Below are positions 1 to 51,956 of a stretch of DNA of 51,956 bases, one piece after another. Both the position numbers and the translations under genes were made by a program. The DNA comes from Spirogloea muscicola. Its lineage: Eukaryota. How positions within the stretch are numbered: position 1 is the stretch's first letter; each line of letters starts with the position of its first letter. The DNA is taken from positions 925,780 through 977,735 of the forward strand of contig WELB01000008.1 of NCBI GenBank assembly GCA_009602725.1. The letters are read 5' to 3'. Under the pieces are notes generated by a model. It worked only from the letters and a program-made list of their open reading frames with translations. It had not been told where the DNA came from and did no database searches.

Positions 1-3
1 TAG

Positions 4-1483
4 GAACAACATCAATCATGGCAGCAGCCAGCGGCTACTTCATGTACATATTAAATTTCCAGATGGAGAATGTCTCCTGTACATACTGTGTTGTATCGGC
101 GCTCCTGAGTGGCAGCCTCCTGCTAGCAACACTCACGGTTAGTAGGACCCAAGCTAAAGTATGACATGGCATGTTCCAGGGCTTTTGAACACCTTGTCGT
201 CGTAGGGTGTAAGTCTTGCTTTCATTTATAGTGCTCCTTGCAGTTGCTTCTTTGGCCTACTTCATTACAGTGGGCACATCAGTGCAGCTTGCATCCCCAT
301 AGTCAAAAGCGCTAGGTAGGGGTAGCAACCTGCTCCATGTTGAGCAGTCAAGTTCCTTCCTTGCTTTACAGGGCTTCACTGAGGGAGAGCTACAGAAGGG
401 AGCCCTGACACAGTTGGGTTTGGGAGCCACGGTAGTAGTGGCGCTCTCACTTGCCTTCAGTGATGCCAGGTTTGCAACAGCTGGGTGCGTTGTTGCACCT
501 ACACCATTGTGCCGTATTTGAGATTGATGAGACTGTGGTACTTTGCCTCTACTTACCTCTTTCTCATATCATGTCTTGAAGCATTGCCCAGAAACGTAAA
601 TACCTCAATATGTTGGGCCTGAGGTACATTGCTTGACAGTTCCGTCTGCTGTGTAGTTCCATGGATCTTGACCTTCCGCCAATTGAACCGGAGGTAACAA
701 CCACATCAGGGCCAGTGCAGTTAGCTCTTGCCAAGCACCTCAAGTCGATTGGCGCAAAGATGTATGGGGCATTTTGGTGCTCCCATTGCTTTGAGCAGAA
801 ACAGGTCGGATATGGGCCCTTTCCAGCAGGGCGATACTTAGCTCTGAGCTCTCTCGTGGCATAGATACATCATGACATTTTTTTCATTATACTTGTACTC
901 AGGCACTTTCGATGATTCTAGTGGTTGAGAACCCACAATCCCCTGTTGACATACTCTCTTGCCTGGTTGGTGTACCCAGATTAATGAGATGTGAGCTTTC
1001 TGGATTCTGTCATGCAGATGTTTGGCCAAGACGCGACCAGGAGTATGAATTATGTTGAGTGCTACCCAGATGGTTACAGGCGGGGGGTGAAGATAGCAGA
1101 GGAGTGCGACAAGGCAAACGTGCAAGGATTTCCGACATGGATCATAGACGGCAAGGTTTGCCATCGCAATGCAGATTGACTGGTCGTCACCTTTGTTTTG
1201 AGGACCCAATGATGCACAGCTTTGTGCTGCGTGTAGACGCACAAGATGATCCATAGGTGTGTGCGTCGTGTAGATGTTCGACGGAAGTACTTATGTTGGC
1301 AAGGAGGGGGACATCCGCATTGATGGCAGACTGCAAGATTGACATACAAGACAGGCTTGCAGGTTCTCTAACATGGAGCAGAGTCTGTTGAATGGCAAAA
1401 TTGTGCAGCCCCAGGCAGGGGAGCTGAGCCTTGAGGAGTTGGCAAACCTTTCACGTTTTGACATTTCCAAGATTGGCAAGTAG
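4..1483 (+). CDS. LTO1: Plastid VKOR-thioredoxin fusion thiol oxidoreductase (LTO1/VKOR), 3' part; exons 4-137, 372-484, 657-804, 1018-1155, 1409-1483
   Basis: Exon 1 reads TTSIMAAASGYFMYIL..SCTYCVVSALLS (VKOR CxxC). Later exons read LAKHLKSIGAKMYGAFWCSHCFEQKQ-MFG...YVECYPDG...C..ANVQGFPTWIIDG and GELSLEELA, the Trx-like domain. GT-AG junctions keep frame; stop TAG at 1481-1483. The 5' end lies outside the window. Confidence 0.92.
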
Positions 1484-3533
1484 GAGATCATCATCACTTG
1501 CAGAAGCATGGAGTCACTTTGTCCAGAAGGACATGGGCCCTGATGGGTAAGTGACAGCCACATTAGCTTGCAAGACAGCTCAAGACACTAGCCTCTTGGG
1601 CAGCACCAATCCATGTGGCTTCCTCTCAGAGGGTCTCTTTCTTAGTCACTGGGTGTACTTTGCCCTCACTCTAGACATGAGGTGCACAGATGTTGCAGCA
1701 CATTGTTGGAGCTTCCGCACATTTGATAGTCCTTGTGTTGGAGGCTATGACAACAACAGTATGCCAAATGCATATATCTTACAATCCAAGCTGATGTCTG
1801 CTGCTACACCTCTGCTTTTCAAGCTAGCGCTTGTGCTTGTGATGCGACCTTGTGTTCTCTTTTCAATGTGTAATTCAGGCTAGCGCATTTAATATGCACA
1901 CAGAAGACTTGTGGAAAACTGTCAATTGGAAGTCATCCCCTGTACTGTGCTCTAGTACAAAGATGTGCTAGACTGTGGTTGCCCATGTTGTGGGCACAAC
2001 TTGTACAAGTAAAACAGCAGACTACTTAATGAGCTCTTTAATTCTGGAAGTAAGCTTCCAAACCTTCTGCCTTATTCCTTTGATCTTCTTCGTTCTGAAG
2101 GCGCAGCATGGCGAGCTGGTCGCGAGTCCTAATCATACAACCTTGGAGATTACCACGCAGTGCAGGGACTTCGAAGCGTTTGTGGTCAATTTGTGGCTGG
2201 TCGTCTCGTCAAATAGTCATGTACACTCGTTCTGTCCTGCTGCTTTCATGTCAAACTGCCCACACCTCCACTTAGCGAGCACTTTGCAAAGAATGGTCAG
2301 ATTTGCATGATTGGGAAAGAGCGGCCGGCTCAGGTCGGAGAAGTTGGACCAAAGCCGTCATCCTGCACACGTGCTTGTTCAGCAAGGGCTAAATTTAGCA
2401 GGGCTTTGATCTCAGGCTTTGATCACAGGAGTCGGCTGCGTGCGGTCCAGGAGAGTCGGGAGGAGTGCAAGACAGCACTCTGACAGCGCCTGCAAAATCC
2501 TCCGTGCTGTAAAACCGCGAGCCCAAGCTAAGGGGCGAGTAGCCAAGCACGAGCTGTGCAGGCGGCCACCACCGAAGGCAGACAATGAGCTGCTCGCCGG
2601 AGCAGTGTGGATGAAGAGCAGCGTCCACATGAGGAGCCGGCCTTGCAGTTGCTGCAGCTGCTGTTGCTGTACCATCCCAGCTATGTGGCCCCTTCTTCCT
2701 CCTGCAAGGGTTGCTCACCCACAGCCGGTAGCGCCGAGGAGGACCGCCGCAGGAGCTTGGGCTCCTGCTCCCCAGCCGGGAACGTCTCTGACGCTACGCG
2801 CTTGGGCCGATGTTGCTGGCAATTGCATTGCATCAAATAAGAAACTGAAGCCGTCAACATTTCGATTTGAATTGCTATCTCTGAGATCGTGCGACAAGCA
2901 ACAAGAGAGGAGGCTGCGGCAGAGGCAGGTGTGTATGTTGGCCTAGTATGAAGCTAAGGATCACAACAGCAACATTGACCAGCATTAAAAAGGCCCAAAA
3001 GATAGTGCCGCAAGGAAAGTTCCAGCTGCCGCGTCACATGCTGCGGGCCGCTACCTTGTGCTCTGCCATCTGGTAAAAGTGCCGAATGAGGATGTTGGTG
3101 GCCTCTGTGGCAATCACTGTGCCGCAGCAGCAACAGCGAGTGTGAGCATGCAAGCCTTGGTTTCTTAACGACTGCAGCAACCAGATGCTACAATCAACAA
3201 CTCCAGATTCCTGCCCTCATGGATTTGGGCTCCAACTTCATGTTGAGCTCTGCCTTGAAGCCGAAGAGCCAGCACGAGCCTGGCGCCTGACCAAGGCCTG
3301 CAGATGCCTCGCTAGCGCAGACGTGCCTCAGGTAGCGAGGGAGAGAGCAGGGACCTTGGTGGGGCGGCGGCTGCGTGCGATCGTGCGTTGCATGGTACGT
3401 CGCCGCTGTCGGCTGCTGCGAAAGAAGCGCCGCAGTTGCGGGACAGCTGTGAGGGCGTGCCCAAACGAGTGGCAACGCAGGCAGGCCTTGGTGGCCACGC
3501 CGCCCGCCGGCGCTCTGGCGACGGCCCGCCGGC

Positions 3534-6500
3534 ATGACGAACCCGCCCACTGCGCCGTCGAGGGTGCCGTGGGCAGGCCAGGCGTCCGCGACCATTGGGC
3601 CGCTGGCGATGGGCGGAGACTGGCGCCGACGCTGCGGCAACGGCGCTGGCTGCGGCAGGCCGCTGGCCTGGCCGCTGCCCGCGCTCTGGCGGCGGTGGCG
3701 GCGGCGACGGCGCAATGGACGCGCCGTCCGTGCCGCCGCCTGTCACGCTACCCGCGGTCCCATCTCCCAGTGCCGCCGTCCCGAGCAGCCAAAGACCAGC
3801 GGCCAGGACTCCGCCAACGACGGCGGCGCGGCCGACAACGGCGGCGGCGGCGGCGGCGGCGGAGGCGGCGGCGGCGGCACGGCGGCCACGCTTTTGCAGG
3901 CGCTGCAGGCGCTGTACCACCACCCTGACCCGGAGGTGCGGTCCGCCGCCAATCGCTGGCTGGAGGACTTCCAACAGACCGTGGAGGCGTGGCAGGTGAG
4001 AGCGCTACGTTGCGCAGAGATACAGTGGCTGGCTCTTGCTGTCCCTTGAGCAGCTTGTGGCCTCGGCCAGCTCCGCCACTGGACACTCTGCTTGGAGGCA
4101 GCAGTCCAGCTGGCCTCCACAATCCCCCGTTCGGCGAGCGCTCTTGTGCGCTTCCGCTGACACCTGGATACGGTCTGCAGCCTCTTGCAGCAAGCATCCT
4201 TTTGCTTCCATTGTGACTCCCAGGCACGGGTTCGCCGTGGGTGCAGGTCTCTGACAGCTTGTTGCATTCACCGACCAGCTCGCTGGAGGTGCAGTACTTT
4301 TGTGCCCAGACGCTAAGGACGAAGGTATGTCCGTCTCCTGCGTACGGGCTTTCACAAGGAGTTTACGGTTGAGGGTTGTCGGCCAACTTTCGTAAGCCCA
4401 GCTTGTCCCCTGGGTTCAGAAGAATTCCGTCCTAGCAGTCAGCATGCAAGCAATACAACCTGCTGTAGGGCAGTCCAGGCAGGCCTTGAAGCAATGTGTC
4501 AGCTGGTTGAGTCAGAACGTTGCGAGAGACAGTTTACTGATAAGAGCTGTGCACCTGCAGATTCAGCGGGACTTTGAGGAGCTGCCACCAGGAGCTCCTG
4601 TCTCCTTGCGTGATTCGCTCTTGGTAAGTTGATTGATACATGACGGCAATGTACCTGGTCCAGGGCTGCCTGGACTCTCGCCACAACGAGTATGGGATCT
4701 TGCGGCTGCTGACCAGCCAATGTTCAGAGCACTGCTTGAGGGTTTCGCAAAAATTTGACTAAGCAAATTAATCACACATCACAGGGTTCTCAATAAGTGC
4801 TGGATTTGCCTCTTCAGGCCCTGCTCTCCAAGTTCTTATACTTGGGAGGCCCTGCTGCTGTAAGGACACAGGTATGTTCCTCACCATAATACACTCTTGC
4901 TGAGAAGCTTGCAATCTGTCAACAGCATTTCCTTCCGGATGAGCAGATTTCCTCCCAATATTGAATATCCAGATGAGCAGTTGTTTATTAGTGGAAGAGA
5001 AGCAGCAACCCCCTGAAGGTTTTTCACCATTGAAGCAGCAAGCCCCTGAAAATTTCTGCCCTATATGTTGTTAATCTGCTGTGTTTCTGCTCATGCAGTT
5101 GTGCCTAGCAATTGCAGCTGTTGCAGCACATTTGCCCCAAGAGAAGTGGGGTCCATCTGGAGGTATTGTGACGTGGTTAGGGGATCAACTCAGCTCAAAC
5201 CTTGAGGCATACGCTGGCCTTCTGGAAATAGTGACGGTCTTGCCCCAGGTATGCTAACATCCCCTGACGTGCCCTTCGCATTGGTGCTTTTCTGAGTAGG
5301 AGATTATCTGTTGACAGCCCCATGCACAAGGATCTGCAAACAGCATGTCACAGGATCGACGAATCATGGGTACCTGCTTAATAATCTAGGCGTGGGAGCC
5401 ATTGGTAGGATGTGCGCTGGTTCATGCACTTGACAAGTACAGGCTGCTATATGCAGGAAGCAAGCAGTTACAAGATAGCAATCAGACCAGAAAGGAGGCG
5501 ACAGTTTATCTCAGAGCTTGTTGCTGCTGTACCTGAAGCTCTCAATCTTTTGGCAGCTTCTCTGTTGAAAGACAGTGGTGGGGCAAAGGAGCAGGTGTGC
5601 ACTTGTCTTGGAGGTTGATTGCCTGGTGCTCTCCCGCAGGCTTAGCATGGCAAATGAGAACTGCACAATAGCAACGGCAACACCCTCTGACTTCATGGAG
5701 AGACGTTGACTCAATCTCTATTGCTTGTAGGTGCTTTTGGCTTTTGCGGCTTGGTTACACATCAGCAATGGGTATGCTTGCCGAATGTCTGCACATTTGT
5801 TCTGCATGCTGTGTGTTGTTTTGCGGGCGCCTATTAAATGCAACTGCACCATTGCAGTGTTCTGCATGCATGGTAGCATTGCACTGTTACTGCTTGTGTT
5901 TTGAGATTACGTTTGACAATTCTACTCAGGATGTCAAGAAGGCAATTACTACATGTCTTATCTGCAGGAACGTCTCTGCATCAGTGCTAGCATCTCATCC
6001 CCTGACAATTTCTGCTCTAGATGGACTTGCAAGACCAGAAACTTTTGATGCCGCTGTTGAAGGTCAGCACCAGCCGAGGGCTTCTGACCATTGCCCGCAA
6101 CTCGAAAGTCTTGTGAGCCTCTAAGCTGCCCAATGTGTTGCTCAGACTAGAAGCAAAGCTCATGATGTCTTGCTTTGACATTGGAAGCTCTGTGACTCAC
6201 TATTGCAATTGTTGCTTTGGCAGCTGTTTGCGAACTCATTAGATTCTCGGTAGGGAATAGCAGCGCAGACATCGCGGCAAACATGCCACTCATCCAAATA
6301 CTTGTACCTCGTGTGATGGCTGTGCGACCTGGATTCAGCAAAGCACTGAAGGAAAGCTACTAACTTCTGCTCTTGCCTTGTTTAAATTGTCCAACATTCT
6401 ATACGCTCTTATGGAGCTGTTATGAACCTGAATTCATGGGCACCTTATGCGCCAGCAGGCAAACTGCTGGTTCTTCTTTGAAGGTCTCCCTACTTGATCT

Positions 6501-9500
6501 GGGGCCTTCTGCCCGATGATGCCATTATTAATCTTGAAAGCTTCTGATTGCCACAGGCTGCACAAGAGGAGAAGCAAGGGAGAAGTAGTGTAGGAGACAC
6601 TAGCCTCGATGGTGTAGGGGACGAGGTAATTCTTGGCATTGCACTGATACATTCAGGCGAGCTGGTTGGTCAAGGCTCTGAGCCAAATATGGCAGTCTGC
6701 GCGATATGAATGTTGTGCGCCCTTGGATGAATTTACTGATTTGCTCAAGGAGCTCTGCTGAAGTGTGGTCCATATCTTGCCAGGACAATGACACCGTAAA
6801 AGGCATGGCTCGCCTGTTTGCGGAGATGGGAGAGGCCTATGTTGATCTCATAGCAAGTGGATCCAGCGAGGCTTTGCTTGTGGCTGAGGTCCTGATTGAA
6901 GTGACCTCCCATCCAGATGACAGCATTGCAGCTACAACATTTAACTTTTGGCATCATCTCAGCCGATGTCTATCTAAAAGGTTTGCCTCTCTGCGAAAAG
7001 ATTTTCCTTCATGTCGTTATCTTGAAGAACGTTGTGATGATCCAGAAAGACGTATTCGTTTCTAAGACTACAGTGCATCTCTGATTATAAGAACATCAAA
7101 CGCAAAGAGACCAGCCCCAACATAACCCCCCTCATACTCCTTCATGACCTTTTGCAGGCATGATGATCATGCCGATGAGGCAGTAGCTGCTACAGCTGAG
7201 CGAAACAGGCGACTTGCGCTGTTTAGGCCTCTTTTTGAGGTCCTTGTCCAGCTGGTGATTGACCTTATGCTTACCAGCACAGTATTCTCTCTGAAATGGA
7301 AGTTCTACAGTGTGATTTCCTGTTGAAATCTGCAAGCTTACCAGAGCTCCCAGGCTGACCTGAATCAGGCAACTCGAAATTGCAGGTCAGCTTTAGGGTG
7401 CAGTACCCTAAAGGGTATGAAGAGTGGAGAAGGGATGAGAAGGCTGATTTCAAGCACACACGTTATGGTACATTGCCTGGGTCTGCTGCGCAAATGCTGC
7501 ACAGATCGTCTACATGTGCATATTCTACAGTACTGTCAAATGCTGGCAAATGTCTCGTAAGACTAATCAATCAGAAGTTGGGGCTTGTGTGCAGGCGTTG
7601 CTGATATACTTGTGGATGCTGCGGCTGTCTTGGGAGGGGAACATACCCTGCAGCTTTTGGCACGTCCCTTGGTGGAGGTATATGTCCTTCTGTCTCTAGC
7701 AGGTCTGATGGTGCAAGAAGGGCAGACAAGCTGTACCCTTTTGTCAATAAAGTAAGAGGGGTTCATGCGCGGGTTTCAGGCTCAAGTCCCACAGTATTTG
7801 CTTGCAATTATTGGAGGACGTGGTTTTACAAAGAACGCCTTTTGTTGAGCAGCTGACTCAGGGGACCAGTGCTGGAGCTTTGGAGTGGCCAAGTGCAGAA
7901 GCCCCCATCTATTGTATACGAGCAATTGCAAATGTCGTACCACGAGCTGAGAGATCTGTCCTACCACAGGTTGGCTCACTGCGCTTAAGGTCCACCATAT
8001 TTACCAGCAACATAGTACATAGCCAGGATCCAGGTTCTTTATTCATTCTGTAAGCATCTAAGCTGCTGCACTGTGTGCTTGTGAGGTCAGAAGTTAAAGC
8101 ACGTACTTTTGCGGAACTTGAGGTCAGGGCAATATGTCCTGCCAAAACACCTTGTGGTGGTTGCTCCATCTGCCCCGTATAGAAGCTTGCCATCATTCTG
8201 TGAGCAGGTCATGGAATTGCTCCCTCAGCTGCCCCGACAGCCCCAGCTTCTGTACACAGGTCAGAAGGCATTGCTTCGCAGATCAGTAGATCATGTGGTT
8301 TCGTGACCCTCCTGTGTCTTACTTGGTCTGACGACCATCAAGTTGTTCCAAGTAACAGACTGGCTGTGGTGACCGAATGGCAGGCTTTCTCTTTAATTTG
8401 CTGAGCACGGCCTATGCTTTGACTTGCCGCCAATACACTTTTGGCTGATTGTGTTTCACTATGTTAAATTCTTACCAGTTTCACTCATGATTGCGGCCTA
8501 CTCTGACTGGCTGGCTGGAGCAGCACAACAACCCAGTCACAGTAACCTGCTGCCGAGTGTTCTTGCACTCTTGACTAAGAGTCTTTCAGCTCCAGACGAT
8601 GCACCTCCAGCAGCGGCATTGGCTCTCAAGCATGTCTGTGATGGTGATTGTTCCTCCCTCAAAAGAGTGGCTTGTATGCTTTGTAACACCCACTGCCTTA
8701 CCAATGCTGGTGGGCAGGAGGCCACTATTGTAACCATTATATCAAGATCATGCGAAGCTGTCAATCAGACAGCCATGCTCCTGCCCCTCGCGTGTGCAAT
8801 TTGTTGGACCTATCGAAACATAATGCCACTTGTGTAGGTGTGTAGCAGGCAGCTCACGGGCGTCAGACCTTGGTGTGGTGATGCTGACTAGAAGCTGCCC
8901 GTCATCCTGCAGCTTGTCGACAGCAGTTGGTGGTGTCCATTGATCCACTTATACAACTTTACCATCAGGTGGTAGTTGCAAATTCCATGGTGTCAACACA
9001 TACAGCAACAATCCAAGCTTTTCATTTGACTGCAGCTGATGAGCTTCAGATTGTCGAAGGAATCAGGTGGGCTGCTGCAGGCAAGATTCAAAGCACTTTC
9101 AATCAGCTCATAGACCTGGACGGGGTAGAGAGAGCTCTGCATCCGTGCCATCATCGTGCCATCACTTTCCACTGGCAGCCTCTTGCAAGAATATTTGTCA
9201 TGCTTCGCTTCTGTGTTCGAACTTCTGCCATCCATGTGCCCAGCATCTTGAAGTACTACTTGCGTCACTTCGGAGAGTAGCCTTGCTACATGACTTCTGA
9301 ATGTAGCACTTCACTACTCTTCTGTCATGTGGCAATGTAGAGCAGTATGGTGGTCAGTGCTCTTCCAGCTGATCGGGCTTCTGGAGCTTTGCATGCCATC
9401 TGCTTCCCAATCTCAAGTGCCTTGCAGGTTCTGTGGTCCCTCTCCTTTCCACATACATGTGTCGGTTTAGCCCAACCATTTCCCTCTCAGAAAGTGCTCA

Positions 9501-12078
9501 CAGAGCTTTTAAATAGATGTGTGACTTAAGTCACCGCTAGCCTTAAAGGATCTATATCCGCTTTAGGACATTCTGTTCAGGTTATTGCAAGCGCATACTT
9601 GTTGGCTAGCCACCTACAGATCCAGCATCATTCTTGCTTTGTTGTGTGGGAAAGAGTTGAAGCGAGATTGACAACTTGCATTGGCTCCTCATTGCAGCAA
9701 GCAGTACTTGCTGCTCAACAGCAAGCAATGCCTACTGAGCAGAGCGGCTCTGTCAGTGGACAGTTCTCCATCTTGATAGACCGTATAGCTAACATCTTCA
9801 GGTACTGCCTCCGTAAAGTAATGCCTTCATGTCAAAGAAAGGATAGCCATGAGGTTGATCCTGTAGCAGAAAGTACATGCACGCAATCTGCTGCACTGGA
9901 TTTACGTACTCATGGTCATCCATCTTGGCGCATCAGATACGTGACGCAACCCTCTTTGGTGGTGGAAGCTTTCCAACAAATGTGGCCACTTCTACAATCT
10001 GTTTTTGCATTGTGAGATACTTTTTCTGCAGATGGGTAGTAGCTGGGGAGTGCATTGAGATAGTCTTATCACCATGTATGCTAAGCAAGTATGCACACTT
10101 GTGTAGAGGATAACGTGTAGCACTTGCCCTGACTGGAAGGAGCATACTCTTTCAGGAAAGGCTCTGACGACCGTGTCATGGAGAGACTCTGCCGAGCTTG
10201 TAAATATGCAGTAAGCCCTCAATAACCTAGTCCCAAGGCCATTCCAGATTCAAGAGGTTGCTGCAAGGCCTTAATGCAATTTGCATCATGACAAATGCCC
10301 ACCCTGCCCCTGTAATTAGTTGCGTCTGGTCCGTCTGTATAAGGTACTTACTTTAGGTAAGTTGGACAAGCCCAGGCAAAGTAAAGCTGTTGTCAGGTCT
10401 TCTTGAAGGTGTAGATCAATTCATTGATCGCTTTGGTTGCTGTGAATACTGCCAGATACGAAATGCTGGTCGGACAATAGGGCCATTTTTGGGTACCATA
10501 ATGGAGGAGATAGAGAGAAACTTTCGCCAGCCTTCTCATCAGCCCTGCCTGCTATACGTGGCTAGCGAGGCAGTCAAGGTTTGCCTTACTTGCAAGTTGT
10601 GACAAAGAAACTGCCCTGTCAGCAAACCCAAAAAGTGTTGGGGACTCAGCACCCCCAGTGCCCCGCTGTGGACGTGGTTTGGCTGTCAGTGTCACTAAGC
10701 ATTTCATAGATGTCTCAACTGTGTTGCTCAGTATTACCAACTCAGCCTTCTTGCTTTGCACTCAAGGTCTTTGGCAGTGACGGTTCCTGCTCCAGCCCCC
10801 TCTCTTTTCTCCTGGCCTCCCTCTTTGGGGAGTGCATACGCATACTCAAGACGACAGAAGTAAGCTGGGCCAGCTCAGGGCTTCCGGGCTGCTTATTTTG
10901 TGCGTGCCAATTTACCTGCAGTTTGTCTGCTTCTTCTACTTGTGTGGATTTCGCATCTTCACGCGTCTTACCTCAGATGTACTTCGCGACAGGACTTCAC
11001 ACAGCATCCAGACTTAGTGGATGATTGCTTCCTTCTGGCTTCCCGGTGTATACGATATTGTCCCCACTTGATGTACAATACCTCCATTTTTGGGCAGCTT
11101 CTTGACTGCTCAATGAGAGGCATTACTCTCCAGCACAGGTATAACCCGAAGCCTGTTTGCCAGCTTGAGCTGAATGTTGTTGTAGATTATTTGCAAGGGT
11201 GGCTAAGGTTTCTGTTGGAGCTCCATCGAGGAGGGTACACCATCCACAGTTGGAAATCCTGCAACCGGAGAAATTTCCCACGTTCATTTCATCTATATTT
11301 TGATAACACCGCGTACTTTCTTCCTGTTACTTCTGACGTCAATATTATTCGCTTCTGACACAGCAAGGGTCACAATAATGAGGTATATGCGGAATATGCA
11401 TACTCTGCTTCTCAAACTCTGCTCACCAGCAGTACCCTGTGTTGCTGTTGCGCAGGGAAGCGTGCCGATCCCTTTTGAACTTCCTCCGTGATGCCCTGGA
11501 GTTGCCTCTGAAGGAGGGCTCTGGTGGGTTCAGAGATTCTGCCGAGGCAGAGTTAGCCATCCGCGGTGGTTCGCTGGCACGTCTCCTTCTGGCCGCCCTC
11601 ACAGGGGCCTTACCAGAATCTCGGACTGTAGAGGTGATTGGAGACTCAGTGCTTACAATCCATCATGTATACAATCATTTAGTCTGCCTGGTCGTATATT
11701 CGATCACACAGTACTCTCCTTCAAGTTCATAGGACATACATAGTGCAGGCCTGCCTGAAGTACATGCCTGCCCAATGACATCCTTACTGACACACACACT
11801 TGGTGCAGTTGGTGGATGTCGTTGCTGCTCTGGCCAGGCTGTGCAGTCAAAGTGCCGTGCAGTGGTTCAGTCAAGCAGCAGCCCTCCTTCCTTCTGCTGC
11901 TGCCAGTGAAGAGGAGAAAACAAAGATGCTGATGGCAGTGGCAGCAACGGCCAGCGGCGCACGGGAACCCTCATTGCTGGATACCTTAGAGGAGTTGAGC
12001 GACTCATGTCGCCGAAATCGAAGGATCAGAGACATGGCTCAGGCAGCTCTAAGACCTACCGAGCTTGTCTTGACTTGA
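3534..12078 (+). CDS. MOS14: Transportin-SR / importin-beta family nuclear import receptor (MOS14/TNPO3-like), about 27 exons; start codon uncertain
   Basis: The N-terminus LLQALQALYHHPDPEVRSAANRWLEDFQQTVEAWQ|VSDSLL..EVQYFCAQTLRTK|IQRDFEELP matches the MOS14 pattern. Further exons give VKGMARLFAEMGEAYVDLIA, TFNFWHHL, AEAPIYCIRAIA, MERLCRACKYA and HPDLVDDCFLLASRCIRYCP. The final exon ELSDSCRRNRRIRDMAQAALRPTELVLT ends at TGA 12076-12078. Confidence 0.92.
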
Positions 12079-13512
12079 CCACCCACGAACTCCATTCTCT
12101 CGCTCGCTGTGACTCTTGCAAGCTTGTCCAGTGGAGCTGCCCCCCCTCAATCTTTACTTGAGATAATCGACAGATGACTGAAGCAGATGGCATGTTGACC
12201 ACCTTTGCCATCTCTTCCTCGTACCTTCGGTAGTCAAGATCACATTGATCTCAAGTTCCTGTCAGAGGCAATGTCCTCCCACGTACTTGGAGGTACTTGC
12301 AACTTAAAACAACCTGTGAATCACAGACGTTGATGGAGAAGCAAATGGGCTGTAAGCAGCTGTTTGGGTTTGTTGTTAGGGTGACTCTTATGTCAGTCAG
12401 GCTGAAGGCGGCTTGCACGACACACCAAGTGTGCATGTGTGCAGAGAGGTGACATGTCAATGCACGCTTGCATAGGCCGACCTTTAAGATACTGCCAAAC
12501 TCAAAGTTGCTCCTGTTTCTTGAACAGGTCTAGCACTACTTATCAGTGCTGCCTTTGTGAAACCCTTCTGTGCATGGGTAAGAGGGAGTTCAGGATCCTC
12601 TATGGAGCATGCACGTAGTCCCAGGATGTGCATCCCCAATAATACGCAACCTTCCAAAAAGAGGCTGGGCTTGTGCTGCCCAATAGGGTCTCACCTACAA
12701 TGAAGACCCTCGACAAGGCCAACAGCTTTGTCTCGTCTGACCAGAATATCAGATCACTATAATGTCGTGCAAATCGACAGTACAGAGTTGTGCATCTGTA
12801 ACACCATGGGCAAGCAGCGCAGGAGAGGACTGGAAGGGAATGTCAGTCACAGGATGCAGCAGCCACTACTGAGCTCATCTTGGTCCGCCCACTTATCAAT
12901 TGTAATTTACAATTATTATAGATTGAGTAGTCATCAACGAGGTCAAGAAAAGCCAACAATCACTACAACCAAAGTTACCTGCATAGGACAAGTGTCTCGT
13001 AGGGGAAACTTCCTGCAAGTGCCAGGAGGGATGAAAGAATTACTACGGCGCCCCAAGCCTCTCTGACTGTACGTACTTGTAGATGGCAACAAATTACCAT
13101 CAGACGGTGCACAAAGATAGTCGCAATTGTGAGGTGCGAGACAACAGATTGAGAGTGCCTACTACACCACATGCCCACCACTTCATAGCAGACGAGTGTC
13201 CACCCACTTTGATGATCTCTGGACTGGAGCAAGTTACTTTCTGGTGCCCAGGAAGGAGTAAGGTGACCATGGGCTCAGAAATGGAGTCGGCTTACGTAAT
13301 ATCATCATTCAAACCACTGTCTGGCACTGTATGTCCAGCAGTGGTGGGAGCTGCACATCTCATAAGTAGCCAGGGGAGGTTCGTAGACACCGACCTTGCG
13401 TTTCATAGGGGCACGACGATTAATGAAATGATGTTTGAATCAGTGGGTATGACATGATGTACAGAGGTTGTAATTGCATGCGTGGTATTGGAGAATGTCC
13501 CCAGCTACTTTG

Positions 13513-23861: not shown

Positions 23862-26800
23862 CTAGAAAAGAAATTTGCGGTTGTCTAGTGACGGTGGCAA
23901 CTTCATTGAAAGAAGAATCGTAAGTATGATCAAGAAGCCAATGAATACGAAGGGCAAGTGGTAGTCAAAGAAAGTGAATTTGTGAGGGCTTGACTTGCCA
24001 CTGATGCTCCATGCATACATGCTGCCCCCCACTGTCGGTGCCAGCGCTCTGCTGATGGCAGAGCCTGTCTGAGCCAGACCATTGACTGCACCAAGATGCT
24101 GAGGGCGGCTCACGCTGTTGACAATGAGGATAAATATGGACGTGAAACCACATAGAGAGCCCACACTGCAGTAATGAGACATGAACGAGTCAGTGTAGCT
24201 GTGCACAAGAGAAGCTGCTCAGCCAATCATTACGTTCTCTACCACTCTACTGACGAGGATGAAGAAGCTAATGAGCAATTACGCAACAATAATCTCAACA
24301 TCCGTCCATGATGTCTTCATTTCCCATCCATTGCACTAGCTTTTGCCTGACCAGTGTATTGGCCGATGTGGCCTCACTTTCATTGCATGCGCACTGCACG
24401 CCCTTTTTCTCTTCTTGTCACCACTGCCAACAACACAGCATCCCTGCGAGTGTACTTAATAGCTGGTTCTTTCACCTTCTCAGCATCATGCAGGCCGTGA
24501 CAGCCGCATGTACAGTAGCACCACTTTCCCCAAGCAAGTGCACTAATGGCAATAAGGACATGACCAGCCCTATAATAAGGCCAACCCGCAGGGTCTTTAG
24601 TGGTCCCATGTACTTCACCATGCGAGGGTACACCAGCAACTGGAATGGGATCTGAGAGTAGGAAGCTTCCTTCAACAGTGGGTGACTTTCTTCATAGAAG
24701 TTGTCAAGCTGCTCAATGCCAGGAGCGCTGACAACAAGGCAAGGAACCGTGGTGGACTAACTCACTAGTGCTGCACCACCAGCAGTCTGTGCAAGGCCGA
24801 CATCATTCGTTCCAAAATGAAGGCCCCCTACAGCCGGATCACTCAGGGACCAAAGTGGGAACACCTAGAGCAGAACGTAAGAAGCCAATATATAACACGT
24901 TACTTTGCAGGACATTACAGCATGGTATACAATCTCACAACAGCTGATAGAAGCATAGGCTAGTGCTCTAACACAGGAAGAATGGACCACATCTCCTCAT
25001 CCGTTTCTGATGATAGAACAATAAGTGAAGCACAAGCAGTTGTGGCACCTGTCAAACCCCTTCCTACCTCATCAAAGTCTGAGAAGATGAAAGCCATTCC
25101 ACAGTACATCAGGATTGCAACTACTGCATCATTGAGACAAACAGCGAGTATGTCACATGCAATCATCATGCATCTGCTGCATGAGGTACTCATTGTAAAT
25201 GCTCGTTATCTACTTCCAATATGAGGCCACGCATAATCATGCATTACAGGCTCACAGACTGAGGGACAAAGTCAGGAATCACCTGTATCCTGCTCTCCTA
25301 CTAGGGCATTCAGCATGCTCGGTTTGCGTTCAGCAACTTCAGACCTTTCTTTCTCCTCCTTCAGTGTCTTCTTAGTACGGGAAAAGAAGTCATCAAGCTC
25401 TGAGCTGTTGTACCTTGCACTGCTGTCCTTTTTCCTTGACCAGAAACGCAGGAACCAAGAAGTATAACTCCTCTGCTCTTTATCCTTGGAGAAAGTACCT
25501 AACCTACTTAGAGTTCGAACCGAGGACTTCTCTTGTGAGTGTTTAAAGTCCTCCACTGCTAATAGCGAGACTGTAGTATCCTCCATAGCTTCGGGGCTTT
25601 CAGCATTCCAAGAAGCCAGCTCATCACACAGTGCACCTCCTTCCATTGTGCACTGAGGGTAGCTTGTTTCTTCAAGTGCAGGACTTACTGACAAGACCGA
25701 TGCTGGGCTGGTCGCAAGACCTGGAAGGTCACAGCCTGCAATGCCTGAGATGACCTGCAAGGCAATATCATCCTCTCTTTGAAGCTCCAGCTCTTGTATG
25801 CCAGCTGAGAGCTGCTTGCCACCATGAGATGGAAGGAGGTAATCTCCATCCTCGCTATCTGGGGCAGCTCCTAAGCCCATTGCTGGAATGGCTTTAGCCC
25901 TCCCTAAAGTCTCAGGGAGGAAGGCTACACATAAACACAGGCCTACAGATGTGAGGATCGCCAGCAGTAGACAGGGAAGAGCAAACGGATACTGGTCGAA
26001 AATGGTACCCCTTGCAAACATGGGCAAGGTGGAGTACTTGTCAGCTGGCTGGCACAGCAGTCCTCCCACAGCAGGGCCTACAGTATGCGAAATATATAAT
26101 TAGTCAAACTTCTGTTGCCCGTTTGTGCAAATGTCTGAAGCATCTGTCAAAGCAGCCCGGAAAAGTCAGCTGATGGTTTAAAACTTACTTATCAGCTTTA
26201 GGAGAGGGTTGAAGAGATCAGGCTTCAGGATTTGGTTTTGGTGGGTTGGAGTTTGGGGTTTGGCATTGAGTGGTTTAGGATAAGGGGTTAGAGGATATAA
26301 AATTAGGGTTGCCCACTCCTTGCAGACCCTATTGATACTCCTAGACACTGCCAAGGTCACACTAAAAGAGTCAAACAAGTGCCTTTGAAGCGCCTCACCA
26401 AATAGCAAGCCAATGCCCCAGCAGACGCCAATGATTGAGAAGCTGCGGAGCTAAAATCATTGTGTCAGTCGACAAGCAGCTGGACACAGCTTTCGCAATG
26501 TCAGGATGTGACAAGCATTGGCAAAGGCAAGCTGCTGAAGCTCATCACAGGCTTTTCCTTGCAGTTGAGCCACCCTGATCATGAAATGGTCAACTCACCC
26601 TGCAGCCTGGTTGGACGAATCACTAATCTCCGACAAAGCCCTGCCATTCCACAGCTGACGGTCACACAAAGCCATTGCCGCCTCATATTCCCATAGTGCC
26701 TCCATGAAAACATGCGCCCTGCGTGGCTATAGTATTCAAGTCTTGCAGGGATGATCATCTATATATTCTTAATTATTCAAGTTTGTGCAGCCTCTCACGT

Positions 26801-27723
26801 CTTTCCGACACCAACCACACCAGAGAGAAGGCCATTTGCAAACCGAGCCCCTATTGCAACTCCGAATGTCTTGCAGAAGCCAAATATGAGAGCACAGATA
26901 AAGTTGGTGAACAATCCGAAGAGGATCACGGGTCTCCGACCAATGCGGCCGGACATTAGCCTGTTGCAGGCAAGCAAACACATTACTGCTTGTGTCGTTT
27001 AAGCTGAGAAAACCGTGCCCAAAATTGCTGCTCTGACATATCAAAGGCCATTTGAACTATGGATGCATGAGAGAGCTGAGAGCAGCAGATCTGCATAGCG
27101 GGCTGGGCTTAGCCTGTTCAACACACCCCCAGAAAAAGCTTGAGAGAAGAAGCCCAAAGCTGAAGGAAGAGGCCAGGTAACCTGCATAGTAGCTGCATAG
27201 GGAGCAGCCACCGGGCAAGTGAGCACAAATAATTTGAGAGAGTTCCTTGACTTCAATGATTGTGTAACTTGTGTATGGAATTACGAGTTTGTCCAGCTCT
27301 CGTAAGTATAGCTTAGAATCCTGAGCTCCCCGCTATGCGAGGAAGTCGAGCTAGACAAAGTGAGAAAGACTGACCCGAGTCGAGCAGGTTCATCTGTGAC
27401 GTGAAAATCCGCCACCTTCATAAGACAGCCGCGACAAGCCGCCCGTCCGTCAGTTCAAGCTTCTCGTGAGCCCTCCTCATCAAAGACAATGCTCGCAACG
27501 GCAGCTCTGCGGGCTTCCTCGAGTCCCGCAACCTGTGCCTGTCAAAATTGCCAGGTAGCAGGGGCACGTCCACGAGAGCAAACGGGCGCCACGCAGGGCT
27601 GACCATGAAGGCAGCAAAGGGCAGGAGGATCGTGGAGGCCATGGAGTTGGTCAGCAGCGCCCCCGCCAGCGCCAGCAGCGGCCCGCGGGGGAGCGGCGTG
27701 GCTTCCTCCGCGGCTGCCGCCAT
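23862..27723 (-). CDS. Major facilitator superfamily transporter, ZIF1/ZIFL-like, multi-exon
   Basis: ATG at 27723 begins MAAAAEEATPLPRGPLLALAGALLTNSMASTILLPFAAFM. Later exons give YYAGYLASSFSFG..FFWG, MSGRIGRRPVILFGL (MFS motif A), ARFANGLLSGVVGVGKT, GGLLCQPADKY..IFDQYPFALPC..FLPETL and HLGAVNGLAQTGSAISRALAPTVGGSMYAWS. Stop at 23862-64. Confidence 0.9.
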
Positions 27724-27969
27724 GGCGGCGTGGCCGCTGCCAAACACAGGCCCGCACTGGCTCGCGGCAGGCCCGCGCTCGCCGCCCGTCGCAGCGCCAT
27801 GCAGGGTCAGCTTGCACGGAGCGCTGCCATGGCCGGCGCGGGCGGCCGCGGGCGGGGCGCGCTCGGGGTGGCGGCAGCGGCCGTGGGAGGAAGCGTGGCA
27901 CTGGTGGCACTCGTCGGCCACCTGGCACTGTCCACCAGGCGGGCGACGTCATGCCCCCCGTCCCTTCGA

Positions 27970-28158
27970 GAAGAGAATGAGCTCGCCCATAGAAGCTCAT
28001 TCTCATTCTCATTCATGCGCACCGCGCGCCTTCTCTCTCTCATTCGCGCATAGAAGAAAGAGGCATCGTGTATGAGAGAGGGGCTGGCAGAAGCCAGCCA
28101 AAACAGAATGGACAAAACCCAAAGAGCTACAAGAGAATCACTCAGTAACCTCTGCTAA
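27970..28158 (-). mobile_element. Inverted 3'-end fragment of a CRE-like non-LTR element (ORF end plus 3' UTR)
   Basis: The minus strand reads CTTAGCAGAGGTTACTGA (LSRGY*). It continues into a UTR containing ATACACGATGCCTCT, shared with 33473-33488, and TTGTCCATTCTGTTTTGGCTGGCTTCT, which resembles 34749-34775. Confidence 0.7.
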
Positions 28159-28162
28159 GCAG

Positions 28163-28660
28163 CCCTTCGAGACGCCCTGGACGGGCTTGACGCGCGACGC
28201 CTCCTACCGCGCCGTTTGTGGAAGTAAGTAATGTGATGCCCGTCACCACGGATTCCCAGGGTCGCCATCACCGTCGCACCCTGGACACTGTGGGTGTACA
28301 ACCTGGCTGAGGCCCACGAGCCTTGGTGGATGTGGTGGTGACCAGGCATACAAGAGTTCCGCTTCCCACACACATTGCTGGCCACGCAGTGGGAGGTGCT
28401 GACAGAGAGAGCTCCGACACTACTCTGACTACCCCCCGCAGCGACCACCTTCTCCCGGCCGCAATCGACACTTTCGGCTGCTTGGGTCCTCGCTTCCATA
28501 CCTTAATTGAGAACATAGCGAGTCTGGAATTTGCACGACGCTGAGGATATGCTTCCAGCCCAGATGGGTATGCCGGCAGCCTATCTGTCATTTTTGCGAC
28601 GTCGAGTGTCAGCTTGTCTGCAGGGCTCCTGCGTTGCATCAGAAAGCTGGTCAAGCCTTC
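28163..28660 (+). mobile_element. Degenerate 5'-truncated CRE-like RLE non-LTR fragment (older subfamily), cut off by the next copy
   Basis: Frameshifted translation LRDAL..RDASYRA..VMPVTTDSQGRHHRRTLD.VG..PRALVDVVVT..LLPAAIDTFGCLGPRFHTLIENIA..RRRVSACLQ aligns by eye to ORF 33686-34582. Confidence 0.85.
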
Positions 28661-28664
28661 GAGC

Positions 28665-29690
28665 GCCGCAGAAGCTTGAGGAGGCTGCCAGAGATTCAAA
28701 ACAATCCAAGGAGCCAAGCAAGACTTACTTCTCTAGCCACACCTGGTGCCACCGACTGGATCACCTCACTCGCCTTCGCCAACGCCTTCAGCATCACCTC
28801 CGAGGCCTTTCGGACGTCGCTTCAACTCTTCCTCGGCCTCCCACCTAACGGCCTGATTGGGGTGCGCCAGAGTGAGTGCGGCTTCTGTGCAGAGGGTGCT
28901 GAGCTCGCCACTCACATACTGAGATGCCCCACTGGACCAGAAGTGGTGGGCATCCACAATCTCCTCCGCGGTGCCCTGGCGGGCTTGCGCGACGCCGGCT
29001 ACCGTGCTGTCGTGGAAGTCAACGATATCATGCCTATCACCACGGACGCCTAGGGACGTCATCATTGCCGCACACTTGACATTGTGGGCGTGCAACCTGG
29101 TGGAGGACCACGGGCCCTGGTCGACGTTGTTGTTACGGAGGCATATAAAGGTCCAGCATCGACAAACATCGCTGGCCACGCAGTGGGCGGCGCAGAACAA
29201 AGAAAGCTGCAGCACTACTCCAATTACCCCTAATGCGACCAGCTGCTGCCAGCGGCAGTCGACATCTTTGGCTGTCTGGGTCCTCGTTTCCACACTCTCC
29301 TTCAAAACATTGCCCATCTAGGCTACACACGACGTGCAGATGTGTTTCCGGCTGAGATGGGCTTGCCAGCTGCAATATGTGTAGTTCTTGCGACGACGAG
29401 TTACGGCCTGTTTACAGCGAGCTCAGGCTAATGCCTTGCACCAGAAAGCTGGGCGAGCTTTAGTTGGTGGCAGAAGGGCTTCGTATCTGACATCTAGTAT
29501 TCAGGCATCAATTAGCGACCTATGTTTTGATGGTTACTGAGCGGGTCAATCTGCTGTACGTTATGTAGGTCTTCGAATGTGCTTGCCTTTGTCCTTGGAC
29601 ATTTGGCCTTCGTATGTTTCAATATACGAAACTTTCCTTCAAGAGAGAAGGCGCGCGGTGCGCATGAAATTGAAAGGGAGGCCAATTCTA
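28665..29690 (+). mobile_element. 5'-truncated CRE-like non-LTR copy (CCHC + RLE + 3' UTR), pseudogenised
   Basis: Highly similar to 33698-34679. Codons that are CAG/CAA in that copy are TAG (29051) and TAA (29231) here, and there are small deletions. Confidence 0.9.
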
Positions 29691-29699
29691 GCCTTACGA

Positions 29700-29940
29700 A
29701 CGTCCTGTTACCTGGGTAATGAGCTGGCTAAGGGGGACACTAATAACCCCGGGTGAGCACATGCATATCTGAAAAGCTATATTGAGAAACCAAACCACCA
29801 CCACGGAAGCCATTAGCCTGGGCTAATGCACGACTGGCACGCTGGTGTATCGCGAGTGCCTGGGAGCGCTGTAGTCTCAATGATAGCCGCATTCTATAAC
29901 ATGCAGCGATGGCTTGCGGGACGCTAGAATGCCCTAAGCT
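29700..29940 (-). mobile_element. 3'-end fragment of a divergent CRE-like subfamily, tail-to-tail with the previous copy
   Basis: The minus frame reads AIAACYRMRLSLRLQRSQALAIHQRASRALAQ..SFSDMHVLTRGY* (stop 29740-42). This is homologous to RRRVSACLQRAQASALHQKAGRAL..SDLYVLTRGY*. Confidence 0.8.
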
Positions 29941-30269
29941 TCAACGGGTCCGTTTCACTCTGTCGTTCGCCGTCCCGTCGGTGGTCGATTCGTGTCGGTG
30001 CTGACTCAGACGCGGAGGTGGCCGCATGCGTGGACATTCAAGACAGGTCATCCATCAGCTTGGTGTGAAGAGAAGACGCAAGCGCGGGACCTCTCACTCG
30101 CTTTGGTCAGCCATGGTGCCCAGTTGTCGCCGAAGCACCACTTGGCGACGTTCGAATTCAATTGCCGCCCGCTCCAGTCAGAAGCGGGAAGCATCACCCA
30201 ATCGCTGCTTACGTCCCGCCAGACGCGGGCGTATTCTTCAATCGCTGCTCACGTTCCGTCCAACTGATG

Positions 30270-31220
30270 GCTCTGACTCTAAGTTTGATCAGATGGCGAG
30301 ACAGATTGCAGATTTAACCAATCAGCTCGCTCTAGCGAAACAGAAGGGCAAAGCTAAAGTAGTTTCTACTGCCATGCCCGAAGCAGACGATTATCCAGAG
30401 GACGAGGAATATAATCCTCTATAATCCTCAGGGAATTCACGTTGACGGGGATGAGGACATGGAGTCTTATGAAGGGTATGCCCATGCGGCCGACCTTATC
30501 CCGCGTGTTGCAGATGCACAGGGTTGCTCATCTCGCAATCCCTTGAAGAGGGGGGAGGTCGAATTAAGCCAGCAAACACCTCGCGGAATGGCCCGGTACC
30601 CAGCTAGGTTTAGAATCAAAGATATTGGTGATATTGTGGTACCTGCTCGTAGCGCTACTCCGAAGGTTGCTACTGATGCAGACATGCCTGTGAAGTCTTC
30701 AGTGTCTACCAATGTACTGCTTACCAAAATGCTTGAGGCACCTGTTTTGAGTATGCGAGACATTGGTGTGCCTATGGACACTCTGCATGATCTGATTCGG
30801 ACAAGGCCAGAAGTCGATAATGCTGTTGTGTCACAGATGGCACAGCATTCATCTGCCATGTCGGCAACTTCTTCTCTGATTTTATCGGATTCCGATTCTA
30901 CCAAACCTTGCAGATGCCCAACAGAGCGTACCAAGGCCATCGCGGCGGTGGCAATGCTCGACAATACAGCGAATATTGTGAAGTTGGCCAGTGGGACCCA
31001 TACTGCAACTCCTTCACTGGTACTACTCGATACAGGTGCACAGCCTATCCTAATCAGTCAGCAGTTCGCGACCAAACTCCGCCTGAGGAAGGATGATGTG
31101 CAGACTAGTACCATGAAGATCAGGACAGCGACTGGAGGTGCAGACTCTATTGTTGGTGTCACCAGGAAACCACTGCGTATTATGCTGCATAATGATGACC
31201 CAGATGCATGCACTTCGTTT
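30270..31220 (+). mobile_element. LTR-retrotransposon gag-protease fragment (Ty3/Gypsy-like retropepsin), forward arm
   Basis: LVLLDTGAQPILISQQFATKLRL..KIRTATGG is the retropepsin D-T-G motif and flap. A coiled-coil/acidic segment lies upstream (FDQMARQIADLTNQL). Confidence 0.8.
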
Positions 31221-32082
31221 CTGTCAGACCAGAACAATCAAAATCAGTCTCAGAGTAGTTCCTCCTAATGAGAGATGTGTCAGTGACTATCCCGCTGCAA
31301 GCTGAGATACCACTATACTTCTTTCCCTTCAAAAGAGGTAACGTAGCCTTCCGAGTTCCTGATTGACGCCAACCTGGTCTATACCATGCCATTTCTGCAT
31401 AATAATCGATTCCGAATCCTAACGGAATCAGAATCTCAGTTCCCAGCAAAACATCGTATGTAGTGGCCCTTGTAATCAGACACCCTGCAGTAAACGAAGT
31501 GCATGCATCTGGGTCATTACTACGCAGCATAATACGCAGTGGTTTCCTGGTGACACCAACAATAGAGTCTGCACCTCCAGTCGCTGTCCTGATCTTCATG
31601 GTACTAGTCTGCACATCATCCTTCCTCAGGCGGAGTTTGGTCGCGAACTGCTGACTGATTAGGATAGGCTGTGCACCTGTATCGAGTAGTACCAGTGAAG
31701 GAGTTGCAGTATGGGTCCCACTGGCCAACTTCACAATATTCGCTGTATTGTCGAGCATTGCCACCGCCGCGATGGCCTTGGTACGCTCTGTTGGGCATCT
31801 GCAAGGTTTGGTAGAATCGGAATCCGATAAAATCAGAGAAGAAGTTGCCGACATGGCAGATGAATGCTGTGCCATCTGTGACACAACAGCATTATCGACT
31901 TCTGGCCTTGTCCAAATCAGATCATGCAGAGTGTCCATAGGCACACCAATGTCTCGCATACTCAAAACAGGTGCCTCAAGCATTTTGGTAAGCAGTACAT
32001 CGGTAGACACTGAAGACTTCACAGGCATGTCTGCATCAGTAGCAACCTTCGGAGTAGCGCTACGAGCAGGTACCATAATATC
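31221..32082 (-). mobile_element. Inverted copy of the same protease region, extending 271 bp further 3'
   Basis: 31492-32082 is the reverse complement of 30630-31220 with about 6 substitutions. It continues into TYDVLLG (retropepsin C-terminal motif) ..GIDYYAEMAWYRPGW. Confidence 0.85.
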
Positions 32083-32102
32083 CACAAGTCTTTCTCGGCT
32101 CT

Positions 32103-33154
32103 GTAAAATGTGTGCAAGCAACGAGATATTCAACCATGTACTCAATGCAGGTCCTGAGGATAATTGTTGAGTACGAAGAGAGCGGATCCGTTTGGCAGTA
32201 ACTTGGTTTCCGGAACAGATAGATAGTGCCTTGAGCCAGAACGGGGGCCTAGCCCAGCCTATCTACTTCGTAACGGGGGCCAAGCCCAGTCCTATCTCTA
32301 CTTCGAACAGGCTCCAAGCCTTGATGTAGAAGAACCGTGTATCCAAGCGAAGATGCAGTATGCACTCTTGCAAGGAATGGAAAGTGTTGAATCTATGCAA
32401 CACCTCAGAGCAACGCAAGGTTATGCTTGTCAGCTACCCTCAACAACACGCAAGGTCACAATGCTTGTGACTCACCACGTGTGTCCAGTCTTACGCGCCG
32501 GTGGCGGAAGCTCCTCGGAGGTAAGGCTCTCTAGCGGCTATTACGCGGACGCCTATGCCTCTCCCTCTGGCTTTTGCCGCTGTCGCCGCCGCTGCTGCCG
32601 CCGCTGCCGCCACGGTCGTCGCTGCTGCTGCCATTGCCGTCGCCATCGTCGCTGTAACAAGCACGAGCGTAGCACGCGCGTTCAGTGTCACGCCAAGAGG
32701 GCGTGGCATAGGCGTCCGCGTAATAGCCGCTAGAGAGCCTTGCCTCCGAGGAGCTTCCGCCACCGGCGCGTAAGACTGGACACACGTGGTGAGTCACAAG
32801 CATTGTGACCTTGCGTGTTGTTGAGGGTAGCTGACAAGCATAACCTTGCGTTGCACTGAGGTGTTGCATAGATTCAACACTTTCCATTCCTTGCAAGAGT
32901 GCATCTTCGCTTGGATACACGGTTCTTCTACATCAAGGCTTGGAGCCTGTTCGAAGTAGAGATAGGACTGGGCTTGGACCCCGTTACGAAGTGGATAGGC
33001 TGGGCTAGGCCCCCGTTCTGGCTCAAGGCACTATCTATCTGTTCCGGAAACCAAGTTACTACCAAACGGATCCGCTCTCTTCGTACTCAACAATTATCCT
33101 CAGGACCTGCATTGAGTACATGGTTGAATATCTCGTTGCTTGCACACATTTTAC
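32103..33154. repeat. Long inverted repeat: arms 32103-32559 and 32705-33154, 145-bp GC-rich spacer
   Basis: The arms are direct reverse complements with about 5 substitutions and one 7-bp duplication (ATGCAGTATGCAC versus ATGCAC). Confidence 0.95.
32165..32445. mobile_element. LTR-like segment within the inverted repeat (mirror copy 32819-33092)
   Basis: Bounded by TGTTGAG...CTCAACA, with an internal tandem duplication of about 33 bp (GGGGCC.AGCCCAG.CCTATCT..ACTTCG.AAC). No target-site duplication or primer-binding site was found. Confidence 0.35.
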
Positions 33155-33471
33155 CTGAACTGAAAGACATCGCCAGCTGTGCTCTGACTCTCAGATAAAT
33201 GCGACTGCCATACCTTATGAGCTGTTCTATATGTTATTTTCTCAACATACATCATCGAAAGATCGCCAAGTCTACTTCTACACTTGACCCTGCTGATCAC
33301 CTACGGAATGCCTGTCGACTACTTCTGTGCTAATTCAAGTGATCGACGTCGTATGGCAGCCGACATCATATGGCACGACAACTCCTCCCTTCTCAACGTG
33401 CTGCAGGCGACTCCTTGCTGGTGGCGATACGTTTTACGATGACGGAGGGGCCTGAAGATGCTGTGTCTTGT

Positions 33472-33651
33472 GAAGAGGCATCGTGTATTAGAAAGAAATG
33501 TAGGCCAAATGGCCAGGTACAAAGGCAAGCACATCTAAAAATCTACATAACCTACAGCAGATTGACCCGCTCAATAACCACGGGTCAAAACATAAAGGTC
33601 ACTACTCGATGCATGAATACTAGATGCCAGGAACGGAGCCCTTCTGCCACC
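33472..33651 (-). mobile_element. Inverted duplicate of the 3' end of the adjacent CRE-like copy
   Basis: Reverse complement of 34502-34679, identical except for a 2-bp indel near the outer end. Confidence 0.95.
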
Positions 33652-34679
33652 ATCCAGAGGGGCACAATCCAGACTGGTTACGGCAGTGGAAGACGAATGC
33701 CGCAGAAGGTTGAGGAGGCTGCCAGAGATTCAGAACAATCCGAGGAGCTTGGCAAGACTCACTTCTCTGGCCACACCTGGTGCCACTGACTGGATCACCT
33801 CTCCCCCCGTCGCCAACGCCTTCAGCATCAGCTCCGAGGCCTTTCGGACATCGCTTCAACTCTTCCTCGGCCTCCCACCTAATTGCCTGATTGGGGTGCG
33901 CCAGTGCGAGTGCGGCTTCCGTGCAGAGGGTGCTGTGCTCGCCACTCACATGCTGAGATGCCCCACTGGACCAGAAGTGGTGGGCATTCACAACCTCCTT
34001 CGCGATGCCCTGGCGGGCTTGATGCGCGACGCCGGCTACCGTGCGGTCGTGGAAGTCAACAATATCATGCCTATCACCACGGACGCCCAGGGACGTCATC
34101 ATCGCCGCACACTTGACATTGTGGGCGTGCAACCTGGTGGAGGACCACGGGCCCTGGTCGACGTTGTTGTTACGGAGGCATATAAAGGCCCAGCATCAAC
34201 ACACATTGCTGGGCACGCAGTGGGCGGAGCAGAGCAAAGAAAACTGCGGCATTACTCCGATTACCCCCAATGCGATCAACTCCTGCCAGCTGCAATCGAC
34301 ATCTTTGGCTGTCTGGGTCCTCGCTTCCACACTCTGCTTCAAAACATTGCCAATCTAGGCTACACTCGACGCGCAGATGTGTTTCCGGCTGAGATGGGCT
34401 TGCCAGCTGCATATCTGTCGCTCTTGCGACGTCGAGTTTCGGCCTGTTTGCAGCGTGCTCAGGCTAGTGCCTTGCACCAGAAAGCTGGGCGAGCTCTAGT
34501 AGGTGGCAGAAGGGCTCCGTTCCTGGCATCTAGTATTCATGCATCGAGTAGTGACCTTTATGTTTTGACCCGTGGTTATTGAGCGGGTCAATCTGCTGTA
34601 GGTTATGTAGATTTTTAGATGTGCTTGCCTTTGTACCTGGCCATTTGGCCTACATTTCTTTCTAATACACGATCTCTTC
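33652..34679 (+). mobile_element. 5'-truncated CRE-clade-like non-LTR retrotransposon with an open C-terminal frame (zinc knuckle + restriction-like endonuclease) and 3' UTR
   Basis: Motifs: ARLTSLATPGATDWITSPP, FRTSLQLFLGLP, CECG-x10-HMLRC (CCHC), IHNLLRDAL, RTLDIV..LVDVVV (PD..D-like), AEQRKLRHY, LPAAIDIFGCLG, RVSACLQRAQA. This order matches the C-terminus of CRE/R2-type elements. No RT domain is present. Confidence 0.88.
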
Positions 34680-34879
34680 TCCTTCTGCCACCTACTAGAG
34701 CCTAGCTTGTGGCTATAAGCCCCTCCGTCATTTGGCCCCTTCGAACCTTTGTCAATTCTTTTCGGGCTGGCTTCTCACAGACCTTTGCCCCTTCGGGAGA
34801 GCCAATTCTCTTTTACCCCCTGGCCACGAACATCCACGGGTGTAGTACGGGAAAAAGGCAAGCGCGGCCACATTAACTG

Positions 34880-35240
34880 GTGGTTGGGAGGGGGCCGGTG
34901 GTCCTCACTTTCGCTGCTGGCCTCTCCAGCTGACCAGCCGCGCCGCGAACGGAGTGTAGTACTTACTGGGGGCTCGGTGCCTTCCGGTCTTTGTGTCCTG
35001 CTACCGCATGCGGCTATCTATGTCCCTACAGCGGTCCCAAGCGCTTGCTTTGCACCGCCGAGCCAGTCGCGCCCTTTGCAGCAGCCTCTGGCTTGCGCAG
35101 CGGGGTTGCTCTTCCTCCCCTCAGCTCATCTGACTTCCCACTGCTGACACGGGGGTACTAAGAGCGCCCTGTCTGCCTAGGCTGTGGCTCCGACAGGAAC
35201 ACTTTCTGCATGCACCTGGCTGGCTTTTACAGCCGCTCTT
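34880..35240 (+). mobile_element. 3' fragment of another CRE-like subfamily
   Basis: Reads GPHF...SCYRMRLSMSLQRSQALALHRRASRAL, then a frameshift, then AAASGLRSG..LSSSDFPLLTRGY* (stop about 35159-61). Confidence 0.8.
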
Positions 35241-35269
35241 TTTTATATCAGCAGCCGCATGCTCTGCTC

Positions 35270-35480
35270 TTTGGATGCTCTGGCGGACTTGATGCGCGAC
35301 GCCAGCTACCGCGCCACTGTAGAAGTCAACAAACGACCCAGAGGCGTTGTCCCGCATCCCTGGGTCCCGCGTCCTTGCTCTTCAGTGAAAGTGGCGCTAT
35401 CACAGCTGTGTGCCAGCGCAAATTCCTGCTCCGCCAGTAAACGACCCGCCCTACAGTGGCTGACCCGGGGTTGCTTAGCC
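35270..35480 (+). mobile_element. Heavily deleted CRE-like relic
   Basis: DALADLMRDASYRATVEVN at about 35274-35330, a TGGGTCCCGCGT (LGPR-like) piece, and CTGACCCGGGGT (LTRG) at about 35460. Confidence 0.6.
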
Positions 35481-36287
35481 TCGGCAGGGGCTGACATCTC
35501 GCTTTGTGATGTTTACTGCTCCACACGCTGTCCGTCCTCATTCAATGGACTGGCCTCTACTACGCACCATCAGTGCTTCCCTGCCCAATCTGGCCAGCTG
35601 GGTAGTCCTCAGAAAGTGCTCGCCGACAGAGAAGAGGAGCTGGGCTGGCGCTTCTGCAGCCGAATGCCCCCTTCGGTAGCCCCCTTCTTGTAAGCGCGAG
35701 CCTTGACTTTCCATTGTGTTCCTGGATTGGCCACAATTGGTGCTACCACTATTCCCACCCCTCTCTTGCACACCCGTGGCCCCCATGCTCGCTGCTCCAC
35801 TGAGTTGACCCACACAGACGGAGCTGAGGCCCAGCTATGTCAAAACAGTCAGATGAGGGAAGCAAGATTCAGTGTCCAGAAGCAAGATCCACACACTAGA
35901 TCTTGCTTCTGACGAGGGCCGCTCAAGTCAGGTGATCATATTACCTAGATATAAGAATGGTGAATGTGAATAGCTTCCGCATGCCCTGCTGTCTTGCCGC
36001 GTCGTCCTTTTCTATTCCTGCAAAGCTTGGCTTATCACTGCTAATACTCTTCCAAGAACATTGTGGCAAGTGTAGACGCAAGGAGGACCAAGCAATTAGC
36101 TTAAACCCGACATTCACACACGCTGCGCCCTTCACACCCAACCAAATTCCTCCCAAACCCCTTTCTTCTCCACTCCTCAAAGGCGACCCATCACCGTAGC
36201 ATTGCGTTTACTACCTCAGATGCTGACTTGTGGCATTGAAGCCAATCGTAAGTGGTGCCAACCAATAAAAGAATCTGGGGAGGAAGA

Positions 36288-36333
36288 GGGGGGGGGGGGG
36301 GGGGGGGCAGAAGGGGGTGGGGGGGCAGAAGGG
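36288..36333. repeat. Poly-G tract (about 20 nt) with GGGGGCAGAAGGG repeats
   Basis: Seen directly, just downstream of the GYF gene stop codon. Confidence 0.9.
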
Positions 36334-36350
36334 ACAAGTACTGTCTAATA

Positions 36351-38543
36351 TCATAAATCCTCTACACGTTGGATTTCGCCCTTCATGATTCGGTTGCTGG
36401 ACACTGAGAAGCCAAGCAAAGAGGGATCCACCACTTTCTTTCCCTTCTTGCTTTTCTTCTTGGCCACCTCCGCGAGTTCGGCGGCAACCTGCTGCCTAGC
36501 TGCGCTGGCAACGGCAGCTAATGGTGCCATGGGTGCTGGTGCAGAGCTGGGTGTTGTGGCAGGTCTAAGCACCCCCGTCCCACCGCTACTGAACTTGGAG
36601 TCACTTATAAGAGCCTCAGAGATCACGGGGAAAGCAACACGAATAGCTGCTGGCGATAAGTGTTGCCGGCGAGTCAGAAACTCGCCCTTAAATGCCACAA
36701 CAGATGGAGTTGCTCCCAAATACTGCTCAATGTAGCCACCCACTTCACTTGCCGAGGGCAAGGAGACACAAAACTCCAGCAGCGTCAAGTCTGCAAGTCC
36801 ACTTGGGTTCAGTCCATAGATGTAGCAACACTTCTTAACAACCAAGGAGGGGGCATTGTAGCTATGCTTATAGTCTGTTCGATGAGAAAGCAATAGCAGT
36901 CAATGCAGAGGATGCACTCACCTTCTCGTCCCGTCAGTTCCATGACCTGGACTGCGCACCATTGCCGAAATTCCCGGCCCCTGATCATGTCCGCTGCGTC
37001 GACAGCATCCACCTTTGCAGGTGCTGTAGATACATCTGGAAGCAGGCACACGAATTCATTGTCACACTGAAAATTCGTGTCATGCTTAGACGCTCTTGGA
37101 CCAATATATGGAGCATCCAAGGGGAACATACCTTTCCCTTGAGGTAGCTTCTTGGGCTTTGCCATGGTCCTACTGACTGGTGCCATCGCTGCCAAGGATG
37201 GAAACTCGACGGCACTGTCTTGAGGGGCCGCTGGTGCCCGCAGGAGAGAAGCCGCCGGCACAGCCCCGGGTGTCGCCAATGATGGCCGAGCTCCCGCAGC
37301 AACTGCCGCTGGGGCTCGTTGGATTTCCGCTCTGCATCTCAGAGACAGCAGAGTTGGAAGAGAACACACAAAAAGGCCGCACCACGTTGCCAACTACTTG
37401 TGCTGTTACATACACCAACAAGTGCTTCCTCACAGTGCATGGGGCATCGGGCAATACCACAGTGCAAGCACTACCTGCGGGCTGGTGCCACAGGCTGAGG
37501 GTTCTTCACGTTGCCAACTTGGAGGGTCACATCGTGCCCGTAGTCCCAGAAGAGGTCGTCATCATCTCCAATGGATGGGACGGAGGCAGCAGGTGCTGCT
37601 GGAGGTGCCCTTGGTGCTGATCCCTGACCCAAATTCAAAGCACCTCCGGAATGCAATGGCGTGGCGGCAGAAGATGGAGACCGCTGCTGCAGCCATGAGC
37701 CACTGGTCACTGCAGTCTTGGGGTTCATTGCAGCAGCTTGGGCCTGCTGAAGGGCCAGGGCGCGAGCCTGCTCCGCAGCAAGCCGGAGCTCTGCCTCCTG
37801 AATCTCTTTCAAGGACAGGCTGTGTGGCGACACCACTTGCTTTGCCGCCCACGCAGCCGGCGGTTGAGCGTCTGGTTGAGCGCTGTCCCGCTGCTGAGGC
37901 TGCAGGTAATCAGCCAGTGATGGTCCAGGCGGCAAAGGCATGTTTAGCAGCTGCTGCTGATCACTAGCTGTGCGTTTAGGAGTGCTCTTGGGTGGCGCAG
38001 GCGAGGAGCCTGGCTCAGGCATAGCAGCTTGCGCAGCCACTGTTGTCGCTGGCCCGCCAGAGCTAGCCCTGGCCTTGGCGGCGCGCTTCTTACTCTTGCG
38101 GCTCTCACGGGGCTCCACGAATTCTGCCTGGCTGCTGTCCTCCTTCTCAGCAATGGCAGCCTCACTCTGGGCGGCTGCCAGGATCTGGGCAGCTAGAGCA
38201 TGACCCTGGCCCCTCTTGCCCACAGCAACGGGTGGCGCCAGCTCCATCTTCACCTGGTCCCAGCGCGGGGACGTGGCAGCGGCGGTGGGCCTGGAAGCCC
38301 GCTCCTCCTCTTCCAGCTGGATCTCCCTCAATGACTGTGGTGCAGTAGCTGAGCTGGCCCAGGGCCTCCCTGGCGCAGGCGCAGATGACGACACGTGAGC
38401 AGCAGCAACAGCCGCCTGGGCTGCACGAGCTGCCTCCTCCCCCTGTATCTCCTTCAGAGACTGCGCTGGCCTGGCTACAGCAGCCTCAGCCGCAGTCGCC
38501 CAGGCTGGTGATGGTGGCTGCGCTGCTTCTTGCTTTTGCCATG

Positions 38544-38575
<32 letters not shown>

Positions 38576-41500
38576 AGAACCGCATGCTTCAGATGCTGCT
38601 GTTGCTGCTGGTGGTCTTGCTGGTGTGTTGTTTCTTGCAGCTGCTGCAGTACTGGCTCATGCATCTGCTCGAGCTCTTGCTGCTGCTGCACGGCCGGTGA
38701 GGGCGTCGATGGCACCTGGGGCTGCTGCACAGGCAGCTGTTGTAAGCAGAGCTGCTTCTGCAATGTCTGCGACAGGTGAGGCTGTGCCAATGGTTGCAGC
38801 TGCACTGCCTCCTGCTTCTCGACTTGCAGAGGCTCCCAAGCCATCAGCGGGGGCGGACCCTCAACAGCCATGGCACCAGACAAGCCCTGAGCATTGCGCC
38901 TGCCAGGTGTCAGCTCCGCGTCATTTGGCAGCCTCCCCCCCAAAGTCCCATCCAAGTGCCCTGCCGCCAAGGGAGCTTGCTCCTCCTGATTGAGCTCCAG
39001 CTTGCCAACTGGCTGGCCGGACCTCTGAACAAACTGGCCATGCCCGTCAACCTCCCACACGCCAGACATGCGCAAGGGAAGCTCACGTTCCCTTGGCAAG
39101 CCGGGCTGACCAAGCGGGTGCCTGCCATGGTGCCCATGGAGCTGAGTGCTGCCAGGTAGAACATCTTGCTGGTGCAGGGCCTGCAGGAAGTGGGGCAGTG
39201 CACGTGAGCATATCTGCTGCAGTTGGCATAAGACCATCAAGGTGAAGACAAACAAGGGGCCACATTAGCTGGGTGCAGGCAGGGCCTCACAGTTTGGGGC
39301 AGGAAGTTCATAGCAAAAGCACTTCATGGCAGGAGCACTACAAAGAAGCAGTAAAGCAGTGGCTGCTTCATAAGTGGCCTCCATCTACATTGGCATCATA
39401 GCATCATAGCAAGGGAGGACAAGAACTTACAAGAGGCAGCAGTAGGTGCAGCGGCAGCTCTGCCAGGCTGGGGTTCTCCTTGAGCAAGCGCTCCACAGCC
39501 AGGAGCTGCTGGTGATGCTGATACTGCCGCAGGAGCTGCTCCGCACCATGTGCAGCAGCTGCTCCGGGCGGCACCAGGGAGCCTCCGAGTGTGGCGGATG
39601 CAGCTGCCGCAGTCTGCGCCTGCATCTGGGATAGCACCAGGTGCTGCTGCTGTTGAGCTAATTGGTGGTGGCTCTGGTGCAATTGCTCCGGCTGCCGCTG
39701 CCGCTGCTGTTGCAACAAGTCCAGCGCGAGGGCTGCAGGCACCTGCTGGGGGCCTACCATGGACTGCTCAAGTGGAAAAGCAAGCCGCTGGTGCTGTGGC
39801 TGCTGCTGCAATGATGGCGGCGGGTGCTGTTGTTCAAGATGGTGCAGCATTCTATCAGGGACCATGCCCGCCGGAAGCACCCGCGCGACTCTGTCAGAAG
39901 CTGCCACCTCCGCGGAAGCAAGCGGTGAAGGCATTGTTGATACGAGGCCATTGGGTTGCCATGCCGACACTGCTGGCAGCTGCTCATCCTTGACGTTTTG
40001 CTGCTCCTGTAGCACCCGTGGCGGTGGCAATGGGAAGACATCCTCCTCAAAGAACCAGGGCTTGCCCAACAGGGGTCCTACAGAGGGAAGCAGGGCCGGC
40101 GCCTCGTCACGGTGGTCGCCCTCCACCTGTGGAAAAGCAGACATGCGCCGCCGCTGCGAGAAGGTGCGCTCCAGCGACTCGTCTGTGCCCAGGCTGGGAA
40201 TTGCCACTTCAATTGACACCGAGGCATCGCCATTGAACAGCACATCTGCAATAGAGGCAGTAAGTGAGACATGCAGAGAAGATAATCAATGCTCTGCACT
40301 AAGCTCAGAAATCAAGTATGCCAGGTATGCCACGTCGCAAGGCAGAAGGAGATCCACAACATTGTCAACTTCGTTGAAGCTACCAGTGAAGCAGACAAGG
40401 AGCCACCTGGCCTATGATTGTTGGCGCCCGTGCCAGAGCTTGCCAGCTCAGGGCTGCGGCTGGATGCTGGGCGCTCAGCTTGCTCATCCAGCTCCTCTGT
40501 GGCACGGGCACTTAACGCCTCTACATCATGCAGGGCTGCTGTTGGAATATTGTTGACACCAATAGGAGGACCTTCTGTTATTGCCACCTTGGCCTGCTCC
40601 ACCAGGCTGAGAGCAGTCTCCTCCTTTTCCTCCTCACTTGCAAGCATACCATTAGCAGCTGAAGCAGCCCGTGTGGCAACTGCAAAACCGGGCGGCACGG
40701 CGGGCTTGGGATTGAGCTGAGGCACGACAGTGCCGAGGGGCAGGAACGGCGTGCCAGGGGAGGCATCGGCAGGTTGTACAAGCAGCTCCAAGCCAAAAAA
40801 GCCGGCCTCCAACCAGCCAGCAATGTCGCTGCCGGCGAACGGGCCCTGCACCTCTCCTTGCGGGTCCTTATACAGCAGCTGCAAGTCCTCGAGCAGCGAC
40901 GCCAAATTCTTAGTGGCCACAACACCTGCAGCGATGACGCCGGGTGCGTCGGTGGCCACCATCTCTTTGGCGCCTTTGCCGCCCTTCTCGTTACGCTGCA
41001 ATGACCAAGTATCCGAGGGCTCAACAGGCCGCGGTCCATGTACATTGCTGCTTGCGCCCGTGGCAGCGGCAGCATTGCTAAGCTCCGTCTTAGCTTCTGC
41101 ATCTGGCCCATTGTCGTTGATTGTCGCCTTGTGCAGCTGAACTGCAACATCACTTGGTGCTGCAAGCAAGGACGATTGCAATTGACAGTAAGAGGGCGAT
41201 CTGAAGCACCCGTTGGCACTTTCAAGCGGCAGCAGAACCCAAGGATCTTCTCCTACTTGTTGGGGCACTGCTCGGCGATTGTACTTCGGTACAAAATTGT
41301 TGCAGGGTTTATACCTGGTGCATGTGCAGCTGGGGCAGCCCACCCAAAGCCACGCCCTGCTGGATCGTCTGGTGGAATGCTCGAGAGAGCAGCCTCATGC
41401 GCGGCGGCTCGGCTGTGTACAGGCTCGCCGTTGAACATGGCCTCTCGCAACGCCTGCTTGACCACAGGGCGGCACACAAGTCAGGCTGATCGTGCGCATC

Positions 41501-43382
41501 GTATGTCGACAATATGCCCACCATGTCGCTGCAACCTTGCAAAGAGCCTTAGCAGTGAGGAAGTGGCGATGGAGAGTGGGGGAGGAGGTATCACCTCCTC
41601 CTGGGCATCAGGTGGAGAGAGAGCGAGTGGTTCCACAAGGTCCAACTGCGTGAGCCCGGGAACTTCCACAAATCCATCGGGGTAACGCCGAAATGACGGC
41701 AGGATGCGGCTCTTGCGATGCAGCTCCAGCAGGCGGCCCCGTGCATAGCGCAGCTCTGCCGCCCCAGGGGCCTCCTGGGGCAATCCATCACTGCCAGCGC
41801 CAAGCATTGGGACCACTGGTGGTGGATTGACAGGCTCACTGCCACGGCTGCTGCCAGCGGGACTCACGCCGCGCCCGCGGCCCACCGTGAACCCCAGCCC
41901 AGGGCTGCGGTGCGGCGGGGCATGCAGAGGAGCTGCTGCCAGTGCTGCCACTGGCTCCAGCTTGGCAACCAGCTGCGGCAATGGCGGCGGACCCTGGCCT
42001 GAGGCCAACTCGCCGCGACCACGGTGGCCAAACGACTGCGACCGCCAGGCTCCGGGCCTTCCTGCAACGCCGTCGCCCTCGGCAGCAATGCCACCGCCAG
42101 CGCCGCCGCTGCTTCCAGTGCTGGTGCGCTGTGGCGGATCGCCTGCACCCTCCTCCTGCCCCCACGGCTTGCGAATCTTGTCGCGCTCGCCCGCCCACCC
42201 CGGGTCCTCCGAGCGAATCCACTTGGAGTTCCGCATGCCACCAAGGCTGACCCCTCCGCCGCCGTTGTTGCTGTCTGAGCCGGGCCAGCGATCGAGCGGC
42301 GGCGCATTGTCCCACGCATCCTTGGACCAGCGATGCGGCGGTGGCATCGCTGCCCGTGCGGGTGCGTTGTCGCGCTCGTCCTCGCGCCAGCGCTCGCGCC
42401 GCGTGCCTTCAATGTCGCGCTCGCGGTCGCGGTCGCTAAGGGTGCGCCACCAGTCACCGCGTCGGGGGCGCTCCCGCTCCCGCTCCCGCTCCCGCTCTCG
42501 CTCACGTTCCCGCTCCCTCTCCCAGTTGTTATCACGGTCGCGCTCCGCCTCCCGCTCCCGCACCCGGCCCAAGCTGTCTTTTGACAGCCCATGGTCCTGG
42601 CCCTGGGGGCCGGACAAAGGCGACCGAGTGATCTCCTGCACGGCAGCAGGCCAGAAATCGCAGCAGCATGATGGGCGTGAGCACTGTGAGTGTGGCACCG
42701 GCAGGTACTGCAATGAAGAACTCGAATGACGCAGCCAAGGCTGCAACCGAAGCGTCAGCAGGGCCACCGGGAAGATAGACGAGAGACGTCGCACCGCCGG
42801 TCCGGGAGGAGCCTTGCCGCCGTCCCCAGGCTTGGCGAGGAGCCACTGTGGCGACAGCGGGACAACCAGGCCTGCGCCGTCTGCAGCCAGTGGAGCTGAG
42901 CTCAGTCAGAGCCGGGCCAGCAGTAGCGCCCCTGATGGTGGGCTGGCCATGGTAGGCTCTCGTGTGCTGGGAGAGCTGGCGACGGCGTGCGGCAGCCGAG
43001 GCTCCGGGTGCCGAGCGCCAGCAGGCCGAGAGGATGCTTGGGAGGAGTAGGGTTCCGCAGACGGCGAGGCAAGCACCTCTGCTGTCGATGTCCCCGGCAG
43101 GCCCCAGAGGCTGTCGCAGCGCGCCACCGCCGCCGCCGTTCTCGTCTGCCGCAAGCGCCACCGCCGCAGGTCAAGAAACTCAGGGCGAGGGGTCCGGCCG
43201 GAGCTGCGAAGGGCCAGCAGACTGTGGCGCGACGAGCCGACGACCCCCTCGGCAGGCCGCCACGGCGGGCGACGGCTGCCGCAGAGCAGCGGCGGCTCAA
43301 GCGCGAAGGCCGCACCTTGCAGGCGCAGGAGCTCGGGGCGAGCGCCGCGGAGGCCCCCGGGCGGCGTCAGGGGCGCGGTGCC
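36351..43382 (-). CDS. EXA1: GYF-domain protein, EXA1/PSIG1/GIGYF-like, multi-exon; start probably in gap 43383-43425
   Basis: The small exon at about 42794-42879 reads [13 protein letters not shown] (EXA1 N-terminal motif). Further motifs: [56 protein letters not shown] domain [28 protein letters not shown], three SL(K/R)EIQ.EE-like repeats, [14 protein letters not shown], and the C-terminus [32 protein letters not shown]. Confidence 0.9.
38545..38576 (-). repeat. Coding (CAG)n microsatellite, poly-Gln
   Basis: About 10 CTG units on the + strand, in frame in the GYF gene. Confidence 0.9.
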
Positions 43383-43759
43383 NNNNNNNNNNNNNNNNNN
43401 NNNNNNNNNNNNNNNNNNNNNNNNNAAAAAAAAAAAAAAAAAAAAAAAAAAAAACGGCGGCGGCGGCGGCGGCGGTGGCGAGCTGGCGCGGGTGCGGTGG
43501 GGAGGTTAGGGCTGGGGGTCTTAGGGCCCCGCCGCATATTGCCATACAGTTGATCGAGGCGCGGAACCCAAATCCGGGGGTGCTGCAGATTTGGCTGTGC
43601 CAGACGGCAGCCGACGGGTGGCCCCCGCGTCTCCCCGAGTGGGCGCTGCTGGCACCCGCAACGGCGGAGCCGGGACCGCGGGCGGCCCCTGCGGGCCTCG
43701 CGCACTCCGGCAACCCGTGTATCCTTTCCCTGCCCCGCCGCCGCCGCCGCCGCCGCGGC

Positions 43760-44773
43760 ATGGCGCTGCAGTGGGTGATGCTGGGCATGGCCGCGGCCGC
43801 GGAGGCGGTGCTGCTGCTGCTGCTGACGCTGCCCGTGCCGCCGCCTGCGCGCCGCGCCGCCGTGCCGCTCGCCGCGCGGGCGCTGCAGCCGCTGCTCGCC
43901 ATCGTGCCCTTCGCCGCCTTCCAGCTCCTCGGTGCCCGCCTCGCCCGCTCCTCGCCCTGGCGCTCCTTCCTGCTGCTCCCAGCTCGCTCCACCACGGCCC
44001 TGCTGCGGCCTGCTCACTCGCTCCTCGCCGCCGCTGACTACCGCATGCGCAGAGGTGTACCTGTCCTACGACCGCCACCTGGTGTGCAAAGACGACGTCT
44101 GCTCGCCCTTTGACCGCGAGCGCTTCGAGAGGAAGGTGCGCGCCCGCTTTCCCTCACTCCACAGAAGTCGGACGCAATTGCGCCCTGCTCCGTCCGCGCC
44201 CTGCTGCGAGCTGGGCGCTGACACCCGGCACACCGTATGCTTTGCATGCTGCACGAGACGGTCTTTGACCTGTCGGGAAATGTCCTTCTCCGCACGATCC
44301 GACAAGCTTTGCAAGCTGACGATCGCCTGGTGCCTGCATGCTGCTGCGGTTGGGCGCCAGAGATTCAAGGCGCAGCGCAACGCGCTTGTGGCGCTTTCGG
44401 CCCTCTTTTTCTACTGGTCAGCTGTCTGTTTCTGCCAGGGTCGGGTCTACGTCGTCTGATAGCTGCTGTTGGCTCTATGGCTGTGTGGGAGACAGGCTGG
44501 CTGCAGCATCCTTGCTAAGATTGATCGCAAGACTCAGCAAGTCGAGGCCCTACCTGCCTTCAGCATGAGGGCCTGCGCTGTTTTTGTTGACACTGTGGGT
44601 ATCCATGTTGCAGGTTGCTGTACCGGGTGTGCGTGGTGTATGCGCACTTGCAGCGGCTGGAAGAAAAGGTTGTGCTCGCCAAGTCTATGGCTGCAACTCA
44701 AGTTGCCATGCAGGCGCCGGCCGCGCCGGCGCGCGTGACACCTCCTGAGAGCGAGAAGAGCAAGGATTACTGA
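43760..44773 (+). CDS. BAP31/BAP29-like ER membrane protein; exons 43760-43931, 44053-44135, 44361-44416, 44614-44773
   Basis: Spliced translation MALQWVMLGMAAAAEAVLLLLLTLP..LQPLLAIVPFAAFQLL-EVYLSYDRHLVCKDDVCSPFDRERFERK-RFKAQRNALVALSALFFYW-LLYRVC..RLEEKV..KSKDY*. It has three TM segments, the QRN motif and a KxKxx ER-retrieval end. Confidence 0.9.
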
Positions 44774-45288
44774 CTGCCCAGTTCCCCAGAGCTGGGGGCC
44801 ATCTGTAAGTGACAGGCCAACTTTTTTACAACAGTCGTGCAGCTTCAGAGGAACAGCTCCACACAGCTGACTCTGAAAGCTCATGTGCGCACACTGTAGG
44901 CATGGACATAGAGTGGGAAGTAGAGTGGGACGAAGCTTTGCTGCACAGACCACTGTCCACCAACACGAGCTCCCTTATGTTGTTGCCATGTCTGCAACCG
45001 AGTCAGATATCCTTGTCTCAGGTGCTTGGAGCTTGCATGTACTGACACTCGATTCGGTGAAGCGTAGCAAACAAGTGAAGAGATGACTCGAGGCATACTT
45101 TGAGACTCTGGGCAGAGTGGTTTGCTGGTAAGTTGCAAGTGTCCGCTGCTGGCACCTGACTGGCAAAATTAGAATATAAGGGGACATCATACAAGTGGAG
45201 GCCACATCAAGCCAGACCAGGGGGTCAGGGGCGCCCGAGAGAGGGTACCGAGCCTCCGAGGAGCCCTTCATGGCGGCCAACTTCGTCT

Positions 45289-48200
45289 TCACCGCTGGTC
45301 AAAGGGTGGGAAGAGATTGGGATTGTGGTAGCCGTTGGCAACACCGTTGTACCTAGGATTCGTGAACTCCAGCATCTGGGATGGTGAGGCGGGGCCACTG
45401 GCGGGGGCCCCTGACACTGGCTGCCTGTATGACTGCCAGAGGGCAGCTTGCACAGGCAGCAGCGACGCTGAGCCTCCCGGCAGTGAGCTAGGCTTGCGGG
45501 GCAGAGGGGAGCCTGGCCGTGCCACTGAGGGCTCGGTTACAGGCGTCCCCGGCGCCAACAGGCCTAGTTCCCTGCCGCTACCAAGGACAACATGTGCAGC
45601 GCTGTCAAGTGCAGGTGGCCGCAGCGCCTGCTCGTTCCAGGGCCCAACAAGCACAGCACGGTCGGGGAAAGGCTCCCACATCAGACTGCTGGGCTGGCCG
45701 AGGCTTGTCTTCGGACAAAAGACTGGGTCAGATGCAGGAGTGAGGGTCGGTGATGTCTGCCCTTTGTGCAAACCCTGCATGCACAATGCACATAAGCATG
45801 TAGATCAGCCGAAGGTCAGAGAGCCTCAACGTAATCAATCCCGACGCAGGGCGTCGGAGGCTGGCTCACCTGGCACTCAGACATGAAGCCATATTGAGTA
45901 AAGGAAGGCGCTGCTGCTGGAGTGCGCGGGTAGCCTATGCAAGCCCTCTCCAGAGGCAGGGACTTGACAGGGTTCCTCCGCTGCAGGGACGGCACCAAGA
46001 GCAGCCACAAAGTATCAGTGCAGATTGAGAGGAGAGACACAGCGGAGCTGCACACAGGAGAGCGTTTCCTCGAAGAAAGGTGCTAAACGTGAGCTCACTG
46101 CGAAGGTGTTGTCCAACGGCAGGCTGGCCAGCCGAGCTCCGTCAAAGGGCGAGCCCCACAGGCTGTACAGATTGGTAGCCTCCTCATTGCATCGCTGAGC
46201 GCCGTCAAACTGGCTCAAGTCACCTGCAATTTCCCTCGCGCCCTCGAGCTCCCCTGCTTGCACCTCCCCTGATTCGGCCTGCTGCTTTAGCTCCTCAACT
46301 CTATGTCGCTGCACAAGGTCTTGGTAGCTGGCTTCCTGGGCAGCGTCCTTGGGAGATGCCACTATCAGTGGAGTGCCTGCATCGAGGTGGAGGTTGCTCG
46401 AGGCAGCCTCTCTTGAAGACAGCCGACCAGGGCCAGGAGCTACAGTCGGCAGTCGTGCAGCTGGCTGCATTGGGCCTCTGACTGCAGGGAGGAGCGGGAG
46501 AGGAGCCATGCGTGGGCCTGCAGCCGGACTCCCACCCATAGGTGTTGTGGGAGCACTGTCGCAGCTGCGGAGTCTCCAACCGTGGTTGTCCATGGGGGAA
46601 TCGCTGCTGGACTCCTCAACTTTGTGACCAGAGAGCCGCTTCCTGGGCGTCGAGGGCAAGACCACAGCGGCTGCACCTGAGGGCGCCCATGTCGGCCTCT
46701 GCCCTTGACTTTCCAGCCTGGTGGCAGACTGAATCGTCTTGTCTAGCTGGGTCGACCTTGCCACCGAGAGCTCCGGAGGCTGCAGCAATTTGACCTTCCC
46801 GGCCACCTGCTGGCTGGATGCAGGCATCGGGCTGGCCATGTCTGCTGAGGCTGGCGACGGAGGGGAGGCCCCTTCCACTCCCACAGCCTTCAGGGGTTGC
46901 CGCCGTTTCTTGCGGCTAGCTCCGCTCCCCGTGGTAGCTGCAACTGTTGGCATCACTGCAGTACCTGGCTGCGGCTGCCTGCCTGGACTCCTTGCTCCTA
47001 GCGAGAAGTCCTGCTCCCTAGTCAGCTCCAGTGTAAGGCTGCTACTTTTGCCACTGCTGCTGCTGCTACTGGTGCTTCCTGCAGAGGTGACCCCAGATGG
47101 AGAGGCAGCTCTGCCTTGAGCAGCTGTTGGAGTTTGCCCACGCTCAAATGCTTCATCGCGAGCAAGCTGAGCGCTGGCCGCCACTTGAGGTGCACTCACG
47201 CTGACGCCGTCATTTGGTGCCTGACCTGCTTGGCCCTTGCTGGTCTTCCGCAGAGAAGGGGACGTTGAAGTGGATGAGATGCAGGAGGGTGACAGGTTGG
47301 GAGCTGATGGGGAGGAGGGGGGTGGAGGAGTGGCCAAGGAGTCGTATGTGGCAGAGGAGGATGAAGAGGAGGGAGAGCAAGACGGCAAGGGAAGGTGGGA
47401 GTAAGCAGCTGGCACATTCAGTGCAGGTGAAACTCCCTGCAGGCAAGAAGGCTTGCGTGGGCGGCCCAGCACAGGCCGCAGCACAACAAGCAACACGAGT
47501 AGCAGGGTGCCCGCTGCTGCTACCTGCAGCGCCCCCTGTGGCCTTAGGCGCTGCGCAATTAGCAGCGGCTGTAATTCTTGTGGCAGCTGCCCCAACAGCA
47601 GAAACTTGGAGACGCCAGCCGTAGACTCTAGGAAAAGGTGCCGCTCCACTAGCGCCTCTGAGAAGTCCGGCTTGAAGCGCACCTCAATGGCCACCATCTG
47701 TTCCAGGAACATTGCACCAACATTCTAGTCAGCTGCTTGCACCGTCATTTTGGAAAAGAAGGTGGTGCAAAATCAGGATACATCCCCAAAAACTTGGCTG
47801 TTGACCCTGTACTCTAAAACCTTAAAGCAAAAACGTCTGCGCAATGTCACCAACCTCTTGAGCGCCGAGAGTAAAGCCGTCGCAGGGCTTGATGGACAGC
47901 CCGCTTCGAGCGCATGCAAAGCCCTTGTCAAGGCCGATGCGGTGCACAACCAGCGGCATGGTGCCCACATTCTCAACAATGAATGATGAACTTGTCTCCA
48001 CAGCCTTGCAGTCTGCTGCCGCTAGCGGCAGGGCCTGGTCATCAACAACAGCTCCTTCGATCTTGAGAGGCAGCAGGAGGGCGCTGACATTTCGCCGCCG
48101 GGACGTCTGGTACGTGCGGAGGCCCTGCACCATCGGGTGTGCCCACGCTCCCTCGCCACGGAGCTGCAATTGCTCCTGCAGCGTGAGGTTGTTGTGTACC

Positions 48201-51200
48201 ACTAGAGACGCGGTGGCAGAGCAGAGTCGCCGTGGCAGGAATCCAACGGGCCCCATTTGCAGGCGGCTGCGCGGTGGCAAAATGGCTCTGTTGACGCCAT
48301 GGGGCGACAGCACAAAGGCTGGTGGCGTTGCCAGTGACGAGGACGGGCGCTTGGTGCCTCCCCGACGCTCCAGGTTCGTACAGCTCTGCCCGTTAGCCAG
48401 GAGCATGTCGTGCTCATCCTCCGCGCAGAAGCAACGTGCAAGTGCCGCACTTTCGCCACTGAGAGCGAGCCGTGCCTGCAGCGGCCAGTCGGAGGGGTTC
48501 TCCACCCAGACATCTTGCCACTCGGTGGTGTGCACGTGCACCTGCCCGTACTCCAAGCGGCCAGGCATACTCTCGTTGGCCAGCACATGAGGTCGCACCA
48601 GTGAAAATAAGACCGGCACAGCGCTCTGGCTGACCACGTCGGTCTGCAAGAAAACCTGCGCAACAACTTCCGTGCCATTTGACTGGAGCAGTTCCTGCCA
48701 TGCAGTGTCTCGCTGCTGCATGGCCGACTTGTCCCCGGCCAAGCATGGCCGACTGCCGTCCAATTGGGTACCTATGCGGGAAAGAACATTGAGTTCCATG
48801 TTGAGTGGACACTCACAGACAGGAACCATGAGCTCATGACTCTAGTGGTGAGACACAACGAAGATGACTCTCATTGGAAGCCAGCCAACATCTCCACCAT
48901 GAACCAAACTCGGGGAGATAAGATACGGGTACTGCTGCCAAGAGATAGCTTATGGGTTTGCTCACCTGACATGTTGGCACAAGCTGCCGCTCGCGGGGAG
49001 CCTGCAAGAACGTAGTCAGAGTGTCGCCCGAGGGAGAGATCCAGAGTGAGAGTTGCAATTTCGGTCTCCTTGCCCGGATCCAACTTTGTGGCAGTGAGCC
49101 CCACAAGTAAGCGGGGGTCTGACGACAACACTGCCTGCAGCAGGATGGGGCGTGGGAACGTGGAGAGCGCACACAGGCGGACCGTCTCCATGCGCCCCGG
49201 GAAGGATGGTTGGAAGTGCACAGGGCTCGGCGACAGGCTCAATACACCGTCTACTAGCTCAAAAGTGACGGCCACAATCAGCTGCTCGAAAAGCGTCCTC
49301 ACAGCGACGGCCCCCCTGGCTGCACCATCCTCTGCCTTTCCAGCTCGAACCTGTGTGTCAATTTGGGGCAAACAGAGCCCTTCAGTAGTTAGATAGGAGG
49401 CCAACAATCTCTTGAAATCCGCTAGCAAGGACATTAGTGCCCACTGTTGTATGCTTGCAGTGAGGTTACAGCCACAAGTCACAAATGTCATATGAGTGGT
49501 GCCACGTGGCATGTACCTCCAGGGCGAAGACAGCAGTGTGTCCCTCCTGCAGTTCACTGGGGGTCTGCCCGAAGACGGGCAGGTGCAGCGAGTGCTCCGG
49601 CAGCGCCGTCCCGTCCGGGCCTCGTACATCAATCACGTGCAATGACATGACTGGCATGCTATGGCTGACACTGAGGAGCGGGACTGCCCTTGGTGCAGGG
49701 TTACGCAGTGTGAAGGTGACAGTGCGGCTCTCCCCTGCGCCGACGCAGCCGAGGTCGAGCAACTGGGGTCCCCCCAGCTCCAGGTGGCCGCTGTGGACCT
49801 GCAGCTCCACCTCGAGCTTGCCAAGGTCAGTGAAGACTGACAATATTGCCGACATCGCCGCCACCGCGGGCAGCGCTGTCGGGTCATCAGGCCGGTATTG
49901 CACACGGACTGGCCGAGAGAGCGCCCCTGGCCCCACTTGCGAGCCTGCTGGAAAGCTGAGGAGCTGGAATGCAGGGGGCACGATGTGCGCCGATAGCAGA
50001 GCCAGCGGCAATTGGAAGCCGTTCCGCAGCCGGAATGACTGCGCTTTGGGCCGCGAGGACGGCATCTGTTGCGGCAGCCACTCTGCTGCTGCGCCACCAT
50101 CATCGTCTAGCAGCCGCTCCTGCTCAGCTCCAGCTGCCACAAATGGGGCCCTGGATGCAAAGAACACAGCCTGCTCTGGTGGCTGCACCGTCACCTCGCC
50201 GCGCAGGACACGACCTGTGCAGCGAACCACCACAAGGCTGCTACCAGATGTATCATTGGTGCGCACGAACAAGGTGCCATGCACAACCTCCACATCGCCC
50301 AGCGGTCTGAAGAGAACGTCTGCTACTGTAGCCTCCACATCGGGCTGCAGTACCCCACCACGCTCCATGGCCAGCACTTCCAAGCTGCTGTTGCTGCCAG
50401 CGTCCTGCACAGCAATCATCCATTCCATCTGCTGGTCAGTACACCCTCCTTGAGCTGCACCTATGCAGTAAGAATTGCTACTCAAGCAAAGCAGCAGTGC
50501 ACAGCACCGCTGCCAAGTCACCTGGAAGACCTCTTCAACAGCGATGGGCGTGCTGCCGACATTCAGCAACCTCAGCGGGAGGCGCTTGGAGGGGCTCCTG
50601 CCCAGGAGAGTACCAAAGTCGAGTACATCAGGCACCACTTTCACGTTCACCATACAAGCCTGCACAGACAGGGGGATTTTGAGGGGGTGGGGTGGGTGAG
50701 GTGGTTAAAATGGCTCATCGCCGCTTGCTTCCAGATCTCAACAACATGATGCAAGCACAAGCACCAGCAGAGGCGCCAGACAGCGTCGTGTGGGCAATTG
50801 GGTTCGCAGGCGTTAGAGCGGTGCTCCCAGGCAGCGTCGCATTGTGCAGATCAAAGGCAGGCAGTCAGGTGCAGCAGCATGCAGCACCTCAATGTCGATG
50901 GGGATGAGGAGGGAGTGCGTCCAATTGTGACAGTGGAGGTTGCGCCCGAGCTCAATGTGCAGCATGCTGTGGTAATGCCCTGGCGCTGGCGCGACAAATT
51001 CGACAACCAGCACCGCGCGCGTCTCGCCGGGGGCGATCTGCCAGAGGCCCAGCGGCCCCACAGCGTCGTTGTTGCTGGTGGCGGAGGCTACGTCTCCGGG
51101 TCGGAGCAGGTCAAGCTTGAAGTGGTCCTCAGGGAGGTGAGCCTCGAGCAGGTGGAGGCCCTTGGCATACGGGTTGTGGAGCACAAGGTGGTGCGAGAAT

Positions 51201-51956
51201 CTGCTTGCAACCGGCACCGACAGCCGGGACAGTGGCGCAACTCCATAGGGCGACACCACGCCAGTCCCACGTAGTGGCAGCAGAATGTCGCCGGCGCTGC
51301 TCTGAACGACCAGCGTGGCCTCGGCGTTGCCCAGCACGCGCGGCAGGAACGCGACGTTGACGGCGGCGCGCTCGCCCACCGGCAGGCTGCGCGGCTCGAA
51401 GCCGGCCACCCAGAACTGGGCGTTGCCGCCGGCCACGGCGGCGCTGCGCAGCTCCAGCGGCGTGGCGCCCACATTGGCCAGCGTCACGGTGCGCTCGTAC
51501 GGCCAGCACAGCGGCTGCGGAAGCCACTCCGTGGCGCTCGGCCACGCCGCCACAACGGGGAGGGGCCACGACCACGTGGCTGTCGCGTCCGCCGCGGCCG
51601 ACTGCACCAGCTCGGACGAGCCCGAATCCGCAGCCTCGCCCCGCCGCGCCTCGAGCGCCGGCGCGGCCGTCGCTGCCCTTGCTTCCTCCTCCTCTTCCTC
51701 GTCGTCGTCGTCCTCTTCCTCCTCCCAGTCGTCGTCGTGGAAGTCGTGCTGCGGCATTGCGGGCAGCCGCTGGCCTGCTTTGGGAGCTGCCGGCTGCGCA
51801 GCCTTCTCCTGCTGCGCCGTCGCCGACGCCGCGGAGAGGGGCTTCCCAGGCGCGCCGCCGACGAGGCGCCCATGGAGCGGCGCCTCGGCGAGCGCGCCGG
51901 CGGGGCCGCTCGGTGCCCGGCAGGCGCAGGCGAGCACGAGCAGCAGGGCGAGCAGC
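45289..51956 (-). CDS. TMEM131-like type I membrane protein, multi-exon, 5' end beyond the window
   Basis: Signal-like LLALLLVLACAC at the window edge, then the TMEM131 N-domain RTVTLAN..FWVAGFEPRSLPVG..VNVAFLPRVLGNAEATLVVQSSAGDILLPLRGTGVVSPY. Repeated Ig/PapD-like segments follow (LDFGTL, LDLGCV, FQPSFPGR, VENPSDWPL, VHNNLT, FIVENVGTMPL, VRFKPDFS). One TM segment (GTLLLVLLVVL) precedes a long low-complexity tail. Confidence 0.85.

What the first reader, a model, noticed from the sequence alone, without database searches (positions are those of the whole stretch)
27970..35480. 7.5-kb transposon nest in which unrelated TE fragments are each folded into inverted repeats: candidate hairpin-RNA TE trap
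Seen: three unrelated sequences lie back to back, each as an inverted repeat. They are the retropepsin gene (591-bp arms), the LTR-like segment (about 450-bp arms) and the CRE 3' end (180-bp arms). There is also a 27-bp inverted repeat around 28012-29668 and oppositely oriented CRE tails at 27970, 29740 and 34880. Established: TE-derived inverted-repeat loci such as maize Mu killer make hairpin siRNAs that silence the family in trans. Inference: one read-through transcript would form dsRNA against several retroelement families, which could be a compact multi-family silencing locus or a hotspot of fold-back repair. Substitutions between arms, several at CpG, argue against a simple assembly duplication.
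Basis: partly seen in the sequence, partly recalled or inferred. Interest (0 to 1): 0.85.

Follow-up and report, generated by a model that had tools for sequence, protein, structure and literature searches.

The report
Transposon pile with one flipped block

Summary
The inverted repeats are in the sequence as described, but they are not three unrelated fold-backs. The CRE 'hairpin' is one LINE inserted into an older, opposite-facing tail, with a 12-bp target duplication. The 27-bp repeat is the shared 3' end of two separate insertions. The protease and 'LTR-like' repeats both turn into direct repeats if the single block 31221-32568 is flipped. They likely belong to one decayed, low-copy family (about 3-6 copies by contig depth) related to DNA-methyltransferase-carrying Gypsy elements; the closest relatives are Spirogloea muscicola proteins. 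Contigs of public runs carry alleles of both arms and bridge two joins, but no listed contig bridges the two inversion points. One junction has indirect depth support; the other could not be tested. One contig of a probable RNA run is a GT-AG-spliced transcript entering the protease block on the minus strand; read-through into the second arm, small RNAs and trans-silencing are not shown. Opposite-facing CRE joins also occur elsewhere in this genome. Verdict: an ordinary transposon nest with a possible incidental hairpin.

The parts
27960..28038 (+). Short 3' tail of a CRE-like LINE, subfamily 2; ends in the 27-bp motif (left bound approximate)
   Evidence: 87% over 38 nt to the 3' end of 29642-29945; very high summed contig depth
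28039..28160 (-). CRE-like tail, tail to tail with the previous piece (bounds approximate)
   Evidence: Ends like the tails at 33473-33495 and 34658-34686; 81% to 34748-34783
28164..28663 (+). 3' ORF fragment of a CRE-like LINE, diverged subfamily
   Evidence: 74% to 33997-34512; tblastn to P0002
28660..29641 (+). 5'-truncated CRE-like LINE with tail, stops and frameshifts
   Evidence: 90% to 33694-34672
29642..29945 (-). 3' end of a CRE-like LINE, subfamily 2; 29642 is its terminus
   Evidence: 84% to P0001 residues 484-526; 53-78 contigs per row end here with unlike flanks, agreement 0.35 (table 7)
29946..30629 (+). Segment A: decayed gag-like region upstream of the protease
   Evidence: Matches Spirogloea P0006 and P0017; join to arm 1 bridged by a 0-difference contig 30540-30666
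30630..31220 (+). Protease arm 1 (B), cut after the retropepsin core
   Evidence: Pfam gag-asp_proteas E 1.9e-5, below the curated cut-off
31221..32568 (-). The inverted block: terminal-repeat-like segment E (32103-32568), a 20-nt join (32083-32102), protease arm 2 (31492-32082) and its natural continuation C (31221-31491)
   Evidence: Flipping it in silico makes both long repeats direct; internal join bridged by contigs 32046-32141 and 31981-32112; the ORF runs from arm 2 into C
31799..32046 (-). 248-nt GT-AG intron skipped in one contig of probable RNA run X5
   Evidence: X5 record 17, 0 differences, joint absent from DNA runs X1 and X2; ends read; 5' part carries arm-2 letters
32569..33154 (+). 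GC-rich spacer F (32569-32695) and second copy of segment E (32696-33154)
   Evidence: segment 32998-33120 at about 2x single-copy depth
33155..33471 (.). Segment G: unidentified low-copy repeat next to E
   Evidence: Contig at about 5x single-copy depth; no convincing protein match
33472..33651 (-). Older CRE-like tail, split by the next insertion; its remainder is 34681-34701
   Evidence: 34681-34701 continues the same reverse-complement tail
33652..34680 (+). 5'-truncated CRE-like LINE with open 3' ORF, flanked by a 12-bp direct repeat (33640-33651, 34681-34692)
   Evidence: chance about 2e-4; 74-81% to three SM-numbered gene models
34702..35335 (+). Further CRE-like tail, subfamily-2-like ORF end and a 60-nt ORF scrap (bounds approximate)

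Best explanation
This is an intergenic pile of transposon fragments whose inverted repeats likely arose in two ordinary ways: very abundant CRE-like LINEs likely inserted, front-truncated, into and against each other in both orientations, and one 1.35-kb block (31221-32568) of a decayed Gypsy-type element was likely flipped, or copied in backwards, between near-identical sister copies. Shown: the 12-bp direct repeat around 33652-34680 and the split older tail; the 27-bp motif as an element terminus; that flipping one block turns both long inverted repeats into direct repeats; that after each turn the second arm runs into flanks (A, G) that the other arm lacks, so neither is a strand simply copying itself. 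Inferred: the flip was made by break repair at short imperfect homologies (a 12-13-nt imperfect match at 32560, P = 0.007; no significant match at 31221, P = 0.12); E is a terminal repeat of the same element and carries its promoter. A minus-strand RNA likely enters the block; if it ran past 31221 it would fold into a stem of 307 bp after splicing, an incidental endogenous hairpin against a family of a few copies rather than a built multi-family trap.
For: Target duplication and split tail. Diverse flanks at 29642 in runs X1, X2, X4 (table 7). Contigs join CRE pieces to 28038-28044 and 29641-29642 in combinations not in the window, and show opposite-strand joins 29462/33592 (X1, X3) and 35116/35240 (X1, X2, X4), with 343 further joints unlisted (tables 5 and 5c). 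Flip test. Relatives of the protease: Spirogloea P0004-P0006 at 39-54%; 6 of the 13 relatives of 795 residues or more that were scanned carry Pfam DNA_methylase, and P0107 has zinc knuckle, protease, methylase, RT, RNase H and integrase; P0006 aligns to the methylase region of P0009 at E 3e-18. Both arm alleles in DNA contigs: X1 gives the arm-1 base and X2 the arm-2 base for the same 123-nt segment, at 1.7x and 2.0x single-copy depth, where two copies with one difference predict 1.67x. The protease segment next to 31220 is at 3.8-3.9x and its natural continuation at 3.1x, and contigs of X2, X3 and X4 stop exactly at 31220, so one copy leaves there.
Against: No listed contig bridges 31220/31221 or 32568/32569 (21 rows listed and 350 not; 32542-32615 was skipped as a repeat). 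The break at 31220 is also expected if the true state were unflipped. X1 has a contig that runs through the equivalent base (31492) without a break. The window's arm-2 letters at 31474, 31484 and 31518-31523 appear in no listed X1 or X2 contig (contigs drop variants). E, F and G have no protein or family match, so their link to the Gypsy element rests on adjacency and on a contig that suggests a second genomic copy of the E-to-protease join (joint 32107/32237). Contig depth is a rough measure of copy number.
Confidence: 0.62

Rival explanations
1. The block 31221-32568 was placed backwards by the assembler or gap filler; in the cell the repeats are direct and there is no long hairpin.
For: The window has three N gaps, so it is a scaffold; one flip explains both repeats; neither inversion point is bridged by a listed contig; the nest is flanked by repeats with summed depth thousands of times the single-copy level.
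Against: No N at either junction, and the overlaps there (at most 7 and about 13 nt, imperfect) are shorter than assemblers merge on (general knowledge). Bin arithmetic in X1 fits one contig running from 31214 to 31272, and X2 has extra cover on the last bases of arm 1 (indirect). No joint from 31220 to 32568, the unflipped form, is among the 3 joints listed, though the skipped repeat could hide it. Flank depth is even in X2 (85-104) and X4 (50-58), which speaks against amplification chimeras.
Confidence: 0.15
2. One repair event with serial template switches made both long repeats: synthesis along the minus strand turned at 32568 and again at 31221, each time onto the opposite strand of a related copy.
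For: In both repeats the natural sequence runs from the right arm into the spacer and the junction lies at the left end of the spacer. Imperfect match at 32560, P = 0.007. Sequential hairpins and large imperfect loops are described in yeast (PMC7467729, passages).
Against: Self-priming would copy the strand just made and run on into its own flank; here each second arm runs into a flank that the first arm lacks. The arms differ by about 1%, with a cluster of 3 changes in 6 bp and a 7-nt indel, as sister copies do. One inversion needs fewer steps.
Confidence: 0.12
3. The block acts as a Mu-killer-like locus: RNA from the element's own repeat or from the upstream GYF gene reads through 31221, folds back, is diced, and silences the methyltransferase-carrying Gypsy family, with CRE silencing as a side product.
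For: Spliced minus-strand contig with arm-2 5' end and a 0-difference contig on 32233-32423 in X5. The GYF gene ends at 36351 on the same strand. Strong predicted stems. S. muscicola has DCL2/3/4-type and AGO genes (PMC7994812, passages). 7 of 10 hand-mapped CRE insertions would be antisense in such an RNA.
Against: The X5 contig ends inside the arm, has depth 6, and may come from another copy that carries the same join. Splicing halves the stem. The family has few copies and no RT is present here. 7 of 10 is within chance. CRE pieces with opposite orientation are common in this genome.
Confidence: 0.1

Closest known systems
Maize Mu killer (PMC3440606, abstract and passages read)
   Same: Partial inverted duplication of a transposon coding region beside host genes that could drive read-through; cryptic splicing of read-through RNA is reported there too.
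   Different: Mu killer was found by dominant trans-silencing of an active DNA transposon. Here the element is a decayed low-copy retroelement, the arms look like sister copies, and no silencing is shown.
Plant endogenous inverted repeats such as Arabidopsis IR71 and the hundreds of mostly transposon-derived ones near genes (PMC10827316, passages read)
   Same: Transposon-derived long stems (591 and about 460 bp) in an intergenic region; the nest starts about 240 bp upstream of the next ORF's start codon.
   Different: Transcription through both arms and siRNA output are not shown; the host is likely a zygnematophyte alga.
KnitGypsy-Dnmt3 of Klebsormidium nitens (PMC5890265, section 9 and passages read)
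   Same: Relatives of the window's protease carry a C5 methylase behind the protease; one has the full Gypsy domain set.
   Different: The window holds only gag and protease scraps, with no methylase, RT or integrase. The figure legends give this family DIRS-type repeats, described for the Symbiodinium elements as A-coding-B-A-B, so inverted ends are likely not native.
Restriction-like-endonuclease LINEs, CRE clade (PMC4640811, passages read)
   Same: C-terminal Cys/His cluster followed by an endonuclease-like region, 5' truncation, a target duplication; transposons are among the known targets of such clades.
   Different: No RT is in the window, so the clade is not tested; the label CRE rests on motifs recalled from memory.

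Membership tests
Mu-killer-type silencing locus | Inverted duplication of transposon sequence | tested here: met
   junctions supported only indirectly
Mu-killer-type silencing locus | One RNA spans both arms | tested here: inconclusive
   One spliced X5 contig enters arm 2 and ends inside the arm
Mu-killer-type silencing locus | Small RNAs from the stem | not testable with these tools
   No small-RNA run listed
Mu-killer-type silencing locus | Heritable trans-silencing of an active family | not testable with these tools
   Needs genetics; the family is at about 3-6 copies by depth
Multi-family transposon trap (piRNA-cluster type, features recalled) | Fragments of many families, strongly biased to antisense | tested here: inconclusive
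   Two element classes; 7 plus and 3 minus CRE insertions, mapped by hand (one search counts the split tail twice, 7 and 4)
Intramolecular fold-back inversion | The second arm is a copy of the strand just made and continues into that strand's own flank | tested here: not met
   Arm 1 continues into A, arm 2 into the join and E; the E arms continue into the join or into G
Intramolecular fold-back inversion | Short stem at the turning point | tested here: inconclusive
   P = 0.007 at 32560, 0.12 at 31221, 0.24 at 33652
Gypsy-Dnmt3 retrotransposon | Gag and retropepsin | tested here: met
   Pfam protease hits below cut-off; 136 relatives at E <= 0.001; gag-side matches
Gypsy-Dnmt3 retrotransposon | C5 methylase, RT, RNase H and integrase in Pol | tested here: inconclusive
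   Absent from this truncated fragment; present in relatives
Gypsy-Dnmt3 retrotransposon | DIRS-type split repeats | tested here: inconclusive
   E followed once by coding sequence and once by G would fit; no full element could be fetched
CRE-clade LINE | 5' truncation and target-site duplication | tested here: met
   12-bp repeat around 33652-34680; none found for 28665-29641
CRE-clade LINE | C-terminal zinc finger plus restriction-like endonuclease | tested here: inconclusive
   Motifs seen by eye and recalled; no Pfam hit, no PDB hit
CRE-clade LINE | Placement by RT phylogeny | not testable with these tools
   No RT in the window

The most novel reading that the evidence does not exclude
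A flipped derivative of a methyltransferase-carrying Gypsy element is transcribed from its own repeat into a fold-back RNA that shut down that family and also feeds CRE antisense RNA to Dicer: a natural 'killer' locus in the algal sister group of land plants.
Probability: 0.1. Interest if true: 0.62.

Novelty: new member of a known kind. Interest (0 to 1): 0.24.

Why it matters
As it stands it is a clear example of how nested LINE insertions and one inversion mimic a designed hairpin array. It would matter if RNA crosses 31221 and yields small RNAs: knowledge of small RNAs in streptophyte algae is called almost non-existent (PMC7994812, abstract), and the target would be a retroelement family whose relatives carry their own DNA methyltransferase. 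The arm-specific bases make that test easy. The side finding, protease-plus-methylase proteins in Spirogloea and in the liverwort Calypogeia, may widen the known range of Gypsy-Dnmt3 elements.

Tried and rejected
No whole genome is held, so no genome-wide survey of inverted repeats. Word-based homologue search with the protease found none among 2710 candidates; the full HMMER scan found 136. No RNA holder on record was listed; X5 is RNA only by the tool's guess and by the spliced join. X5 has no cover on 32440-33239, which proves nothing. Metagenome scans for a full element found nothing; two alignments were too loose to scan with. The idea that the E repeat is a native inverted-end junction of a DIRS-like element was dropped: the repeats described for that layout are A-coding-B-A-B. 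A host-gene search for the organism used the wrong length class and was uninformative. The protein atlas did not answer. Rfam gave one chance-level hit, ARAGORN none, the bacterial promoter scan nothing relevant. The protease-arm comparison used a wrong constant and was redone. No target duplication was found around the whole nest or the Gypsy part. Paper searches for this locus or for such nests in Spirogloea listed nothing on it; most subscription journals are not searched, and no supplements were read. PMC9977147 (passages) added nothing specific.
Full report
Observation. No inverted match was listed elsewhere in the window. Three of 11 substitutions are at CpG, P = 0.06.

Organism and setting. 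The closest relatives of the protease are Spirogloea muscicola gene models, and the CRE ORF hits three gene models with the same SM numbering at 74-81%, so the window is likely from that alga or a close relative. The nest lies between the stop of a GYF-domain gene at 36351 and an ORF starting near 27723, both on the minus strand. Four runs of one sample (X1-X4) match the unique flanks with 0 differences and may be the source of the assembly, so they test the assembly and are not independent of it.

The CRE repeats are by-products of insertion. The CRE-like parts have summed contig depths thousands of times the single-copy level (a rough measure). The 1029-bp piece 33652-34680 is flanked by an exact 12-bp direct repeat (33640-33651, 34681-34692; chance about 2e-4), and 34681-34701 continues the reverse tail that stops at 33651. 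This is what a new insertion into an older, opposite-facing tail leaves; a fold-back would not make the third piece. The full identity of the two tails is the one point against, and fits a young subfamily. The 27-bp repeat is the 3' terminus of a second subfamily: contigs end at 29642 with unlike flanks (table 7), a decayed third copy lies at 24369-24410, and both termini abut another tail. Contigs from elsewhere in the genome join CRE pieces to these termini in other combinations and include opposite-strand joins at 29462/33592 and 35116/35240. The label CRE comes from motifs recalled from memory; Pfam and PDB gave no hit.

The two long repeats reduce to one event. In both, the natural sequence runs from the right arm into the spacer (the protease ORF does so) and the junction is at the left end of the spacer. 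Flipping 31221-32568 in silico makes both repeats direct. After each turn the second arm runs into a flank that the other arm lacks, so self-copying is unlikely and sister copies are likely. The protease belongs with elements that carry a C5 methylase behind it: 6 of the 13 relatives of 795 residues or more scanned (16 proteins scanned in all, one of them the CRE hit P0001), with the full Gypsy set in P0107, and a methylase-like region in Spirogloea P0006. This matches KnitGypsy-Dnmt3 (PMC5890265, section 9 and passages read), whose repeats are said to be laid out as in DIRS elements; the same paper gives that layout as A-coding-B-A-B. E followed once by coding sequence and once by G would fit, but this is inference: E, F and G have no match and no full element could be fetched.

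Is it an assembly error? Contigs bridge A to arm 1 (30540-30666, 0 differences) and the join of arm 2 to E (32046-32141, 1 difference). For one 123-nt part of E, run X1 carries the arm-1 base and X2 the arm-2 base, at 1.7x and 2.0x single-copy depth, so both arms exist. Neither inversion point is bridged among the 21 rows listed (350 not listed), and 32542-32615 was skipped as a repeat. Indirect support at 31220: contigs of X2, X3 and X4 stop exactly there, the arm is at 3.8-3.9x and its natural continuation at 3.1x, and bin arithmetic fits a contig from 31214 to 31272 in X1. Against: X1 runs through the equivalent base, the same break is expected for the unflipped state, and five arm-2 letters near the inner end are in no listed contig. 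Even flank depth speaks against amplification chimeras. I put a wrongly oriented block at about 15%.

Expression. Run X5 (another sample; RNA by the tool's guess) holds a 263-nt contig with 0 differences whose first 44 nt match 32090-32047 with arm-2 letters and whose rest matches the arm after a 248-nt skip that begins GT and ends AG. The tool lays the second part on arm 1 and calls the joint opposite-strand; the two arms are identical there, and a plain intron in arm 2 is the simpler reading. DNA runs X1 and X2 lack this joint. The splice shifts the frame off the protease. A second X5 contig matches 32233-32423 with arm-1 letters. So a minus-strand RNA likely enters the block, from this locus or from another copy with the same join (depth 1.5x; joint 32107/32237). 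It is not seen past 31580. If it crossed 31221 it would form a 307-bp stem. The alga has DCL2/3/4-type and AGO genes (PMC7994812, passages read).

Comparison and verdict. It resembles Mu killer in anatomy (PMC3440606, abstract and passages read) and plant endogenous inverted repeats, hundreds of which are transposon-derived in Arabidopsis (PMC10827316, passages read). It cannot be filed as a killer locus: read-through is inconclusive, and small RNAs and trans-silencing are untested. It fails the test for a self-primed fold-back (mechanism in PMC7467729, passages read). The multi-family trap reading loses its main support, because two of the four repeats are insertion by-products and two are one block of what is likely one family. 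Interest 0.24; the killer-locus reading keeps about 10%.

Noticed in passing
P0006 (Spirogloea), P0140 (Calypogeia fissa): Protease followed by a C5-methylase-like region in a zygnematophyte gene model and in a liverwort protein (Pfam DNA_methylase E 1e-6). The searches and passages name only Klebsormidium or 'streptophytes' for Gypsy-Dnmt3, so the range may be wider than described.
   Followed up: partly
P0005 (Spirogloea gene model): A chimeric model with a CRE end, a gag-protease part and another CRE part: a similar CRE and Gypsy nest at another locus.
   Followed up: partly
window:36491-36793 and 27015-27198: Contigs with 16-22 differences in about 300 nt at near single-copy depth look like paralogues of the flanking genes, as expected from the triplication reported for S. 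muscicola (PMC7994812).
   Followed up: no
window:24369-24410: Decayed third copy of the subfamily-2 CRE terminus, about 81%, likely in an intron of the neighbouring gene.
   Followed up: no
window:28038/28039 and 29641/29642: Both subfamily-2 termini abut another CRE tail, tail to tail, and many contigs show other CRE pieces joined there: CRE tails may be preferred targets of CRE insertion.
   Followed up: partly
window:13513-16617: Glycoside hydrolase family 31 gene on the minus strand with unusually long exons.
   Followed up: no
window:32937-33017: Imperfect 32-bp tandem repeat inside segment E.
   Followed up: no

Follow-up and report, generated by a model that had tools for sequence, protein, structure and literature searches.

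The joining of the 5' end is an open question for non-LTR elements with a restriction-like endonuclease (RLE), and it is relevant to R2-based gene insertion. Several described outcomes come close to the structure reported here. In tumours, L1 junctions with two poly(A) ends have been explained by two primings whose cDNAs were joined (bioRxiv 2024.08.27.596794; 2024.12.14.628481). These junctions share with the present locus a single insert that is bounded by two element 3' ends. However, they are somatic translocations between two distant target sites, involving an APE endonuclease and poly(A) tails, whereas the RLE copy described here has pyrimidine tails, an inverted flank copy and apparently only one locus. 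The snap-back 5' junctions of R2, described in PMC11371274 and PMC11331408, also concern an RLE element and also contain antisense element sequence or inverted target DNA. They were obtained as self-copies at low frequency in an engineered system, whereas the outer junctions differ from each other here and a second cluster is heterologous.

Penelope-like elements are described in PMC8557442 as forming partial tandems and as bearing, at their 5' end, a 5'-truncated copy in inverted orientation, together with a short end extension. The same paper states that these arrangements have not been observed where non-LTR elements insert by TPRT. An inverted 5'-truncated copy and partial tandems are found here across the RLE locus, the second cluster, contig joints and gene models. 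Penelope-like elements use a GIY-YIG endonuclease and have a tail of 30-40 bp, whereas the RLE copy has a C-terminal RLE motif, and the stretches that derive from the flank measure 13 nt here and 27 nt in the second cluster. Membership in this group was rejected because the RLE motif stands in place of GIY-YIG, and the ORF of the copy has no Pfam match. L1 twin priming is similar in that both cut sides prime on the element RNA and the inversion lies at the 5' side. It differs by an internal second primer and short overlaps, with duplications in 17% of cases at a median of 22 bp. Classical twin priming was discarded for the present copy since the inverted arm duplicates the terminal 172-180 nt and not an upstream, non-overlapping part of the RNA.

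Among the papers listed by searches of openly accessible literature, none concerned natural RLE elements with inverted 3' ends. As two-tailed L1 junctions, R2 snap-back and inverted 3' ends of Penelope-like elements have been described, the structure of the RLE copy varies known outcomes.

Anatomy of the insertion

The window, i.e. the entire stretch of 51,956 nt of Spirogloea muscicola DNA that was analysed (52 kb, with three N gaps), contains a 5'-truncated RLE copy with an element 3' end at both termini. On the plus strand, what remains of an RLE non-LTR ORF (33653..34582), open over 309 codons and with a CCHC knuckle and a restriction-like endonuclease motif, is followed by the 3' UTR and a pyrimidine tail (34583..34685), the final 5 nt of which are common to a 21-nt patch. 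The left arm (33472..33651, minus strand) holds the element 3' end in antisense, including the ORF end, the 3' UTR and the pyrimidine tail. Both the truncation and the inverted own 3' end at the 5' side had been recognized in the first-pass annotation and are confirmed. The arm had been described there as an exact 180-bp duplicate, but it is the exact reverse complement of 34502-34673 only over the 172 bp of 33480-33651. If the arms are extended into the tail, 33472-33651 and 34502-34679 align only with a 2-nt indel. The two extra tail bases lie on the left arm and are also present in a third 3' end at 28058. As read from the assembly, the copy looks like a real complex insertion.

The inner junction (33652..33659, plus strand) consists of 4 nt that fit neither side well, followed by AGAG. 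Among 202 stored proteins, all eight that reach this junction have D as the residue preceding RGAQ, compared with S in the window, and the sense body therefore begins within 33652-33656. The AGAG at 33656-33659 pairs in register with 34494-34497, which is not significant alone (p 0.15). Since the 3' 246 nt show no remarkable RNA folding (z -0.61), they give no structural reason for a stop near 34493.

At the left outer junction, the beginning of the right flank is present as an inverted 13-nt copy (33439..33451, minus strand, matching 34719-34731), which precedes a 20-nt filler (33452..33471). This filler is weakly similar to the element's own terminal bases, with 13 matches in 18 columns (shuffle p 0.02), and might represent an aborted start; a search for an exact local source of more than 10 nt found none for it. 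At the right outer junction, a 21-nt inverted copy of 34493-34513 (34681..34701, minus strand), for which a further extension was not significant, is followed by a 17-nt filler without a source found (34702..34718; p 0.31 against the element). The right flank (34719..34785, plus strand) belongs to a separate very high-copy repeat that resembles the 3' UTR of a sister RLE family, and it shares 81% identity over 36 nt with 28081-28116.

Both exact inverted patches had been noticed before, although with different details. The template of the 21-nt patch had been placed at 34492-34512, one base away from the true one, and the bases at 34719-34731 had been taken as copied from the left flank, whereas the direction is the opposite and the copy lies on the left. 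This direction follows from contigs, of which 51, 41, 35 and 42 start to fit at 34719 in runs X1-X4, respectively. They mark this position as the native start of the separate high-copy repeat and thus the 13-mer at 33439 as the copy. Inverted matches of at least 13 nt were reached in only 2 of 20,000 random pairs of 60-nt stretches from the window.

A direct TSD is absent, as had been stated earlier: the longest direct match between 100 nt on the left and 120 nt on the right measures 7 nt and lies away from the junctions. The absence of poly(A) at the RLE copy also holds. It was rejected as a sign of anything unusual, since it looks normal for the family: all four 3' ends read in the window are pyrimidine-rich, and two contig joints show similar tails.

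Element identity and abundance

The catalytic motif of the 309-codon ORF comprises C85, C87, H99, C103, H113-N114, E134, D155, D170 and K197, with H113 and D155 invariant across 18 sequences. Compared to the motif in PMC12857005, there are three departures, namely C-X11-H, IHN for RHN and TLD for R/KPD. An RVT_1 match at E<=0.01 was obtained for 11 of 14 long relatives, ten of them above the cut-off, and the models P0005 and P0008 from the same family match weakly (E 0.2 and 0.1). Based on the CCHC knuckle, the restriction-like motif and the RT in long relatives, the copy is assigned to the RLE non-LTR elements.

The early-branching RLE elements CRE, SLACS, MoTeR and FoTeR likewise have a C-terminal CCHC and restriction-like motif, and the relatives of the RLE copy resemble them in having one ORF of about 900-1250 aa with an RT. 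Unlike these elements, the copy shows the three motif departures, and it is very high in copy number, nested and not evidently site-specific. CRE1 and SLACS are characterized by a site-specific target, a TSD and a poly(A) tail, whereas the RLE copy has no TSD and its tails are pyrimidine-rich. None of the labels of 20 long relatives names a CRE element; they read 'hypothetical', 'unnamed' or gene-model only.

All 23 proteins returned by two ORF searches (3 and 20) are Spirogloea muscicola gene models with SM ids. A PDB search with P0008 gave no match, and a metagenome scan with P0006 found nothing. The metagenome scan with A2 retrieved two distant full-length relatives, L001 and L002, which are mutually 73% identical at the DNA level and consist of single frames of 1069-1086 codons. 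Their 3' ends carry TTATTG-type repeats instead of poly(A). Inverted ends were seen in neither of the two, which are too distant for this to weigh.

The family was further followed in contigs from four runs, X1-X4, of one sample that may be the source and that contains 0.55-0.61 of the words in 30300-35800. Since contigs drop variants and the filter removes records, absent or differing contigs weigh neither for nor against any reading. The contigs show that the family is very abundant, with 2,587 of 10,152 fitted pieces at >=99% identity in run X1. Region 34969-35000 has no contig cover, and some places in 33233-33303 differ in all fitted contigs. Among the best 32 of about 29,000 pieces, none bridges any of the three junctions. 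No RNA run containing this sequence was found among the runs listed.

Among the best 15 of 46 contig joints, together with 12 of 69 in a companion table, four are head-to-tail and two are head-to-head. An antisense 3' piece is joined to sense sequence in two joints among the best 15 of 46, each of them present in three of the four runs. Both head-to-head joints are weak, with 22-23 letters on the short side and unspecified letters in between. One further joint, present in each of the four runs, connects the left flank at 33380 with the right flank at 34745 across unspecified letters. It may represent a related (homeologous or empty) site without the insertion.

Second cluster and gene models

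A second cluster at 28012-29668, 5 kb from the RLE copy, has the same anatomy. It starts with an exact 27-nt inverted copy (28012..28038, plus strand) of the beginning of its right flank (29642-29668). The antisense 3' end of a sister RLE family, ending in LLSRGY-stop, follows at 28058..28165 (minus strand). The plus-strand part (28164..29641) is made up of a decayed, 75%-identical subfamily body up to 28659, followed by a copy of 90% identity that includes the 3' end. The two outward ends belong to different families, so that the cluster is not a self-copy. In both clusters, the copied stretch begins exactly where the right flank does; for the RLE copy, this boundary (34719) is fixed independently by contigs. 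Left of the second cluster, the filler at 27975-28057 is a patchwork of short, locally repeated and inverted motifs and matches the element over 10-11 nt near 34486-34496. Further sister-RLE fragments are located at 29642-29940 (minus strand), 34966-35270 (plus strand) and 35274-35333 (plus strand), and members of at least four families, in either orientation, are intermingled in the RLE nests.

In the gene models P0013 and P0177, from two scaffolds, an antisense 3' end of the sister family is fused to a sense body, which in P0013 is 99% identical to that of the RLE copy. Both models share one junction and may therefore reflect one event, and a splice, given fusions known at the protein level, could also account for them. 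The 3' end of the RLE copy's own family was found in antisense in none of the 40 family-like proteins screened, and a protein search with one frame of the antisense arm had no match. Antisense matches in P0012, P0064 and P0163 were discarded as weak and not located at a 3' end. Head-to-tail RLE 3' pieces make up the gene models P0028, P0017 and P0027, with nine matched stretches at a period of 83 residues in P0028. Many gene models of Spirogloea muscicola are fusions with RLE elements.

A proposed origin from two primings at one break

The structure is tentatively explained by a single break at which reverse transcription started twice, independently, the products being joined head-to-head with templated filler, at a probability of roughly 0.45. 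Read from the outside in, each side presents the same 13 nt, its own filler and a cDNA that starts at the element tail. The outer ends differ by the 2-nt tail indel and by unrelated fillers of 20 and 39 nt, which argues for two starts because self-copying would give identical ends. Moreover, the left arm has its inner end (34502; in register to 34494) within the template of the 21-nt patch (34493-34513), so that one cDNA end explains both. The heterologous second cluster with its 27-nt inverted flank copy favours this reading, the antisense-sense fusions in P0013 and P0177 speak for it, and the two head-to-head contig joints lend it weak support.

We infer the following order for every step. 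The left break end would first gain an inverted copy of the right flank's first 13 nt and a filler, then copy about 190 nt of the RNA and stop near 34493. The right end would copy 21 nt from the end of this first cDNA, release, pair by 5 nt with the pyrimidine tail of the RNA and copy about 1,030 nt. Joining of the two cDNA ends would follow, perhaps through the 4-nt in-register match. For the 13 nt on the left, either templated synthesis across the two ends or another copy of the same nicked end (a released primer or the sister chromatid) could be the source.

A priming from both cleaved strands with head-to-head cDNAs had already been proposed in the first-pass annotation. This core is favoured by the differing tails and fillers, the coincidence of patch and arm and the second cluster, but the direction of the 13-bp copy was wrong, and the labels 'CRE-type' and 'polymerase-theta-like' given there are putative. 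The proposal also overlooked R2 snap-back, the two-poly(A) L1 junctions and the upstream duplications, which leave room for fold-back or misassembly. Several observations count against two primings. Exact arms with a flank copy beyond them are also predicted by snap-back, and the in-register match of 4 nt lacks significance. All three inverted repeats of the window could be products of a single process, either at the DNA level or during assembly. In addition, head-to-tail joints exceed head-to-head ones among the best rows, the family's own antisense 3' end is missing from the gene models screened, and the decayed second cluster could reflect several events.

It appears unlikely that the family routinely makes Penelope-like double-ended insertions, in which both ends would prime, even across families, and an inverted target copy of 13-27 bases would replace the TSD. 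If this were true, two-ended priming would have left its natural signature in an RLE element, and RLE second-strand joining could be approached through it. In a young, abundant double-ended family, junction counts would separate snap-back, two-ended priming and end repair, and such a family would blur the structural line between Penelope-like and non-LTR elements. If double-ended copies are rare, the locus would be an ordinary aberrant insertion in a repeat nest.

Alternative explanations

The strongest alternative, although an unlikely one, is a cDNA snap-back. Here, the cDNA would have reached about 33656 and folded back near 34497, so that its own start was copied together with 13 nt of the target before it was joined to the left flank. 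The right junction would later have been re-cut and repaired, gaining the 21-nt patch. The identity of the arms at 172 of 172 positions, a left arm that extends to the very 3' end and the inverted flank copy beyond it are all consistent with this, and for R2, a class of junctions formed by snap-back onto cDNA or onto target DNA close by has been described (PMC11371274, PMC11331408). The 21-nt patch also has a 5-nt in-cis priming match. However, when the locus is compared with the faithful copy expected from R2-type snap-back, the 172 bp and the 13 bp are exact, but the tail and filler between them differ, and a second event is required to account for this. Snap-back could not produce the heterologous ends seen in P0013 and in the second cluster either, and the stem at the fold point is not significant.

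Rather improbable is the origin from two separate insertions of the same young subfamily that came to lie head-to-head in a nest of related elements. Nests of four to five fragments in each of the two clusters would fit this, as would the tandem pieces in P0017, P0027 and P0028, the head-to-tail joints and the frequent near-identical copies. Nevertheless, separate insertions leave the inverted 13-nt copy that ties the outer junctions together and the patch overlapping the arm end unexplained, and both arms share three minority alleles of the contigs (33516, 33540 and 33574).

Directly upstream of the RLE copy, back to back and both in unrelated LTR-derived DNA, lie the only other long inverted repeats of the window. 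The first is an inverted duplication of LTR-element gag/protease DNA (30630..32082) with 591-bp arms and six mismatches, all of them transitions. The second (32103..33154) has arms of about 460 bp with seven mismatches and a 7-nt indel. Their arms are about 1% diverged, and 0 mismatches in 172 bp are compatible with 1% (P 0.17), so that the age of these neighbours cannot be distinguished from that of the RLE copy. Break ends remodelled in the same episode, older rearrangements and misassembly are all possible origins for them. Slightly less probable than separate insertions is an assembly or amplification artefact, in which gap filling or inverted chimeras would have produced the RLE structure and both neighbours. 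In its favour, N gaps occur in the scaffold, the three long inverted repeats of the 52-kb window all fall within 4.1 kb, and one spacer (271 nt) equals the peak distance of amplification chimeras (PMC9984789). Structures of this kind are also said to trouble short-read assemblies (PMC8557442). In contrast, neighbour arms that are about 1% apart, in one case with six of six transitions, are unlike fresh chimeras, and the differing tails, fillers and 13-, 21- and 27-nt patches would resemble repair junctions rather than graph collapse.

Least probable is a DNA fold-back, in which a resected break end of an existing copy self-annealed and was copied back in the same episode as the upstream duplications: imperfect in-register stems at the neighbours' inner junctions (p ~0.055 each) and the inverted duplications that end remodelling yields beside L1 insertions (bioRxiv 2024.12.14.628481; 3 to 4 such cases, 0.3-0.4%, in PMC10191854) would agree with it, but the faithful copy of the right junction that it predicts is absent, and reverse transcription is indicated by an arm that stops at the element tail and has a filler of its own.

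Within 30630-33438 on the minus strand, one open frame of 360 codons (32262-31180) runs across both upstream duplications. Host genes in the window encode a GH31 glycosidase (13513-16617), a GYF domain (40312-41394) and TMEM131-like Ig domains (47822-48841), all on the minus strand.
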